A stretch of DNA of 64,000 bases, taken from contig CAVUDW010000002.1 of assembly GCA_963740355.1 (NCBI GenBank), forward strand, positions 704,001 to 768,000. Reading direction: 5' to 3'. The translations under genes and the position numbers were made by a program. The DNA comes from an uncultured Gemmatimonadaceae bacterium. GTDB taxonomy: Bacteria > Gemmatimonadota > Gemmatimonadetes > Gemmatimonadales > Gemmatimonadaceae. Below are positions 1-64,000 of the stretch, piece after piece. The notes under the pieces are model-generated. The model was given only the letters and a program-made list of their open reading frames with translations, was not told the origin of the DNA and ran no database searches. Each line of letters opens with the position of its first letter. Position 1 is the stretch's first letter.

Positions 1-871
1 GCTCGGTGATGGTACCCACAAGCGCACGGTTGCACGCCACGCCACCACCCAGCACGACTCGCCTTCGCCCGGTGGCCCGAACCGCCCGGGCGACCTTTTC
101 AGCCAGCGTCTCGGTCAGCGCGTCCTGAAATCCGCGGGCGATGTGGGCTGAATCGATCTCAATACTTTCACTGGATTTTACCGCCAGCATCACGGCAGTC
201 TTAAGCCCGCTGAACGACACATCGTAGTAATCCGAGTCGCCGAGGTGTTGGTCGCGACGGAGCATCGGGCGGGTGAAGCGGAAGCGGGTCGGGTCGCCCG
301 TGGTGGCGAGGGATTCCAGATGTCGGCCGCCGGGGTAGGGCAGGCCGAGGAGCTTTGCGGCCTTGTCGAAGGCCTCGCCGGCTGCGTCGTCCCGGGTCGC
401 GCCGAGGAGGGTGTATTCGCCCCACTGCGGAACGTCGAGCAGCATGGTGTGGCCGCCGCTCACGAGGAGGGCGGTGAAAGGCGGGACGGCGTCGGGATGT
501 TCGAGGCTGGTGGCGAAGAGGTGGCCTTCCAGGTGGTGCACACCGACCAGCGGAATGCCGGTGGTCAGTGAGAGGCCCTTGGCTGCGGCCACGCCGACGA
601 GGAGTGCGCCGACCAATCCCGGGGCGTGGGTGACCGCGATGGCGTCGATGTCGGAGAGCGCGACGCCAGCATCGCCGAGGGTCTGGTCGATCACGGGCAG
701 GATCGACGTGAGGTGTTGTCGGCTCGCGATTTCCGGGACCACGCCGCCGAAGATGCGGTGCACGTCCTGTGACAGAATGACGAGCGACTCGAGCGTGACT
801 GCGTCGCCCGAGCCGCTGAGCACTGCTGCCGACGTCTCGTCGCAGCTGGTTTCGATTCCGAGGATGCGCAT
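1..871 (-). CDS. tsaD: tRNA N6-adenosine threonylcarbamoyltransferase TsaD (3' end runs off the window)
   Basis: Read manually because it is absent from the ORF track. ATG at 871 gives MRILGIETSCDETSAAV, and later TRDDAAGEAFDKAAKLLGLPYPGG, SFSGLKTAV and GGGVACN, which are canonical Kae1/TsaD motifs. Confidence 0.96.
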   Translation of the reverse strand, partial: MRILGIETSCDETSAAVLSGSGDAVTLESLVILSQDVHRIFGGVVPEIASRQHLTSILPVIDQTLGDAGVALSDIDAIAVTHAPGLVGALLVGVAAAKGLSLTTGIPLVGVHHLEGHLFATSLEHPDAVPPFTALLVSGGHTMLLDVPQWGEYTLLGATRDDAAGEAFDKAAKLLGLPYPGGRHLESLATTGDPTRFRFTRPMLRRDQHLGDSDYYDVSFSGLKTAVMLAVKSSESIEIDSAHIARGFQDALTETLAEKVARAVRATGRRRVVLGGGVACNRALVGTITE

Positions 872-881
872 TGTGGTGGCG

Positions 882-1436
882 CTAGGCGCCGGCGTCTTTC
901 AGGAGCTGCGAGATGAGGGCGCGATTGGGCTCGGAGTTCCAGTCGGAGGCCGCGATCACCTTTTTCCGGATCGTACCGTCGGCCGCGATGATGAACGTCT
1001 CAGGCACGCCGGTGGTCTGGTAGGCGGCCTGGATGGCGTGGGTCGAGTCGTGCAGGACTTCGAAGGTGAGGCCGAAATCCTTGAGGAATTTGCGGATGTC
1101 GTCGCGCTTGCCCGGATCATCGATGCTGACCGCGACTACGCGCAGTCCCTTTGGACCCATCGACTTGTGCAGTGCTTCGATGCTGGGCATTTCCGTGCGA
1201 CAGGGGCCGCACCAGGTCGCCCAAACATTCAGCAGCACGACTTTCCCCTTGTAGTCGGCGAGGGACTTGGCGCGCGGGGGGCTGTCGTCGACCGTGGCGC
1301 CGCCGAACATCGGTGCCTGCGTACCCACGTCCACGCCAACCAGTTCGTCCTTTAGCTGGTAGGAGCCGAACCAGAGGGCACCGCCCAGCACAGCGACGAT
1401 CGCGCCGACGACGGACCATTGCTGGCCGGAGGTCAT
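882..1436 (-). CDS. TlpA/ResA-family thiol-disulfide oxidoreductase, N-terminal membrane anchor
   Basis: GKVVLLNVWATWCGPCRTEMP (WCxxC) and GVPETFII cis-Pro motif; N-terminal hydrophobic segment. Confidence 0.92.
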   Translation of the reverse strand: MTSGQQWSVVGAIVAVLGGALWFGSYQLKDELVGVDVGTQAPMFGGATVDDSPPRAKSLADYKGKVVLLNVWATWCGPCRTEMPSIEALHKSMGPKGLRVVAVSIDDPGKRDDIRKFLKDFGLTFEVLHDSTHAIQAAYQTTGVPETFIIAADGTIRKKVIAASDWNSEPNRALISQLLKDAGA

Positions 1437-2101
1437 GCCGCCTCCAGCAGGCAGAGATTGCGGAGCGCGCTCACTTCGGCGGCAGGGTCCTTGGCGCTGA
1501 AGATGGCGTTGCCCGCGACGAAGGTCGTGGCGCCGGCGTGGTAGCAGCTGCGGATGGTGTCACGAGCCACACCGCCGTCGACTTCGAGAATTGCGCTGCT
1601 GCCGATGCTGTCGAGCAGCTGGCGCGCTCGGCGGATCTTGTCGAGGGAGTGCGGAATGAACTTCTGCCCGCCGAAGCCGGGGTTCACGGACATGATCAGC
1701 AACAGATCGAGCTCGTCGGCCACTTCGTGGATCGACTCGAGTGATGTGGACGGATTCAAGGTCGCACCGGCGGTGAGGCCGAGTTCCTTGATGCGCATCA
1801 GTTGGCGATGGAGGTGCGGCGCGGTTTCGACGTGGACGGTGAGGCCATTGGCACCGGCCTTGGCGAAGCTGTCGAAGTACTTCTCCGGTTCGACCGTCAT
1901 CAGGTGCACGTCGAGCGGGAGCGTGGTGAGTTTGCGCACGGTCTCGATGACCTTGAGCCCGAAGCTGAGGTTCGGGACGAAGACGCCGTCCATGACATCG
2001 ACGTGGAGCCAGTCGGCGCCGGCGGCTTCGATCATGGCCAATTCGTCCGCCATGCGGGCGAAATCGACGGAGAGCAGGGATGGTGCGATGCGTACGGTCA
2101 T
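1433..2101 (-). CDS. rpe: ribulose-phosphate 3-epimerase
   Basis: IAPSLLS, HVDVMDGVFVPN, DVHLM, MSVNPGFGGQKF, EVDGG. Start placed at ATG 2101 (MTVRIAPS). Confidence 0.97.
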   Translation of the reverse strand: MTVRIAPSLLSVDFARMADELAMIEAAGADWLHVDVMDGVFVPNLSFGLKVIETVRKLTTLPLDVHLMTVEPEKYFDSFAKAGANGLTVHVETAPHLHRQLMRIKELGLTAGATLNPSTSLESIHEVADELDLLLIMSVNPGFGGQKFIPHSLDKIRRARQLLDSIGSSAILEVDGGVARDTIRSCYHAGATTFVAGNAIFSAKDPAAEVSALRNLCLLEAA

Positions 2102-2163
2102 CCCCAAAGATACCACGACCGGAACCGTGCCGGTTCGGTGATGGTTGCGCCGATCGCCCTTCG

Positions 2164-2955
2164 TTACTGGGGTGGCGCGCTGTCGCGTGGCGCGCGAGGC
2201 CGCGAGACGGTGAGCGTGACTGAGGACCCCGGGGCTGCGGGGGAATTGGCGGCGGGGCGTTGTGCGCTGACGAAGCCTTCCGGCTGCGCGCCGGTGGAAT
2301 CGTCCTTGGCCGGGCCCGCGGTCAGTCCGAGTTGGCCGAGGAGTGCGAGCGCGTCTTCGACCGGCATGCCGACGAGCGATGGGACGCCGATGGCATCTGG
2401 GCCGGCGCTGATGGTGAGGCTGACCGAGGCCGGTTGCGGGATGGTGACTCCCGGTCGTGGCGTGGTGGCAATCACTTCGCCGCGAGGGCGCTTATCGAGT
2501 TTTTCGGCCGCGTTCGCCTGAACATCGAACCCCGCCGCTTCGAGCTCTTTGGTGGCTGTTTCGCGGGTCATGCCGAGCACATTTGGTACGGTGCCCTTTT
2601 TCGCGCCGAGTGAGACGTCGAGGGTGACCTCGTCCCCCTTGAGACCCTTGAGGCCGGGGGCCGGGGTTTGTCCGAGTACCGAGTTGCGTGGTGCGGTCGG
2701 GTGGTTGAGCGATTCGCCCGTCTTGACCTTGAAGCCCGCGGCGCTCAATCGTGCGGCCGCATCGTTGTAGAGCAGTCCGACCACATTCGGCACTGCCGAT
2801 TCGCCACGACTGAGCGTGCCTGGGAGCAGGAAGAGGGCGATCAGGATGTAGCCGAGCACGAAGCCGCCGATGGCGGTCGAGAGAATCGGGCGGCGCGAGA
2901 CCAGATCCTTGAGCTTTTGGATTCGCGTCGAATTCATCTGCACCGTCGGCGTCAT
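2164..2955 (-). CDS. membrane-anchored PASTA-repeat protein (three PASTA domains, no kinase domain)
   Basis: One TM helix followed by three repeats starting VPNVVG, VPNVLG and VPSLVG, each ending in a 'V.lqtP.pG...VtL.vS' pattern. Confidence 0.9.
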   Translation of the reverse strand: MTPTVQMNSTRIQKLKDLVSRRPILSTAIGGFVLGYILIALFLLPGTLSRGESAVPNVVGLLYNDAAARLSAAGFKVKTGESLNHPTAPRNSVLGQTPAPGLKGLKGDEVTLDVSLGAKKGTVPNVLGMTRETATKELEAAGFDVQANAAEKLDKRPRGEVIATTPRPGVTIPQPASVSLTISAGPDAIGVPSLVGMPVEDALALLGQLGLTAGPAKDDSTGAQPEGFVSAQRPAANSPAAPGSSVTLTVSRPRAPRDSAPPQ

Positions 2956-4322
2956 CGAATCCGGCGCAGGCGGGCAGCGAAGGCGCCGTCGACGCCGTGC
3001 GACTGTGGCAGCACGCGGAGCATGCCGTTGTCGAGCACCGAATCCGGGACCACGCCGGCCGGTGGTGGTTCGAGCACGAACGCATCGTCGTCGGCGAGGA
3101 ACTCGTTGACGACGGCATCGTTTTCTTCGCGTTCCAGTGAGCAGGTGCTGTAGATCAGCAGTCCGCCCGGCTTCACACAGCTGCTGGCGGCAGCGAGGAT
3201 ATCGCGCTGCAGCACCGGCAGCAGGGCGATGTCACTGACGCGCAGGCGCCAGCGCGCATCGGGGTGGCGGCGGAACGTGCCAGTCCCCGTGCATGGCACG
3301 TCCACGAGGATCGCGTCGACCGGTTCCAGCGTTGGCGCAGTTGCATCCATTTCACGCACGTCCACATCGGTGGCTTGCATGCGTTCGAGGTTCGCGTGCA
3401 GGCGCTCGAGGCGGTTCGCGGAGCGATCGCTTGCGATGACGCGTGCGCCGGCTTGCAGCAGCGCGAGTGTCTTGCCGCCCGGCGCGGCGCAGAGATCGGC
3501 CGCCACGTCGCCGCGTGGGATGTCGGCGTATTGCACGACAAGCGCGCTGCCGGCGTCCTGCACCCAGAGCTGTCCGCGTTGGAATGCGCCGAGCTGCGTG
3601 AGAGCGACACCGGGGGGCAGTTGGAGGCCGTCGGCGAGCAGTGGGGTGGTGATGGTTTCGACCGCGCGTTCGTGCAGCATTTCCTGCAGTTCATCGCGCG
3701 TGATACCGAACGGTCGCACGATGATCGGTGCTTCGCTGTTGTTGTGCGCCGTCAGTCGTTCGGTCGCATCCTTCCCGAAGGCGGCGATCCATCGTTCCAA
3801 CAGCCAGCGTGGGTGGCTGGTGCGAACGGCGAGTCGTTCCGTCAGGTCGTGGTTGCGGTCGAGTGCGGCGGCGGTGCCTTCGGGGGTGGCAACAGAGGGC
3901 AGGTCGCGTTCGCGATCGATGCGGCGCAACACCGCGTTGACCAGCTTGCTCGCGCCGATACCATGGCGCCGTTTGGCCAGCTCGACCGTCTGCGCGATTG
4001 CCGCGTACGCCGGTACGCTTCCCATCGACAGCAATTGGTAGGTGCCGAGCCGGAGCAGGTCACCGAGGTCGGCATCGAGGCGGGCGAGGCCACCCGTGAT
4101 GCGCGGGGCGAGGATGGCGTCGATCCAGCCGCGGGACCGCAGCAGGCCGTAGACCAGCTCCTGGATCCAGCGGCGATCGCGCGGGTCGAGCGCAGTGGTG
4201 GCGCGATCGAATGCCCCATCGAGCAGGGTGCCACCGCGCAGCGACGCGAGGATCTCTGCCGCCGCGATGCGTGACTCGGTGATGAGCGTGCCACGGGCAG
4301 GATTCGCCGTCGCGAGCGTCAC
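2952..4322 (-). CDS. rsmB: 16S rRNA m5C967 methyltransferase RsmB/Sun
   Basis: NusB-like N-domain (LVNAVLRR), WVQDAGS, DLCAAPGGKT, DVPCTGTG and YSTCS motifs. Start uncertain; GTG 4322 chosen, just after the upstream gene's stop. Confidence 0.93.
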   Translation of the reverse strand: MTLATANPARGTLITESRIAAAEILASLRGGTLLDGAFDRATTALDPRDRRWIQELVYGLLRSRGWIDAILAPRITGGLARLDADLGDLLRLGTYQLLSMGSVPAYAAIAQTVELAKRRHGIGASKLVNAVLRRIDRERDLPSVATPEGTAAALDRNHDLTERLAVRTSHPRWLLERWIAAFGKDATERLTAHNNSEAPIIVRPFGITRDELQEMLHERAVETITTPLLADGLQLPPGVALTQLGAFQRGQLWVQDAGSALVVQYADIPRGDVAADLCAAPGGKTLALLQAGARVIASDRSANRLERLHANLERMQATDVDVREMDATAPTLEPVDAILVDVPCTGTGTFRRHPDARWRLRVSDIALLPVLQRDILAAASSCVKPGGLLIYSTCSLEREENDAVVNEFLADDDAFVLEPPPAGVVPDSVLDNGMLRVLPQSHGVDGAFAARLRRIR

Positions 4323-4329
4323 AGGAGCC

Positions 4330-4971
4330 TCACCGGCGGAATCCCTCGTCATATGCGGCAAGATAGCGACGGGTGGCAGTGACGGCATCGTCGAGCCAGA
4401 TGCCCCGCATCGCGGCGATGCCTGCCGCACCCGTTTTTACGACTTCATGTACCCGTTCCGGTGTCATGCCGCCGACCGCGATGACTGGACAGTCTTCAGC
4501 CGCTTCGACCACCGCCTGCACGAACTGCAGCGGGTCGGCGCTGTGGAGTGCGCCGTGATGTATTGCGTCATTGGATAGGCCGGCGACGAGGAAGGTGGCG
4601 CCGCTCTGTGCCGTCATCCAGGCGTCTGCGGTGGCGTGGACGCTGGCGCCAAGGATCATGGTCGGTGCGATGCGTCTTGCATCGGCGATCGTGAGTGAAC
4701 GCGAGGTCAGTTGTGCGCCCGAGACGCCGGAGACCATGGCGATGTCGACGCGATCGTTGATCAGGACCCAGCTGCCGGTCGTTTCGCTGACGACGCGTAA
4801 CTCCAGTGCCAGTTCGAGCAGCCGTCGTGACGACGTTTCGGAGGAGCGGAGGTGAATCGCCACCCGTCGGCGACAGGCTTGCATGACCGCCGTTGCCGAT
4901 CGGATGAAATTCGGATCTGCGAGCACCACGTCGTTGGTCAGTGCGTGCAGTTCCGGGACCGTGCCGTACAT
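4330..4971 (-). CDS. thiamine-phosphate synthase (ThiE/TenI)-like protein, divergent
   Basis: LINDRVDIA, GASVH, VIAVGGMT and GIAAMRGI motifs. ATG at 4971 overlaps the fmt stop (TGATG). Confidence 0.8.
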   Translation of the reverse strand: MYGTVPELHALTNDVVLADPNFIRSATAVMQACRRRVAIHLRSSETSSRRLLELALELRVVSETTGSWVLINDRVDIAMVSGVSGAQLTSRSLTIADARRIAPTMILGASVHATADAWMTAQSGATFLVAGLSNDAIHHGALHSADPLQFVQAVVEAAEDCPVIAVGGMTPERVHEVVKTGAAGIAAMRGIWLDDAVTATRRYLAAYDEGFRR

Positions 4972-5960
4972 CAGGTGAGGGGCGCGTTGTTGGGTGCGCT
5001 GTCGGTACCGGTGCCCAGCGACGCGTCGGTGCCGAGCACGTCGTTGATCGCGACACCGCGACCGGCGGCCCATTCGCTGACTCGCTGACGCCGCTTGCCT
5101 GATGGGTGCACGTCGAGAATGCGGACCGTGCCTTCGCCGCAGGCCACCAGCATGCCGTCATCGTCGATCGAGAGGACGGTGCCGGGTGCGTCGACGTGGG
5201 TGTGCATGTGCGAGGCACGCACGCCGAAGCACTTCACGTCGGTGCCGGCCAGTGTCGTCCAGGCGCCGGGTCGCGGATCCCAGGCGCGGATGGCGTTGGC
5301 CACATCGGGGGCTGGTGCGCGCCAGTCGATGCGGGCCATGTCGCGTTCGATCTTGGGCGCGAAGGTGGCCCTGGTGTGATCCTGCTCGCGTTCCGGCAGC
5401 TGCTCGAGCTCGAGCAGCGCGAGGGCTTCGATCAGTGACTGTGCGCCGAGTTCCGAGAGACGGTTGCGGAGCTCGCCGCCCGTTTCGTCGGGGAGGATCG
5501 GGACGGTGCTGGTGTGCAGGATCGGGCCTGCATCCATCGCCAGCACCATGCGCATGATGGTGATGCCGGTCTGCGTGAAGCCACGCCGAATGGCGGTTTC
5601 GATCGGGGCCGCGCCGCGCAGTTCCGGGAGGAGCGAGGCGTGGATGTTGATCGTGCCGCGCGGCGGATGTTCGATCACGGCCAGCGGCAGGATGTGTCCG
5701 TAGGCCACGACCACATTGAGGTCGGCGCCAAGTGCCGTCAGTTCCGCGAGAAATGCGTCACCGCGTGGGCGTTCCGGCTGCAGCACCGGAAGCCCTTCGC
5801 GCAATGCCACTTCCTTGACGGGCGGCGGTGTCAGTGTGCGCGCACGTCCCACTGGGCGATCGGGTTGCGTGACCACGCCCACCACATCGAATCCCTCACC
5901 GAGCAGGGCTTCGAGTGGTGGAACGGCAAATTCCGGAGTGCCCCAGAAGAGGATGCGCAC
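4971..5960 (-). CDS. fmt: methionyl-tRNA formyltransferase
   Basis: MRILFWGTPEFA, VVTQPDRP, INIHASLLPELRGAAPI, MDAGPI; follows def. Confidence 0.97.
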   Translation of the reverse strand: MRILFWGTPEFAVPPLEALLGEGFDVVGVVTQPDRPVGRARTLTPPPVKEVALREGLPVLQPERPRGDAFLAELTALGADLNVVVAYGHILPLAVIEHPPRGTINIHASLLPELRGAAPIETAIRRGFTQTGITIMRMVLAMDAGPILHTSTVPILPDETGGELRNRLSELGAQSLIEALALLELEQLPEREQDHTRATFAPKIERDMARIDWRAPAPDVANAIRAWDPRPGAWTTLAGTDVKCFGVRASHMHTHVDAPGTVLSIDDDGMLVACGEGTVRILDVHPSGKRRQRVSEWAAGRGVAINDVLGTDASLGTGTDSAPNNAPLT

Positions 5961-5981
5961 GGTGTCAGGCTCCGTTGCGCG

Positions 5982-6578
5982 TCAACGCACGTCTTTGCGG
6001 TGATCCGGGCCGGACTCTTCGTCCATCTCCTCGTCTTCGGCTTGCAGGCGGGCGATTTCTTCCGGCGTGAGCCGGCGAAGCAGCTCAGGATACTGATCCT
6101 TCTCCTCTTCCCATTCGCGCATCGCCTGGCGGCGCTTGAGGATCGAGAGGTGATCGAGAAAGAGCTTGCCATGCAAGTGATCGATCTCGTGCTGCAGGCA
6201 GGTGCCGAAGAGGTCAGTGCCTTCGAGTGTGATCGGCTTCATGTCCACGTCCAGTGCCTGCACGGTGACCTTCCCCGAACGCTCCACTTCGTAGTGGATG
6301 TCCGGGATGGAGAGACACCCTTCTTCACGCTTGCTCTTGCCGCTCTTGAGCGTGATGACCGGATTGATGAGCGCGATCGGATTCTTGTCCACGTCAACGA
6401 CTGCGATGCGCTCGATGCGACCGACCTGCGGCGCGGCGAGGCCGATGCCCTTGGCGGCGTACATCGTGTCGAACATGTCGGACACGAGTGTGCGCAGCTC
6501 GGTGGTCATCTGCTGCACCGGCTGCGTTTCCTTGCGCAAGATCGGGCTGCCGAGGACGTAGATGTCGAGCAATGCCAT
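5982..6578 (-). CDS. def: peptide deformylase
   Basis: GIGLAAPQVG, EGCLS and QHEIDHL motifs. The real start is ATG 6578 (MALLDI), overlapping the yajC stop. Confidence 0.97.
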   Translation of the reverse strand: MALLDIYVLGSPILRKETQPVQQMTTELRTLVSDMFDTMYAAKGIGLAAPQVGRIERIAVVDVDKNPIALINPVITLKSGKSKREEGCLSIPDIHYEVERSGKVTVQALDVDMKPITLEGTDLFGTCLQHEIDHLHGKLFLDHLSILKRRQAMREWEEEKDQYPELLRRLTPEEIARLQAEDEEMDEESGPDHRKDVR

Positions 6579-6940
6579 CAGGCGACCTTGTCCGCGCTGG
6601 AGCTGGTGCCGGACGGGGAGGAGATCTTGGCGATGCGACCGCGCTCGATGATGAGGCGTGATTCGCCGCTCTTGATGGTGATCTCGTCGTCGGCGCTGGG
6701 TGCGGCGGCCGACTTGATGTGCTGCACTTCGCCCACGAGGCCACCGGCGGTGACGATGCGATCTCCCTTCTTCAGTTCGAGGATCGCCGACTCGTGCTTC
6801 TTCCGCTGCTGCTGCTGCGGGCGGATGAGCAGGAAGTAGAAGATCGCGAAGATGCCGCCGTACATCAGAAGCGGGGCGATCACTGCCTGTCCGCCAGGAA
6901 ACTGGAGGATGGCGAGGGAGGCGAGCGGCAGGGAGGTCAT
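6578..6940 (-). CDS. yajC: preprotein translocase subunit YajC
   Basis: IFYFLLIRPQQQQRKKH and LKKGDRIVTAGGLVG; canonical queA-tgt-yajC order. Confidence 0.95.
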   Translation of the reverse strand: MTSLPLASLAILQFPGGQAVIAPLLMYGGIFAIFYFLLIRPQQQQRKKHESAILELKKGDRIVTAGGLVGEVQHIKSAAAPSADDEITIKSGESRLIIERGRIAKISSPSGTSSSADKVA

Positions 6941-8161
6941 TCGGAGCTGGACGGCTTGGCGTGATAGCGAAGGAGCCAATCCTGGCTCCAGGCGTCGAAG
7001 GTCCCGGCGCGGAGCGCTGTTCGCGCGTCACGCATCAGGGTGATGAGGAAAGATACGTTGTGCAGGGAGAGGAGCCGCAGTCCGAGCATCTCTTCGCTGA
7101 CGAAGAGGTGGCGGAGGTAGGCGCGGTCGTACTGGGTGCAGCAGGGGCAGGGGCAGCCTTCGACGAGGGGGCGGCGGTCATTGCGGAAGCTGCTTTTCCG
7201 GACCTGGACCTTGCCGTCGTTGGTGAAGGCGGTGCCGTTCCGGCCCATGCGGGTGGGTGCAACGCAGTCGAAGAGGTCCACACCGCGGCGGACGGCCTCG
7301 ACGAGGTCATCCGGGAAGCCGACGCCCATCATGTAGCGGGGGACGGTGCGGGGGATGACGGGGTCCACGACCTCGAGGGTGGCGTACATGTCGGGCTTGG
7401 ATTCGCCGACGGAGAGGCCGCCGATGGCGATGCCGTCCCAGTCGCCGCGGTCGAGGATGCCGCGGGCGGAGGCGACGCGGAGTTCGGGGTGGACGCCGCC
7501 CTGGATGATGGGGAAGAGGGTTTGGCGCGGGGGAATGATGTCGGTGGCAGCGTCGTGGGTTGCCATGGGAGGGGCGCCGGCCGGAACTTCGAAGTGGGGG
7601 GGGGCCCCCCGGCCTTCGCGCGTGATCCGGTCGAACTCCACCCGACACCGATCCAGCCACCGCAGGCTCCGCTCCATCGCCGACTTGCTGGCCGCAAACT
7701 CAGCCTGCCCCGCAATCAGCTCATCCAGCTGCATGATCACGTCCGCGCCGATGTTGCGCTCGATGCGCATGACGCTCTCGGGCGTGTAGTCGTGCTTCGA
7801 GCCATCGATATGGCTCTGGAAGATCACGCCCTCTTCGCTGACTTTCCGCAGGCTGGACAGCGAGAACACCTGGAATCCGCCCGAATCGGTCAGCATCGGG
7901 CCGTTCCAGCGTGTGAATGCATGCAGACCCGCCCAGTGCGCGCACCATCATGTCGCCTGGGCGCAGATACAGGTGGTAGGCGTTGGAGAGGATCATCTGC
8001 CCGCCCGCTGCAGCCACCTCTTCGACGCTCAGGCCCTTGATGGTGCCGTGGGTGCCGACGGGCATGAACGCGGGGGTTTCGACGACGCCGTGGGGCGTCG
8101 AGAACCAGCCGAGGCGCGCGCTGCCGGATTCGTGGGAGGTGCGGAAGGAGAAGTCGGACAT
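6937..8161 (-). CDS. tgt: tRNA-guanine(34) transglycosylase; one +1 frameshift at about 7928-7930 (probable sequencing error)
   Basis: N-part TPAFMPVGT and NAYHLYLRPG. Removing one G restores [26 protein letters not shown], followed by GGLSVGE, DLFDCVAPTR and the CxCxxC..H zinc site; 407 aa when joined. Confidence 0.95.
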
Positions 8162-8366
8162 GATTCGTGATTCAATGAGGGCGACGGTTTGCGCCCCAGC
8201 ACTGAAAGGGCAACTGCCTTGACGCAAAACAGCCAAACTGCGAACGGCGAAAGCCGCAAAACTGGAACTGCCGCAAAACGGCTACTCCAACGAAGCATGC
8301 AGCGCCGAAAACTATCATGGTCATGATGTCGCGCGAAAACTTTCAAGGCAGGTGTGAAGCACCTGC

Positions 8367-9416
8367 TCAGAGAATCAGCATCGCATCCCCATACGAATAG
8401 AACCGATACTGCTGCTCGATTGCCTCACGATACGCGCGCATCGTGAGCTCGTACCCCGCGAACGCCGCCACCAGCATCACCAGCGTGGACTTCGGCAGGT
8501 GAAAGTTCGTCAGAAGGTGATCGACGAGCTTGAAGCGGTACGGCGGATAAATGAAGATGCTGGTCTCGCCTTCGCGTGCCGCGAGCTGGCCGTCATCATG
8601 CGCTGCACTTTCGAGCGTGCGCATCGAAGTCGTTCCCACGGCCCATACGCTGCGGCCAGCGCGCTTCACGTCATTCACGACAGCCGCGGTCGCCGTCGAG
8701 ACCTGATACGACTCCTCATGCATCACATGCTCGAGCGGATCATCGACGCTGATCGGCCGAAAGGTACCAGCGCCGACATGCAGCACCACTTCCGCGCGCC
8801 GCACTCCCTTCGCGGACAACGCCGCCAGCACGTCGTCCGTGAAATGCAGCCCCGCCGTCGGCGCCGCCACGCTCCCGGCTTGCTGCGCATACACGGTCTG
8901 ATACCGCTCGGCATCGTCACTCGTGTCGCCGCGTGTCATGTACGGGGGCAACGGAATATGACCGTACTTCTCGATCGCCGCGGCCGAATCGTGCGCCGCG
9001 TGCAAGCGCACGTACTTGGTGCCGCGCTCGGTCGGCTCCAGCATCTCGATGCGGAAATCGTCGGCGATGGTCACCATCTTTCCGGCTTGCAGCTTGGCGC
9101 CTGGCTGCACCATCGCTTCCCAGACCTCGTCGCCGAGGGCTTTCAGCAGCAGCACTTCGGCCGGCGCACCCGACGGACGTGTGCCGAGCAGTCGGGCGCG
9201 AATCACCTTGGTCGTGTTCACCGCCAACGCGTCGCCGGCCGGGATGAAATCGACGATCTCGCGAAACAGGTGGTGCGAAATTGTGCCCGCTGCGCGATCG
9301 ACGACCAGCAACCGACTGCCATCACGACGCTCCATCGGCGCCTGCGCGATCAGCGATTCGGGAAGCGTGAAGTCGTAGTCAGAAACGCGCGTGCCATCAG
9401 GTGTTCGTTCACTCAT
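8367..9416 (-). CDS. queA: S-adenosylmethionine:tRNA ribosyltransferase-isomerase
   Basis: DYDFTLPESLIAQ, GHIPLPPY, GSVAAPTAGLHF, LHVGAGTF, TNFHLPKSTL, YRFYSYGDAMLI. Confidence 0.98.
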   Translation of the reverse strand: MSERTPDGTRVSDYDFTLPESLIAQAPMERRDGSRLLVVDRAAGTISHHLFREIVDFIPAGDALAVNTTKVIRARLLGTRPSGAPAEVLLLKALGDEVWEAMVQPGAKLQAGKMVTIADDFRIEMLEPTERGTKYVRLHAAHDSAAAIEKYGHIPLPPYMTRGDTSDDAERYQTVYAQQAGSVAAPTAGLHFTDDVLAALSAKGVRRAEVVLHVGAGTFRPISVDDPLEHVMHEESYQVSTATAAVVNDVKRAGRSVWAVGTTSMRTLESAAHDDGQLAAREGETSIFIYPPYRFKLVDHLLTNFHLPKSTLVMLVAAFAGYELTMRAYREAIEQQYRFYSYGDAMLIL

Positions 9417-9458
9417 GCGCAGAATCTAGCCTTCCTGGGGAGGCGTCCTGCTCCAGCT

Positions 9459-9997
9459 GAGGAACTCCGTCCTCATGAGCTCAGGAACTCCGTCCCCCAA
9501 TAACCAAAACCGCACGCGACACGACCAGCGCGGCTGCGGTCGCACTCCGTGAGCTCCGTGGCCTCCCCCTCATTAGCCGTTCCTTCCCTCGCGATTGCGA
9601 GCGACCGCTGCACCGCGCACCGACGCTAACCGCAATTGGGAGGGAGGCCACGGAGCTCACGGAGTGCTCCAATTGCAACCTTGGCCTCTTCCCCAGCAAC
9701 GGTGCTGAAGGGAACTGCTGGAGGAACTCCGTCCTCGTCAGACCACGAACTCCGTCCCCAAAGAATCAAAATCGCTCGCGGTGCGACGGACGCTGCTGCG
9801 GTCGCACTCCGTGAGCTCCGTGCGCTCCCCCTCATTGCAGTTGCTTCCCTCGCGATCGCGAGCGGAGGATGCAACGCGCACCGACGCTAACGGCAATTGG
9901 GGGGGAGGCCACGGAGCTCACGGAGTGCTCCGGTAGCAGCCTTGGCCTCTTCCCCAGCAACGGTGCTGAAGGGAACTGCTGGAGGAACTCCGTCCCC
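9459..9997. repeat. tandem ~262-bp REP/BIME-like units (two full copies plus the start of a third), each with an internal inverted repeat
   Basis: GAGGAACTCCGTCC starts at 9459, 9721 and 9982. Perfect 26-bp IR at 9542-9567/9642-9667 and 19-bp IR at 9804-9822/9910-9928. Identical ~55-bp block at 9680-9734 and 9941-9995. Confidence 0.9.
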
Positions 9998-10016
9998 AAC
10001 GCGCGCCCAGCCTACG

Positions 10017-11048
10017 TCAGAACAGCGATGCTTGCGGTCCGGCCGCATCACCCGGCGGCGTGTAGCCGAAGTGCCGGTATGCAATCGCCGTCGCCACGCG
10101 ACCACGCGGTGTGCGCTGCAGGAAGCCGTTCTGCACCAGGAAGGGCTCGTACACTTCCTCGATCGTGCCTTCGTCTTCACCCACCGCTGCGGCGACGGTC
10201 TTCAGGCCGACCGGACCGCCGTCGAACATCTCGATGATGGCGCGCAGGATTCGCGCGTCCATGTCGTCCAAACCGAAGGCATCGACTTCCAGCAACTCGA
10301 GCGCCGCATCGGCAACCGCCTTGTCGATCACACCATTGGCCTTCACCTGCGCATAGTCGCGCACGCGGCGAAGCAGACGATTCGCCACTCGCGGCGTGCC
10401 ACGCGCGCGTCGTGCCAGCTCGTGCGCTCCTTCCGGCGTGATCTTGCAGTCCATCACTAGTGCGGTGCGCTTCACGACCTGCTCGAGATCTTCGGTCGGG
10501 TAGTACTTGAGCTGCTGATGGATGCCGAAACGCGCGCGCATCGGCGCCGTCAACATGCCGAGACGCGTAGTGGCGCCGATGAGCGTGAACTTCTCCACCG
10601 GCATCGTGATCGTCTGCGCCTTCGGGCCATCCGACAAGCGGATGTCCACCCGGAAATCTTCCATCGCCGGATAGAGAAACTCCTCGATCACTGGACGCAG
10701 CCGATGGATCTCGTCGATGAAGAGGATGTCCCCTTCGCGCAGGTTGGTCAGCGTGCCGACCAGGTCACCTGGTTTCTCCAGCGCCGGACCGGCGGTGGTG
10801 CGGATGTTCACGCCCATCTCGCGCGCGATGAGCTCGGCCAGTGTCGTCTTTCCCAGGCCAGGGGGGCCGAAGAAGAGCACATGATCGAGCGGCTCCTTCC
10901 GGCTCTGCGCCGCGTCGATGTAGATGCGCAGCGAGTCCTTCACCTTCGGCTGCCCGATGAATTCGGACAGCTTCTGCGGGCGCAGCGACAGTTCCACTAG
11001 GGAATCCTCGTCCATCGCCTCGGGCGTGGTGATTTCGGCGCGCGTCAT
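10017..11048 (-). CDS. ruvB: Holliday junction branch migration helicase RuvB
   Basis: [60 protein letters not shown]. Confidence 0.98.
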
Positions 11049-11092
11049 GGGTGACAGATTACCCGAATAAACACCGGAACGCTATCGCCGCA

Positions 11093-11692
11093 TTACCGCG
11101 ACCCGAGCCGAGCCAATGCAGCCCGGATCAGCGCCGCCGTGCTCTCCTTCCCTTCGCCAGCGTCGAGCGCGGCCCGGATCCCCGACTCGGCATCGACCGA
11201 CCCGTAGCCCAGCGACTGCAGCGCACGCACGGCGTCGTCCACGCCAACCCCACCGGTCGCGGTGATCGAAGCCGCCCCGCGCTGCAGGTCGTCCACCTTG
11301 TCGGCCAGGTCGAGAATGAGCTGGTCGGCCTTCTTCTTCCCCAGCCCCTTCACCTGCTGCAGCGTCGCCACGTCGCGCTCACGAATGGCACGCACCAGCC
11401 GCTCGGCGCTCAACGCCGACAACATGTTGAGCGACAGCTGCGGCCCGAAGCCCTTCGCATTCAGCAGGCGCATGAAGACGTTGCGCTCATACGTCGTGCC
11501 GAAGCCGAAGAGCTGCCAGCCGTCTTCCTTTACGACCAGATGTGTGTGCAGTCGCACCGCTTCACCGGTCTTCGGCAGCATCTCGAAGGTCGAGAGCGGA
11601 ATGGCCAGCGTGTAGCCGACGCCTCCAGAGGTGAGCACTTCCACACTGGTGAGGTCGCGCTCCAGCAGCGTCCCGACGAGCAGCGTGATCAT
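11093..11692 (-). CDS. ruvA: Holliday junction branch migration protein RuvA
   Basis: GGVGY, HLVVKED..LFGF, HhH motifs KGFGPQ and KGLGKKKA, C-terminal ALQSLGY; lies between ruvC and ruvB. Confidence 0.96.
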   Translation of the reverse strand: MITLLVGTLLERDLTSVEVLTSGGVGYTLAIPLSTFEMLPKTGEAVRLHTHLVVKEDGWQLFGFGTTYERNVFMRLLNAKGFGPQLSLNMLSALSAERLVRAIRERDVATLQQVKGLGKKKADQLILDLADKVDDLQRGAASITATGGVGVDDAVRALQSLGYGSVDAESGIRAALDAGEGKESTAALIRAALARLGSR

Positions 11693-12198
11693 CGCCCGCG
11701 CCCCGCGCCCGCCAGCAGCGCGGTGGTCCGTGCGTTGAGCAGGCAGGTGAGCGCTGCCGCAACACCGTCAGCGGCGTCGTTCGGACTTGGCACCGACTTC
11801 AGGCGCAGCAATGTCTTGACCATGAACTGCACCTGTTCCTTGGTGGCGCCGCCCTGCCCGGTGATCGCTTTCTTGATCTCGGCCGGCGGATACTCGTGAA
11901 TCGTGATCCCTGCCTGCGCGCCCGCCAGCAACAACACGCCGCGTGCATGGCCGAGTGTGACGGTGGTGCGCACGTTACGCGCGTAGAAGATCGACTCCAC
12001 CGCCAAGGCGTCCGGCTTGTGTCGCGCAATCAACTTCGAGACACCCTCGAAAATCTCGACCAGTCGGTTCGCCAGCGGGTCACGCGGTGACGTACGAAAA
12101 ACTCCGCACTCCACCAGCGTGCCGCTACCGCGTCCATCACCACGCACCACGCCGAAGCCTGTGATGGCGGTGCCGGGATCGAGGCCGAGGACGAGCAG
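11689..12198 (-). CDS. ruvC: crossover junction endodeoxyribonuclease RuvC (apparent CTG start)
   Basis: In-frame extension upstream of the listed ORF gives (L)LVLGLDPGTAITGFGVV, followed by AVESIF, LGHARGV, KKAITGQGGATKEQV and DAADGVA. Confidence 0.93.
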   Translation of the reverse strand: MLVLGLDPGTAITGFGVVRGDGRGSGTLVECGVFRTSPRDPLANRLVEIFEGVSKLIARHKPDALAVESIFYARNVRTTVTLGHARGVLLLAGAQAGITIHEYPPAEIKKAITGQGGATKEQVQFMVKTLLRLKSVPSPNDAADGVAAALTCLLNARTTALLAGAGRGR

Positions 12199-12213
12199 GG
12201 TTACTCCCGCTCG

Positions 12214-12951
12214 TCAGTCGTCAAGCGCCGCTTCGTCGATGTCGAAGTTGCCTTCGACATTCTGCACGTCGTCCAGATCCTCGAGCACGTCGAGCAGCTT
12301 CACCAGGCTCTTTGCGTCGTCGCCGGTGACGTGCACAGTGCTCTGCGGCATCCATTCCAGCTTGGCCTCGGCGATCTTGAGCCCCTTCGCCTCGAGTGCT
12401 TCCTTCACGGCGTGCAGCTCGGTCGGCTCGGTGGTGACGGCGAAGGTGTCGTCCTCGCGCGCGAAATCACTGGCGCCGGCGTCGAGCGCGACTTCCATCA
12501 TCGAGTCCTCATCGCCCGCGGCCGGGAAATAGATCCGGCCCTTCCGGTCGAACATGAAGGACACCGAATTGCTGGTGCCGAGGTTGCCGCCATTGCGCGT
12601 CAGCTTGGCGCGGATGTCGGCCACCGTACGCGTCGGGTTGTCGGTGAGCGCCTGGATCATCAGGGCGACACCACCCGGGCCGTACGCCTCGTAGGTGATT
12701 TCGACGTATTCGACGCCTTCCAGTTCGCCGGTGCCCTTCTTCACCGCGCGATCGATGTTGTCCTTGGGCATCGACTGCGCGCGTGCCGCATCGATCGCGG
12801 TGCGCAGGCGCGGATTGCCACCCGGATCGCCGCCACCGGCCTTGGCCGCGACCGTGATTTCACGAATCAGCTTGGTGAAGACAGCACCGCGCTTTGCGTC
12901 GGTCGCCGCCTTGGCGTGCTTGATGTTCTTCCACTTACTGTGGCCAGCCAT
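12214..12951 (-). CDS. yebC: YebC/PmpR family protein
   Basis: MAGHSKWKNIKH, GGGDPGGNPRLR, YEAYGPGGVA, LTDNPTRT, EDLDDVQNV; directly upstream of ruvCAB. Confidence 0.97.
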   Translation of the reverse strand: MAGHSKWKNIKHAKAATDAKRGAVFTKLIREITVAAKAGGGDPGGNPRLRTAIDAARAQSMPKDNIDRAVKKGTGELEGVEYVEITYEAYGPGGVALMIQALTDNPTRTVADIRAKLTRNGGNLGTSNSVSFMFDRKGRIYFPAAGDEDSMMEVALDAGASDFAREDDTFAVTTEPTELHAVKEALEAKGLKIAEAKLEWMPQSTVHVTGDDAKSLVKLLDVLEDLDDVQNVEGNFDIDEAALDD

Positions 12952-13014
12952 GACAGCTCCGTGCAGTTCTGCGTTGTAGGGGTCAGCCGCGAAAGATAAG
13001 CCGGTTGTGCCCGG

Positions 13015-13854
13015 TTACGACTCGATCAGGTCTTCGACGCGCCCGGCGCCGGGTTCGATATACAGGTCAGTGAAGGCGCTCGGTGCCGATCGGTGCTTCA
13101 GGACATGGACCTCGAACGCCCCCGCCACATCCGGGGCGTCATCATACAGCCCCTCGCGGAAGACGCCGAGCACGACATCGGCGACGCTGGCGGCGCTGGC
13201 GAGGATGCCGAAGTCGGAAAGCGTCGGGCGCGGTGGGGGTGTAAGGGTGCGATCAGTGGCCAGCGGCGCCGTCAGGAGGACTGCCACATCCATCTCGACG
13301 GCAATCCGCTTGGCGAGCCGAACAGCCTGCGCCTGCGCCTCGGCCACCGGCCGCGGTGCCTGGTCCAGACCGGCGAGCCCGTCGATGATCACCAGCGGCG
13401 GGAGCTCACCCGCCTCCAGCCTCTCCGCGAGCAGGGCGGGGGTGTGCGGCGCCCGCTCGACCGAGATCGGCAGGCGGCGGAGCACGTCGGCGGCGGATTT
13501 TAAAGCGTCAGCGGCACCGCTCGGCAGGACGCCGGTCCTCACGGCGATATGCATCACACCGGACTCTGCCGTCACAAGTCGTTCCCAGCATTGAGCTTCG
13601 GTCGACTCATGGGTGAGGATGACGACCGGATATCCGGCGACTGCGGCACGGATCGCGACGCCAAGCGCGAGCGACGTCTTGCCCGCGCCGGCATCACCAC
13701 CGAGCACGGTCAGCTCGCCTCGCCGGAGTCCGCCGGCCAGCAGCCGATCCAGCGACGGGTACCCGGTGGTCACCAGATCCGGTGCCGGCAGCGGTTTGGC
13801 TTCGGTGGCAAGGCGCTGGAGGACGGAGTTCAGCAGTTCACGACTGGTGGGCAT
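13015..13854 (-). CDS. DnaB-like helicase C-terminal (RecA-fold) domain protein, lacking the DnaB N-terminal domain
   Basis: TGYPSLDRLLAGGLRRGELTVLGGDAGAGKTS, IIDGL, RPTLSD...ADVVL and VLKHR. ATG 13854 overlaps the upstream stop; 279 aa. Confidence 0.82.
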   Translation of the reverse strand: MPTSRELLNSVLQRLATEAKPLPAPDLVTTGYPSLDRLLAGGLRRGELTVLGGDAGAGKTSLALGVAIRAAVAGYPVVILTHESTEAQCWERLVTAESGVMHIAVRTGVLPSGAADALKSAADVLRRLPISVERAPHTPALLAERLEAGELPPLVIIDGLAGLDQAPRPVAEAQAQAVRLAKRIAVEMDVAVLLTAPLATDRTLTPPPRPTLSDFGILASAASVADVVLGVFREGLYDDAPDVAGAFEVHVLKHRSAPSAFTDLYIEPGAGRVEDLIES

Positions 13855-14285
13855 CAGCGCATGGCGGCGAGAGAGGAGCGGCGGAGCAGCCGAGCGAGGG
13901 TGGTGAGCTCGGCACGTGCACTGTTGTTTAGCACCGCGTCGGCGGCATCCCGCATCGCGTCGATGGCGTCGGCCAGCATCGAGGGTTCGCGCTCGGCGGC
14001 GACATCGCAGGCGCGAGAGGCGGCGAGGCTGACCTCCCCCGGCATCGACTGTGCGGCCAGCCAGCGGCGGGTCGCCTCGGCGCGCAGCTGCAACGCCTCG
14101 GGATCGCTGAAGTCGGATTCGCGGGGAAGGCGCGGGAGCGCCAGTCGAGCGACCATCCAGCAGGCGAGGGCTGCGGTGCGGTCGCGTGGCTGTGGCAGGG
14201 CGGCCGACTGCGTCACCAGCGCCTTCAATGGCGCGGCCACAGGCAGGAGGAGGGCGGCGGGACGGTGCACGTGGCAAAGGTACAA
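13854..14285 (-). CDS. hypothetical alpha-helical protein
   Basis: Open frame with GC-typical codons, stop/start-coupled (TGATG) to the DnaB-like gene; start uncertain. Confidence 0.6.
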   Translation of the reverse strand: MYLCHVHRPAALLLPVAAPLKALVTQSAALPQPRDRTAALACWMVARLALPRLPRESDFSDPEALQLRAEATRRWLAAQSMPGEVSLAASRACDVAAEREPSMLADAIDAMRDAADAVLNNSARAELTTLARLLRRSSLAAMR

Positions 14286-14369
14286 CTACGCGTGGGAGTC
14301 GCGGCTGTCGGACGAATCCCGCTCGCGAGTGAACCTCCACGCTCCGCGATGGGGTAACTTCCGCGGATC

Positions 14370-15929
14370 ATGACCCCTCCCGTAAAAGCCGTATTGTGGG
14401 TTGATGACGAGGCCGAGATGCTCGAGGCCCATCGCATCTTCCTCCAGGACAAAGGGTACGACGTTCAGATGGCGCGGAATTCCGAGGATGCTCTCGAGCT
14501 CCTCCGGCGCCGGCGGTTCGACGTTCTCCTGCTCGACGAGCAGATGCCCGGGAAGCGGGGCCTGGAGACGTGGCGCGACGTGCAGACCATCGACCCGATG
14601 CTGCCGGTCGTGATGATCACCAAGAGCGAGGAAGACGCGACACTTCGCGAGGCGCTCGGTGCCGCGGTGCACGATTACCTCGTCAAGCCGGTCAATCCGA
14701 GGCAGGTGCTGACGGCGATCACGCGGATTCTCGACGGTACCCGATTGCGACAGCAGGCCCTCGCCCGCGAGTTCGTGGAGCGCTTCCGGGCGTTCGAGAA
14801 TGAGGGCTACAGTAGCGACTGGCGCGGCTGGATCGAGCGCACGGCGGAAGTCACGCGCTGGGATGTGGCACTCGACGAAGCGGGCGAAGGCGGACTGCGC
14901 GAATCACTGGTGGGACTGTATCCGGCAATGCGTCGCGAGTTCGCGCAGTTCATCCGTCGCCAGTATCCGACCTGGCTGGCGGACCTGCAGGGTGATCGGC
15001 CGCCGCTCTCGATCGACATCGTGTCGGAGCATGTCGCGCCGCTGCTGACCACCGAGAAGGCCGCCTGCTTCATCGTGGTGGACTGCCTGCGTCTCGACCA
15101 GTGGCTTGGCCTGGCGCCGTTGCTCGGTCAGTGGTTCACCGAGGAACGGTCGCACTACTACTCGATCCTGCCGACGGCCACGCCGTACTCGCGGAATGCG
15201 TTGTTCAGCGGTCTGTTCCCGGGCGAGATGGCGGGCATGCATCCCGACTGGTGGAAGGAGCGCGAGGACGAGTCGCTGAACGCCCACGAGCGACAGTTGC
15301 TGGAGCTGCAGCTGAAGGAACTCGGTCACAACGTGCCGGTGCGGTACCACAAGATCAGCACGCCGCACGAGTCGGAAGACCTCGAGCGGAAGATTTCTTC
15401 GGCGGTGATTTCCGAGGGTGTGAGTGCCTTCGTCTTCAACTTCGTGGACCTGCTGACGCATAGCCGCTCCGACAATTCGGTGTTGCTGGAAGTGGCGAAG
15501 GACGAAGTCGCGCTGCGTCGCCTGACGCGCCAGTGGTTCGAGCGGTCGGCGTTGTTCAGCGTATTGAAGGAAGCGGCACGGAAGAAGATCACGGTGATCC
15601 TGACCAGCGATCACGGCTCGATCCTCTGCCAGACGCCGGCGACGGTGTTCGCGCGGCGCGACGCGACCCACAACCTGCGCTACAAGTTCGGCGAGGACCT
15701 GCGAGCCGAGAAGCCGGAGCAGGCGTTGCTCTTTCCCAATGCCGATGCGCTGCGCCTGCCGCGTCGCGGACTGGGGAAGAACACGTTGCTGGCGGCCACG
15801 GACTGCTACTTTGTGTATCCGACCAAGCTCCGTGAGTATCAGGGGCGGTATCGCGGCGGTTTCTTCCATGGTGGTGTGAGCCCCGAAGAGATGATCCTGC
15901 CGCTCGTTCGACTCGTACCCCGCCGCTGA
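14370..15929 (+). CDS. PorX-like response regulator (REC domain plus PglZ/alkaline-phosphatase-superfamily domain)
   Basis: REC motifs VLWVDDE, LLDEQMPG, MITKSEE, YLVKPVNP. PglZ motifs IVVDCLRLDQW, ILPTATPYSRNALFSG, FVDLLTH, TSDHG, HGGVSPEEMILP. Confidence 0.92.
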   Translation: MTPPVKAVLWVDDEAEMLEAHRIFLQDKGYDVQMARNSEDALELLRRRRFDVLLLDEQMPGKRGLETWRDVQTIDPMLPVVMITKSEEDATLREALGAAVHDYLVKPVNPRQVLTAITRILDGTRLRQQALAREFVERFRAFENEGYSSDWRGWIERTAEVTRWDVALDEAGEGGLRESLVGLYPAMRREFAQFIRRQYPTWLADLQGDRPPLSIDIVSEHVAPLLTTEKAACFIVVDCLRLDQWLGLAPLLGQWFTEERSHYYSILPTATPYSRNALFSGLFPGEMAGMHPDWWKEREDESLNAHERQLLELQLKELGHNVPVRYHKISTPHESEDLERKISSAVISEGVSAFVFNFVDLLTHSRSDNSVLLEVAKDEVALRRLTRQWFERSALFSVLKEAARKKITVILTSDHGSILCQTPATVFARRDATHNLRYKFGEDLRAEKPEQALLFPNADALRLPRRGLGKNTLLAATDCYFVYPTKLREYQGRYRGGFFHGGVSPEEMILPLVRLVPRR

Positions 15930-15931
15930 CC

Positions 15932-17767
15932 GTGTATCGCCGACTGCTGGGAATTCTGCGCCCGCATTCGTGGCGCATGGGCGCGACGATCGTGTGCAAC
16001 CTGATCGTCGCCGGCCTCGATGTCTTTTCGCTGACGTTGCTGATCCCATTCCTGCAGACGCTCTTCGGCCTGCAGGCATCGGCGACGCAGAAGGTGGCCA
16101 CAGGCGGCGTGCAGCAGATGTTGAACCAGCTGCTGGGCCGCTTTCTCGATCCCAGCGACAAGATGGGGTCGTTGCAGACCGTGGTGCTGGTCATCCTGGT
16201 GGCGATCACGCTGAAGAACCTCTTCGCGTGGATCAGTGGACAGCTGGGAGCCGGCCTGCAGGAACTGGTGACGCGCGACCTGCGCGACATGGTGTACCGT
16301 CACCTGTTGCAGCTTCCGCTGGCCTACTTCCAGCGCACCAAGACTGGCCAGGTGGTGACGCGGATCCTGACCGACACTGCGCAGAGCAAGGCGCTGATCA
16401 CCGAACTCGTGACGCGCTCACTCCAGAGTGGTGCGACCATAATCGTCAGTATCGTGGTGCTGGTGTCGCTGAGCTGGAAGCTGACGCTGGTGTCGCTGGT
16501 ACTGGCCCCGATGCTGATTGGCATGTTGCAGCCGATCCTGCGCAAGCTGCGCAAGCGTCATCGCCGGTTGAGCAACGAATACGGCGAGATGACGAGCATC
16601 GTGCAGGAGGCGGTGAGCGGGATTCGCCTCGTCAAGGCTACCGGAGCCGAGCCGCACGAAACGCAGCGCTTCACCGACGCCAGCGGCCGATATGCGAAAG
16701 CGATGACACGCGTCTCCGCGCTCGGCGTATTGTCGCAGCCGCTGACGGAAGTTGCCGGTACCGCGATCGCCGTGCTGGTGCTCTGGATCGGCGCGCAGCA
16801 GGTGCTGGTCGATCGCACGCTGGATGGCGCCGACCTGATCACCTTCCTGCTGGTCGTGCTGCGCATGCTGCAGCCGCTGAAGCAGATCTCGCAGGTGCCG
16901 GCGACGGCGCAGTCGTCGATGGCCAGCGCAGAGCGATTGTTCGAGGTGCTGGACGAAACGACTGAAGCGAGCGCGGATCGCGGCACGAAGCAGGTTGACG
17001 CACTGGCGGACGGCGTCCGCTTCGAGAACGTCTCGTTCACGTACGGCGATGAGGCGGTGTTGCGCGACGTGAGCTTCGATGCGCCGAAGGGCGAGATCGT
17101 GGCGCTCGTGGGAGCCAGCGGCGCGGGCAAGAGCACGCTGGTGGACCTGGTGCCGCGCTTCAACGCCCCGACGTCGGGCCGCATCCTGCTCGACGGCATC
17201 GACCTGCAGGACGTGAAGCTCACGTCGCTGCGGAAGCTGACCGGCATCGTCAGCCAGGACACGGTGTTGTTCAACGACACCGTCCGTGCGAACATCGCGT
17301 TCGGTGCGCCGGGTGTGTACACGCAGGCACAGGTGGAGGCGGCGGCTCGCGCTGCCAACGCGCATCAGTTTATCGGTGAGCTTCCACAGGGCTATGACAC
17401 GGTGCTCGGTGAACGCGGAACACGCCTCAGTGGCGGCCAGCGGCAGCGCATCGCCATTGCCCGGGCGTTGCTCAGCGATCCGCCGATCCTGATCCTCGAC
17501 GAAGCGACGTCTGCGCTCGACACCGAGAGTGAACGCCTAGTCCAGGAAGCCATCGACCGTCTGCTGGCTGGCCGCACGGTGTTCGTGATCGCGCACCGCT
17601 TGAGCACCGTCGAGCATGCGCAGCAGATTCTGGTGCTCGATCGCGGCAGGATCATCGAGCGTGGCACGCACGAGGCTCTCCTCGCGCAGCGCGGCGCCTA
17701 TCACCGATTGTACACGATGCAATTTCGCGAACGCGACAGCGCTGACGCTGTCACGGTGGACGCATGA
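15932..17767 (+). CDS. msbA: MsbA-like ABC exporter (TMD plus NBD)
   Basis: Multi-TM N-half; GASGAGKST, LSGGQRQRIAIARA, ILDEATSALD, IAHRLST; adjacent to a lipid A acyltransferase. Confidence 0.85.
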   Translation: MYRRLLGILRPHSWRMGATIVCNLIVAGLDVFSLTLLIPFLQTLFGLQASATQKVATGGVQQMLNQLLGRFLDPSDKMGSLQTVVLVILVAITLKNLFAWISGQLGAGLQELVTRDLRDMVYRHLLQLPLAYFQRTKTGQVVTRILTDTAQSKALITELVTRSLQSGATIIVSIVVLVSLSWKLTLVSLVLAPMLIGMLQPILRKLRKRHRRLSNEYGEMTSIVQEAVSGIRLVKATGAEPHETQRFTDASGRYAKAMTRVSALGVLSQPLTEVAGTAIAVLVLWIGAQQVLVDRTLDGADLITFLLVVLRMLQPLKQISQVPATAQSSMASAERLFEVLDETTEASADRGTKQVDALADGVRFENVSFTYGDEAVLRDVSFDAPKGEIVALVGASGAGKSTLVDLVPRFNAPTSGRILLDGIDLQDVKLTSLRKLTGIVSQDTVLFNDTVRANIAFGAPGVYTQAQVEAAARAANAHQFIGELPQGYDTVLGERGTRLSGGQRQRIAIARALLSDPPILILDEATSALDTESERLVQEAIDRLLAGRTVFVIAHRLSTVEHAQQILVLDRGRIIERGTHEALLAQRGAYHRLYTMQFRERDSADAVTVDA

Positions 17768-18837
17768 GTCGACTGGTCTTCTTCCATCCTTCGCCCACCT
17801 GGGGCGGCCTGGCTCGCGTGTACCTCGAGATCGGTCGCGCGCTGGCCGCTCGCGGCGTGACGGTGGCGGTCGCCTGTCCGGCCGGCTCGGTCGTCGCGTC
17901 GGGTTTCGGCGCACTCGACATCCTGCCGTTCGAGGATCGTGGCGCCTGGTTCTCGGATGGCATTCGGCTCAGCGCCATGCTGCGTGAGTACGGCTCTGAC
18001 GCGGTGGTGGTCGCGGGTGATGAGCCGCACATGATGGCGGCGTGGGCTGTGCGCCGCAGCGGCCGTGGCGCTGTGCTGCGGCGCATGCGAACCGGCATCG
18101 CCACGCCGGTGACGGTGAAGACCCGCCTCGCCGTGCGTTTGGCACCGACCTGGTTCGTGCACAGTTCTGCGGCCGAGGCGAAGGCCTCGGAGCCGGTGAA
18201 GCGCCTGCGTGGACGCATCATTGCCGATGTAGCCGTCGATCCGATGCAGTTCGAGCGCGTGGTGGCGGCGCCCACGCCAATCGGAACCAGCACCATCGCC
18301 ATCGTCACCGATCCGGAATCACAGCGTGCCACGGCCGCCGCGTTGCGCACCGTGGCAGCGATGCGGAGCCGCGGTCATCCGTTGCGTGCATTGCTACTGG
18401 GCACGCCACATGATGACAATGAGGTGCGCGTACATGCGACCGCGCTCGGCCTTGGTGACTCGTTCACCATGCTCGGTGATCCGATCGATCGGGCACCGCT
18501 GTTGGCCGCAGCCGACCTGGTTTGGGTGGCCGCCGATCATGACGATGGCGGCATCGCTGTCCTCGACGCCATGTCGCTGGCGAGCCCGGTGATCGTGACG
18601 CGAGGCACGATGGCGGAGCGCTTCGTGAAACATGGTGAGACCGGTGTGATCGCCGAACGTGATGACGCATTGGCGAGCGCCGCACTGATCACGCTTCTGG
18701 AATCGGATGCCGCGCACCTGAGTCGCATGGGTGAAGCCGCGCAGGCGGACGTCCGCGCACGTCGCGGCCTGTCCGCAGTGTCGGAGGCGTTCATGACGGT
18801 GCTGCAGGATGCCGCGTCGGCGCAGGTGGCCGCCTGA
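17764..18837 (+). CDS. GT-B fold glycosyltransferase (GT4-like), divergent
   Basis: N-terminal WGGLAR..LARALAARG and C-terminal ADLVW...VLDAMSLASPVIVT...HGETG pattern. Confidence 0.8.
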   Translation: MSRLVFFHPSPTWGGLARVYLEIGRALAARGVTVAVACPAGSVVASGFGALDILPFEDRGAWFSDGIRLSAMLREYGSDAVVVAGDEPHMMAAWAVRRSGRGAVLRRMRTGIATPVTVKTRLAVRLAPTWFVHSSAAEAKASEPVKRLRGRIIADVAVDPMQFERVVAAPTPIGTSTIAIVTDPESQRATAAALRTVAAMRSRGHPLRALLLGTPHDDNEVRVHATALGLGDSFTMLGDPIDRAPLLAAADLVWVAADHDDGGIAVLDAMSLASPVIVTRGTMAERFVKHGETGVIAERDDALASAALITLLESDAAHLSRMGEAAQADVRARRGLSAVSEAFMTVLQDAASAQVAA

Positions 18838-18848
18838 CCGCTGCCCTC

Positions 18849-19781
18849 ATGCCTGCCGCGACGGTGAAGCCGCCAACATTCCAGCACCGGGTCGAGTACG
18901 CGGCCATTCGCACGGTGGTGGGAGTACTCGGCCTGATGCCGTTTTCGGTTGGCTCACGAGTCGGCGGCGCACTGGGATTGCTAGGCTACAAGCTCGGCAT
19001 CCGCTCCAAGGTGGTCGAGACGCAGATCCAGTTCGCCTTTCCCGAGTTTTCGACCGAACGGGTGAAGGCTTTGGCGCGCGAGTCGTACGACAACCTGGGT
19101 CGCACGTCGATCGAAGCGGCGATCATGGAGCACAGGACGCCCGCCGACCTGATCGCGCTCTTCGAGCGCGTGGATGGATGGGAACACATCGATGCGGCGC
19201 TGAAGGGTGGACGCGGCGCGCTGCTGGTGACGGGTCACCTCGGCAACTGGGAACTCGGCGGCAGTTACATCGCCGCCCGCGGCGTGCCGGTCGATGCGGT
19301 TGCGCGGCACATGGGTAACCGGATCTTCGAGCGCTACCTGACGCGCGTGCGCGAACGCTTCGGTGTGCAGGTGGTGTTTGACGAACTGGCGGTGCGACAG
19401 ACGCCACGCAGTGTGCGCGACAATCGGGTGGTCGGGTTCCTTTCCGATCAGGGCGTGCTCGGGCTGGCATCGAGCTTCGTTCCGTTCTTCAGCCGGCTGG
19501 CGAAGACGCCACGTGGTCCAGCGGTGTTCGCGCTTCGCCTGAAAGTGCCGGTGGTGTTCGTGGTCGCCGTGCGACAACCGTCGGGCAAATACCGCTTGAT
19601 CGTCGAGCCGATCGAAGTGGTGGACTCCGGCGATCGTGAAGCCGATACGATCGCGCTCGTGTCCTACTACACGGCGAGGCTCGAGCACTGGGTGAGGCAA
19701 TATCCCGGGCAGTACTTCTGGCAGCATCGCCGCTGGAAGTACCAGCCCGCTGGCGCACCACCACTGCCCGCAGGGATGTGA
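18849..19781 (+). CDS. lpxL: lipid A late acyltransferase (LpxL/HtrB family)
   Basis: TGHLGNWE (HxxxxE), FLSDQ, VPFF...TPRGP, PGQYFWQHRRWK. Confidence 0.88.
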   Translation: MPAATVKPPTFQHRVEYAAIRTVVGVLGLMPFSVGSRVGGALGLLGYKLGIRSKVVETQIQFAFPEFSTERVKALARESYDNLGRTSIEAAIMEHRTPADLIALFERVDGWEHIDAALKGGRGALLVTGHLGNWELGGSYIAARGVPVDAVARHMGNRIFERYLTRVRERFGVQVVFDELAVRQTPRSVRDNRVVGFLSDQGVLGLASSFVPFFSRLAKTPRGPAVFALRLKVPVVFVVAVRQPSGKYRLIVEPIEVVDSGDREADTIALVSYYTARLEHWVRQYPGQYFWQHRRWKYQPAGAPPLPAGM

Positions 19782-20680
19782 GCGTGTCATCCGCGCCGAC
19801 TGTCGCAGCCCCAATCAATCGCAGTCCGCTCCATGTGATGCGGCACGATGCACGTGCGATACTTGGCCTGCTGCTGCTCGTGGCACTGGTTGGTGCGGCG
19901 GTCGCTGCTCCGCTGCTGACGTCGTACAGCCCCACGGCCATCAATCTCGCCGAGCAGTTGATGCGCCCATCGAGCGCACACTGGCTGGGTACGGATATTC
20001 AGGGGCGCGACATTCTGGCGCGGCTGCTCTTCGGCGCGCGAATTTCGCTCTCCGTGGGCCTCGGTGCGCAAGCGATTGCGCTGCTGGTAGGCGGCACGCT
20101 TGGCCTGGTGAGCGGATTCTACGGTCGCTGGGTGGATGAAGTCGTGATGCGTATCGCGGATGTCACGCTCGCCTTTCCGACGCTGCTGCTGTTGATCGCG
20201 ATGGTCGCAGCCTTCCAGCCCAGCCTCACCGTCGTGACGCTGACCATCGGCATCGTGGGATGGGCCGGTGTGGCGCGACTGGTGCGTGGACAGGTGATGG
20301 TGGTGCGCGGACTGGAGTACGTGCAGGCGGCGCGCGCTCTTGGCGGGAGTGATTTCCGCATCCTGCTGCGTCATGTGTTACCGGCCGTCACGGCGCCGCT
20401 GGTGATCGTCGGTACGCTTGGCATTGCGGCCGCAATCATGGCCGAATCGTCGCTCAGCTTCCTCGGGCTGGGCGTGCAGCCGCCGACACCAAGTTGGGGC
20501 GGCATGATTGCGGATGCTCGTGACCTGTCGCAGTTGCGTCGTGCCCCTTGGACCTCGCTCGCGCCCGGCCTCACCATCGGATGTGCTGTGCTCGCATTCA
20601 ACCTGCTGGGCGACGCGCTTCGCGACGCTACGGACCCACGCCAACTCACTCGCCGCCTCGCGCGGCAGACGGAATCATGA
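19778..20680 (+). CDS. DppC/OppC-type ABC transporter permease
   Basis: HWLGTDIQGRDILARL, EYVQAARALG (EAA motif), ESSLSFLGLGVQPPTPSWG, FNLLGDALRDATDP. Confidence 0.93.
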   Translation: MSVSSAPTVAAPINRSPLHVMRHDARAILGLLLLVALVGAAVAAPLLTSYSPTAINLAEQLMRPSSAHWLGTDIQGRDILARLLFGARISLSVGLGAQAIALLVGGTLGLVSGFYGRWVDEVVMRIADVTLAFPTLLLLIAMVAAFQPSLTVVTLTIGIVGWAGVARLVRGQVMVVRGLEYVQAARALGGSDFRILLRHVLPAVTAPLVIVGTLGIAAAIMAESSLSFLGLGVQPPTPSWGGMIADARDLSQLRRAPWTSLAPGLTIGCAVLAFNLLGDALRDATDPRQLTRRLARQTES

Positions 20681-21832
20681 CGAACTTCCTCGCAGTTCAG
20701 CAGCGTGAATATCCGTGGATGACCGACAGTGACGTGATCTATCTCGATCACGCGTCCACTGGCGCGATCCCGAAGGCGACGGCTGATGCCGTGACCGAAT
20801 ACGTCTCGCTGCGCCACATGCCGTTCACGATGAAGCCGGAACACTTCTTCGCGACGCTGCAGAAGTCACGCGAACTGGTGGCGACGCTGATCGGGGCCAG
20901 TGCGGACGAAATTGCGCTCACCACCAACACGTCGCACGGCATCAACCTGGCGGCGTTTTCGTTGCCGCTGAATCCAGGTGACGAGATCCTCACGGTGGAC
21001 CGGGAGTTCCCGGCCAATGTCTTCCCGTGGATCAAGCGTGCCGAGCGCACGGGGGCGGTGCTGGTTCGGCTGCCTTGTGTGGACGATGTGCCCGATCAGG
21101 CGGCCCTGCTGGAAGCGATCGCGACGCGGCCGAAGGTGAAGGTGGTGACGGTGAGCTGGGTGTCGTTCTGTAGCGGTGCCCGCATCGATATCGATGCCGT
21201 GGGCAAGGCCTGTCGGGAGCGTGGGATCTACTTCGTGGTCGATGCGATCCAGGGCCTTGGCGCCCTGACCGCTCGACGTGTCGAAGACGCCGATCGACAT
21301 CCTCGCCTGTGGGGCGCAGAAGTGGTTGCAGTCGCCGTGGGGCGCGGCGTTCACGTACATCCGGCGCGACCTGATCACGAAGCTCGAGCCGGCTTCGGTG
21401 GGCTGGATGTCCACGCGCGGATCGGATGACCTGTTCAACATGCTGCAGTACGATCCGGTCTGGTTCGACGATGCCCGTCGCTTCGAGGTGATCACGTTGC
21501 CTTTCCAGGATTTCGCCGGGATGAACGCCAGCCTCGAGCTGTTCCTCGAGCTCGGGCAGCCGGCGATCGCGAACCACCTGCAGTCACTCGGTGACACGCT
21601 GGTGGATTTCTGCGATGCGCACCCGGAAGTCCGCCTCGTCACGCCGCGCGATCGTGCGCACCGCGCGGGAGTATTCGCGGTGCAGACGCCGGAGCTGGAT
21701 GCGGTCTCGGCGCGCCTGCGCGCGCACAAGGTGTCGCATTCACTGCGTGAGCGCTGCATCCGGCTGGCGCCGCACTGGTACACGACGCCGGGGCAGTGGG
21801 ACACGGTGCTGCGGATGCTCGTCACGGCCTGA
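20677..21832 (+). CDS. class V PLP aminotransferase / cysteine desulfurase-like enzyme; +1 frameshift at about 21269-21270
   Basis: IYLDHASTG, NTSHGIN, EFPAN, VDAIQGLG. Removing one C joins these to LDVSKTPIDILACGAQKWL (PLP lysine) and IRLAPHWY; 384 aa when joined. Confidence 0.88.
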
Positions 21833-21836
21833 CAGG

Positions 21837-21873
21837 AAAAAGCAGCGTGACCGGAAGACCGGTCACGCTGCTT
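21837..21873. terminator. intrinsic terminator between convergent genes (T-tract on the minus strand, after tyrS)
   Basis: AAGCAGCGTGACCGG-AAGA-CCGGTCACGCTGCTT, a perfect 15-bp stem with an adjacent A-run. Confidence 0.85.
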
Positions 21874-21889
21874 CAGTTGTAACGGTCAG

Positions 21890-23164
<1,275 letters not shown>

Positions 23165-23221
23165 AAACTAATCCGCGCTGTTGCAGCCACCCCAGCGCCC
23201 ACCCTCGGCTATCTTGATTCC

Positions 23222-25402
23222 ATGGCAGCTGTGACCGGCTTTCTCCAGAATCGCGCCGTCCGCGCGGTGATCCTGCTCGGCACCCTTGGCGCATCGCTGG
23301 GGCTGGGCGCATTCACCGCCGGCTGGACGCTCGTCTGCGCTGGCAATCAGTGCCCGAGCGTCGACGTGCTGGAGTTGTATCAGCCACGCCAAACTTCCAA
23401 GCTCTACGCCGCTGACGGCCGCTTTCTCGCTGAGCTTGGGCTCGAGCGGCGCACCGTCGCCCGCATCCAGGACATTCCGCCGCTGGTGCAGAACGCGTTC
23501 GTCTACACGGAAGACAAGCGCTTCTACAGCCACAACGGCATCGACTTCATTCGCGTCTTCGGCTCCGCCATCGTCAACGTCGTGCGCGGTGGGTATGCGC
23601 AGGGGTTCTCGACGATCACGATGCAGCTGGCCCGCAACATCTTTCCGGAGCGGCTGGAGCGCGCCAAGTCGGTCGTGCGCAAGCTGCGGGAAGGAAAGGT
23701 GGCCCTGGCGATCGAGCGGAAATACTCGAAGCAGAAGATTCTCGAGCTGTACCTGAACCAGATCTATCTCGGCAACGGTGCCTACGGTGTCGAGTCGGCA
23801 GCCCAGCGGTACTTCGGCAAGAACGTGCGCGAGCTCAACCTGGCCGAGGCGGCGCTGCTGGCGGCACTGCCCAAGGCGCCCAATCGCTACAACCCTCGGG
23901 TCGAGCCTGACCGCGCGGTGCAACGCCGGAACACCGTGCTGGAGCTGCTGCGTAGTCAGCACATCATCACCGATGCCGACGCCTCGTTGGCCAAGGCCTA
24001 TCCCCTGCAGCTCGCGCAGCGCACCGAGACGGGCGACATCGCACCGTATTTCGTGGAATGGGTGCGCAAGCAGCTCGACGAGCAATTTGGCCGCCAGCTC
24101 TATGAGCAGGGCCTCAAGGTCTACACCACGCTCGACATCGACATGCAGCTGGCGGCCGAACGGGCCATGGAACAGCAACTGCGCGCGATCGAAGGTGGCA
24201 AGCTGGGGACGTACAAGTACCTGACGTACGAGCAGTATCTCGCCCGGGCAGCGGACGACGAACGCACCAACAGCGGCGTCACCCCCTACTTGCAGGGGGC
24301 GTTCGTGGCCATGGATCCCAAGTCCGGCGGCATTCGTGCGATGATCGGCGGGCGCGACTACACCGACTCGAAATTCAATCGCGCCACGCAGGCGCTGCGT
24401 CAGCCGGGATCGACGTTCAAGCCGATCGTCTACGCCGATGCGATCCAGAACGGGCACACGACGGCCGAGGCGCTGGAGGACAACCCGATCAGTGTGCCGC
24501 AGGCTGGTGGGGGCACCTGGTCGCCGCAGAACTTCGACGGCAAGAGCATGGGCTATATCCCGCTCCGTCGCGCGCTCTACCTGTCGCGAAACCAGGCTGC
24601 GGTGCGACTCGGTATGTCGCTGGGTGAGGAAAGTGTGGCGGCGATGGCGCGTCGCTTTGGCCTCTCGACGCCCATGCCGCCGTATCCCAGCCTGCACATC
24701 GGTGCGGCCGATGTCTATCCGCTCGAGATGATTGCGGCGTACACCACGTTTGCTGCGGGCGGCATTCGCGCCAAGCCCACCGGCATCGTGCGGGTCGAGA
24801 ATTCGAAGGGTGAAGTATTGTGGGAGCCCGCGCCATCGCGCACGGCCGTGTTGTCCACCGGTGAGGCGTGGCTGATGACCGACATGCTGCGCGATGTGGT
24901 GCGTCGCGGCACGGCAGCGCGCGCGGTGGCCTCGCTGCGTGTGCCGTCAGGCGGCAAGACGGGCACCACCAACGATGGCGCCGACGTCTGGTTCATCGGC
25001 TTCACGCCGGACCTGGTGGCTGGGGTGTGGATGGGGCTCGATCGGCCACGCACCATCATGCGCAATGCACAGGGCGGTGAACTGGCCGCACCGGCATGGA
25101 CGGCCTTCATGAATGAGGTCTATCGCCGTCGCGCATTGACGGCGGACTTCGCTGGCCCTGGTGGCCTGATCGCCGTGCCAGTCGATCGCTTGACGGGGTA
25201 CCGCGCTGGCCCGCTCTGCCCGGCCGATCGCATTTACGTCGACTACTTCGTGCAGGGCACCGAACCGACGCAGGAATGCGACGGCACGATCATGGGACCT
25301 ATGGGCGACAGTACACGTTTGGATAATGCGTTCGAGCTTCCGGCCGGCGCGAAGGGGAAGCGGTCCCCGTCAGACACCGCGAATCCATTCCGTCTCCCGT
25401 GA
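23222..25402 (+). CDS. class A penicillin-binding protein (PBP1A family)
   Basis: Transglycosylase motifs EDKRFYSH, GFSTITMQLARN, RKLRE, ILELYLN. Transpeptidase motifs RQPGSTFK, SRN, KTGT. Confidence 0.95.
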   Translation: MAAVTGFLQNRAVRAVILLGTLGASLGLGAFTAGWTLVCAGNQCPSVDVLELYQPRQTSKLYAADGRFLAELGLERRTVARIQDIPPLVQNAFVYTEDKRFYSHNGIDFIRVFGSAIVNVVRGGYAQGFSTITMQLARNIFPERLERAKSVVRKLREGKVALAIERKYSKQKILELYLNQIYLGNGAYGVESAAQRYFGKNVRELNLAEAALLAALPKAPNRYNPRVEPDRAVQRRNTVLELLRSQHIITDADASLAKAYPLQLAQRTETGDIAPYFVEWVRKQLDEQFGRQLYEQGLKVYTTLDIDMQLAAERAMEQQLRAIEGGKLGTYKYLTYEQYLARAADDERTNSGVTPYLQGAFVAMDPKSGGIRAMIGGRDYTDSKFNRATQALRQPGSTFKPIVYADAIQNGHTTAEALEDNPISVPQAGGGTWSPQNFDGKSMGYIPLRRALYLSRNQAAVRLGMSLGEESVAAMARRFGLSTPMPPYPSLHIGAADVYPLEMIAAYTTFAAGGIRAKPTGIVRVENSKGEVLWEPAPSRTAVLSTGEAWLMTDMLRDVVRRGTAARAVASLRVPSGGKTGTTNDGADVWFIGFTPDLVAGVWMGLDRPRTIMRNAQGGELAAPAWTAFMNEVYRRRALTADFAGPGGLIAVPVDRLTGYRAGPLCPADRIYVDYFVQGTEPTQECDGTIMGPMGDSTRLDNAFELPAGAKGKRSPSDTANPFRLP

Positions 25403-26148
25403 GCCACTGGTCACCCCTCGACTGTCACGCGCACAGCACCTGCTCCGATGGTGTGCTCAGCCCCGATGAAGTGATTGCGGCCGCGGCAGCGCGCGGTGTG
25501 CGCGGCACGGTCAGCGATCACGCCAGTCGAGACGTTCGCTTCTCGCTCAAGTCGCCCGAAGAGTTCGACCGGTACGAGGCGCTGATCGCGCATCTCGCGT
25601 ATCGTAGCGCCGAGTTCTGCTCGCACGATTCGCTTTGGCGCGAGCTGACGCCGGTGCAGTTGGCGCGGCTCACCCATCGCATTGGGTCGCTGCACGCCTT
25701 CACGCTCGACAATGGCGTGATGGTTCGCATGTTCCAGAAGGAACTGCCAGACGGCTTGACCCGTGCGGCCTACATGTCGGCCCACGTGTCCGCGATCGAG
25801 TCGCTGGCCGAGGTCATGCCGATCGAGATCTTTGCTCACCCGACGCTGGTGCCGCATGTGTTGCGCGGAGTCGCGCCCGAAGAGTTGTGGAGTGAGCAGG
25901 ACGAGGATCGCCTGGTGCGGGCACTGAAGCGAAACGGGATCTGCTTCGAAGTCTCAAACCGCTATCGGGCACATCCGCGGCTGGTGCAGCGGGTGGTCGC
26001 GGCTGGTGTGCGCATTTCACTCGGCTCTGATGGGCATCAGCGCGATCAGATCGGCAATCTCGAGTGGCCGTTGCAGGTGACTCGATCGCTTGGCGTGCCG
26101 GATGACGCGCTCTACGATCCGCTGGTGCATGGCACGCGCCTTGGCTGA
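25399..26148 (+). CDS. PHP-domain phosphoesterase
   Basis: DCHAHSTCSDG, SDH, AHP and GSDGH metal-binding motifs. Confidence 0.88.
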   Translation: MSHWSPLDCHAHSTCSDGVLSPDEVIAAAAARGVRGTVSDHASRDVRFSLKSPEEFDRYEALIAHLAYRSAEFCSHDSLWRELTPVQLARLTHRIGSLHAFTLDNGVMVRMFQKELPDGLTRAAYMSAHVSAIESLAEVMPIEIFAHPTLVPHVLRGVAPEELWSEQDEDRLVRALKRNGICFEVSNRYRAHPRLVQRVVAAGVRISLGSDGHQRDQIGNLEWPLQVTRSLGVPDDALYDPLVHGTRLG

Positions 26149-27508
26149 TGTGACGATCTACCGCGCATCGTGGGTGCTGCCGATGTGTGCACCGCCGATC
26201 GCGAACGGCGCGGTGGCGGTGGAGGGTGATCGGATCACGTTCGCTGGGCTGGCGTCCGACGCCCCTCACGGCACTGTCGTCGACCTCGGTGATGCAGCGT
26301 TGATGCCCGGGCTGGTGAACGTGCACACGCATCTCGAGCTCACACCTCTGCGGCACCTGCTGGAAGGGCTGGACTTCGCGCAGTGGATTCGCACGTTGAC
26401 GCACCTGCGTCGCACCGAGTTGTCGGATCCGGCGGATGTCGAGGTCGGCGCACGGATTGGCATCGCGGAAGGATTGCTGCGCGGCATCACGACGTACGCC
26501 GATACCAGCGATACGGCGACGCCAGTCGTGAATGCGCTGACGCAGATGGGTGTGCGTGGCGTCGTGTACAAGGAAGTGTTCGGGCCGGATCCCAAGCAGT
26601 GCGAGACATCTCTCGGTGGTCTGCGAGACTCTGTCAGCGCGTTGCGTACGAGCGAGACGGACGCCGTGCGGATCGGCGTGTCGCCGCATGCGCCCTACTC
26701 AGTGTCGAAGGCACTGTTCGCCGCCAGCGCGGAATACGCCATCGCTGAGCGCTTGCCGATGGCGGTGCACCTGGCCGAGAGTGCGTTCGAGGAAGACCTG
26801 GTAGTGCGCGGGGAAGGGCCGTACGCGGAGAACTGGCGAAGTCGTGGCATCGATCCGGCAGGTGCGCGTGCGCGATCGAGCGTAGCGTTGTTGCACGACG
26901 CCGGCGCGTTGCGCGCCAAGCCGTTGATCATCCATGCGGTTCGTGTGGATGCGGCTGACATCGCGTTGCTGGCTGCGGCCGATTGCGCAGTAGCGCATTG
27001 CCCGGTGTCGAATGCGCGCTTAGGGCATGGCATCGCGCCGCTGCAGCAGCTGCTCGACGCGGGCATTCGTGTGGGCATCGGCACCGATAGTGTGGCCAGC
27101 AACAACCGCATGGATCTGCTCGACGAGTCGCGCGTGGCGCACCTGATGGCGTGTACGCAGACGCAGTCGTGGCGCGCATTTCCGGCGGCGCGGGCGTTGT
27201 GGCATGCGACGGCCGGTGGTGCGCGGGCGCTCGGCTTGTGGACGCGGCTCGGTGAGTTGTCGGTCGGTGCGCCGGCGGATCTGTGCGCGTTCGCGCTGGA
27301 CGGATTGGTGGCGTTGCCGCTTGCTGATGTTGCAGACGCACTCGTGCACGGGGTGGCGGGGAGCCCGGCGCGGATGACTGTGGCGTCGGGTCGGATCTGC
27401 GTTCAGGATGGCGCGCTGCTCGATACTGCGCGCTGGCATGCCGATCGTGATCGCTTCGCCGACATGGGAAGACGCCTGATCGGTGCCCGGGCGCAATTGA
27501 CGTCCTGA
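26141..27508 (+). CDS. metal-dependent amidohydrolase (MTA/SAH-deaminase-like)
   Basis: PGLVNVHTHLEL, SPHAPYS, HLAES, HCPVSN, GIGTDS; start uncertain (TTG 26141 or GTG 26150). Confidence 0.88.
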   Translation: MADVTIYRASWVLPMCAPPIANGAVAVEGDRITFAGLASDAPHGTVVDLGDAALMPGLVNVHTHLELTPLRHLLEGLDFAQWIRTLTHLRRTELSDPADVEVGARIGIAEGLLRGITTYADTSDTATPVVNALTQMGVRGVVYKEVFGPDPKQCETSLGGLRDSVSALRTSETDAVRIGVSPHAPYSVSKALFAASAEYAIAERLPMAVHLAESAFEEDLVVRGEGPYAENWRSRGIDPAGARARSSVALLHDAGALRAKPLIIHAVRVDAADIALLAAADCAVAHCPVSNARLGHGIAPLQQLLDAGIRVGIGTDSVASNNRMDLLDESRVAHLMACTQTQSWRAFPAARALWHATAGGARALGLWTRLGELSVGAPADLCAFALDGLVALPLADVADALVHGVAGSPARMTVASGRICVQDGALLDTARWHADRDRFADMGRRLIGARAQLTS

Positions 27509-27646
27509 CTGCCGCTGCGGCGTGCCGGTCTGACTTTCGCCAGAACTCAGCGAGACCTCCCGTGCCCCGAGTCGTCAATCGAGGAACCGTGGCGCCCTAC
27601 CCCGGGAATCAATTACTATGTCAGGTCACCCTTTTTCCGACCCGCC

Positions 27647-28606
27647 ATGGCCGCTCCACAGTCTGGACGCACCGACAAGATCTGGCGTGATGGCCAGCTG
27701 ATCGCCTGGGACGACGCGAAAATCCACGTGATGGGCCATGTGGTCCACTACGGCTCGAGCGTCTTCGAGGGCATCCGCTGCTATGACACACCGGCCGGCG
27801 GCGCCGTCTTCCGGCTTCGCGATCACATGCGCCGCCTGATCGACAGCGCTCGCATCTATCGCATGCCGACCCGCTACACGGTCGACCAGCTGATGAGTGC
27901 GGTGGTCGAGACCGTCAACGCCAACGGCCTGTCGCAGTGCTACCTGCGGCCGATCATGGCGCGCACGGGTGAGCAGATGGGTGTCCTGCCGTCGCAGGAT
28001 CCGGAACTCACCGAAACGTTCATCGTCGCCTACAACTGGGGTGCCTACCTCGGCCCCGAGGCGCTGGAGAACGGTGTGGATGTCTGTGTGTCCAGCTGGC
28101 GCCGCGCGGCGCCAGACACCTTCCCGACCATGGCCAAGGCCGGCGGGAACTACCTGAACTCACAGCTCTCCAAGATGCAGGCCCGACTGGATGGCTATGT
28201 CGAGGGCATCATGCTCGACAACCAGGGCCTGGTCTCCGAAGGCAGTGGCGAAAACCTCTTCGTGATCCGCGATGAGGTGCTCTACACGGCCCCGCTCGCC
28301 CACGGCATTCTGAACGGCATCACCCGCGACTCGGTCTCGACCATTGCGCGTGATCTCGGGTACGAAGTCCGTGAGCAGGCCATCCCCCGCGAGTTCCTTT
28401 ACATCGCGGACGAAGTGTTCTTCACGGGAACCGCCGCCGAAATCACCCCGATCCGCAGCATCGATCGGATTCCCGTCGGCAGCGGCAAGCCCGGCCCGAT
28501 CTGCCGTGCGATCCAGACGGAGTACCTCGGCATTGCCCGCGGTACGATCGAGGATCGGCACGGTTGGCTGACCCCGGTGGCCGAACCGGTGGGAGCCGCG
28601 CGATGA
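27647..28606 (+). CDS. ilvE: branched-chain amino acid aminotransferase
   Basis: HYGSSVFEGIRCY, AKAGGNYLNS, SEGSGENLF, LNGITR, EVFFTGTAAEITP. Confidence 0.95.
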   Translation: MAAPQSGRTDKIWRDGQLIAWDDAKIHVMGHVVHYGSSVFEGIRCYDTPAGGAVFRLRDHMRRLIDSARIYRMPTRYTVDQLMSAVVETVNANGLSQCYLRPIMARTGEQMGVLPSQDPELTETFIVAYNWGAYLGPEALENGVDVCVSSWRRAAPDTFPTMAKAGGNYLNSQLSKMQARLDGYVEGIMLDNQGLVSEGSGENLFVIRDEVLYTAPLAHGILNGITRDSVSTIARDLGYEVREQAIPREFLYIADEVFFTGTAAEITPIRSIDRIPVGSGKPGPICRAIQTEYLGIARGTIEDRHGWLTPVAEPVGAAR

Positions 28607-28712
28607 GGGTGACTGGTGGGCGCTGCAGCCTCGTGCTGCGACACCTTGCCGACTGGTATTCCAGTCGGCAGCACGCCCACTGCCCCCTCGACACCACGCC
28701 GGTGTCGCTGCG

Positions 28713-28753
28713 CGCCTCTCGCCACGCCTCGTGTGCGAGAGGCGTTCTACTTT
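28713..28753 (+). terminator. terminator-like hairpin just upstream of the HNH gene RBS
   Basis: CGCCTCTCGC (28713-28722) pairs with GCGAGAGGCG (28735-28744), followed by TTCTACTTT. Confidence 0.55.
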
Positions 28754-28772
28754 CCTGACGGACGGAGGGTAC

Positions 28773-29363
28773 GTGAACGTAGGCTGTCTTGCGCTCAACG
28801 CTTCGTACGAACCGCTCACGCTGGTCCCGATGAGACGTGCGCTCCGCCTGCTGCTGGACGGCAAGGCGGAGATCGTGGAGTCGGACGATGGAAAGGTGGT
28901 GCGCTCGGAGAAGTTGTCGTTCCCGCGACCGGTCGTGATCCGGCTGACGAAGTTCATTCATGTGCCGCGGCGCTTCCGCCGGCAGGTGACGAATACCTTC
29001 CTGTTCGCCCGCGACCACTACAAGTGCCAGTACTGTGGCCGCACGCAGACCGAACTGAAGCCGCGCGAACAGCTCACCCGCGATCACCTGATTCCGATCT
29101 CCCGCGGTGGCCTGAACGAGTGGAACAACGTCGTGACGGCGTGCAGCCCCTGCAACACGCGCAAGGCGAATCGTATGCCGCATGAAATCGGCATGCACCC
29201 GATGACGGTGCCGGTCGAGCCGCACTTCGTGCACCTCAGCTGGGCCGTGCGCCGCCTGACGCCAAAGCAGGCGCGCTACATCAAGGTCTTCTACGGCGAC
29301 GACATGCTGGCGCAGCTACGCCGCATCGAAGGTGCGCCAGTGCCGGTCGCGCCCTCGGCGTGA
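28773..29363 (+). CDS. HNH endonuclease (McrA/HNH_5-like)
   Basis: LALNASYEPL, PVVIRL, LFARDHYKCQYCG, TRDHLIPISRGG..WNNVVTACSPCNTRK; GGAGG RBS before GTG 28773. Confidence 0.92.
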   Translation: MNVGCLALNASYEPLTLVPMRRALRLLLDGKAEIVESDDGKVVRSEKLSFPRPVVIRLTKFIHVPRRFRRQVTNTFLFARDHYKCQYCGRTQTELKPREQLTRDHLIPISRGGLNEWNNVVTACSPCNTRKANRMPHEIGMHPMTVPVEPHFVHLSWAVRRLTPKQARYIKVFYGDDMLAQLRRIEGAPVPVAPSA

Positions 29364-29409
29364 CCGGCAGTCGGCGCCCGCCCGCACCGCTCACTCTCGA
29401 GGGTCGCGC

Positions 29410-30066
29410 GTGAGTCGTGCGCCGCGTGTAAAAATTTGCTGCATCAGCAGCATCGAGGAGGCCGCACTCGCCATCACACATGGCGCGTCGGCGCTCGGCC
29501 TCGTCAGCCAGATGCCGAGTGGGCCGGGCGTGGTGGAGGAATCTCACATCGCCGAGATCATTGCGACGGTGCCGCCTCCAATCGCCACCTTCCTGCTCAC
29601 CAGTGCCACCGACGCCGCAGGCATCGTCGCGCAGCAGCATCGCATGCGCCCAACCACGCTGCAGCTGGTGGACCATCTCGACGCCACCGTGCATCGCGCA
29701 CTGCGGAGCGCGCTCCCCGGCATCACGCTGGTGCAGGTGGTGCATGTCGAGGACGAGGAGAGCGTGGAGTATGCGCTCGCCGCCGCCCGAACCGTCGATG
29801 CGCTGTTGCTCGACTCCGGCCGACTCAAGGCACCAGTGAAAGAACTCGGCGGCACCGGTCGCACGCACGACTGGGGGCTTTCCCGGCGCATTCGGGATCA
29901 GGCAGGGAAGCCGATCTTCCTTGCCGGCGGATTACGCGCAGAAAACGTCGCCGACGCCATTCGTGCCGTGCAGCCGTTCGGATTGGATCTGTGCACCGGA
30001 GTGCGCACCAATGGTGCCCTCGATGCCACGAAACTCTCCAACTTCATGAACGCAGTCCGCGCCTGA
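29410..30066 (+). CDS. trpF: phosphoribosylanthranilate isomerase (stand-alone)
   Basis: RVKICCI, LLLDSG...GGTGRTHDW, FLAGGLRAENV, GLDLCTGV. Confidence 0.88.
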   Translation: MSRAPRVKICCISSIEEAALAITHGASALGLVSQMPSGPGVVEESHIAEIIATVPPPIATFLLTSATDAAGIVAQQHRMRPTTLQLVDHLDATVHRALRSALPGITLVQVVHVEDEESVEYALAAARTVDALLLDSGRLKAPVKELGGTGRTHDWGLSRRIRDQAGKPIFLAGGLRAENVADAIRAVQPFGLDLCTGVRTNGALDATKLSNFMNAVRA

Positions 30067-30087
30067 ACGGCGGCGCCGGATTTCGTA

Positions 30088-30774
30088 CTACTCTGCGGTG
30101 AAGGTCCGTGTTCGTGTCTGATAGTGCCGACGTTCACCACCGAGCAGGCGCACGAAGAAACCCCGCACCGTGCGCGTCATCGCCGTCCCTGGATTGCGAT
30201 CGCCACGCAGTGCTGGCCGCACCTCGCCGCGTAGCCACCGCTCCACTTCATCGAGATCGGTGAGGCTCAGCACCTCGACATCGAGACTCGAGTCGTAGTA
30301 GTAGCTCGACCCGCGCTTCATCGACGGTGGTGCCATGATCCGGAATGGCTTCTCCACCAACGCTTCCGCCTCTTCCGGCGTGTCGAAACGTCCCAGCCGG
30401 CTGGCCCGATCACCAACGACGCGATAGACCTCGAACTTCTTGTTCAGCTGGTCGTAACGCACCAGCATGTCCCACTCCACGGCGCCATCGAGCTGGTTGT
30501 TCAGGCGTTCGTTGCGCCACAACTCGCAGCGGAAATGGAGCCGCGCCGGAAACCCGCCGCGCAACAGGTCGCGCAACTCCCGTGATGCCAGCACCGCGCG
30601 CGGCGCGAACGCAGGTCCATCACCGCCACCGATGGCGCGCGCCGGCAGGATGACGTCAAGACGAGCATCCGGCTGTGCGTACACAGGCGCAGCCGCCGCT
30701 ATCGCGGACACTCCGAACAGTGCCAGCGTCAGCAGCCTACGCACTGCGCTGCGGCGAGTCACTGGCGAGCGCAC
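30088..30774 (-). CDS. exported DUF4390-like protein
   Basis: Signal peptide (RRLLTLALFGVSAIAAAAPVYA-Q); LRDLLRGGFPARLHFRCELWR...VRYDQL pattern resembles DUF4390; GTG overlaps the upstream TAG. Confidence 0.65.
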   Translation of the reverse strand: MRSPVTRRSAVRRLLTLALFGVSAIAAAAPVYAQPDARLDVILPARAIGGGDGPAFAPRAVLASRELRDLLRGGFPARLHFRCELWRNERLNNQLDGAVEWDMLVRYDQLNKKFEVYRVVGDRASRLGRFDTPEEAEALVEKPFRIMAPPSMKRGSSYYYDSSLDVEVLSLTDLDEVERWLRGEVRPALRGDRNPGTAMTRTVRGFFVRLLGGERRHYQTRTRTFTAE

Positions 30775-32510
30775 TAGTATCGCCGCACCAATCGCACGAA
30801 GACCTGCACACCCCGCGACGGCGGCGAACCGAGCGCCTTCGCGACGTAGATGCCGCCCTGGCCCAACTCCAGGCCAGCCCCGACACTCGTCTGCAACGCA
30901 TCGAGTCCCTTCGGTGCATCGGATGGCACCGGCGCCTTGAGGGACCGCGAGTTTTGCAGCCAGCCATGCCCCGCGTCCGTGAACAGCACCCAGCCGCCAT
31001 AGCCGCTGCGGTCGGGCTGGATCATGCGTGCGCCACCGAAGAGGTCCACCAGCCAGCGGATATCGTGACGGTAGTCCACGCTCAGCAGCATCATGCGATC
31101 GCAGAGCGCCGGTGATCCGCTGAGTGGAATCGCCCCTGAACACTGCAAGCCATCCGGCGTGCTGACACGATCGCGGAAGGCGAATCCGCTGATCGCGCCG
31201 GGCCCGCTGAGCGACAACCGGCGTTGCAGTGGCAGTGGATCACCATGCAACCAGCCTCCGACAATCAGACGCGTATTGAGCTGCCCTGACGGCGACAAGC
31301 GGCTGTACCGCCGCAAGTCCAGCAGGCCACGACCATACCGCACCTTGCGACCCGCACTCGGAAGTGGTGCGGCGATTTCAGTGCCATAGGTCTCCTGCGT
31401 GCCATCTCCGACTTCGTACTCACCCTGCAGCCACCAGCCAGAACGTGGCCGCACAGGATCGGTGCGGGTGTCGTAGCTCGCGCGCAACATCACCCGTGTG
31501 AACTTCGCGCGGTCGAACTCCGGATTCTGGCGCCACGGATCGTCGTTCTTCCAGAGCGTGAACGGGTTGAGCGTGCGGCGCGGGCGCCAGAGTTCATCGC
31601 TGACCTCGAGTGAGGCATGTACCGCGCGCCCATCCCGGAATCCGATGATGCCGCTCCCACCGTGACGATCGTAGTAGTCGCGATAGTCGCTGTGCCCGAT
31701 GAACGACGCGAGGCCGACCTCCACATCGCTCAACTGCCAATCTTCCACCGGCGCCACGACGTCGAACAGCCGCCCGCCGATGCTGAAGTGCTCGCTGCGC
31801 CCCATCCGCAACTCCACGCGCGCACTGTGTCCAACGTTGTTGCCGTTCCATTCGATGCGTGAGCCGGTGCGGAAGATGCCGAAGAGATCGGCCGCCACGG
31901 TACCGAGCGGCGTCTTGTACCGCAGGCGCGGGCCAAACTCGATCGGCAACCCTTCCACCCGGTTGTAGGTCCGCGTCAGCGCCAACCGGATGCCGACGCC
32001 GGCCTTTGGTTCACCCTGGCCGATCAGCCTCCAGATTTCATCGAACGGTGCCTCGAGGTGCAGCACGCCATCGTCGATGCCGTAGCGAACCGAATCCGTC
32101 TCGACACGCAGCGAGCCGAGGCGCGCGCTGTCGGTGCCCGTCACGCGACCACCGAGGACGGCGACGTCGCCCGTCACCGTGGCGGTTGGTGCGAACTCCA
32201 CATCGCCGTTCAGCACCAGCAACGAGCCTTCGATGGTGCCGGAAATCCGCACGGGCCCACCGAGCACCGCCACCGACGTCCGGATCACCGAGTCAGCCAG
32301 TAGCGTGAACGGCGCCGTCTCGCGTCGTGTGGCCGGTGCATTGTAGAGTGCCTGTGCCTGCTCACGCTCGCGACGCGTGGTGCCGCGCGTGGCGCACGCC
32401 TTGCCGCCGACCGTGTCACCGCAGGTTGACCAGGTGGGTTGTTGCGCACGGACTGCGGTCGCTGTGCACGCCACGCACCCGAAGGCCGCCAGCGCCTGCC
32501 GAACCTTCAC
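30774..32510 (-). CDS. outer-membrane beta-barrel protein (Omp85/BamA-TamA-like) with N-terminal bactofilin-like beta-helix
   Basis: Signal peptide; beta-helix repeats VAVLGGPVRISGTIEGSLLVLNGDV..GDVAVLGG; YNRVEG; YDTRTDPVRPRSGW; FTDAG; C-terminal VFVRLVRRY. Confidence 0.75.
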   Translation of the reverse strand: MKVRQALAAFGCVACTATAVRAQQPTWSTCGDTVGGKACATRGTTRREREQAQALYNAPATRRETAPFTLLADSVIRTSVAVLGGPVRISGTIEGSLLVLNGDVEFAPTATVTGDVAVLGGRVTGTDSARLGSLRVETDSVRYGIDDGVLHLEAPFDEIWRLIGQGEPKAGVGIRLALTRTYNRVEGLPIEFGPRLRYKTPLGTVAADLFGIFRTGSRIEWNGNNVGHSARVELRMGRSEHFSIGGRLFDVVAPVEDWQLSDVEVGLASFIGHSDYRDYYDRHGGSGIIGFRDGRAVHASLEVSDELWRPRRTLNPFTLWKNDDPWRQNPEFDRAKFTRVMLRASYDTRTDPVRPRSGWWLQGEYEVGDGTQETYGTEIAAPLPSAGRKVRYGRGLLDLRRYSRLSPSGQLNTRLIVGGWLHGDPLPLQRRLSLSGPGAISGFAFRDRVSTPDGLQCSGAIPLSGSPALCDRMMLLSVDYRHDIRWLVDLFGGARMIQPDRSGYGGWVLFTDAGHGWLQNSRSLKAPVPSDAPKGLDALQTSVGAGLELGQGGIYVAKALGSPPSRGVQVFVRLVRRY

Positions 32511-33904
32511 GCGTCACCTCGTCCGTCGTGCATGCCACCACCAATGCCGAGTCGTTTCATCCGTCGATAGAGATTCGGTCGATCCGTCTGCAAGCGTCGC
32601 GCCGCTTCCGCCACGTTGCCGGTGGAATCGTCGAGGGCGCGCACGATCAACTGCCGTTCATACAAATCGAGCGCGTCGCTGAGTGGCAGCGACGGATCGA
32701 TCCGAGCTGCCGACTGCGGCGTCGACCGCTCGCTGCCGCGCGGAGCCGGCAACACATCGTGCACGTCGCCCACCCGCAGTTCGCGCCCCGGGTGCAGGAT
32801 CGCCAACCGTTCCACGATGTTGGCCAGCTCGCGCACATTGCCGGGCCAGCGGTGCGCGCGCAGCGCGGCCATCGCTTCCATCGTGAACGTCGGCGTCGCG
32901 CGACCGGTGCGCGTGCGATGCAGGGCCGTGAAATGCAACACCAGTTGATCGAGGTCCTCGATGCGGTCGCGCAGCGGAGGCAGCGTCATCGGGATCACGT
33001 TCAACCGGAAGAAGAGGTCCTCGCGGAAGGTGCCGTCGGCAACGGCTGCTTCGAGATTGCGATTGGTCGCCGACACGATGCGCACATCCACCTTGATCGG
33101 CTTGCCGCCGCCCACGCGCTCGATCTCCCGGGCCTCGATCGCACGCAGCAGCTTTGCCTGCGCTTCGCTGCCGAGGTCACCCACTTCATCGAGAAACAGC
33201 GTGCCGCCATGTGCCAGCTCGAAGCGGCCGATGCGGCGCTCGGTGGCTCCAGTGAAGGCGCCGCGTTCATGCCCGAACATCTCGCTCTCGACCAGGTCGC
33301 GCGGAATGGCGGCGCAGTTGGTGCGCACGTAGGCCTTGTCGCGGCGCGGACTACCGGTGTGCAGCGCCCCGGCCACCAGTTCCTTGCCGGTGCCGCTTTC
33401 GCCTGAGATGAGGACGCGTGCATCACTCGGAGCCACGCGCGCGATCAGCTCACGCACCTGCTGCATCGCCGGGCTATCACCCACCAACCCGCCAGCCAGC
33501 CCGAGATCTTCGCGCAGCGTGCGTGCCGCACGGCGCGTCTGTCGCAGTTCCAGCGCCGACCCGAGCGCGAGCAGCGTGCCTTCAGGCGTGAGCGGCTTTT
33601 CGAGAAAGGTGAAGGCGCCGAGTCGCGTGGCCTTGACCGCGTCGCTGAGTCCCGCGCGCCCGCTCATCATGACCACCGGCAACTCGGGGAATCGCTCGCG
33701 GAACTTCGCCAGCGTATCGAGGCCATCGGTGTCGTTCGGCATCATCAGGTCGAGCAGCACCACATCAGGTTCGGCTTCCAGCGCGCGTGCGAAGGCCGAG
33801 TGACCCTCGGGCGCATCGCGGACCTCGTACCCCTCGGCGGCGAGCAGCGCACCCACCATCCGGCGGATATTCGGCTCGTCGTCGACGATCAGGACACTCG
33901 GCAT
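32507..33904 (-). CDS. sigma-54-dependent response regulator (NtrX/NtrC family; REC-AAA-HTH)
   Basis: VLIVDDE, LLDLMMP, GESGTGKE, ESEMFGHERGAFTGA, LFLDEV, WPGNVREL, Fis-type HTH. Confidence 0.96.
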   Translation of the reverse strand: MPSVLIVDDEPNIRRMVGALLAAEGYEVRDAPEGHSAFARALEAEPDVVLLDLMMPNDTDGLDTLAKFRERFPELPVVMMSGRAGLSDAVKATRLGAFTFLEKPLTPEGTLLALGSALELRQTRRAARTLREDLGLAGGLVGDSPAMQQVRELIARVAPSDARVLISGESGTGKELVAGALHTGSPRRDKAYVRTNCAAIPRDLVESEMFGHERGAFTGATERRIGRFELAHGGTLFLDEVGDLGSEAQAKLLRAIEAREIERVGGGKPIKVDVRIVSATNRNLEAAVADGTFREDLFFRLNVIPMTLPPLRDRIEDLDQLVLHFTALHRTRTGRATPTFTMEAMAALRAHRWPGNVRELANIVERLAILHPGRELRVGDVHDVLPAPRGSERSTPQSAARIDPSLPLSDALDLYERQLIVRALDDSTGNVAEAARRLQTDRPNLYRRMKRLGIGGGMHDGRGDA

Positions 33905-33914
33905 CGGTGGTCGG

Positions 33915-34445
33915 TCAGCCCGGTGTCGAGCTGCGCTCGGCGAGCACCCTCGTCACGAATCGCTGGCCCTCACTGATCCGCTCCACTTCCACCGACATCG
34001 CTTCGACCGCAGCCTCGATCCGCTGCAATCGATCGGTCGTGTCGCGTGCCGGTGCGGCGATCTGTCGGTTGGCACTGCGGTTGACGAGCGCCTTGAGGAA
34101 CCCGAACACCGGATAGGCGGCCACCATCATGCAGAAGCCGACGATCGCCGTGGTTGCGATCGACTGCACGCCCGGTGGGATGTCGCGCGGAAAGTCTCGC
34201 GGGAATTGGGTGCCGGAACCGCCCTGAAAGACGTCACCACCACCGGTGGCGCCGTCGAGCGTGATCGTCTTGCCATCGCGCTGAATCGTGATGCGACCCG
34301 GCGCGGGGGTCTCGCCGCCCAAGACAATCGCAGGAGCCGCGGGAGCGCTTGGCGCCTGCGGTGCTGCGGTGGGCGGTTGTGCCGGCTGCTGCACGATCGT
34401 TGCGCTCCAACCCGCGCCTCGGATCACGAACACCTGATTAGCCAC
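33915..34445 (-). CDS. single-TM protein, paralog 4 of the EVERISEGQR family
   Basis: GGAGG RBS then GTG at 34445; RITIQRDGKTITLDG, TM helix, RLQRIEAAVEAMSVEVERISEGQRFVTRVL. Confidence 0.85.
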   Translation of the reverse strand: MANQVFVIRGAGWSATIVQQPAQPPTAAPQAPSAPAAPAIVLGGETPAPGRITIQRDGKTITLDGATGGGDVFQGGSGTQFPRDFPRDIPPGVQSIATTAIVGFCMMVAAYPVFGFLKALVNRSANRQIAAPARDTTDRLQRIEAAVEAMSVEVERISEGQRFVTRVLAERSSTPG

Positions 34446-35013
34446 GTGGAACCTCCAGGGGAGCACGATCGGATAGCAGGCGCGTGGTGAAGCGCTGCCC
34501 TTCACTGATGCGTTCGACTTCGATGGCGACGGACTCGATGGCCGTCTCCATCCGAGCCATGCGTTGCGTGAGTTCAGCGGGCATCTGCGCCGCACCAACG
34601 TGCCCGCGCGTCTTGCTGCGATACCACATCACGACGGCTGCCAGCACCACGATCGCGGTGGAGACGATGGCCAGCCCCGCCACGACGTACGGCCCGTCGC
34701 TTTCCTGCTGATGATCAGGGAGCGGAATGCCGAGGGCCGTCGCGACCGCTTCCGGCGAGGCACCATCGAGTGTGATCGTCTGGCCGTTCTTCGTGATCGT
34801 GACGACTGCGTCGCGGCCGCCATCGGCCTGACCGGCACGCGCAGCCTCACGGGCAGCGTTTCGCGCCTCGTTGGCCGCGTTGCGCTGGTCCCTCGCCGCT
34901 TCGCGTGCTTGGGTGGCGGCCTCGCGCGCTGCCTCTGCGCTGCTACGAGCTTGCGCGGCCTGCGCGTCGGATTGTCCTGACTGCATCAGCATCCTGAATT
35001 CTCGCATGTTCAC
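34438..35013 (-). CDS. single-TM protein, paralog 3 of the EVERISEGQR family
   Basis: Ala/Arg/Glu-rich helix, VTITKNGQTITLDG, TM helix, RMARMETAIESVAIEVERISEGQRFTTRLL. Confidence 0.88.
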   Translation of the reverse strand: MNMREFRMLMQSGQSDAQAAQARSSAEAAREAATQAREAARDQRNAANEARNAAREAARAGQADGGRDAVVTITKNGQTITLDGASPEAVATALGIPLPDHQQESDGPYVVAGLAIVSTAIVVLAAVVMWYRSKTRGHVGAAQMPAELTQRMARMETAIESVAIEVERISEGQRFTTRLLSDRAPLEVPRG

Positions 35014-35639
35014 GCCTCGCCGACACTGCGGTACACGGCATCACCGCGAGCCGGCACTGGCACCGGACCTGCCGCACCTTCGGACAGCATCTTCGAGGTG
35101 TAGCGCTGGCCCTCGCTGATGCGCTCGACTTCGACGGCGATCGACTCGACGGCGTTCTCGATCCGGGCCATCCGGGCGGCCGTTTCCTTGTCGGGTGCCG
35201 CTGCGGCGGCGGAGGGCCGACCGCGGCGCAGGTAGTTGAGCACCATCCAGGTGATGAGGACGATTGCACCGAGTGTCGCGACGGTCAGCGACACGATCAT
35301 CTTCGGATCCGGCTGTGACGGCACACCAATGCCCGCCTGCGCCAATTGCTCTGAGGTCGGATTCTCGAGCACGATGGTCTTGCCGTCGCGTTCGATCACG
35401 ATGCGACCGCCTGCCACTGCAGGCACCGGCGGAAACTGCGCGATGTCGGCGTCGCCCTGGGCTGCACCAGCCGCCTTGCCAGCTGCTGCCGCCTGTTCCA
35501 TGCCGGCCAGCGCAGCCTTCTTCGCCGCCAGCTCGAGCTGCGCATCGATCCGCGCCATTTCGGCGTTGGTGGCGGCGGGGGTGGCGGGCGCCTGCGTGGA
35601 CGGTGCCTGTGCGGATCGAACCTGTGTTGGACTACGCAT
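35010..35639 (-). CDS. single-TM protein, paralog 2 of the EVERISEGQR family
   Basis: RIVIERDGKTIVLEN, TM helix, RMARIENAVESIAVEVERISEGQRYTSKML. Confidence 0.88.
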   Translation of the reverse strand: MRSPTQVRSAQAPSTQAPATPAATNAEMARIDAQLELAAKKAALAGMEQAAAAGKAAGAAQGDADIAQFPPVPAVAGGRIVIERDGKTIVLENPTSEQLAQAGIGVPSQPDPKMIVSLTVATLGAIVLITWMVLNYLRRGRPSAAAAAPDKETAARMARIENAVESIAVEVERISEGQRYTSKMLSEGAAGPVPVPARGDAVYRSVGEA

Positions 35640-35951
35640 GTGTCACCTCATTGGACGGGGCCCGGACTGGCGCGGCTTCGCGGGCCTTCTGCACCATCGG
35701 TTGCGCTGCTCCTTCTGACAGCAGACGCGTTGTGAATCGCTGGCCTTCCGACAAGCGCTCGACTTCAACGGCAACGGTTTCGACGATCGATTCGAGTCGA
35801 TCGAGGCGCATCGCCAGTTCCGGCGAGAGCGGCGTGCTGACCGAGATTCGCTCCGATTCGCCTCGTATAAGCGCGCACCAGCGGAATGCCGAGCGGCGAG
35901 AATGATCACCGTGGCAAGAAGCAGTGCCGGGATGACGATGTCTTCATTCAT
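35632..35951 (-). CDS. single-TM protein, paralog 1 of the EVERISEGQR family; two +1 frameshifts (about 35895 and 35853)
   Basis: Reconstructed as MNEDIVIPALLLATVIILALGIPLVRAYTRRIERISVSTPLSPELAMRLDRLESIVETVAVEVERLSEGQRFTTRLLSEG...EVTHA*, 105 aa. Confidence 0.8.
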
Positions 35952-37174
35952 GCTGACTGATCCGGAAGGTGCGACGCGGCTGTCGTTGGCAACGTGAGCG
36001 TAATGGTTGTACCAAGTCCTGCCGCACTGTCCGCGGCGACCGTGCCGCCATGTGCGAGCACCGTCTGGCGCACGATGGCGAGGCCGAGCCCCGTGCCCCC
36101 CGGCTTGGTCGTCACGTACGGCTCCCAGATTCGGCAGAGCGTTTCGGCCGGGATGCCGGGGCCGGTGTCATGCACGCGGATTTCAACCGCCGAAACCGGT
36201 GATGCGATCGCACGGGCCGCGACGGTGATGGTGCCAGCCGGACCGGCGGCATCCGCCGCATTCAACAGGATGTTGCTCACGGCCCGTGCCAGCGGATCGT
36301 GGTGCCCCGACACGAAGGGCAACGACTCCGGCACTTCGAGGGAGACCGTCGTCGTTGGCGACAGCGTGGAGCGGGTGGCGTACCGCAGCAACTCAGCGAT
36401 GTCGACATCGGCCACCGGGCCATCGGGCAGGCGGCCGAACTGTGCAAAACTCTTGGCCAGCGTGTCCAGCCGCTGGGTCTCGATTTCGAGGACGTCGATC
36501 GTGTCCTGCAGCTCCGGCGCAGCGGATTTCCGCAGTCGGGAGACGGCGAATCGGATCGGCGTGAGCGGGTTCTTCAGCTCATGCGCCACGCGGCGCGCGG
36601 TCTCGCGGAATGCGCCCAGCCGGGCCGCCTCGGTCGCGGCCGTCCGTCCCGCATCGAGTTGCATGGCCATGGTTCGCATCCGGGATCGCAGTACCTCGAA
36701 CTCGGGAGCGCCGCGACTCGGCGGCCCCGATGGAAGCACATCCGCTCGCGCGATGCGCTCCGTCCACTCTACCACCTCATCCAGCGGCCGACTGAGCTGC
36801 CGACTGAGGTGCCCTGCCACTCGCCCGGCGACGACCGCCAGGATGGCGAACAACACCAGCACCACCACCAGCACCGGACGGATCACGCGCGGTGCCAGGT
36901 ACTCCAACCGCTTCGCCTGATCCAACGACGCCTGCAACTCCGCCTCGTGCGCATCCAGCGCTGCCTTGACCTCGCCTTTCGGCGCGGACCGTCGGGCCGC
37001 CGCAAGCGCACGGCTCCCCGTCTCAGCGACCCGGCTCCACGCGCCACCGGAAGCCATGAATGGCAGGGCTCGGTTCGCGGCCACCAGTCCCACCGTCGTC
37101 AGCAGGGCAGCTGGCAGGACGGCGAACGCGATGAGCACGAGCAGCAAGCGGGTGCGGAACCCGAGACGGGACAC
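35948..37174 (-). CDS. membrane sensor histidine kinase (NtrY-like; HAMP-HisKA-HATPase)
   Basis: Two TM helices, ARRVAHELKNPLTPI H-box, NILLNA, DTGPGI, EPYVTTKPGGTGLGL. Confidence 0.95.
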   Translation of the reverse strand: MSRLGFRTRLLLVLIAFAVLPAALLTTVGLVAANRALPFMASGGAWSRVAETGSRALAAARRSAPKGEVKAALDAHEAELQASLDQAKRLEYLAPRVIRPVLVVVLVLFAILAVVAGRVAGHLSRQLSRPLDEVVEWTERIARADVLPSGPPSRGAPEFEVLRSRMRTMAMQLDAGRTAATEAARLGAFRETARRVAHELKNPLTPIRFAVSRLRKSAAPELQDTIDVLEIETQRLDTLAKSFAQFGRLPDGPVADVDIAELLRYATRSTLSPTTTVSLEVPESLPFVSGHHDPLARAVSNILLNAADAAGPAGTITVAARAIASPVSAVEIRVHDTGPGIPAETLCRIWEPYVTTKPGGTGLGLAIVRQTVLAHGGTVAADSAAGLGTTITLTLPTTAASHLPDQSA

Positions 37175-37426
37175 TGAGGCGACTACGAGCTGAGGGAGGG
37201 GGATGTTTCGGTCATTCTACCCACGGACACACCGGTCGGTCGGGCCCAGCGGTGCCGTTGCGGCGCAACGTCGTTAGTTTATCTGGTGCACTTCCGCTGT
37301 CGCGGCCTCCGGCCGGCCTTGCCCTTAGCATCTGGGGCGGGGCGCCGGGGAGAGCGACCGCGCAGCCGCCGGCACTTTCGCCGCTGCGGCGCGTGCCATG
37401 ATCGCTTCTTCACATCCCCAGTTTAC

Positions 37427-39359
37427 ATGAACGGACGCACGCCGCGTCCGCACGCACCCCGAGGGCCCATCGCCCCGGTGCATCGCGGACCGCAGGCCAG
37501 CAGCATGAGTGCTGCGGCCTCCCCCAGCTACTCGCAGTACAGCCAGGCGCCCAACGCCGCCCTGCTCATCGACTTCGACAACGTCACGATGGGCATTCGC
37601 TCCGACCTGCAGACGGAGCTCAAGAACCTCCTCTCGTCGGACATCATCAAGGGCAAGGTCGCCGTCCAGCGCGCCTACGCCGACTGGCGCCGCTACCCGC
37701 AGTATGTCGTCCCGCTGGCCGAGTCGTCGATCGACATGATCATGGCGCCGGCGTACGGCAGCTCGAAGAAGAACGCCACCGACATCCGCCTCGCGATCGA
37801 CGCCGTCGAACTGATGTTCACGCGCCCCGAGATCGGCACCTTCATCCTGCTCAGCGGCGATTCCGACTTCTCGAGCATGGTGATGAAGCTCAAGGAGTAC
37901 GGCAAGTACGTGATCGGCGTCGGCATTCGCGAAAGCTCCAGCGACCTGCTGGTGATGAATTGCGACGAATACTACAGCTACAACGCACTCGCCGGCCTCG
38001 TGAAGACGAGCGACGAGGAGACCGTGAAGCGCGATCCGTGGGAGCTGGTCACGGAGTCGCTCGCCCGCATGGTGCGCAATGGCGACGTGATGCGCGCCGA
38101 TCGCCTGAAGCAGGTGATGCAGGACATCGACAATGGCTTCGACGAGAAGGATCTCGGCATGTCGAAGTTCTCGAAGTTCGTGCAGGAGGCGGCGCAGAAA
38201 GGCCTGCTGACACTGACGCGACTCGAGAACGGCCAGTTCGAGATTGCACCACCGGGTGTGAAGGCAACGGGTGCGGCACCGGCCGTGGCCAGTGCCGATG
38301 TCGCCGGTGCACTCGACGAAGCCGCCGAGAAGGAAGAGGGCGAGGAGAAGAGCAGCCGTCGCCGTCGTGGGCGTGGTCGTGGACGCGGTGGCCGTGATCG
38401 CGAGCCGCGCGAACCGCGCGTGCTGACTGATGTCGTGGCCACGGCCGTCGCTGCCAGCGAGCCGGCATCGACCACGAGTCGCCGACGTCGAGGAAGAAGC
38501 GGAAGCCGAGGCCGACGTTGTTGTTGCGGCTCCGGTGGCGCCGACGCCGCGCGTCGACGCGCCGCGGCCGACGCACACACCGCGTGCCGAGACGCCGCGT
38601 GCCGCACAGGGACGCGACTCGATCGGGCTCGGTGGTGAACGCCTCACGCGCAACGAAGCCTTCGATCTCGTGCGCAAGGCCGTCCACGCCACGGTCAAGA
38701 ACGACATCCCAGCGGGCATGCTCGCGGTGCGTGAAAGTGCCGCAGCGTTGCTCGGCCGCGACAGCGAAAGCCTCAGCGAACGCAACTTCACTCGAATCCT
38801 GCAGGACGCGCACGATGCCGATGTGATCGACCTGCGCAAGCGTGGCGATTCGTGGGAAGTGGCGCCGGTGCAGCAGGTTGGCGAAGTGTCGGAGCAGCTG
38901 GCGAAGCACGAAGCGGCGAATGCACCGAAGCCGGTGGCTGGACCGCCGGCACCGCGCGGCATGGGCTCACGTGGTGGCATGCGCGGTGGTCGCCCGTCCG
39001 CACCGCCGCCGGGGCTGTTGATGGTGGGTGTGGTGGATGAGTCGCCGAGCGTCGTTTCGACGCCCGTACCATCTGCCGCTGCGCCGGTCGCCGCCGTGGC
39101 GCCCGCCGCCAAGCCAGCGCCACGCGCGCCGGAATTGGCACTGACACCGGCAACACCAGCGAAGTCGCCGGCGAAGCCGAATGGCCGTCGTCCCGCCGCG
39201 AAGAAGGCTGCACCGGCAAAGCCCGCCGTGAAGGCCGCAGCGCCAGCCAAGGCGCCGGTTGCCAAGGCACCAGTGGCCAAGGCGCCAGCCAAGAAGACGG
39301 CGCCCGCCGCGAAGAAGGCAGCAGCCAAGGCACCGGCAAAGAAGGCCGCCAAGCGGTAG
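37427..39359 (+). CDS. NYN (LabA/DUF88) RNase-fold protein with LOTUS/OST-HTH-like domains and Lys/Ala/Pro-rich tail; +1 frameshift at about 38460-38480
   Basis: LLIDFDNV, RAYADW, KNATDIRLAIDA, LSGDSDF, CDEY; LKQVMQDIDNGFDEKDLGMSKFSKFV (LOTUS-like); the second frame continues to a PAKK-repeat tail. Confidence 0.85.
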
Positions 39360-39452
39360 TCGTTTCGCTGGTCGCAGCTGTTCGACCGCCACGCCCGCAT
39401 CACCGAACTCGGTGATGCGGGCGTGGTCGTTTCAGCCCATCATCTTTCCGTC

Positions 39453-40073
39453 ATGCCAGCCGCACTGCCCAGAGCCTTCTACGACCGCGACCCGGCGCTG
39501 GTCGCGCGTGAACTCCTCGGGATGCAGCTCGCGGTGCGCGACGCTGGCGGTGCCACGCTGCTCGCACGCATCGTGGAAACCGAGGCCTACCTCGGTCCAC
39601 ACGATCCGGCCTGCCATGCCGTGGTCGGTCGGACACGTCGCACCGAGCATCTGCATGGTCCGCCGGGTCAGGCGTACGTGTACCTGATCTACGGCATGCA
39701 TTGGTGCCTGAACGCCGTGACGCTTCCCGACGGTATCGGCTCAGCGGTGTTGCTGCGGGCGGTCGAGCCGATCGGCGATCTCGGTCCGTTGCGGCGCCGT
39801 CGACCTGCGGCCCGTCGCGACCGCGACCTGACCAACGGACCGGGCAAGCTCTGCGCGGCGTATGACATCACCGGAGCGCTCGATGGCACGTCGCTGCAGC
39901 GCGGTGCGGTGCGCATCCTGCGCGGTGACGCGGTGCCCGATGCAGCGGTCGCGGTCTCACCGCGCATCGGCATCACTCGTGCGGCGGAGTGGCCGCTGCG
40001 CTTCTTTGTCAGGCACAATCCGTTCGTTTCAGCCACGCCGAAACCGTTCGTCGTCACCCCATACTCGCCATGA
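39453..40073 (+). CDS. DNA-3-methyladenine glycosylase (Mpg/AAG family)
   Basis: VARELLG, IVETEAYLG..DPACH, AYVYLIYGMHWCLN, AVLLRAVEP, NGPGKLC, PRIGI. Confidence 0.95.
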   Translation: MPAALPRAFYDRDPALVARELLGMQLAVRDAGGATLLARIVETEAYLGPHDPACHAVVGRTRRTEHLHGPPGQAYVYLIYGMHWCLNAVTLPDGIGSAVLLRAVEPIGDLGPLRRRRPAARRDRDLTNGPGKLCAAYDITGALDGTSLQRGAVRILRGDAVPDAAVAVSPRIGITRAAEWPLRFFVRHNPFVSATPKPFVVTPYSP

Positions 40074-41380
40074 CTTTTCTGTCCGGACTGCCGACTGCCT
40101 TGCGTGCCGCACTTTCGCTTGGCCTGGCTGCCGGTGTGTTGCGTGCGCAGCCTCCGGCACCGCGACGTCCCGCCCCGACATCACGTCCGATGGCCGACCA
40201 GCTCGACTCGCTCACCGACGTCTCGCCGCATGCCATGCGCATCTGGCGGGAGGCGATCGTGGTGGATACACACAACGACATGCCGACCAAGGTGGCGGAT
40301 GAGCGGTATGACGCCGACATCCGCAACCCGATCGGATTCGGGCCCGGCAAGGGATCGACGGACTATCCGCGCCTGCTGCAGGCGGGCATCACCGGGCAGT
40401 TCTTCTCGGCCTTCGTCGATGCGCCGTACGCCTTGATGAAGCCGGACAGCTCGTTCGCGCGCGCAATGCTGCTCACCAATCAGGTGAAGGCCTTTGTGCG
40501 TCGCCATCCCGACCGATTGATCTTCGCCACCAATGGCGCTGACCTGCGGCGCGCGAAACGGGAAGGGAAGGTGGCAGTCTTCGTTGGTGTGGAAGGCGGT
40601 CATGCCATTCAGGGTTCGATCGAACGGCTCCGTCGCTTGCACGCTGCCGGCGTGCGGTACATGACACTGACCTGGAATAACGGCAATCTCTGGGCGGGCG
40701 CCGCCGCCGGCACCAACAACACACGGACGGCGGGCCTCACGGCCTACGGCAAGCAGATCGTCCGCGAGATGAATCGGATCGGCATCCTGGTGGACATCTC
40801 GCACGTCTCCGACTCGACGTTCTGGGATGCGATCCGCACCAGCACCAAGCCGGTGATCGCGTCACACTCGAGTGCGCGCGCGCTGAGCGTGCATCGGCGC
40901 AACCTGACCGACAGCATGCTGGTGGCGGTCGCGAAGACCGGCGGGGTGGTGAACGTGAACTTCTTCAGCCAGTTCATCGATTCGACCTACAACACGCGCA
41001 TGTCGGGCATCGAGCGCCGCCTGCGCGCGGAGGATCGCATGCTGCGTGATGGCGGCATGGCCAACGACGCGATTCGCACGCGCGTCGCCGACCTGCGCCA
41101 GCGGCTGCTCGATTCGCTCCCGAACACACCGCTCTCCGTGCTGATCGATCACATCGATCACATCGCCAAGGTGGCCGGCGTCGATCACGTCGGCATCGGC
41201 TCCGACTTCGACGGCGTGACCGCACTGCCCACCGGCATGGAAGACGTCACCATGCTCCCGCGCATCGCCCAGGCCCTCATCGACCGCGGCTACAGCGACG
41301 ACGACATCAAGAAGATCCTCGGCGGCAACATGCTCCGCGTCCTCGAAACCGCCATCGATCCGACCGAGCGCCAGCGATAG
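40070..41380 (+). CDS. membrane dipeptidase (peptidase M19), exported
   Basis: Signal peptide; VDTHND, GVEGGH, YMTLTWN, DISH, ASHS, GIGSDFDG, ILGGN. Confidence 0.94.
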   Translation: MTFLSGLPTALRAALSLGLAAGVLRAQPPAPRRPAPTSRPMADQLDSLTDVSPHAMRIWREAIVVDTHNDMPTKVADERYDADIRNPIGFGPGKGSTDYPRLLQAGITGQFFSAFVDAPYALMKPDSSFARAMLLTNQVKAFVRRHPDRLIFATNGADLRRAKREGKVAVFVGVEGGHAIQGSIERLRRLHAAGVRYMTLTWNNGNLWAGAAAGTNNTRTAGLTAYGKQIVREMNRIGILVDISHVSDSTFWDAIRTSTKPVIASHSSARALSVHRRNLTDSMLVAVAKTGGVVNVNFFSQFIDSTYNTRMSGIERRLRAEDRMLRDGGMANDAIRTRVADLRQRLLDSLPNTPLSVLIDHIDHIAKVAGVDHVGIGSDFDGVTALPTGMEDVTMLPRIAQALIDRGYSDDDIKKILGGNMLRVLETAIDPTERQR

Positions 41381-41387
41381 ATCGTCG

Positions 41388-41427
41388 ACGGCAAATCGCC
41401 AACGGCAAATCGCCAACGGCAAATCGC
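41388..41427. repeat. 14-bp tandem repeat, about 2.9 copies
   Basis: ACGGCAAATCGCCA at 41388 and 41402, and ACGGCAAATCGC at 41416. Confidence 0.85.
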
Positions 41428-41595
41428 AGAGACGCAGAGTACGCGGAGAGTCTACTCGCAAGGCGACTTTTGCGTGGCATGACGAAAAGATGTGCTGTGG
41501 GAACTGCGCATGCCATGGCAGCTTCCCACAGCCCTTTTCAGTTGCAGTCGCGACGCAATCGAAGCGAGTGTTGCTGTATGTGAATTCGTTCTGCG

Positions 41596-44202
41596 TTAGC
41601 TGTTGCCTTCGTTGTTGCCGTTCGTCGTGCGATTCGCTGTCAGGGAATCAGCGGCAGCGGTCTTGGAGCGTTCGCTGGAAGTGAGGATGGCATTGTAGAC
41701 GAGCTTGAACGTGCCCCAGCTCTGGCCGCGATACTGAGGACGGAAGCCGAACATCACCACGCGACCGGCGCCGACGGTGATGTCGACCGCGGCGGCCTTG
41801 CCGGCAATCGCTTCGCCGCCGGCCAGGTAGCCGCTCATGAGGATGTTGCCGACGTCGGTCGGATAGCGCAGCGGCACCTCGACGCGGGCATCCTGGGCCA
41901 CGTCGAAGGCGGTCGAATTGGTGAAGTACACCGGCACCGTGTCGGGCATGCCCATCGTGAGGCGGCCCGGCGAGGCGATCGTGCGCAGGATCGAACCCGG
42001 TGCCACGATGTTGGCGCCTGCCGGTGCGCCGGTGGAATCGTCACGCGCGCGCCCGTCGCGCGCCGGGGCACGGGACTGCGGCGAGATACGTCGAACCGGC
42101 AGGCCCGGCACGGCTTCGAGCGCTACTTCGCTGCCCTTGTCGAACGTCATCAGCACGCCGCCGGCCGCCACGAATTCACCGATCGCCTTCAACCCTTCGG
42201 CGCCAAGCCCACCGGCGTATTCCGCTGGTGCCGACCGCGCGGCGAGGCCGTCCTTCGCCTCGCGCAACGAGATATCGGCGATGATCAGCACGTCGAACGC
42301 GGCGCGCAGGTTGCCCGCCTTGAGCAGGCTGTCGGTCACGTTCTTGTACGGTACGCCCTGCTGGTCGAACAACCACCGCGTCCAGCCTTCATCCATGCTG
42401 GCCGTCCACGGCTTGTAGAGCGCCACACGCGTAGGCTTGAGCTTGGTGCGCTCGCCAGTCGCCGACGGCAGCGTCGCCGCACCGCACCAACCGCCGTCGG
42501 GTGAGAAGCCGCGCGCGAATGAACCCGGTACGGTCACCGACGATGTTTCGCGGCTGCGCGACATGTCGACTCGTACCCCTTTCTGCAGCGCGGCGAAGGC
42601 CGTCGGGAAAGCCCGCGAGTCGCGCAGGTCGAGCGTGACGTTGCCGCTCCCCGAGAGCCCACACTTCGCGGCACCAGGCGCGGCCGCCGTGGCCGGCTGC
42701 GCACTCTTCTCGAGGCGCACCGTGACGCCCATCTGGTAGGGCAGTGTCCATCCTGCAACGTCGTACGGCCGATCACCGGCGCTCGCCGGCCACTTCTGTT
42801 CCTCGAACAGGTCGCGCACGTGAGCCGCGTACGGCTGGTCGAGCGGCACGATCCAGGAGCCACCCGAGACGCGAACCGCTTCGTCATTACCGGTCACTTC
42901 GACACCGCCACGCCGCAGCACCTGCACCAGCGCATAGGCGGCGGCAGGGTCATGCTGCTTCGACTCGATCACGTACTGCTGGCCAACGCCGTTCGCGACC
43001 TGGGTCCGGGCGACCTGCACCATCGATCGCACGATGTCGCCGCGCATCTCGGACGCCATCTGCACCAGTGAAATCGCGGCGATCTGCTCGTAGTCCATGA
43101 TGTCGCGCAGGCGCCAGGTGCCGCCCTTCCATGGACTCGGGTAATTCACACGCGGTTCGTTCTTGAGGCCGCGCGGATTGGCGGTGACCTCCGCCGGCGT
43201 GAGCGTGATCGGCGTCGCGATTCTCACGCTGGCCGCTTCCGTCAACAGGCCGATCATGTTGTGGCGCGTGGGAGTGGAGCGCGCACCACCGTTCCACCAG
43301 AGATCGTAGGTGATGCCATCACCTACGCCGGTCTTGCCCGCCTGCTGCAACGCCCACGACATCCGCTGCCCGACGAGGTTGATCCCGCGAACGATGCGAA
43401 CATCGACGTTCTGGTTGATCGGGTCGATGTGTGGTGGCACCGTCAGGCGCATTCCGTTGCTGCCCTGCTGGTGCACGTCGTAGAACACCTGCGGGAAGTA
43501 CTTCCCGTAGAGCGCCGAGCTGATGTTGCGGCTCTCCTTCTGCGTCACCATGTACCAGTCACGATTGTTGTCGTGACCCACGTACTCGTGGTACAGCCAC
43601 GGCATCGGGCCACCTTCGTACGGCGTGCCGAGTCCCTTCTTGTACCAGTCCACCACCATCTGCATGCCATCGGGGTTTGCCGAGGGCACCAGTGCGATCA
43701 CCACGTTCTTCATCGACCGCTGCAAGCTGTCGGTGGTGGCGAGCGCGTAGGCGAACTCCATCGCCATCTGGCTCGAGCCGATTTCGCTGCTGTGGAGGTT
43801 GCAGTTGATCCAGAGCACCACCGGCTGCGTGGCGACCAGCGAGTCCTCGGCAGCGGCGCTCAGCGTGCGCGGATCGGAGAGGCGGCGTTCCGCGGCGAGG
43901 ATCGCATCGAGTCGCCGAATGTTCTCCGGGGTCGAGATCGCGGCCACGATCATCGGCCGCCCCTGCGTCGTGGTTCCGATCGTGTCGATCTTGACGCTGG
44001 GGGAGCGCTGCGCGAGAGTGCCAAAGTACCGAAGGATCTGCGGCCAGTCGGCCAGCGTGCGATCGGCACCAACCGGGATTCCGAGCACGTCGCTCGGCGT
44101 AGGAATCGCGCCTTGGGCTGTGGCGCGCGAGAGGGGCGCCGCGAGCAGGAGCGCGGGGCAGAGCAGGCGGAGTACGCCGGCGAGCGGGCGACCAGAAGTC
44201 AT
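41596..44202 (-). CDS. M14-family zinc carboxypeptidase-like secreted protein with C-terminal GATase-like domain
   Basis: Signal peptide after ATG 44202; LHSSE (HxxE), NPDG, GHDNNRD, DVHQQG; PYDVAGWTLP, SMDEGWTRW, FGFRPQYR. Confidence 0.88.
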   Translation of the reverse strand: MTSGRPLAGVLRLLCPALLLAAPLSRATAQGAIPTPSDVLGIPVGADRTLADWPQILRYFGTLAQRSPSVKIDTIGTTTQGRPMIVAAISTPENIRRLDAILAAERRLSDPRTLSAAAEDSLVATQPVVLWINCNLHSSEIGSSQMAMEFAYALATTDSLQRSMKNVVIALVPSANPDGMQMVVDWYKKGLGTPYEGGPMPWLYHEYVGHDNNRDWYMVTQKESRNISSALYGKYFPQVFYDVHQQGSNGMRLTVPPHIDPINQNVDVRIVRGINLVGQRMSWALQQAGKTGVGDGITYDLWWNGGARSTPTRHNMIGLLTEAASVRIATPITLTPAEVTANPRGLKNEPRVNYPSPWKGGTWRLRDIMDYEQIAAISLVQMASEMRGDIVRSMVQVARTQVANGVGQQYVIESKQHDPAAAYALVQVLRRGGVEVTGNDEAVRVSGGSWIVPLDQPYAAHVRDLFEEQKWPASAGDRPYDVAGWTLPYQMGVTVRLEKSAQPATAAAPGAAKCGLSGSGNVTLDLRDSRAFPTAFAALQKGVRVDMSRSRETSSVTVPGSFARGFSPDGGWCGAATLPSATGERTKLKPTRVALYKPWTASMDEGWTRWLFDQQGVPYKNVTDSLLKAGNLRAAFDVLIIADISLREAKDGLAARSAPAEYAGGLGAEGLKAIGEFVAAGGVLMTFDKGSEVALEAVPGLPVRRISPQSRAPARDGRARDDSTGAPAGANIVAPGSILRTIASPGRLTMGMPDTVPVYFTNSTAFDVAQDARVEVPLRYPTDVGNILMSGYLAGGEAIAGKAAAVDITVGAGRVVMFGFRPQYRGQSWGTFKLVYNAILTSSERSKTAAADSLTANRTTNGNNEGNS

Positions 44203-44272
44203 GGGAGTGCGTGACACGGTGAGAGAAACACGGCCGTCGTGCGACGGTCGAACGCTACCCCGGGAGTCGGTC

Positions 44273-44655
44273 ATGTCACATCCTGCCCGCGACAACAGCC
44301 CGTTGCCGCCACCCATGCCGCCGAAGGAATTACGCCTCCGGACCAACGTCCACGGGACGGTTTTCGCTGCCCGCACGCTGGTGATCGAGCGGCTGCAGGC
44401 GGGGGAGCCGCTGCTGCTGGTGCCCGACCCGCCGCAGCCAGATGAGCCCTATGCAGTGTGGGTCCACGTGGCCGGCGGCGACGTGCTCGGGCCACCTCCC
44501 GGTGCAGATCGCGGCCTGGCTGGCGCCGTGGATGCTCGCTGGGGGACGGTGTCGCGCCACGGTCACGCGACGTCGGCCCAGCGGATGCGCCGAGCTGGAG
44601 CCGCATCGAGATCGAGCTCGAACGCTCGCTGCCGACGCTCGACCGCAGCTCCTGA
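44273..44655 (+). CDS. stand-alone HIRAN-domain-like protein; two +1 frameshifts (about 44490 and 44567)
   Basis: GGGAG RBS then ATG. Joined frames give RTNVHGTVFAART..LQAGEPLLLVPDP...YAVWVHVAGGDVLGHLPVQIAAWLAPWMLAGGRCRATV..SRIEIEL, matching the HIRAN pattern. Confidence 0.7.
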
Positions 44656-44781
44656 CATGAGCGAAGGGCCTCGAAGCGCAGTGCTGCGCTCCAAGGCCCT
44701 CCAGTTTCGTGCAGCACGCATTCGCCTGTTCAGCGCCACGCCAGCGGCCGTTACCCGCCGTGGCAGCCGCCGGCCGTTGCC

Positions 44782-45496
44782 CTACCGACGCGTGGCTGGC
44801 TTCTTGGCGGCTGGTGCGGCCGACTTGGTGGCGCCGCCACCGAGGCCAATGGCGAGACCGGCGCGCACCACCACGTTCTGGCCGGTGCCTGACGTCCCGC
44901 TGAACGTGCCGGCGTCGCTGCCGCCGACCTTCGCTGTCACGTCACCGAAGCGGATCACGCCGACCGTGGCACCGAGGTCGAGGTTCACCCGCGGCGGAGA
45001 GCTTGGTCAGCACACCGCCACCGACGTTCCCCTGAAATCCGCTGGCACTGATCTCGAGGTTCGCGCGCTGTTGCACGGCGAGGGACACGTCCGCGTTGCT
45101 GCGTGCGACACGAGCCTGACCCACTTCGCCGAGGTCGGCCGACTGCCGCAGGTAGGCCAGCCGTGCCGACATGTACGGCGCGAACTTCGCGCTGCCGATG
45201 TCGAACACTCGGCGCGGTTCGAAGAAGACACCGGAGAGTGCGACGTTGAAGCCATTCGCGTCCTTCAGTGCATGTGATGAATACTGGTAGCCAACGCCAT
45301 ACGACCAGAGGCTCGGGGTGACGCGCACCTGCACTTCGCCACCGGCACCGTTGTCGAGACCATCGTACGCGCTGCCGAAGACACCGACATAGAGTCCCGA
45401 CGCCTGGATCGACCAGCGTTGTGCCGACTGGGCAGCGAGTGGCGTGGTGAAACACGCAGCGGCGACGAGAGCCGTGAGTGTGAAGCTGTGACGCAT
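44782..45496 (-). CDS. small outer-membrane beta-barrel protein; +1 frameshift at about 44996
   Basis: Signal peptide MRHSFTLTALVAAACFTTPLAA-Q and alternating beta-strands. Removing one base joins GGGVLTKLSPRVNLDLGATVG to VVVRAGLAIGL. Confidence 0.75.
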
Positions 45497-45786
45497 GGGA
45501 AATACCTCGCGGAGGGAAACGGGGCGCCCAGAGTGGCGCGGCGACTCGCGTGGCATGATGCCTCGCATTCCTTCACGCGCAGTTGTCGACCGTTTCGGCT
45601 CATCGATGTGTGGCGAGCGGCAATTCGAGGCGGCGGTGCACGGGCATCGTGATGACCGTTCGCCCCTGCGCCACAAGGATTTTCCGGATGATGAGCCGTT
45701 TTTCCGCGGATCTGCGCGTGAGTGGATGAGCGGGACAGATCGCCCGTTCGAGACGCCCCCCAGCATCCACGCACTCCGAGGTCATC

Positions 45787-47549
45787 ATGGAGAAACTGCT
45801 TCTCCGCCATCTGAAGGGATCCAAGGCCGGCGAGACCGAGACCTTTGCCCTCAGCGCGTATCCCGATCTGCTCATCGGTCGTGATCCTGCGTCCGCCGTC
45901 CGTTTCGATCCCGCGCAGGATGACCTCGTCGGTCGTCAGCATGCCCGCATCACGCGCGACGGTCCTGACGCCACCACGTTCACGCTGTCGGATCTCGATA
46001 GCCGGAACGGCACCTTCCTCAACAAGCAGCGCGTCAGTGGCAAGGTCGTGATCCGCCCTGGCGACATCGTGCAGCTCGGCGCCGGCGGACCGGAGTTCGA
46101 GTTCGATGTCGACCCGCGTCCGGCGCCCGATGTGAAGGCCACGCGCCTCGGCATCGTGCCGTCGGCCAGCAGCGCCGATGCGACGCGCATGTCGGTCGCG
46201 GCCAACGCCACGGCACCATCCAAGGCACCCTCCACCACACCGGCGTCGTCTGGCCCAGTTCCGGGCAGCATCGGCAAGGCGACGGTGGAGCGCATGATCA
46301 CCGAGACGCAGAAGAAGTCGCAGTCGATGAACTACCTGATGGGTGGTGCCGTCGCACTCGTGGCGGTCGCCGGTATCGGCTGGGCGATGACGCGGCCGAA
46401 GCCGATCGATCAGGGGAGCGTCGTCGCCAGCGCCGTTGGCGCGGCGACCGCGGCTGCGGCGAAGGACGACAGTGTGCGTCGTGCTGCGGAAGCTAAGGGT
46501 GCAGCCGTCTCCGCACCCGAGATCGCTGCCAGGTACGGCCCGGCGGTGGTGCAGATCTACTTCAGCTGGAAGCTCGAATACAGCGGGCAGCCGGTGTTCC
46601 ATCGCTACATCGAGAACGCCTACAAGGCCAAGAGCGGGAAGGTGATGCAGATCATCCCTGGTGGGCCGCAGTACATCCCGACGTACATCGCCGTCAACGA
46701 AAACCAGATCGAACCGGCACTCACGCTGGCGCAGGGCCAGGGTCGTCCGATCGGTGTCACTGGCAGTGGTTCAGGCTTCGTGGTGTCGTCCGATGGTTTC
46801 ATCCTCACCAATCGCCACGTCGGCGCGAACTGGATGGCGCCGTATTCCTTCCAGCAGTCCGACATGGGCGTGCTGATCGGAAACCAGGGCGGCATCATGG
46901 TGAAGGATGACGGTACGCCGGCGATCACCGATCCACCGGTGGGCTGGATTCCGTCAGAATCCAAGCAGGCGGGCCCGAAAGGCATCATCGGCTCGTTCGC
47001 CGGTCGCCACGAATACCTGAAGGTCGGCTTCCAGAACAACGTGAACTACATCGATGCCGGCCCGGTCACGACCTCGCCGCGCGCCGATGTGGCGCTGCTC
47101 TCGGTGAAGGTGCCGAAGCCGCTCACGGCCCTGACACTGAACGACAACTACACCTCGGTGCGCCAGGGCGAAGGGGTCACGGTGATGGGGTATCCCGGTG
47201 TCTCGGATGTGACCTACGCGGTGGTGAAGTCGAATGACACGTTCAACCAGGAAAACCAGGCGCGCGTGGTTCCCGAGGTCACGCTGACCACGGGCACGAT
47301 TGCCAAGGTGACCAAGGCCGGCGACGAGAATGCCACCGGCCCGATGAAGTTCTACACGCCGAGTGGTGACCGTTTCCAGCTCAACATCAATACGACGGGG
47401 CCGGCAACAGCGGCGGACCGCTGTTCGATCCGCAGGGTCGCGTGATCGGCATCTTCTTCGCCGGTCGATCGGCCGACGTGTCGGTGTCGTTCGCCGTCCC
47501 GATCAAGTACGGCATGGAACTGATGAACGTCGGCCCAACCGCGCGCTGA
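45787..47549 (+). CDS. FHA domain - TM - trypsin-like (S1) serine protease; -1 frameshift in the G-run at 47397-47400
   Basis: FHA motifs LIGRD, VGRQHARI, DLDSRNGTFLN. Protease motifs GSGF, LTNRHV, ADVALL; adding one G restores TGAGNSGGPLFD...FAVPI to TGA 47549. Confidence 0.9.
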
Positions 47550-47563
47550 CGGAGAGACGGCAC

Positions 47564-49711
47564 ATGTCCACCGGCACCCCGACCAGGACCGCGATCGGTC
47601 CGTACAGAATCACCGGCTTTCTGGGTGCCGGTGGCATGGGCATGGTGTGGCGCGCCAGCCACCGGGACCTCGGTCGCGACGTCGCGATCAAGCGTCTCTC
47701 GGAATCGGCCAGCGAAGGCATCCCGCTGGAGCGCTTCCGCAACGAGGCGCGGCTGCACGGCACGTTGAACCACCCGCGCATCGCACAGCTCTACGACTTC
47801 ATCGAGGATGACGGTGCGCCGTGCATCGTGATGGAGTACGTCGCCGGCCCCACGATCGAGGAGCAGCTGCGCAGCGGGCCGATTCCGCTGCACACTGCCA
47901 TCACGATCCTCGAGATGGTGGCGGACGCCGTCGGGTACCTGCACCAGCGCGGCATCATTCACCGCGACATCAAGCCGTCGAACGTGAAGCTGCGGCCCGA
48001 CGGCTCGCCGGTGCTGCTCGACTTCGGCATCGCGCGCGCCGATGGCGATCCGCGCCTGACACGGACGGGCATGATCATCGGCTCGCCGCACACCATCGCA
48101 CCAGAACAGTTCGAGGGTCGCCCGCTGGACGCACGTGCCGACATCTGGGCCTTGGGCGTACTGTTCTACGAGATGGTCACCGGTCGACCGCCGTTCACCG
48201 GCGAGTCGGTGGCTGCACTCGCGAGTGTCATCCTGCACACGACACCGGTGGCCCCGAGCCATCGGCTGAAGACGCTGCCGCCGCGGGTCGATGCGCTGGT
48301 GGCGCATTGCCTCGAGCGCGACGTCTCGCGTCGCTTCCAGACGACCAGCGAATTGATCGATGCGCTGCGTGAACTGCGGCGCGTGACCCCTCTCACGGGT
48401 GAATCGCCGGCGGTGACCGGCTTCGCAACCGTTTCCAAGGCACGGCGGGCGCTGCTCGGCGCTGCGGGCCTGCTGCTCGTCGCAGTTGGCGCCTACGCGA
48501 TGAATCGCCAGGATGGCGATGTCGTTCTGCCCGCGAACGACACGACGCATGTGGCACCGATCTCACCTGTCGTGCCGCCAGGCCCAGTCGCACCCGTTCC
48601 CGGGATGCTCACCACGCGCATCAGCATCGTCGATGGCACCGCGGATGTGTTGATCGACGGAAAGCAGGTCGGTACGACGCCGTACGTTCACTCCGCGCCG
48701 GCCGGAACCAGCGTCACTCTCACGTTGCGCCGCGCCGGCTTCCACGATGAAACGGTCACCTTCATCGTCAGCGACAACCAACGGGAGTACACCCTCGTGA
48801 TGCAGCGAGACGCATCCGCGCCCGTCAGCCCGGCGCTGCTCGGTTTCTTTGGCTGGTTTCGTCGCCGTCGGCCCCAGCCAACCCCTGTTGCAGCCGCCGC
48901 CGCAGCCGGCGTGACCGGCGAACGTGTCGCCGCCGCGCCGCTGCGTTTCCGTGCCGCAGCGCAGACTGATGTGGGCTGCGTTCGCGATGGCAACGAAGAT
49001 GCCGTGCGCGTTGTCGACCTGCCCGACGGCGCGATCGTCGCCACGCTCTGCGACGGGATGGGCGGGCACGCGGCGGGGGAGGTGGCATCTGACCTGGCCG
49101 TGCGTACGATCATCGAGCACGCGGCTGAACTCGATTCGTCCGAGGCCCTCGTCACCGTCGTCGATGCCGCCAATCGCCGGATCCGGAAAGCCATGGCGCG
49201 TGATCGTGCCTTGCACGGCATGGGTACCACCTGCGTCGTGCTGCGTCTGCATGGGCAGTACGCGCTCTGCGCCCACGTCGGTGACAGCCGTGCGTATCTG
49301 GTTCGGGATGGCGGGATCTATCGGCTCACGGAGGATCATTCCCACGTGCGCGACCTGGTGCGTGACGGCACCCTCGCCGATCAGGATGCGCGTCATCATC
49401 CCGACAAGAATGTGATCCTCCGCGCCTTGGGGCCGGCCGAGCATGTGGAGGCCACGACCTGGACGGCACCGCTTCAGCTCCGGTCAGGGGACCGCTTCCT
49501 GCTTTCGTCCGATGGTCTCCACGATCTCGCCGACGATCAGGATTTCCTGCCGGCGCTCGCGCATGTCGATCCGGAGCGCGCGTGTGCCGACCTGATCGCC
49601 CTCGCCCGTGATCGCGGCGCACCCGACAACGTCACCGTCTGTATCGTTGACGTGCTCCCGACCACCACCGCCAATGTCCCTGAAACACGCGTGATCGAGG
49701 TTCCGGCATGA
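47564..49711 (+). CDS. Ser/Thr protein kinase - TM - PEGA - PP2C (PPM) phosphatase fusion
   Basis: Kinase GAGGMG, VAIK, HRDIKPSN, DFGIA. PEGA ADVLIDGKQVGTTP..LRRAGF. PP2C TDVGCVRDGNEDA, CDGMGGH, MGTT, HVGDSRAY, LTEDHS, SSDGL, DNVT. Confidence 0.92.
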   Translation: MSTGTPTRTAIGPYRITGFLGAGGMGMVWRASHRDLGRDVAIKRLSESASEGIPLERFRNEARLHGTLNHPRIAQLYDFIEDDGAPCIVMEYVAGPTIEEQLRSGPIPLHTAITILEMVADAVGYLHQRGIIHRDIKPSNVKLRPDGSPVLLDFGIARADGDPRLTRTGMIIGSPHTIAPEQFEGRPLDARADIWALGVLFYEMVTGRPPFTGESVAALASVILHTTPVAPSHRLKTLPPRVDALVAHCLERDVSRRFQTTSELIDALRELRRVTPLTGESPAVTGFATVSKARRALLGAAGLLLVAVGAYAMNRQDGDVVLPANDTTHVAPISPVVPPGPVAPVPGMLTTRISIVDGTADVLIDGKQVGTTPYVHSAPAGTSVTLTLRRAGFHDETVTFIVSDNQREYTLVMQRDASAPVSPALLGFFGWFRRRRPQPTPVAAAAAAGVTGERVAAAPLRFRAAAQTDVGCVRDGNEDAVRVVDLPDGAIVATLCDGMGGHAAGEVASDLAVRTIIEHAAELDSSEALVTVVDAANRRIRKAMARDRALHGMGTTCVVLRLHGQYALCAHVGDSRAYLVRDGGIYRLTEDHSHVRDLVRDGTLADQDARHHPDKNVILRALGPAEHVEATTWTAPLQLRSGDRFLLSSDGLHDLADDQDFLPALAHVDPERACADLIALARDRGAPDNVTVCIVDVLPTTTANVPETRVIEVPA

Positions 49712-51372
49712 TTGGCAGCCAACTCGGCAACTATCGCGTTATCTCGCGGCTCGGTGAAGGCGGCATGGGCACGGTGTATCGTGCCACCGACACCATGCTG
49801 GACCGCGATGTCGCACTGAAGGTGCTGCGTCCCGAACTGGCGCGGCAGGCGGCGCTCGTCGAACGCTTCCGCGCCGAAGCGGTGGCCCTGGCCCGGCTGC
49901 GCCACGAGCACATCGCGGCCTTGTACGGGCTCGACCGGCAGGGCGACGAACTGGTGATGGTGATGGAGTACGTGAGTGGGGAGACGCTCGAATCGCGCCT
50001 TGCTCGCCAGGGCCCGATGAACTGGCACGAGGCGATTCCGATCATGCGCGGTGTATTGGCTGCGCTCGGCCACGCCCACGTGCGCGGCGTGGTGCATCGC
50101 GACATCAAGCCGGCCAACGTGATGATCGACAGCGATGGTACGGTGAAGGTGATGGACTTCGGCATCGCACGCCTGATGGGGGAAAACCGTCAGACGCGTG
50201 CGGGTGTCGCCATCGGTACGCCGAGCTACATGGCGCCGGAACAGCTGCGCGGCGAGGATGTTGACGGCCGTACCGACCTCTACGCCGCCGGCGCGCTGCT
50301 GTTCGAGTTGCTCACCGGCCGGGTCGCGTTCGAAGCCGACAGCGACTACTCGCTGATGATGCAGCAGTTGAACGAGCCACCCGCTGCACCAAGCACCATC
50401 ACGCCCGGGGTGCCGCGCGCGCTGGACGCCGCCGTCTCGCGGGCGATGGCGAAGCGGCCGACGCAGCGCTTTGCCACGGCCACCGATTTTTCCCGCGCGC
50501 TCGACGAGATCACGCCCGACACCTTCTCGGTCGAGCCGATCCGTGACGCCGCAGTTGCGGTGGTCTCGAAGGCGCCGCGCGACTGGCGCGTGTACGTGAT
50601 TGCCGCCTGTGTGATGGTGGCCGCCGGTCTCGGTGTGGCAGCAATGCGCGCTGACCCGACGAATACCACCGGCACGGTCGCCTCCAGCAGCGACTCGGCG
50701 CATGTCGCGGACTCCATTGCTGCGGCTGCGCTGGCGGTGCGGTCGACGCAATCCGGCGAACCGTCGCGCGAGCCTGTCTCGCAGATCGCATCGGCTGGTG
50801 GCGCGGGCCTTCGCGAAGTGGTCGATCCCACTACCGTGGCGCCGTCATCACCCTCCCCATCACGCACGCCGTCCTCGCCGACACCAGCGCCCACACGTCA
50901 ACAGACCCCCGTGCGCACACCAGTGACGACGACACCAGCGTCGCCGTCCTCGCCAGTGCGCACCCCGGAAGTGACGCAACCGGTGGTGACGGCCACGAAG
51001 GAAGCGGAGCCTGTGCGCGAGTCAGACGCCGGCGGCAGTGCGACTCGGCGCGTGCAGGAACTCGCCGAGCGGTGTGCCGCCAGCATTTCGTCGAACAATG
51101 CCAGCGCCGCAGGCAGGCTGCTGCGCGGTGACACCGACGGCCTGATGTCCGCCATTGCCGACGGTCGCATCACGAGTGCCTCGGCGGGAAGCGTGAGTGT
51201 CGATGCGGGTGACGGCCGTGCGGAAGGGCGATTCACTGTGCGCATCGCATTCCGGACCGCGTTCGGCGGCAACAAGACGGCGACAGCCCGGCTGACGGCC
51301 GAGGTGTCGCGCTCCAACGACGGCTGGCATGCCATCGGCTGTCCAGTGGAGAGCAGCGGCGGTGTGAAGTAG
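49708..51372 (+). CDS. Hanks-type Ser/Thr receptor kinase with TM, Pro/Thr linker and C-terminal extracytoplasmic domain
   Basis: GEGGMG, VALK, HRDIKPAN, DFGIA, GTPSYMAPE, DLYA; TM YVIAACVMVAAGLGVAAM. Confidence 0.95.
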   Translation: MIGSQLGNYRVISRLGEGGMGTVYRATDTMLDRDVALKVLRPELARQAALVERFRAEAVALARLRHEHIAALYGLDRQGDELVMVMEYVSGETLESRLARQGPMNWHEAIPIMRGVLAALGHAHVRGVVHRDIKPANVMIDSDGTVKVMDFGIARLMGENRQTRAGVAIGTPSYMAPEQLRGEDVDGRTDLYAAGALLFELLTGRVAFEADSDYSLMMQQLNEPPAAPSTITPGVPRALDAAVSRAMAKRPTQRFATATDFSRALDEITPDTFSVEPIRDAAVAVVSKAPRDWRVYVIAACVMVAAGLGVAAMRADPTNTTGTVASSSDSAHVADSIAAAALAVRSTQSGEPSREPVSQIASAGGAGLREVVDPTTVAPSSPSPSRTPSSPTPAPTRQQTPVRTPVTTTPASPSSPVRTPEVTQPVVTATKEAEPVRESDAGGSATRRVQELAERCAASISSNNASAAGRLLRGDTDGLMSAIADGRITSASAGSVSVDAGDGRAEGRFTVRIAFRTAFGGNKTATARLTAEVSRSNDGWHAIGCPVESSGGVK

Positions 51373-51528
51373 GTGCCAAGTCGGTGTGAATCCCCTTCCT
51401 GACAGGTACGTATATTCAGGACACACCGCGCCACTTGTCGCACTCGCCGGTCCGATTTTTCTTCGGGCAGCGATCCGGGTGGCTCGATCCCGCAGATTTT
51501 CGTCCGACACCGACCAACGATCTCGACC

Positions 51529-52755
51529 ATGTTTTCCCGCGTTGTGTGCTCTGCCGTCGACAGGACGAGGTCCCGTCGCGCCCGCACAGACGCGAATCGG
51601 TTGCTGCTCGCGTCCCTGACATTTCTCGCGGCCGGCCCGCTGGCGGCGCAGGCCCAGACGCGCGCTGCGGCGGCCGCTGCACTCGCGCGCGCCGGTGATG
51701 CAGTCGTCACCATCGTGGCGTATCGCGAGGGCAGCGCGGACGTGGTCAGTGGCACCGGCGTTCGCGTGACTGATGGTCGAGTGATCACCGCGCTCCGGCA
51801 CCTGCGCGGCGCGTCGCGGGTCGAGGTGTTCGGCGCAAACGGCGACCTGCTCGCCACCGCCACCACGCTCGATCAGGCCGAAGTGAAGCTGGACCTGGCC
51901 GTGTTGCCGCCAATCGCGGAGCCCGGCGGTCGCATCACGCTTGCCCGGCGATCAGCCGTTCTTGCACAGAAGGTGAGTCTGCTGGGGCCGAAGAAGGGGA
52001 CCGTCCGCTTCGTGGCACCGCGCACGGTCACCCATGTCGAACCAGACGATGCGGGCCGGCCAGTGCTCCGCCTTGGTGCGCAGATTTCGGGAAGTGCGGT
52101 GGGTTCTCCGGTGGTCAACGTGCGTAGCGAATTGATCGGAATCGCCCTCGGCACGATTCCCGGCAAGGATGATGGCGACGTGGCGGTGGACGTGAGTGCC
52201 ATCCGCGAGCTCCTGGCACGCCCCGTTGCGCGTCTCGGTTTTCCGACCCGTGATGGTACTATCGCCGCCGCACGTGCACCCGTCGATCCCAAGGCGGTCC
52301 CCGGCGCGGCCCGCCCCGCCGAGACGAACGCGCGGCCGCGTGCGAGCATCTTCCCTGAACGCTATGGGGCGCCGATCAGCGCCGACACGGCGGGGCCGTT
52401 TGCCGTAGAACTGTTCGGGTGTGCGCGCCTCGAGTCGCGGCAGAAGGTGTATTGCTACCTCCGTATCACGAACCTGGCCCGGGGTGGGACATTCGAGGTC
52501 AATGGCGGCGATCTCGCGGATAGCACCCGGCGAAAGTCGCGGTCTGCCGAAAACCTGATGCTCGGCGAGACCACCCAGCGCGTGGCCGGATGGCGGACCA
52601 AAGCCGCCGTACCGCTGCGCGAACTGGAGTCGGCGCGGGTGGCGCTGGAGTTCACCCCACCGGAGCGCGACAGTGACGCGGCGCGCCTGATGCTCGACGT
52701 CGCCGGTGAGAGAACCTTGTGGTTTGGACCGTTCGTCCTGCAGAGAGCGCCCTGA
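51529..52755 (+). CDS. exported trypsin-like protein, probably catalytically inactive, with C-terminal beta-rich domain
   Basis: SGTGV, ITALRHL, LDLAVL, and SAVGSPVVN..ELIGI where active S1 proteases have GxSGGP; signal peptide-like LLLASLTFLAAGPLAA; start uncertain. Confidence 0.75.
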   Translation: MFSRVVCSAVDRTRSRRARTDANRLLLASLTFLAAGPLAAQAQTRAAAAAALARAGDAVVTIVAYREGSADVVSGTGVRVTDGRVITALRHLRGASRVEVFGANGDLLATATTLDQAEVKLDLAVLPPIAEPGGRITLARRSAVLAQKVSLLGPKKGTVRFVAPRTVTHVEPDDAGRPVLRLGAQISGSAVGSPVVNVRSELIGIALGTIPGKDDGDVAVDVSAIRELLARPVARLGFPTRDGTIAAARAPVDPKAVPGAARPAETNARPRASIFPERYGAPISADTAGPFAVELFGCARLESRQKVYCYLRITNLARGGTFEVNGGDLADSTRRKSRSAENLMLGETTQRVAGWRTKAAVPLRELESARVALEFTPPERDSDAARLMLDVAGERTLWFGPFVLQRAP

Positions 52756-52850
52756 TCCGCCATATTGGAGGCGGTATCGGGTGCCGCGGCGTTTGGGTCG
52801 CGGGGCGCCGATGAGGATCGAATTCCTGAGCTACGGGGTCTGAGCGTCGC

Positions 52851-54737
52851 ATGATCGGTGAACGCATCGGCCACCTCAGAGTCATCGCGTCCATTGGCGT
52901 CGGTGGCATGGGTGCCGTTTGGCATGCCGTTGACGAATTGCTGGATCGCCACGTCGCGCTCAAGGTCATTCGCCCTGAGCTGATGTCGAGGCCCGGCCTC
53001 GCCGAGCGTTTCCGCTCCGAGGCGATCGTCCTCGCGCGCCTCCAGCATCCGTGCATCGCCGCGCTCTACGGCCTCGAGAAGCGCGGCGACGAATTCGTGA
53101 TGGTGATGGAGTACGTCGACGGCCAGACGTTGGACGCAAAGCTCGCGACGCAGGGCGCTCTGCCCTGGCCTGAGGCCACGCGCATCACGCGCGCCGTGCT
53201 CGATGCGCTCGACCATGCCCACGAAAGCGGCGTCATTCACCGCGACATCAAGCCGGCCAACGTCATGATCACCCGCGCCGGTCGCGTGAAGGTGATGGAC
53301 TTTGGTATCGCACGACTGGTGGGCGCCCAGCGCCAGACGCGCACCGGTGCCGCTGTCGGCACGCCGTCATACATGTCGCCCGAGCAGTTGCTGGGGCAGG
53401 AAGTGGATGGCCGCGCCGACGTGTATGCGGTTGGCACGCTGCTGTACGAGCTCACCACCGGTCACCTCCCGTTTGAAGTCGAGGGTGACTACCTGCGCAT
53501 GATCGCGCAGCTGCAGCAGGTGCCCAGCGCCCCGAGTACGCACAATGCCGAGCTGCCGAGCGGTCTCGACCTGATCGTCGCGCGTGCGCTGCAGAAGGAG
53601 CCAGACGATCGTTTTGCGACATCGGGTGACTTCCGCGACGCGCTCGAGGAATTGGAGCGCGAGCATGGCGTGCTGCGACCATACGGCACGCCGGCGACAG
53701 GTTCTGCGTCGGTGCCCGGTGCCGCGTCGCCGCGCACATCGTCCGGTGCCACCCCCGCCATCTCGTCGCAGCCGACACCCGCATTCAACCCCAACTCCTC
53801 GGCGCTGTTGACGCCTGTGGAGTCGGCGATGAGTGTCACGCCGGTGCCGTTTTCGATTGAGCCTGCGGGCGCAACGCCGATCGACAACGACCTGCCACCG
53901 CTGTTCCCGCCTGCCGCTGCATCGATGCCAGAGCCCGCGCCATCGCGCCCGGGTGCGGTCGCGTCGCCGACGCCTGAGTTCGTGGTTGCGACGCCCGAGC
54001 CCGCGAAGCGCAGCGCGTTGCCGCGTGCAATGATGGCGATAGGTGCCATTGCCGTTGTTGCCGTCGCTGGCGTGCTCCTGACGCGGAGCTTGACGGAGCG
54101 TGAAAATCAGGCAGCCGCGTCGGCAACCGACAGCGCGGCGGCACCGGCTCCGCCTGTCACTGCAGCGCCAGTCGCGCCGGTCGCGCCTCCTCCGCAAGTC
54201 GTCACGGCAGCACCCGTCACGACCGATTCAGTCGATAGCGCGGCGGTGAAGAAGGCATTGGCCGATTCGCTGCGGCTCGTTCGTCGTGCGGCCCGTGATT
54301 CGGCCAAGAGACTCGCCGACTCGATTGCCGCCGCGTCAGGAGCTGCGGTCTTCGCGCTGCCAGGTAGCGGCACGCCGTCGAATGCCGATCTCGATCAGGC
54401 GCGCCGGGCGGGTCGTCAGGCGGCCGAGGAATGTGTCGCGGTGCTTGGCTCGCACGACATGGGTCGGATCTCTGCCCTCTTCGGCGGTGAACAGACGAAG
54501 AACGTCTTCCGCATCGCGAAAGAAGGGAAGCTCGACGTGAATGGCCCGCTCCGCCCGGCGGTCGAGCCGGAGACGGATCGTGCGACCACCCGATTCACGG
54601 CGCTGCTCACCTGGAAGAGCGGCAACAACGAAGATCGAACCGCAAGCGCGACGCTCCGCGCGATCACCGAGCGCAAGGGCACGGCGTGGACCACCAGGAA
54701 ATGCCTGATCGATAACGACGGCGGCGCACGGTTCTAG
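52851..54737 (+). CDS. Hanks-type Ser/Thr receptor kinase, paralog of 49708-51372
   Basis: GVGGMG, VALK, HRDIKPAN, DFGIA, GTPSYMSPE; TM AMMAIGAIAVVAVAGVLL; homologous C-terminal domain. Confidence 0.95.
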   Translation: MIGERIGHLRVIASIGVGGMGAVWHAVDELLDRHVALKVIRPELMSRPGLAERFRSEAIVLARLQHPCIAALYGLEKRGDEFVMVMEYVDGQTLDAKLATQGALPWPEATRITRAVLDALDHAHESGVIHRDIKPANVMITRAGRVKVMDFGIARLVGAQRQTRTGAAVGTPSYMSPEQLLGQEVDGRADVYAVGTLLYELTTGHLPFEVEGDYLRMIAQLQQVPSAPSTHNAELPSGLDLIVARALQKEPDDRFATSGDFRDALEELEREHGVLRPYGTPATGSASVPGAASPRTSSGATPAISSQPTPAFNPNSSALLTPVESAMSVTPVPFSIEPAGATPIDNDLPPLFPPAAASMPEPAPSRPGAVASPTPEFVVATPEPAKRSALPRAMMAIGAIAVVAVAGVLLTRSLTERENQAAASATDSAAAPAPPVTAAPVAPVAPPPQVVTAAPVTTDSVDSAAVKKALADSLRLVRRAARDSAKRLADSIAAASGAAVFALPGSGTPSNADLDQARRAGRQAAEECVAVLGSHDMGRISALFGGEQTKNVFRIAKEGKLDVNGPLRPAVEPETDRATTRFTALLTWKSGNNEDRTASATLRAITERKGTAWTTRKCLIDNDGGARF

Positions 54738-54789
54738 GACCGTACGCCGCCGTTGATGTCTGCCTGTCGGTTCTTGCGCCGCGGTCTCG

Positions 54790-56001
54790 TCAGGCGCCGC
54801 GGATTCCCAGCTTCTCGCCGACCTTCACGAACGCCCGCACCGCGAATTCCAGATCCTCGCGGGTGTGCGCGGACGATACCTGGCAGCGGACACGCGCCTG
54901 TCCCTGCGGCACCACCGGGAAGCCGAAGCCGGTCACGAAGATCCCTTCCGCCAGCAATGCCTGGCTCATCGCGATGGCGGTCGACGTCTCACCGACGATG
55001 ATCGGCACGATCGGCGTCTCACCCGGGAGCGGCGAAAATCCTGCCTCCGTGATCGCCTTGCGGAACCAGTCGGCATTCTCGTGCAGCCGTGTCACCCGCT
55101 CCGGCTGTGCCTCGATCACACGCACCGCTTCCAGCGCGCTGCAGGCAATCGTGGGGGCCAGCGCGTTCGAGAAGAGCTGCGGGCGGCTCGACTGAATCAG
55201 GGTGTCACAGAGCGCCGCGCTGCCAGCCACGAAGCCACCAGCCGCGCCGCCGAGTGCCTTGCCGAGGGTGCTGGTGATGATGTCCACCTCACCCAGCACA
55301 CCGCAGTGTTCCGCGGTGCCCCGTCCGGTCTTTCCCATCACGCCGGTCGCGTGACTGTCGTCCATGACGAGGATGGAATTCGTGTCGCGCGCAATCTGCA
55401 GGAGCTCCGGGAGCTTGGCCACGCTGCCTTCCATGCTGAACACGCCATCGGTCCAGATCACGCGTCGCCGTGCACCGGCGTTGGCCGCCAGCTTCTCGCG
55501 CAGGTCGTCGAGGTCGCCGTGCTTGTAGACGCCAGTGGTGCACTTCGTGATCGACTTCGCGAGCCGGATGCTGTCGATGATGCTGGCGTGGTTCAGCGCG
55601 TCGCTGACCACGAAATCACCCTCCTTCACGATGCAGTGCGTCAGGCCTTCGTTCGCGGTCCAGGCCGAGACGTAGCTCATGGCGGCCTCGGTGCCGACGA
55701 ATCGCGCCAGCGCCGCTTCCAGCTCGCGGTGGATCGTGAAGGTGCCGCAGATGAAACGGACGGAGCCGGTGCCGGCTCCGAATTGCTTCAACCCGTCGAT
55801 GCCCGCCTGCACCACGCTCGGCTCGTCGCAGAGGCCGAGGTAGTTGTTCGACGACAGAATGAGGACCTCACCGTGGCCCTCCATCTGTACCCGGGCTGAC
55901 TGCGGGCTGCTGAGGTAGTTCAGCGTCTTGTAGACGCGATCCGCCTTAAGCTGATCCAGGTTCGCCTGCAGTTCGGCGGTGAACGCGTGATTGAGAGACA
56001 T
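54790..56001 (-). CDS. kbl: glycine C-acetyltransferase (2-amino-3-ketobutyrate CoA ligase)
   Basis: SSNNYLGL, SVRFICGT, SDALNHASIID, DGVFSM, DDSHATG, STLGKALGG, PVVPQGQARVR; clustered with tdh. Confidence 0.93.
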   Translation of the reverse strand: MSLNHAFTAELQANLDQLKADRVYKTLNYLSSPQSARVQMEGHGEVLILSSNNYLGLCDEPSVVQAGIDGLKQFGAGTGSVRFICGTFTIHRELEAALARFVGTEAAMSYVSAWTANEGLTHCIVKEGDFVVSDALNHASIIDSIRLAKSITKCTTGVYKHGDLDDLREKLAANAGARRRVIWTDGVFSMEGSVAKLPELLQIARDTNSILVMDDSHATGVMGKTGRGTAEHCGVLGEVDIITSTLGKALGGAAGGFVAGSAALCDTLIQSSRPQLFSNALAPTIACSALEAVRVIEAQPERVTRLHENADWFRKAITEAGFSPLPGETPIVPIIVGETSTAIAMSQALLAEGIFVTGFGFPVVPQGQARVRCQVSSAHTREDLEFAVRAFVKVGEKLGIRGA

Positions 56002-56006
56002 ATATG

Positions 56007-57008
56007 TCAGGGCTCAGGTGGGACGGACGGCCGCTCGCCATCCTCCGTCAGTATCCAGCGCAACATCTCGGCATCCACGTTGCCGCCCGAGACGATGATG
56101 CCGACGCGACCGGTCACGCCGGCCTTGCCGCTCATCATGGCCGCCAGGGCAAGCGCACCTGTCGGCTCGATCACGAGCTTCATGCGGAGCATCGCGAAGC
56201 GCACGGCGGCGACCAGGTCGGCATCCGACACCGTCACCATGCCATCCACGTGCTGCAGCAGCAGCGGGAAGGTGAGCGCACCTGGCGCCATCGTGCGTGC
56301 GCCGTCGGCGATCGTGGCCGGCACGGCGCTCAGCCGTTGCGGCGACTTCGTGAGGAAGCTCCGCGTGATGTCATCGCCGAGTTCCGGCTCGACACCGATG
56401 ACACGGCAGCCCGGTGACATCGCATGGGCGGCCATCGCCGATCCAGTCAACAACCCACCGCCGCCACAACAGACCAGCAGCGCGTCGAGTGGCCCGGTTT
56501 CTTCGAGGAGTTCCGCTGCAGCGGTGCCCTGGCCGGCAATCACATCGAAGTGATCGAACGGCGGAATCAGCGTGGCGCCGGTCTCGGCCACGATCTGCTG
56601 TGCGACGACCTCACGCTTGTCTTCCGCCGGATCGTACCGGACCACTCTCGCACCATATCCCTCGGTGGCATCGAGCTTGGCCTTCGGTGCGTTGGACGGC
56701 ATGACGATCGTTGCAGGCATGCCGAGCATTCGCGCCGACAGCGCGACCGCCTGTGCATGATTGCCGCTCGAGTAGGCCACCACACCGCGTGCCCGGACGT
56801 CGGCGGACATCGCGCTGAGGGCGTTGTAGGCGCCGCGAAACTTGAAGGCGCCCATGCGCTGGAGGTTCTCGCACTTGAGAAACAGCTGGGCGCCAACCAG
56901 CGCGTCGAGGGTGCGAGAGGTCATGACCGGGGTGCGATGCGCCACCCCGGCAATTCGCTGACGGGCGTGCTCGACGTCGGCGAAGGTCGGAAGGAGTGGC
57001 TCAGTCAT
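56007..57008 (-). CDS. PLP-dependent Ser/Thr dehydratase family enzyme (threo-3-hydroxyaspartate ammonia-lyase / serine racemase-like)
   Basis: KCENLQRMGAFKFRGA, SSGNHAQ, AGQGT, CCGGGGL, SGGNVD; ATG 57008 overlaps the end of tdh. Confidence 0.92.
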   Translation of the reverse strand: MTEPLLPTFADVEHARQRIAGVAHRTPVMTSRTLDALVGAQLFLKCENLQRMGAFKFRGAYNALSAMSADVRARGVVAYSSGNHAQAVALSARMLGMPATIVMPSNAPKAKLDATEGYGARVVRYDPAEDKREVVAQQIVAETGATLIPPFDHFDVIAGQGTAAAELLEETGPLDALLVCCGGGGLLTGSAMAAHAMSPGCRVIGVEPELGDDITRSFLTKSPQRLSAVPATIADGARTMAPGALTFPLLLQHVDGMVTVSDADLVAAVRFAMLRMKLVIEPTGALALAAMMSGKAGVTGRVGIIVSGGNVDAEMLRWILTEDGERPSVPPEP

Positions 57009-58029
57009 TGACTTCGAAGACCACCTTGCCGGCGGTGCCGTTCTTGATGACTTCCATTGCAGTGGCGAAGTCTTCCAGTGGGAATCGGTGGGTGATGACC
57101 GGGGTGGGATCGAAGGCACCGGAGCGCAGGAACCGCGACATCTGGTCCCATGTGTCGTACATGCGGCGGCCGACGACACCGTAGACGGTGAGTCCCTTGA
57201 AGATGATCTCCGTCGCGAAGTCGATGTCGATCGGCTTCGACGGGATGCCGAGCATCTGCACGCGACCGGCGGGGCGCGCGAGCGCGAATGCCTGATGCAC
57301 CGCAGATGGGACGCCACTCATCTCGAGCACGACGTCGGCGCCAAGGCCGCTCGTCCAGCCCATCACGGTGGCTTTTGCATCTTGCGGCAGGACCGCTTCA
57401 TGCGCGCCCATCTGCCGCGCGAGGGCCAGTCGCGTGGGGTTCACATCCACTGCGATCACGCGTGATGCACCCGCGGCGCGACAGATCCCGACCGCGAAGA
57501 GGCCGATCGGTCCGCACCCGGTGACCAGCACCACGCTGCCCGGAATATTCGCCGTCAGCGCGGTGTGAAAGGCATTGCCCATCGGGTCCATGATGCCGCC
57601 CACTTCGTAGCTGAGCGTGGCATCGAGCGGCCAGATGTTCGACGCCGGCATCGCGATGTAGTCGGCGAAGCACCCGTCACGGTCGACGCCGATGATGCGC
57701 GTCGAGAGGTCCACGTGTGCATTGCCGGTGCGGCTGAGGACACTCCGCTCATCCACGATGTGCCCTTCGGCGGTGACCCGATCACCCGCTTTCACGTGGT
57801 GTACCAGCGGTCCGGCCTCCACCACATCGCCGGCGAATTCATGCCCCACGACGAATGGCGGTTTGCATCGACCGGCGGCCCACGCGTCCCATTCGTGGAT
57901 GTGCACGTCGGTGCCGCAGACGCCTGCGCGTCGCACCCGGATCAGTACTTCGTCGTCTCGAATCGTCGGAGTCGGCACGTCGTGCAGCTCGAAACCGGGG
58001 CCTGCATGGGTCTTCACGAGTGCTCGCAC
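57001..58029 (-). CDS. tdh: L-threonine 3-dehydrogenase (zinc-dependent MDR family)
   Basis: GVCGTDVHI..WD.WA, VVGHEFAG, TAEGHI, GCGPIG, LEMSG, VYGVVGRRMYDTW; GTG 58029 with GGAG RBS. Confidence 0.93.
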   Translation of the reverse strand: MRALVKTHAGPGFELHDVPTPTIRDDEVLIRVRRAGVCGTDVHIHEWDAWAAGRCKPPFVVGHEFAGDVVEAGPLVHHVKAGDRVTAEGHIVDERSVLSRTGNAHVDLSTRIIGVDRDGCFADYIAMPASNIWPLDATLSYEVGGIMDPMGNAFHTALTANIPGSVVLVTGCGPIGLFAVGICRAAGASRVIAVDVNPTRLALARQMGAHEAVLPQDAKATVMGWTSGLGADVVLEMSGVPSAVHQAFALARPAGRVQMLGIPSKPIDIDFATEIIFKGLTVYGVVGRRMYDTWDQMSRFLRSGAFDPTPVITHRFPLEDFATAMEVIKNGTAGKVVFEVND

Positions 58030-58550
58030 GAGCACTGCTCCGTTGCTTGAGGAAGGGAATTTCGCGGCGCGTTCTCCGCGTCGGGTGCACGTCGCGGTGC
58101 ACCGGAGTGCGTGAAAGGTGCCGGACGCGCACCGGTGATGGAAGGTGCCACGCGCCCGCCGATGCCACGGATTTTCGGTCGCGTCGCCGCCGGCACCATC
58201 ACCCGCGCGCGGCGCGCCGTGCCGATCCGTGACCCCGCGGTGCGCCTGCCAGTGCGATGCGCCCCACCACACATGCGCTGACGAAAAACCGCACAGGATG
58301 TGCATTTCGTCGCGTAACGCGGCGCATCTGGTGACCGCTTGCATCGATGTGCGAACCGGATTTTCGGCGCCATTCAAACACGCCGCTGAGCGTCCGATAC
58401 TCTCGCTGCAGCACCGCAATTGGATGAGCCACGCGCGCGATGCCGCACGCACCGCCGGAAATTTTTTCTTCCATATGTCTTGCGCGCTGTTTTTCGGCAC
58501 TTCTATATTCGCGTCAACTTGTCAAGGGCTCTCAGAGCCGAGGGTACTGC

Positions 58551-60203
58551 GTGACATCTTCCCGTCGCGAATTCCTCAAGAGCAGCGCCACCGTCGCCGC
58601 AGTCGGCTTCGCGGCGAATCTCGCGTCCCCGCGCTTCGCGGGTGCCGCAGCGCCCGCATCGCGCTTTGCCGATGACGCCCTGCGCATCGCGCCAACGGTC
58701 GGCGACCCTGCAATTCGCGAACTGGTCCTCTCCGCGATCGATGCCGCCAAGCGCGCCGGCGCCAGCTATGCCGATGCACGCATCAGCCAGAACCGCAGCC
58801 GTCGCCTCGCCACCCGCGAGCGCCGCGTCCAGGGCCTGAGTGATGATGAGACGCTCGGTTGTGGTATCCGCGTCCTGGTGGATGGCACATGGGGATTCGC
58901 CGCCACGCGTGAGCTGACCGCCGATGCAATCGCGCGGACCGCACGCACCGCCGTCGCACAGGCCAAGGCCAACCGCCGCACGCAGGTCGCTCCCGTGCAG
59001 CTCGCGCCCGTCACGCCGACGGCGAATGGCACCTGGAGCAGCCCGATCAAGATCGATCCGTTCACGGTCGCCATCGAGGATCAGGTCGCGTTGCTGCTGC
59101 GTGCCAACGAGGCCGCACTCGGCGTCGCGGGCGTGAAATTCGTCAACTCGGCGATGTTCTTCCTCCGCGAGGAGAAGACCTTCGCCTCGACCGACGGCAC
59201 CGTCACGGTGCAGACCATCTATCGTGCGCAGCCCAGCATGACGGTCACGGCGGTCTCCAGCGACAACTCCGATTTCCAGTCGCGCCAGTCGACCGACATC
59301 CAGCCCCATGGCCTCGGCTACGAACATGTGCTCGACGGCAAGCTGGTCGAGAATGCGCCGCGCTGGGGAGCCGAAGCGGTCGAGAAGCTGAAGGCGAAGG
59401 CCGTCGATGTCGGTCGCTACGACCTCGTGTTGCACCCCTCGCATCTCTGGCTCACGATCCATGAATCGGTGGCCCACCCCACCGAACTCGATCGCGCGCT
59501 CGGCTATGAGGCCAACTACGCCGGCACCAGTTTCGTCTCGCCGCCACGCAACGTGCTCGGGAAGCTGAAGTACGGTCCCGAGATCATGAATGTGCAGGGC
59601 AATCGCACCGAGGCCGGATCGCTCGGGGCCATCGGCTGGGACGATGAAGGCGTGGCGCCGGAGACCTTCGACATCATCAAGAAGGGCGTCGTGGTCGACT
59701 ACCAGACCACCCGTGAACAGGCCGGTGAACTCGCCTGGTGGTACCAGCAGCAGGGAAAGCCGGTGCGCAGCCACGGCAACTCGTATGCGCAGAGCTGGGC
59801 CGACGTGCAGTTCCAGCGGATGCCCAACGTCTCGTTGCTCCCCGGCGAGAAGGATCTCTCCTACGAGGACCTGATCGCCGCCACCGACCGCGGCATCGCC
59901 ATCGTCGGCGACGGATCGTTCTCCATCGACCAGCAGCGCTACAACGCGCAGTTCGGCGGCCAGCTGTTCTACGAAATCCGCGGCGGCAAGATCGTCGGGA
60001 TGCTGAAGGACGTCGCATACCAGATCCGCACACCGGAGTTCTGGAACGCGATGGATATGCTCGGTGGCAAGCGGAGCTATGAACTCGGCGGTGCGTTCGG
60101 CGACGGCAAGGGTCAGCCGGCGCAGTCGAACGCCGTCAGTCATGGCTGCCCGCCGACGCGCCACCGGCAGATCAATGTCATCAACACCGGACGGAAGGCA
60201 TGA
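58551..60203 (+). CDS. tldD: TldD-family metalloprotease with twin-arginine signal peptide
   Basis: SSRREFLKSS Tat motif; GIRVLVDGTWGFAA, IHESVAHPTELDR, DDEG, RMPN, KGQPAQ..VSHGCP. Confidence 0.92.
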   Translation: MTSSRREFLKSSATVAAVGFAANLASPRFAGAAAPASRFADDALRIAPTVGDPAIRELVLSAIDAAKRAGASYADARISQNRSRRLATRERRVQGLSDDETLGCGIRVLVDGTWGFAATRELTADAIARTARTAVAQAKANRRTQVAPVQLAPVTPTANGTWSSPIKIDPFTVAIEDQVALLLRANEAALGVAGVKFVNSAMFFLREEKTFASTDGTVTVQTIYRAQPSMTVTAVSSDNSDFQSRQSTDIQPHGLGYEHVLDGKLVENAPRWGAEAVEKLKAKAVDVGRYDLVLHPSHLWLTIHESVAHPTELDRALGYEANYAGTSFVSPPRNVLGKLKYGPEIMNVQGNRTEAGSLGAIGWDDEGVAPETFDIIKKGVVVDYQTTREQAGELAWWYQQQGKPVRSHGNSYAQSWADVQFQRMPNVSLLPGEKDLSYEDLIAATDRGIAIVGDGSFSIDQQRYNAQFGGQLFYEIRGGKIVGMLKDVAYQIRTPEFWNAMDMLGGKRSYELGGAFGDGKGQPAQSNAVSHGCPPTRHRQINVINTGRKA

Positions 60204-61594
60204 GTCATCGCCTGCGAGCGGACAGCTCGCCGCGCAGCCTCCTCGAGCCCGCCCGTGTGTTGTCGCAGGCCGAAGCCGAGTCCCTTGCCAAGCGCATCGT
60301 CGGATTCTCGCAGGCCGACAGCTGCCGTGTCTCGATCGGAAGCTCGGCACGCGGCAACACCCGCTTCGCCGTCAACCAGGTCTCGACGTCGGGCGACAAT
60401 GAAGATGTGAGTGTCCGGGTCCGCGTCACGGTCGGCAAGAAAGTCGGTGCCGCCACGACCAATCGTCTCGACGACGAAGCGCTCCGACAGGTGGTGCAGA
60501 TCGCCGAGCGGATCGCGAAACTGCAGCCGGATGATCCGGAGCTGATGCCGGAACTCGGGCCCCAGACGTACACCAGCGTCGACGCCTACCACGCCGCCAC
60601 CGCCGCCGCCGAACCGGCACAGCGCGCGGAAATCGTGCGGAAGGTGACGGAAGCCTCGCGCGCCGCAGGTCTCAGCTCCACCGGCTATCTCGAAATCGTC
60701 ACCTCCGCCAACGCGATCGCGAACTCGGCGGGATTGTTTGCCTACCATCGCAGCACCGATTGCGCCTTCACCACCACCGTGCGCACGACCGATGGCGCAG
60801 GGTCGGGCTGGGCTGGAGCGGCGTCGCGTGACATCGGTGCGATCGACGGCGCGGCACTGGCAGCGACCGCCATCGACAAGGCGAAGCGATCACTGAATGC
60901 CGTGGCGGTCGAACCGGGACGCTACACCGTCGTGCTCGAACCAACCGCCGTCGGCAACCTCGTGCAGCTGATGGCGTTCGCCACCAATGCGCGCCAGGCC
61001 GACGAAGGCCGGAGCTTCTTCTCGAAGCCAGGCGGCGGCACCAAGATCGGCATGAAGGTCGTCGACGAGCGGGTGAACCTGCTCTCCGACCCACAGGATT
61101 CGCTGGCGCCGGGCGTGCCCTTCGATGGGGATGGCCTGCCCACGCGGAAGGTCAACTGGATCGATGCAGGCGTGGTGAAGGAGCTTGGCTACGATCGGTA
61201 CTGGGCGTCGAAGAAGAGCGTGTCGCCCGTCGTGTTGCCGGGATGTTTGCAGATGGGTGGTGGCTCGCAGAGCGTGCAGGACATGATCGCATCCACCGAG
61301 CGCGGGATCCTCGTCACGCGCTTCTGGTACATCCGTCCCGTCGATCCGCGCACCATTCTCTACACCGGCCTGACGCGTGATGGCACGTTCCTGATCGAGC
61401 GCGGCCGTGTGACCAAGGCCATCAAAAATTTACGCTTTAACGAGTCACCCGTCTTCTTGCTGAACAACATCGAGGCGCTCGGGAAACCGCAGCGCGTCAG
61501 TGCCAGTGAAAGCGGATCGGCCGGTGTGCCGATCGTGGTGCCGGCGATCAAGGCGCGCGATTTCACGTTCACCAGCTTGAGCGACGCGGTATAG
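60200..61594 (+). CDS. pmbA: PmbA/TldE-family subunit
   Basis: TRFAVN, EPGRYTVVLEPTAV, FDGDG, TGLTRDGTFLIE..NLRFNESP; coupled (ATGA) to tldD. Confidence 0.85.
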   Translation: MSHRLRADSSPRSLLEPARVLSQAEAESLAKRIVGFSQADSCRVSIGSSARGNTRFAVNQVSTSGDNEDVSVRVRVTVGKKVGAATTNRLDDEALRQVVQIAERIAKLQPDDPELMPELGPQTYTSVDAYHAATAAAEPAQRAEIVRKVTEASRAAGLSSTGYLEIVTSANAIANSAGLFAYHRSTDCAFTTTVRTTDGAGSGWAGAASRDIGAIDGAALAATAIDKAKRSLNAVAVEPGRYTVVLEPTAVGNLVQLMAFATNARQADEGRSFFSKPGGGTKIGMKVVDERVNLLSDPQDSLAPGVPFDGDGLPTRKVNWIDAGVVKELGYDRYWASKKSVSPVVLPGCLQMGGGSQSVQDMIASTERGILVTRFWYIRPVDPRTILYTGLTRDGTFLIERGRVTKAIKNLRFNESPVFLLNNIEALGKPQRVSASESGSAGVPIVVPAIKARDFTFTSLSDAV

Positions 61595-61753
61595 GGTTAG
61601 CGTGCGACGATAAGGTCGCGCGCGCAGGACGTCGGCTTCTCTCTGGAGGAGTCGGCCGTGGGGGCCTCCCGCCCGGTCGGGCGTGGCCCCTTGGTTCCGG
61701 TCTCCACCGGGGGAGGCACGGGCCGTATCACTCCAGTTCTGGAGGAAGTACCA

Positions 61754-62083
61754 ATGGCTGCAAAGAAGGCTGCTAAGAAGTCTGCGAAGAAGGGCGTCAA
61801 GCGCGCCGCCAAGAAGGGCGCAAAGCGCGCTGCCAAGAAGGGCGCAAAGCGCGCCGCCAAGAAGGGCGCAAAGAAGGGCGCCAAGAAGGCTGCGAAGAAG
61901 GGCGCCAAGAAGGCCGCGAAGAAGGGTGGCCGCAAGGCTGCGAAGAAGGGCGCAAAGAAGGCTGCCAAGAAGGGCGCAAAGAAGGCTGCCAAGAAGGGCG
62001 CAAAGAAGGCTGCCAAGAAGACCAAGAAGCGCGCAGCCAAGAAGGCAAAGGCACCAGCTGCTCCTGCTGCGCCGGCGATGTAA
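61754..62083 (+). CDS. histone H1-like Lys/Ala-rich basic protein
   Basis: GGAGG RBS at 61741, ATG 61754; 109 aa built of AAKKGAK[KR] repeats; followed by a hairpin terminator. Confidence 0.85.
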   Translation: MAAKKAAKKSAKKGVKRAAKKGAKRAAKKGAKRAAKKGAKKGAKKAAKKGAKKAAKKGGRKAAKKGAKKAAKKGAKKAAKKGAKKAAKKTKKRAAKKAKAPAAPAAPAM

Positions 62084-62105
62084 TCTCGGCCTTGCCGAGA
62101 TTCAA

Positions 62106-62136
62106 ACGGGGGTGGCGCTTTTGGCGTCACCCCCGT
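62106..62136 (+). terminator. stem-loop, probable terminator of the H1-like gene
   Basis: ACGGGGGTGGCGC-TTTTG-GCGTCACCCCCGT; weak U-tract. Confidence 0.6.
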
Positions 62137-62161
62137 CGTCGTTCGTGCCACTGCCGATCCC

Positions 62162-62263
62162 GATCAAGGGGTCAGATCAAGGGGTCAGAGATCTTGGTCG
62201 GTGAACGAGGAAGGGGTCAGAGATCCAGACTGGTGAACCAGCAAGATCTCTGACCCCTTGATC
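62162..62263. repeat. REP-like cluster: GATCAAGGGGTCAGAGATCTTG inverted pair plus two partial direct copies
   Basis: 22-mer at 62175-62196 and its perfect reverse complement at 62242-62263; partial copies at 62162 and 62211. Confidence 0.9.
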
Positions 62264-62282
62264 AACCACTTGGTGCGTCAGA

Positions 62283-63470
62283 TCACCGGAGCGGGCAGAT
62301 GCGTCCGTTGATGTCCGTCAACGCTTCGTACGAGTCCTTCAGCGTCGTGTAGGCGCCGTTGGTCCCAGGATACGCCGCGTTGAACTGCGAGATCACCGTG
62401 GCCGGCGACAGCTCGAAGCTGGAGCCAAGCTGCGCACCGTTGAGGAGCGCGCTCACCGTCTGGCGGCCGAGTGCATTCAAGCCGCCGCCGCCCAAGGCGA
62501 GCACCTGCTGCAACGTCTTGCCGGGGAATGCATTGTCGAACACCGCGCTGAATTGCGTGGTCGGGAGGTACGGGGCGGGCCAGACATCATGCGTCTTCCA
62601 GTAGCCCGGTGAGCAGCCCTTGCCGCCAACGACCGCTGGTACGACGGACCAGATGTAGTCGTTGTAGTCCGAGTCGCGGAACTCGGTGTTCTCCGGCAGC
62701 AACTCGAGCTTGTTGTCCTCGGCGCCCACCAGGAACTTCGACTGGTCGTCGTTCGAGAACATCGCGAACTGATTGTACTGTGGCGCAGAGAATCCGCCCT
62801 CAGCGTCGCTGCAATCCGTATCGTCGCCCAGACAACCACCGGTGGTCGGATTGAAGTCGTTCCGGATGAAGAAGCCCCACTTGCGACCGCCTGTCATGCT
62901 CGCGTCGATCGTGATCTGGTGATTGACGGTCCGGTCGGTCCAGAGCGCGACGTCGTGGAACACGTAGCCGGCGCCGTCCTTGGTGAACCATCCGACAGTG
63001 CTCTTCGAGCCAGCGTAGGAGCCGAGTAGCGTCACCGTGTACGAGCGAGTGCCATCGAAGGTGAAGGCCGAAGCGTCGTTTCCGAGCGTGCCATCGCCCC
63101 AGAACTTGGTGTATCCACCCTGATTCGCATTCGATCCGGCAGCCTGATTCTGGCAATCAGTCGCGAGCGTGCCTGACGCGTAAAAGCCGATGTTGCATGC
63201 ACTCGTCGCGGCGTCATCGGCGGATGGGTTGTCCCAGAATTCCGAACTTCCGCGACCGCTGTTGTTTGCGGTGGCGGTGTTGAATGCGCCGGCCGTCGTT
63301 CCAGGAATCACATCCGCAATCGCGAGCGAGACTGGACTGATGTTGACCGCATCCTGACGGGCGTCAACGGTGGTCGGAGTTGAAGTGGTGGTGTCACACG
63401 CGGCCAGCGTGAGCAGGGCGCTCATGCCGATCGCCGTGAGACGGCGTGTCTGAGGATTTCGCAGCGTCAC
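62283..63470 (-). CDS. predicted lipoprotein with DUF4114-like acidic motif and GCSPGYWK C-terminal domain
   Basis: GGGAGA RBS then GTG 63470; lipobox LTLAA-C; GAEDNK...DSDYNDY; GCSPGYWKTH; several cysteines. Confidence 0.8.
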   Translation of the reverse strand: MTLRNPQTRRLTAIGMSALLTLAACDTTTSTPTTVDARQDAVNISPVSLAIADVIPGTTAGAFNTATANNSGRGSSEFWDNPSADDAATSACNIGFYASGTLATDCQNQAAGSNANQGGYTKFWGDGTLGNDASAFTFDGTRSYTVTLLGSYAGSKSTVGWFTKDGAGYVFHDVALWTDRTVNHQITIDASMTGGRKWGFFIRNDFNPTTGGCLGDDTDCSDAEGGFSAPQYNQFAMFSNDDQSKFLVGAEDNKLELLPENTEFRDSDYNDYIWSVVPAVVGGKGCSPGYWKTHDVWPAPYLPTTQFSAVFDNAFPGKTLQQVLALGGGGLNALGRQTVSALLNGAQLGSSFELSPATVISQFNAAYPGTNGAYTTLKDSYEALTDINGRICPLR

Positions 63471-63633
63471 GAGATCTCCCGGGGGGGTGGGGTGGGTATT
63501 TCGGGAAGTTAATTTTTCTGCATGTGCCATACCGTGCGGGCTGATAGTACACTCGTGTAATGATTCATGAATTCGTGCCGAGCTGGGCTTTTAATACGAG
63601 CTCGTGTGTATGCGCTGACGCTGTCTAACGCGC

Positions 63634-63800
63634 GATCAAGGGGTCAGAGATCTTGATCTGCGTTGGCGCATCTGTCGCCAAGCAAGGACGCCGACGCCTT
63701 GGTGCCTGTCGAGGACAGACCCGCGGAAACCGGTCACTGCCTCGCGACGAATATCGAGGTCGTGCGCGGAAACGACACCAAGATCTCTGACCCCTTGATC
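63634..63800. repeat. second REP-like inverted doublet (same 22-mer)
   Basis: GATCAAGGGGTCAGAGATCTTG at 63634-63655 and CAAGATCTCTGACCCCTTGATC at 63779-63800. Confidence 0.9.
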
Positions 63801-63825
63801 GGGTGTTCTGCAGCGTTGCAGGCAC

Positions 63826-63862
63826 AAAAAAACGGAGGCGATGCCGTGTGGCACCACCTCCG
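63826..63862 (-). terminator. rho-independent terminator (minus strand)
   Basis: The minus strand reads CGGAGGTGGTGCC-ACAC-GGCATCGCCTCCG-TTTTTTT. Confidence 0.85.
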
Positions 63863-63922
63863 CTTCAGCGCGACCTCAGAGTCGTCGCGCCTGGCCCGCG
63901 CTACGCACGCGAACCGTTTCGT

Positions 63923-64000
63923 TTATGCCGCGACGAGCTCCGGCATCTCTGCGTCCGCTGGACCCCAGACAAAAGCCAACACCGTCGGCGCCATGTCCTG
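63923..64000 (-). CDS. 3' end of a gene entering from beyond the window (...GPADAEMPELVAA*)
   Basis: Open frame from the window edge to TAA, followed by a clear terminator; too short to identify. Confidence 0.45.
   Translation of the reverse strand, partial: QDMAPTVLAFVWGPADAEMPELVAA

Follow-up and report, generated by a model that had tools for sequence, protein, structure and literature searches.

Small membrane proteins encoded between kinase and regulator of a sigma-54 two-component operon in Gemmatimonadaceae

Why are four related small membrane proteins encoded between a sensor kinase and a response regulator? This question is raised by an operon from an uncultured Gemmatimonadaceae bacterium, which lies in a 64,000-nucleotide stretch of contig CAVUDW010000002.1 (hereafter, the window). 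An earlier note, made from the sequence of this DNA, had proposed an envelope-signalling system with four PspB-like paralogs (P1 to P4) in an NtrY/NtrX-like operon. Based on the analyses below, we propose with about even confidence that the P proteins are accessory membrane subunits of the two-component system, whose conserved helix would dock a shared cytoplasmic partner.

Operon organization and core components

Positions 30088-37174 hold eight tightly coupled minus-strand genes: a histidine kinase (HK), P1 to P4, a sigma-54 response regulator (RR), an outer-membrane protein (OMP), and a DUF4390 protein (Table 1). The ORF listing contains all eight in the order and at the coordinates first reported. 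The P1 start overlaps the kinase stop as ATGA (start-codon survey), P1/P2 and P3/P4 each overlap by 8 nt, P2/P3 and RR/OMP overlap as GTGA, OMP and DUF4390 meet at TAGTG, and P4 is followed by a 10-nt gap before the RR.

Table 1. Genes of the operon, with window coordinates
Feature	Coordinates	Strand	Basis
Sensor histidine kinase (HK), 408 aa	35948..37174	-	ORF + Pfam
P1 remnant, short (about 105 aa) P-family member, frameshifted	35632..35951	-	Three-frame translation
P2, 209 aa	35010..35639	-	ORF + alignments
P3, 191 aa, or 189 aa from ATG at 35007	34438..35013	-	ORF
P4, 176 aa from GTG at 34445, GGAGG upstream	33915..34445	-	Start-codon survey, alignment
NtrC-family sigma-54 response regulator (RR), 465 aa	32507..33904	-	Pfam
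Outer-membrane protein (OMP), 578 aa	30774..32510	-	Pfam, AlphaFold2, Foldseek
Divergent DUF4390 (PlrP-like) protein, 228 aa from GTG at 30774	30088..30774	-	PF14334 in orthologs

The kinase has two TM helices flanking a ~65-residue periplasmic loop (judged by eye from the sequence), followed by HAMP, HisKA, and HATPase_c domains (Pfam: 0.0035, which is below the cut-off, 5.4e-10, and 1.6e-25, respectively). Pfam found no PAS or PDC domain in it, and in NCBIfam its catalytic half alone matches AtoS/ZraS-type models, far under their cut-offs. Across 88 aligned orthologs, the kinase is 48-58% identical. The regulator comprises a receiver, an AAA+ domain with GAFTGA, and a Fis-type HTH (Pfam Response_reg, Sigma54_activat at 235 bits, HTH_8); it passed no NCBIfam equivalog cut-off (NtrC 437.5/558.6 bits, NtrX 410/600, AtoC 418). 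"NtrY/NtrX-like" is thus a loose label, given a kinase without PAS/PDC and a regulator under the NtrC and NtrX cut-offs. The GAFTGA loop described as intact is indeed seen in the translation; 104 RR orthologs carry either GAFTGA (69) or GSFTGA (35), and rpoN is present in the window's genome. We count this intact sigma-54 machinery, from RR domains to rpoN, in favor of the P proteins being accessory subunits.

The OMP, previously described as a beta-helix/beta-barrel protein, begins with a signal-peptide-like segment, continues with a right-handed beta-helix (about residues 60-152) where POTRA domains would be, and then forms an Omp85-type beta-barrel. Its Pfam matches are Omp85 at 23.6 bits (cut-off 24) and Bactofilin at 0.019. 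The AlphaFold2 model (mean pLDDT 77.9; >90 in the beta-helix region) has both parts, and Foldseek matches it to BamA, TamA, Sam50, and Toc75 (E 3e-11 to 2e-9, probability 1.00). The barrel fold is like that of this Omp85 superfamily, but the protein lacks POTRA domains, its periplasmic part is a bactofilin-like beta-helix, and its gene lies inside a signalling operon. The last gene, suspected to be DUF4390-like, does encode a divergent DUF4390 protein: the window's copy reaches 15.4 bits with PF14334 (cut-off 27), while 13 of 16 orthologs match (best E 1.9e-9). It has an N-terminal hydrophobic signal-like segment and is predicted to be periplasmic; its model (pLDDT 77.4) is a beta-sandwich whose structural matches are only generic Ig/FN3-like ones (Z 7-8). 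DUF4390 is single-copy in 120 of 201 Gemmatimonadota genomes.

The P protein family

The P family is large, comprises 4328 cluster representatives, and is so far known in Gemmatimonadota only. Profile searches of the P proteins (P2 included) and 96 members found no Pfam or NCBIfam model, in line with the earlier note, which recognized no described family and whose four 30-residue motif blocks match the translation exactly. The P proteins are predicted to be single-pass and N-out/C-in, with a cytoplasmic three-heptad helix ending in an almost invariant EVERISEGQRF. The single TM helix with basic residues after it, also noticed before, follows the positive-inside rule: K+R residues are more numerous on its C-terminal than on its N-terminal side in 96 of 96 short-form relatives and in 112 of 113 P3 orthologs. 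Hydrophobic positions in the 96-member consensus show a/d heptad spacing. Translated in six frames, the 5.45-Mb genome contains the pattern E.ER..E.QR[FYWL] at six places, four of which lie within this 2-kb stretch, so its clustering in P genes is not chance.

Short P forms (90-105 aa) consist of a short outside N-terminus, TM helix, basic flank, and cytoplasmic helix. Following an Ala-rich N-terminal region and a conserved "IVIERDGKTIVL", P2 has its single TM helix, a basic flank, and a cytoplasmic helix with ...VEVERISEGQRY... at its end; P3 and P4 share this plan, P3 with a C-terminal EVPRG conserved among its orthologs and P4 with a distinct TM helix that is nearly identical in its ortholog P0241. 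The long forms contain conserved periplasmic stretches ("ITITKDGKTITL", "SPEAVATALG"). A P3 search recovered 520 relatives at E<=1e-3 (8000 candidates scored). Among the 113 P3 orthologs, column identity is highest in the helix and motif (mean 0.90), with 0.77 in the 9-residue C-terminal tail and 0.57-0.65 in the N-terminal, hairpin, TM, and linker stretches.

P1 had been described as masked by two frameshifts, and both translation and alignment with the intact 105-aa ortholog P0242 confirm its spread over three frames (residues 1-19, 20-31, and 31-105 in frames 1, 2, and 3), with +1 shifts near 35894 and near 35855-35860. A genome of the same genus (G207, locus L193) encodes an intact 103-aa P1, then P2 and P3. 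P1 is the most constant P copy elsewhere, yet it is broken in the window's assembly. A relative's metagenome contig has one base fewer at 35855, which is weak evidence (one contig, depth 4). The breakage has no visible effect on the other seven operon genes, and we count this against an accessory-subunit role.

Synteny, copy number, and origin

The proposed link of P genes to the kinase-regulator pair is conserved. Among the 80 best loci of a first sample (genome contigs), 78 have P between kinase-like and regulator-like matches, of which 60 also have OMP and DUF4390 downstream and 18 are truncated or short; the remaining two have P alone. A second sample of 20 loci, chosen for tandem or top P matches in the phylum sample, has the kinase-P-regulator order in 17. 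Counted by strict motif, 90 kinase-to-regulator brackets contain zero P copies in 1 case, one in 46 (spacer about 320-390 nt), two in 25, three in 13, and four in 5.

Loci from other Gemmatimonadota families (f2, f3, f5, f7, and f8) have kinase and regulator without a P match in 14 of 14 cases, with 10 of these spaced by 21-81 nt. Because the core lacks P in all of them, the P genes are an insertion in the kinase-regulator-OMP-DUF4390 core, and one observed in no family but the window's (loci with Gemmatimonadaceae, Gemmatimonadales, or Gemmatimonas in their titles). In family f2, 74 of 96 genomes match the DUF4390 profile, but only 11 of 96 have P. We count both the P-free core of other families and these f2 numbers against an accessory-subunit role. 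The P genes are not an original part of the operon; they are inserted, and the family also occurs elsewhere. One kinase-regulator junction (L162) holds a 3.7-kb insert encoding an HExxH protein and an OMP-like protein, and another (L154) is a 1-kb repeat-filled spacer. The junction accepts unrelated inserts, and position alone is therefore weaker evidence than it appears.

The invariant motif is also found in paralogs at unrelated loci of the window's genome. In family f6, each of the six genomes examined has one PspA gene, and a P gene in the same orientation comes shortly before it; a gap of 394-530 nt separates the end of this P gene (or P match) from the PspA start. At locus L064, this gap holds a CesT_Tir_1/YbjN protein (E 2.5e-24), whose start overlaps the P stop and whose stop is 8 nt before PspA. 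In family f7, a single P gene lies between bshC and murJ (3/3). These CesT/PspA- or murJ-linked single-copy relatives come from families mostly without the operon. Within 1.5 kb on either side of PspA loci in the window's family, 0 of 30 had a P gene; the same scan gave 2.8e-22 for the f6 control locus. The invariant motif predates the P-kinase link, and its presence at kinase-free loci makes the kinase itself an unlikely partner of the motif.

Comparison with known systems

MzrA, SafA, MgrB, and YycH/YycI of WalK are single-pass proteins, often encoded with the kinase or near it, that tune kinase/phosphatase activity. The P proteins are likewise single-pass and encoded with a kinase, but they are unrelated in sequence, have up to four paralogs, and keep their invariant cytoplasmic motif at kinase-free loci too. 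The enterobacterial phage-shock system consists of PspB/PspC, PspA, and the sigma-54 activator PspF. Here, too, the gene of a sigma-54 activator is accompanied by genes for small bitopic proteins that are N-out and have a cytoplasmic helix, and distant P relatives lie upstream of a CesT-like/PspA pair in f6. However, no membership of the P family in PspB is detectable by sequence, PspB lacks EVERISEGQRF, neither pspA nor pspC is present in the window's operon, and the activator encoded there comes with a receiver domain and a kinase of its own. PspB, with its N-out bitopic topology and cytoplasmic helix, is described as rare outside Proteobacteria (PMC11237479). The CesT/Tir-PspA dyad of the same paper (YjfI/YjfJ-type neighborhood) is present in the window's genome (L187) and in f6, but in f6 a P-family gene precedes it; neither such a TM partner nor Gemmatimonadota turned up in the paper's main text ("gemmatimonad" 0 times).

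In Bordetella PlrP-PlrS-PlrR, a DUF4390 protein is the genetic third component of an NtrYX-family system (PMC13001219). There as here, the genes for a HAMP kinase and an NtrC-family regulator are accompanied by one for a signal-sequence DUF4390 protein, a precedent in favor of the idea that such systems contain extra non-kinase components. In contrast to that system, the window's DUF4390 gene is last in the operon rather than 5' of the kinase, its kinase lacks the PDC and PAS domains via which PlrP is thought to act, its regulator retains GAFTGA, and its operon adds an Omp85-fold OMP and the P proteins. As carriers of DUF4390, the paper lists beta-, gamma-, and zeta-proteobacteria and Magnetococcia; Gemmatimonadota are not among them.

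Alternative explanations

In a conceivable but rather unlikely alternative, PspA/IM30 has the P proteins as its membrane receptors or adaptors, which would make them functional analogues of PspB/PspC. Their invariant helix would bind PspA or a CesT-like partner, and adaptors wired into a sigma-54 activator operon would let membrane stress reach the activator, much as PspBC-PspA controls PspF. This would fit the P gene next to PspA in f6 (6/6), the tight spacing of P, CesT-like, and PspA genes at L064, the presence of the described conserved CesT/Tir-PspA pair (PMC11237479) in the window's genome, and a PspF-like sigma-54 activator as partner. In a six-frame genome search with the PspB model TIGR02976, P3 was best (E 0.126) and P2 fifth, and real PspB scored a median of 11-12 bits under P-family HMMs, compared to 3-4 for segment-preserving shuffles, which peaked at 10.6, and 0 for reversed sequences; the 114 PspB sequences are near-identical, so this control amounts to one observation. 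The missing pspA in the operon, the 0 of 30 PspA loci with P, and the f7 gene between bshC and murJ all argue against it. True, very divergent PspB homology, which we consider highly improbable, could draw on the same scores above shuffles and the f6 neighborhood, as well as on the PspB plan of short P forms and a weak but consistent alignment of "RLxRLE" to PspB "ERIQALES." Yet PF06667 is outside the 25 most-matched Pfam families (96 members, E<=1), TIGR02976 matches 2 of 96 members (best E 0.013) and P3 at E 0.044 (cut-off 51.7 bits), hhalign gives 53.6% over the TM helix only (11-row alignment) or 7.9% (96-row alignment), EVERISEGQRF has no PspB counterpart, and the PspB profile is narrow, all its sequences being 72-100% identical to the E. 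coli protein. What survives of "PspB-like" is the architecture and the PspA neighborhood in f6, not sequence membership.

The P proteins might also be structural linkers or assembly factors that hold an envelope-spanning complex together, rather than carrying signal. In that case, P2-P4 would contact the DUF4390 protein or the OMP beta-helix through their periplasmic N-termini and assemble as a hetero-oligomeric bundle through their cytoplasmic helices, consistent with the conserved periplasmic stretches of the long forms, the periplasmic and outer-membrane partners encoded in the operon, and a heptad pattern that fits a coiled coil. We find this quite unlikely: in the commonest operon form (46/90 brackets), the one P protein is a short one that barely extends into the periplasm, and P-free loci of other families still encode OMP and DUF4390. 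General small membrane proteins that landed in a permissive kinase-regulator spacer, with no role in the pathway, would agree with the unrelated inserts in L162 and L154 and with P copies at unrelated loci, but the arrangement is maintained in 78 of 80 loci from many genera, as are the stop/start overlaps to the kinase and distinct orthologous groups (P0242-type P1, the 113-sequence P3 group, and P0241-type P4), which makes such a chance landing very unlikely.

Proposed role of the P proteins

The eight genes form a single operon, which encodes a sigma-54 two-component system that spans the envelope. The core, common in Gemmatimonadota, is an inner-membrane kinase, an NtrC-type activator, an Omp85-fold OMP with a periplasmic beta-helix, and a PlrP-like DUF4390 protein, predicted to be periplasmic; in the window's family, one to four P genes have been inserted between kinase and regulator. 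Physical contact, direction of effect, and signal are what we infer beyond the gene arrangement: the P proteins may be co-sensors or modulators, produced in step with the kinase via translational coupling and placed beside it in the membrane, with the invariant helix docking a cytoplasmic partner common to all paralogs. Such docking would shift the kinase/phosphatase balance and thereby phosphorylation of the sigma-54 activator, and the periplasmic N-terminal extensions of P2-P4 may provide additional inputs.

An apparent eight-gene operon with P genes between kinase and regulator

Read as open reading frames, eight minus-strand genes span window positions 30088-37174, with four paralogous single-TM membrane proteins (P1-P4) encoded between the genes of a histidine kinase and a sigma-54 regulator. 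Six of the seven junctions overlap (ATGA, GTGA, TAGTG or 8 nt), the remaining one is a 10-nt gap, and both flanking genes lie on the opposite strand, with a convergent ORF on one flank ending at 30066; this arrangement suggests a single operon of eight genes. A promoter and terminator scan of window positions 29800-37500 returned no sigma-70-like promoter and no convincing terminator.

Features of the operon, of its surroundings and of related loci (plain numbers are window positions; G000 is the window's own genome; f1 is the window's family, f2-f8 other Gemmatimonadota families)
Feature	Location	Strand	Description
Kinase	35948-37174	-	408 aa; HAMP, HisKA, HATPase_c (Pfam)
P1 region	35632-35951	-	legible only by combining three frames
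P2	35010-35639	-	ORF
P3	34438-35013	-	ORF
P4	33915-34445	-	GTG start with GGAGG upstream
Response regulator	32507-33904	-	receiver, Sigma54_activat (235 bits), AAA lid, HTH_8 (Pfam); GAFTGA in translation
OMP	30774-32510	-	578 aa
Last gene (DUF4390-like)	30088-30774	-	228 aa
NYN-domain gene	37286-38638	+	E 4.8e-25; diverges from operon; long Arg/Gly/Ala-rich tail
692-aa ORF	37325-39403	-	opposite strand over NYN-domain gene; most likely a high-G+C artefact
Fifth P paralog	G000:C2:2116854-2117566 (L001:149-865)	-	239 aa; long coiled-coil-like N-terminal part
Sixth P paralog	G000:C3:1983899-1984201 (L002:94-396)	-	101 aa, short form
CesT-like/PspA dyad of window's genome	C3:1188802		without P
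f6 P-PspA loci	L064:6379-7899 (G086); also G058, G075, G100, G166, G196		P shortly upstream of PspA/IM30 gene
f7 P loci	L061, L063, L066 (G141, G079, G192)		conserved envelope-biogenesis run
Kinase-regulator spacer, f8	L154:7862-8940 (G106)		1078 nt, repeat-filled
Kinase-regulator insert, f5	L162:5346-9204 (G049)		3.7 kb, between orthologous kinase and regulator
Orthologous regulator, f2	L155:8962-10348 (G138)		split by tblastn into two overlapping pieces that differ in frame; may be an assembly frame shift

An earlier note on this DNA had described P1 as masked by two frameshifts, and alignment to the intact 105-aa database ortholog P0242 bears this out: residues 1-19, 20-31 and 31-105 align successively to the window's three frames, which puts one +1 shift near 35894 and a second near 35855-35860. 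A genome of the same genus (G207) encodes an intact P1 of 103 aa, with P2 and P3 next in order, and a metagenome contig of one relative (a single contig at low depth) lacks one base at 35855. No public sequencing run was found with the exact window DNA (best share 0.16). P1 may have become a pseudogene recently, or the assembly may be wrong here. Because the shifts are 40 nt apart and the amino-acid sequence is still legible in all frames, the damage, if real, would be very recent.

The P proteins form a large family with an almost invariant helix

P2-P4 have a common plan: an Ala/Gln/Arg-rich N-terminal region, a short conserved stretch ('VVTITKNGQTITL' in P3), the TM helix, a basic flank and the C-terminal helix that carries the motif. 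The P motif quoted in the earlier note agrees with our translations and alignments, and its pattern E.ER..E.QR[FYWL] occurs six times in six frames of the whole 5.45-Mb genome, four times at this operon. P1, P3 and P4 each have orthologs of their own (P0242; a 113-member group ending EVPRG; P0241), which argues that they are old paralogs and not recent duplicates. The two remaining occurrences of the pattern fall in a fifth and a sixth paralog. The fifth, with database orthologs P0260 and P0280, is divergently oriented beside a cluster of prepilin-type (pseudopilin-like) and PilM/GspL-like genes. Near the sixth paralog are putative ferrochelatase-like and glutamyl-tRNA-reductase-like ORFs, identified by eye.

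The earlier note recognised no described family for the motif, and P1-P4 match no Pfam or NCBIfam model. A P3 query scored against 8000 candidates retrieved 520 proteins at E<=1e-3; of the 120 relatives listed, none carries a Pfam domain, and their names are absent, 'hypothetical' or obviously spurious. Searched against 1.84 billion proteins, an 11-member profile matched 4328 cluster representatives at E<=1e-3, a number that falls to 2205 at E<=1e-10. The 150 best matches are mostly short forms of 84-114 aa, in which a short N-terminus leads into the TM helix, basic flank, helix and motif; about one-third are N-terminally extended (120-250 aa). In the short forms the TM helix begins at median residue 5. 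The positive-inside rule predicts an outside N-terminus and a cytoplasmic motif in all 96 short forms of our alignment and in 112 of 113 P3 orthologs. The consensus of the 96 short forms is RLERIEQAVDAIAVEVERISEGQRFTTKLL; its hydrophobic columns follow a/d heptad spacing over about three heptads and lead into the conserved SEGQRF. Among the 113 P3 orthologs, mean column identity is 0.90 in the helix and motif, 0.57-0.65 in the N-terminal region, hairpin, TM helix and linker, and 0.77 in the short C-terminal tail.

As for range, 538 loci were confirmed in a collection of species-representative genomes, and the 80 best of them bear a Gemmatimonadota, Gemmatimonadales, Gemmatimonadaceae or Gemmatimonas title, save one titled 'bacterium'; no P family member outside Gemmatimonadota was seen among these 80. 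Protein Atlas places the homolog P0006 only with unnamed Gemmatimonadota clusters, and its structure rows have TM below 0.35.

In a PDB profile search with the 96-member alignment, the best match was a motif-like stretch of one flagellin chain (8jmv_A, E 4.4e-4), with the helix and motif aligned to the flagellin N-terminal D1 region ('EmdqLAsEVtRIStdteFntkkLL'), and the NCBIfam flagellin-domain model matches 3 of the 96 short forms. The search yielded no other flagellin chain at E<=10, and Pfam Flagellin_N was absent among the matches, so we read the 8jmv match as probably a coincidence.

The P genes are linked to the kinase-regulator pair but appear younger than the operon

The link of P genes to the kinase-regulator pair is conserved in the window's family, as two samples show. 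In 17 of 20 places in a 201-genome phylum sample, picked for tandem or top P matches, the order is kinase, two to four P genes, regulator, OMP and DUF4390-like gene (one contig stops inside the OMP). Among the 80 best loci for a P1-type query, where tandem copies were no selection criterion, P lies between kinase-like and regulator-like matches in 78 and alone in 2; 60 of the loci run on through OMP and DUF4390-like gene, and 18 are short or truncated. Counted by the strict motif, and thus as lower bounds, P copies number 0 in 1, 1 in 46, 2 in 25, 3 in 13 and 4 in 5 of 90 kinase-to-regulator brackets. The usual form is one short P gene, with about 320-390 nt between kinase and regulator; the window stands at the upper end, with four copies in 2044 nt.

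The P and DUF4390-like profiles are distributed differently over the 201 genomes. P matches occur in 77 genomes: 34/38 in f1 (1-11 matches each), 11/96 in f2, 9/11 in f6 and 18/23 in f7, where matches outside f1 are mostly weak and single, and match numbers are not exact copy numbers. The single-copy DUF4390-like profile matches 120 genomes: 35/38 in f1, 74/96 in f2, 0/11 in f6 and 1/23 in f7, together with 3/3, 3/4, 1/1 and 2/3 in f3, f4, f5 and f8. Tallies of P, DUF4390-like and PspA genes include the unpublished genomes G157, G182, G057, G222 and G223; no statement rests on these.

At 14 core-operon loci of f2, f3, f5, f7 and f8, kinase, regulator and OMP are consecutive in every case, the DUF4390-like gene comes next after the OMP in 13 (tblastn), and a P match is found in none. 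Since all 14 loci have the core without P, we infer that the P genes were inserted into a pre-existing four-gene operon in the window's family. At 10 of these loci only 21-81 nt separate kinase and regulator, and at 2 others about 200 nt. The junction accepts other inserts elsewhere: the f8 spacer reads 'RALRGGCWSPRVARWMLESARCAVDVGV' in several frames, and the f5 insert encodes a different accessory pair, a 556-aa HExxH protein and a 742-aa OMP-like protein.

The core components

The earlier note called the last gene DUF4390-like, and its orthologs support this: PF14334 matches 13 of 16 of them at E<=1 (best E 1.9e-9), while the window's copy, at 15.4 bits, stays below the cut-off of 27. By profile, the orthologous group thus holds as DUF4390 members, of which the window's copy would be a divergent one. 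A DUF4390-like gene lies beside an NtrC-family pair in this operon, at 60/80 and 16/20 loci of the window's family and at 13/14 loci of other families. The structure model of the protein (pLDDT 77) is a beta-sandwich, with nothing at E<=1e-3 in Foldseek and only generic beta-sandwich matches (Z 7-8.3) in VIA-align. PMC13001219 equates DUF4390 with PlrP, which genetic evidence makes a third component alongside PlrSR of Bordetella, an NtrYX-family system, and has it act probably through the PDC domain of the kinase. Whereas kinases of the PlrS/NtrY type have a PDC sensor, HAMP and PAS, Pfam finds only HAMP, HisKA and HATPase_c in the window's kinase, and its periplasmic loop, judged from the sequence, is about 65 residues long. 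A DUF4390 contact with this kinase, if there is such action, would therefore have to differ from that of PlrP.

In the OMP model (pLDDT 78), a beta-helix takes up about residues 60-152, and the barrel behind it matches BamA, TamA, Sam50 and Toc75 in Foldseek (E 3e-11 and weaker, probability 1.00). Against Pfam Omp85 the protein scores 23.6 bits, marginally below the cut-off of 24. We class the modelled barrel as Omp85-type on the fold match. Hallmarks of the Omp85 superfamily are a 16-stranded barrel and N-terminal POTRA domains; no Pfam POTRA match was found in this OMP, which instead has the beta-helix.

The regulator is, as first described, a sigma-54 regulator with an intact GAFTGA, made up of receiver, AAA+ and Fis-type HTH domains. 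The contact loop is G[AS]FTGA in 104 of 104 orthologs (GAFTGA in 69, GSFTGA in 35), and the genome has rpoN (Sigma54_DBD, 212 bits). Its likening to NtrX did not stand at the level of NCBIfam equivalogs, nor did identity with NtrC: all cut-offs were missed (NtrC 437.5 of 558.6 bits, AtoC 418 of 714, NtrX 410.2 of 600). Its domains and scores indicate an NtrC-family enhancer-binding activator of no named subtype. A sigma-54 promoter scan of the window gave 32 matches against 30.5 expected, and the consensus was found upstream of the kinase at 0 of 103 loci and in the regulator-OMP spacer at 0 of 97. Genome-wide there are 296 near-consensus sites; as such sites are too noisy in 65% G+C DNA for naming a regulon, we name none.

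P proteins resemble PspB in architecture rather than sequence

PspB is an N-out bitopic protein of about 75 aa with a cytoplasmic helix; its gene accompanies pspA (and pspC) under control of a sigma-54 activator, and PspBC-PspA controls the activator PspF. The window's operon does encode a sigma-54 activator. The P short forms (84-114 aa) are likewise predicted to be N-out and bitopic with a cytoplasmic helix. The N-terminal extra part of P2-P4 (about 100 aa) and the invariant motif have no counterpart in PspB. The description 'PspB-like' in the earlier note thus stands for the short forms and their topology (K+R excess on the C-side in 96/96), and lacks support for sequence membership, with none of P1-P4 reaching the PF06667 or TIGR02976 cut-off. 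Against TIGR02976, P3 scores 14.1 bits (E 0.044; cut-off 51.7); in a six-frame genome search with this model P3 is the best match (E 0.126) and P2 the fifth, none over the cut-off. The model matches 2 of the 96 short forms, and PF06667 is absent from their 25 most-hit Pfam families. Real PspB sequences reach a median of 11-12 bits with P-family HMMs, compared with 3-4 for segment-preserving shuffles (maximum 10.6) and 0 for reversed sequences. Profile-profile comparison by hhalign returns 53.6%, confined to the TM helix, with the 11-row alignment and 7.9% with the 96-row alignment (6.4% and 1.4% with reversed PspB), the PspB alignment being a narrow set of enterobacterial sequences only. An identification of P with PspB by sequence is unsupported, as no model cut-off was approached and the invariant motif is unmatched in PspB. 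PspB is rare outside Proteobacteria, according to PMC11237479.

P genes near PspA and the partner of the helix

In f7, a single short P gene lies in the run lpxB, lpxK, bshC, P, murJ, uvrC in all three genomes examined; two P loci of f2 show no common context. In f6, P lies shortly upstream, on the same strand, of the genome's sole PspA/IM30 gene in 6/6 examined genomes. At the single f6 locus that was read (L064), the space between P and pspA is occupied by a CesT_Tir_1/YbjN-type gene (E 2.5e-24), its start overlapping the P stop and its stop 8 nt before pspA. In these six genomes the P, CesT-like and PspA genes appear to make up a tight unit of three. The CesT/Tir-PspA dyad is a described neighbourhood (PMC11237479); a TM partner of the P family for it seems to be undescribed.

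The best-fitting reading, to which we give about even weight, is that the P proteins are accessory membrane subunits brought into an envelope-signalling operon that already existed. The almost invariant 11-residue cytoplasmic motif points to one strongly constrained partner. In these comparisons the invariant helix appears older than the recruitment of P into the operon and is common to paralogs elsewhere, so that its partner is probably something common to the phylum rather than the kinase itself. The sole candidate with genomic support is PspA or its CesT-like partner, and given the f6 neighbourhood the P family may have a Psp-like function. In the window's own family, no P gene was found within 1.5 kb of any of 30 PspA loci, in a scan that detected the f6 control at 2.8e-22, and we regard this partnership as unlikely to be the main mechanism. 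It is also possible that the P proteins are structural linkers, or hitch-hikers in the operon.

That the P proteins are a new class of membrane receptors for PspA/IM30 (ESCRT-III-like membrane repair), which the window's family has incorporated into a sigma-54 two-component operon, we consider improbable. If it were true, one activator would integrate inner-membrane stress with outer-membrane or periplasmic status: the former would enter via P and PspA, much as PspBC-PspA acts on PspF, and the latter via the Omp85-like protein, the PlrP-like protein and the kinase. Such a system would combine the Psp response with a three-component kinase system, a hybrid undescribed so far.

Significance

A two-component system with extra non-kinase components, around small bitopic modulators, is of an already known kind. 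A literature search of main texts found no description of the P family or of the operon in Gemmatimonadota; not described are the P family, its copy-number expansion and insertion history, its combination with an Omp85-like and a PlrP-like protein, and the PspA neighbourhood of distant members. A large family of small proteins without a Pfam or NCBIfam model is thereby defined, and the CesT-like/PspA neighbourhood offers a concrete hypothesis for the partner of its motif. Since cultured Gemmatimonas species exist, the predictions are open to laboratory experiment. The PlrP-type third component, reported in 2026 from beta- and gamma-proteobacteria, is met here in another phylum beside a kinase of different build, and the Gemmatimonadota case thus probes the generality of the PlrP mechanism. 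The operon also provides an example of how an old four-gene envelope signalling operon may gain extra membrane subunits within one bacterial family.
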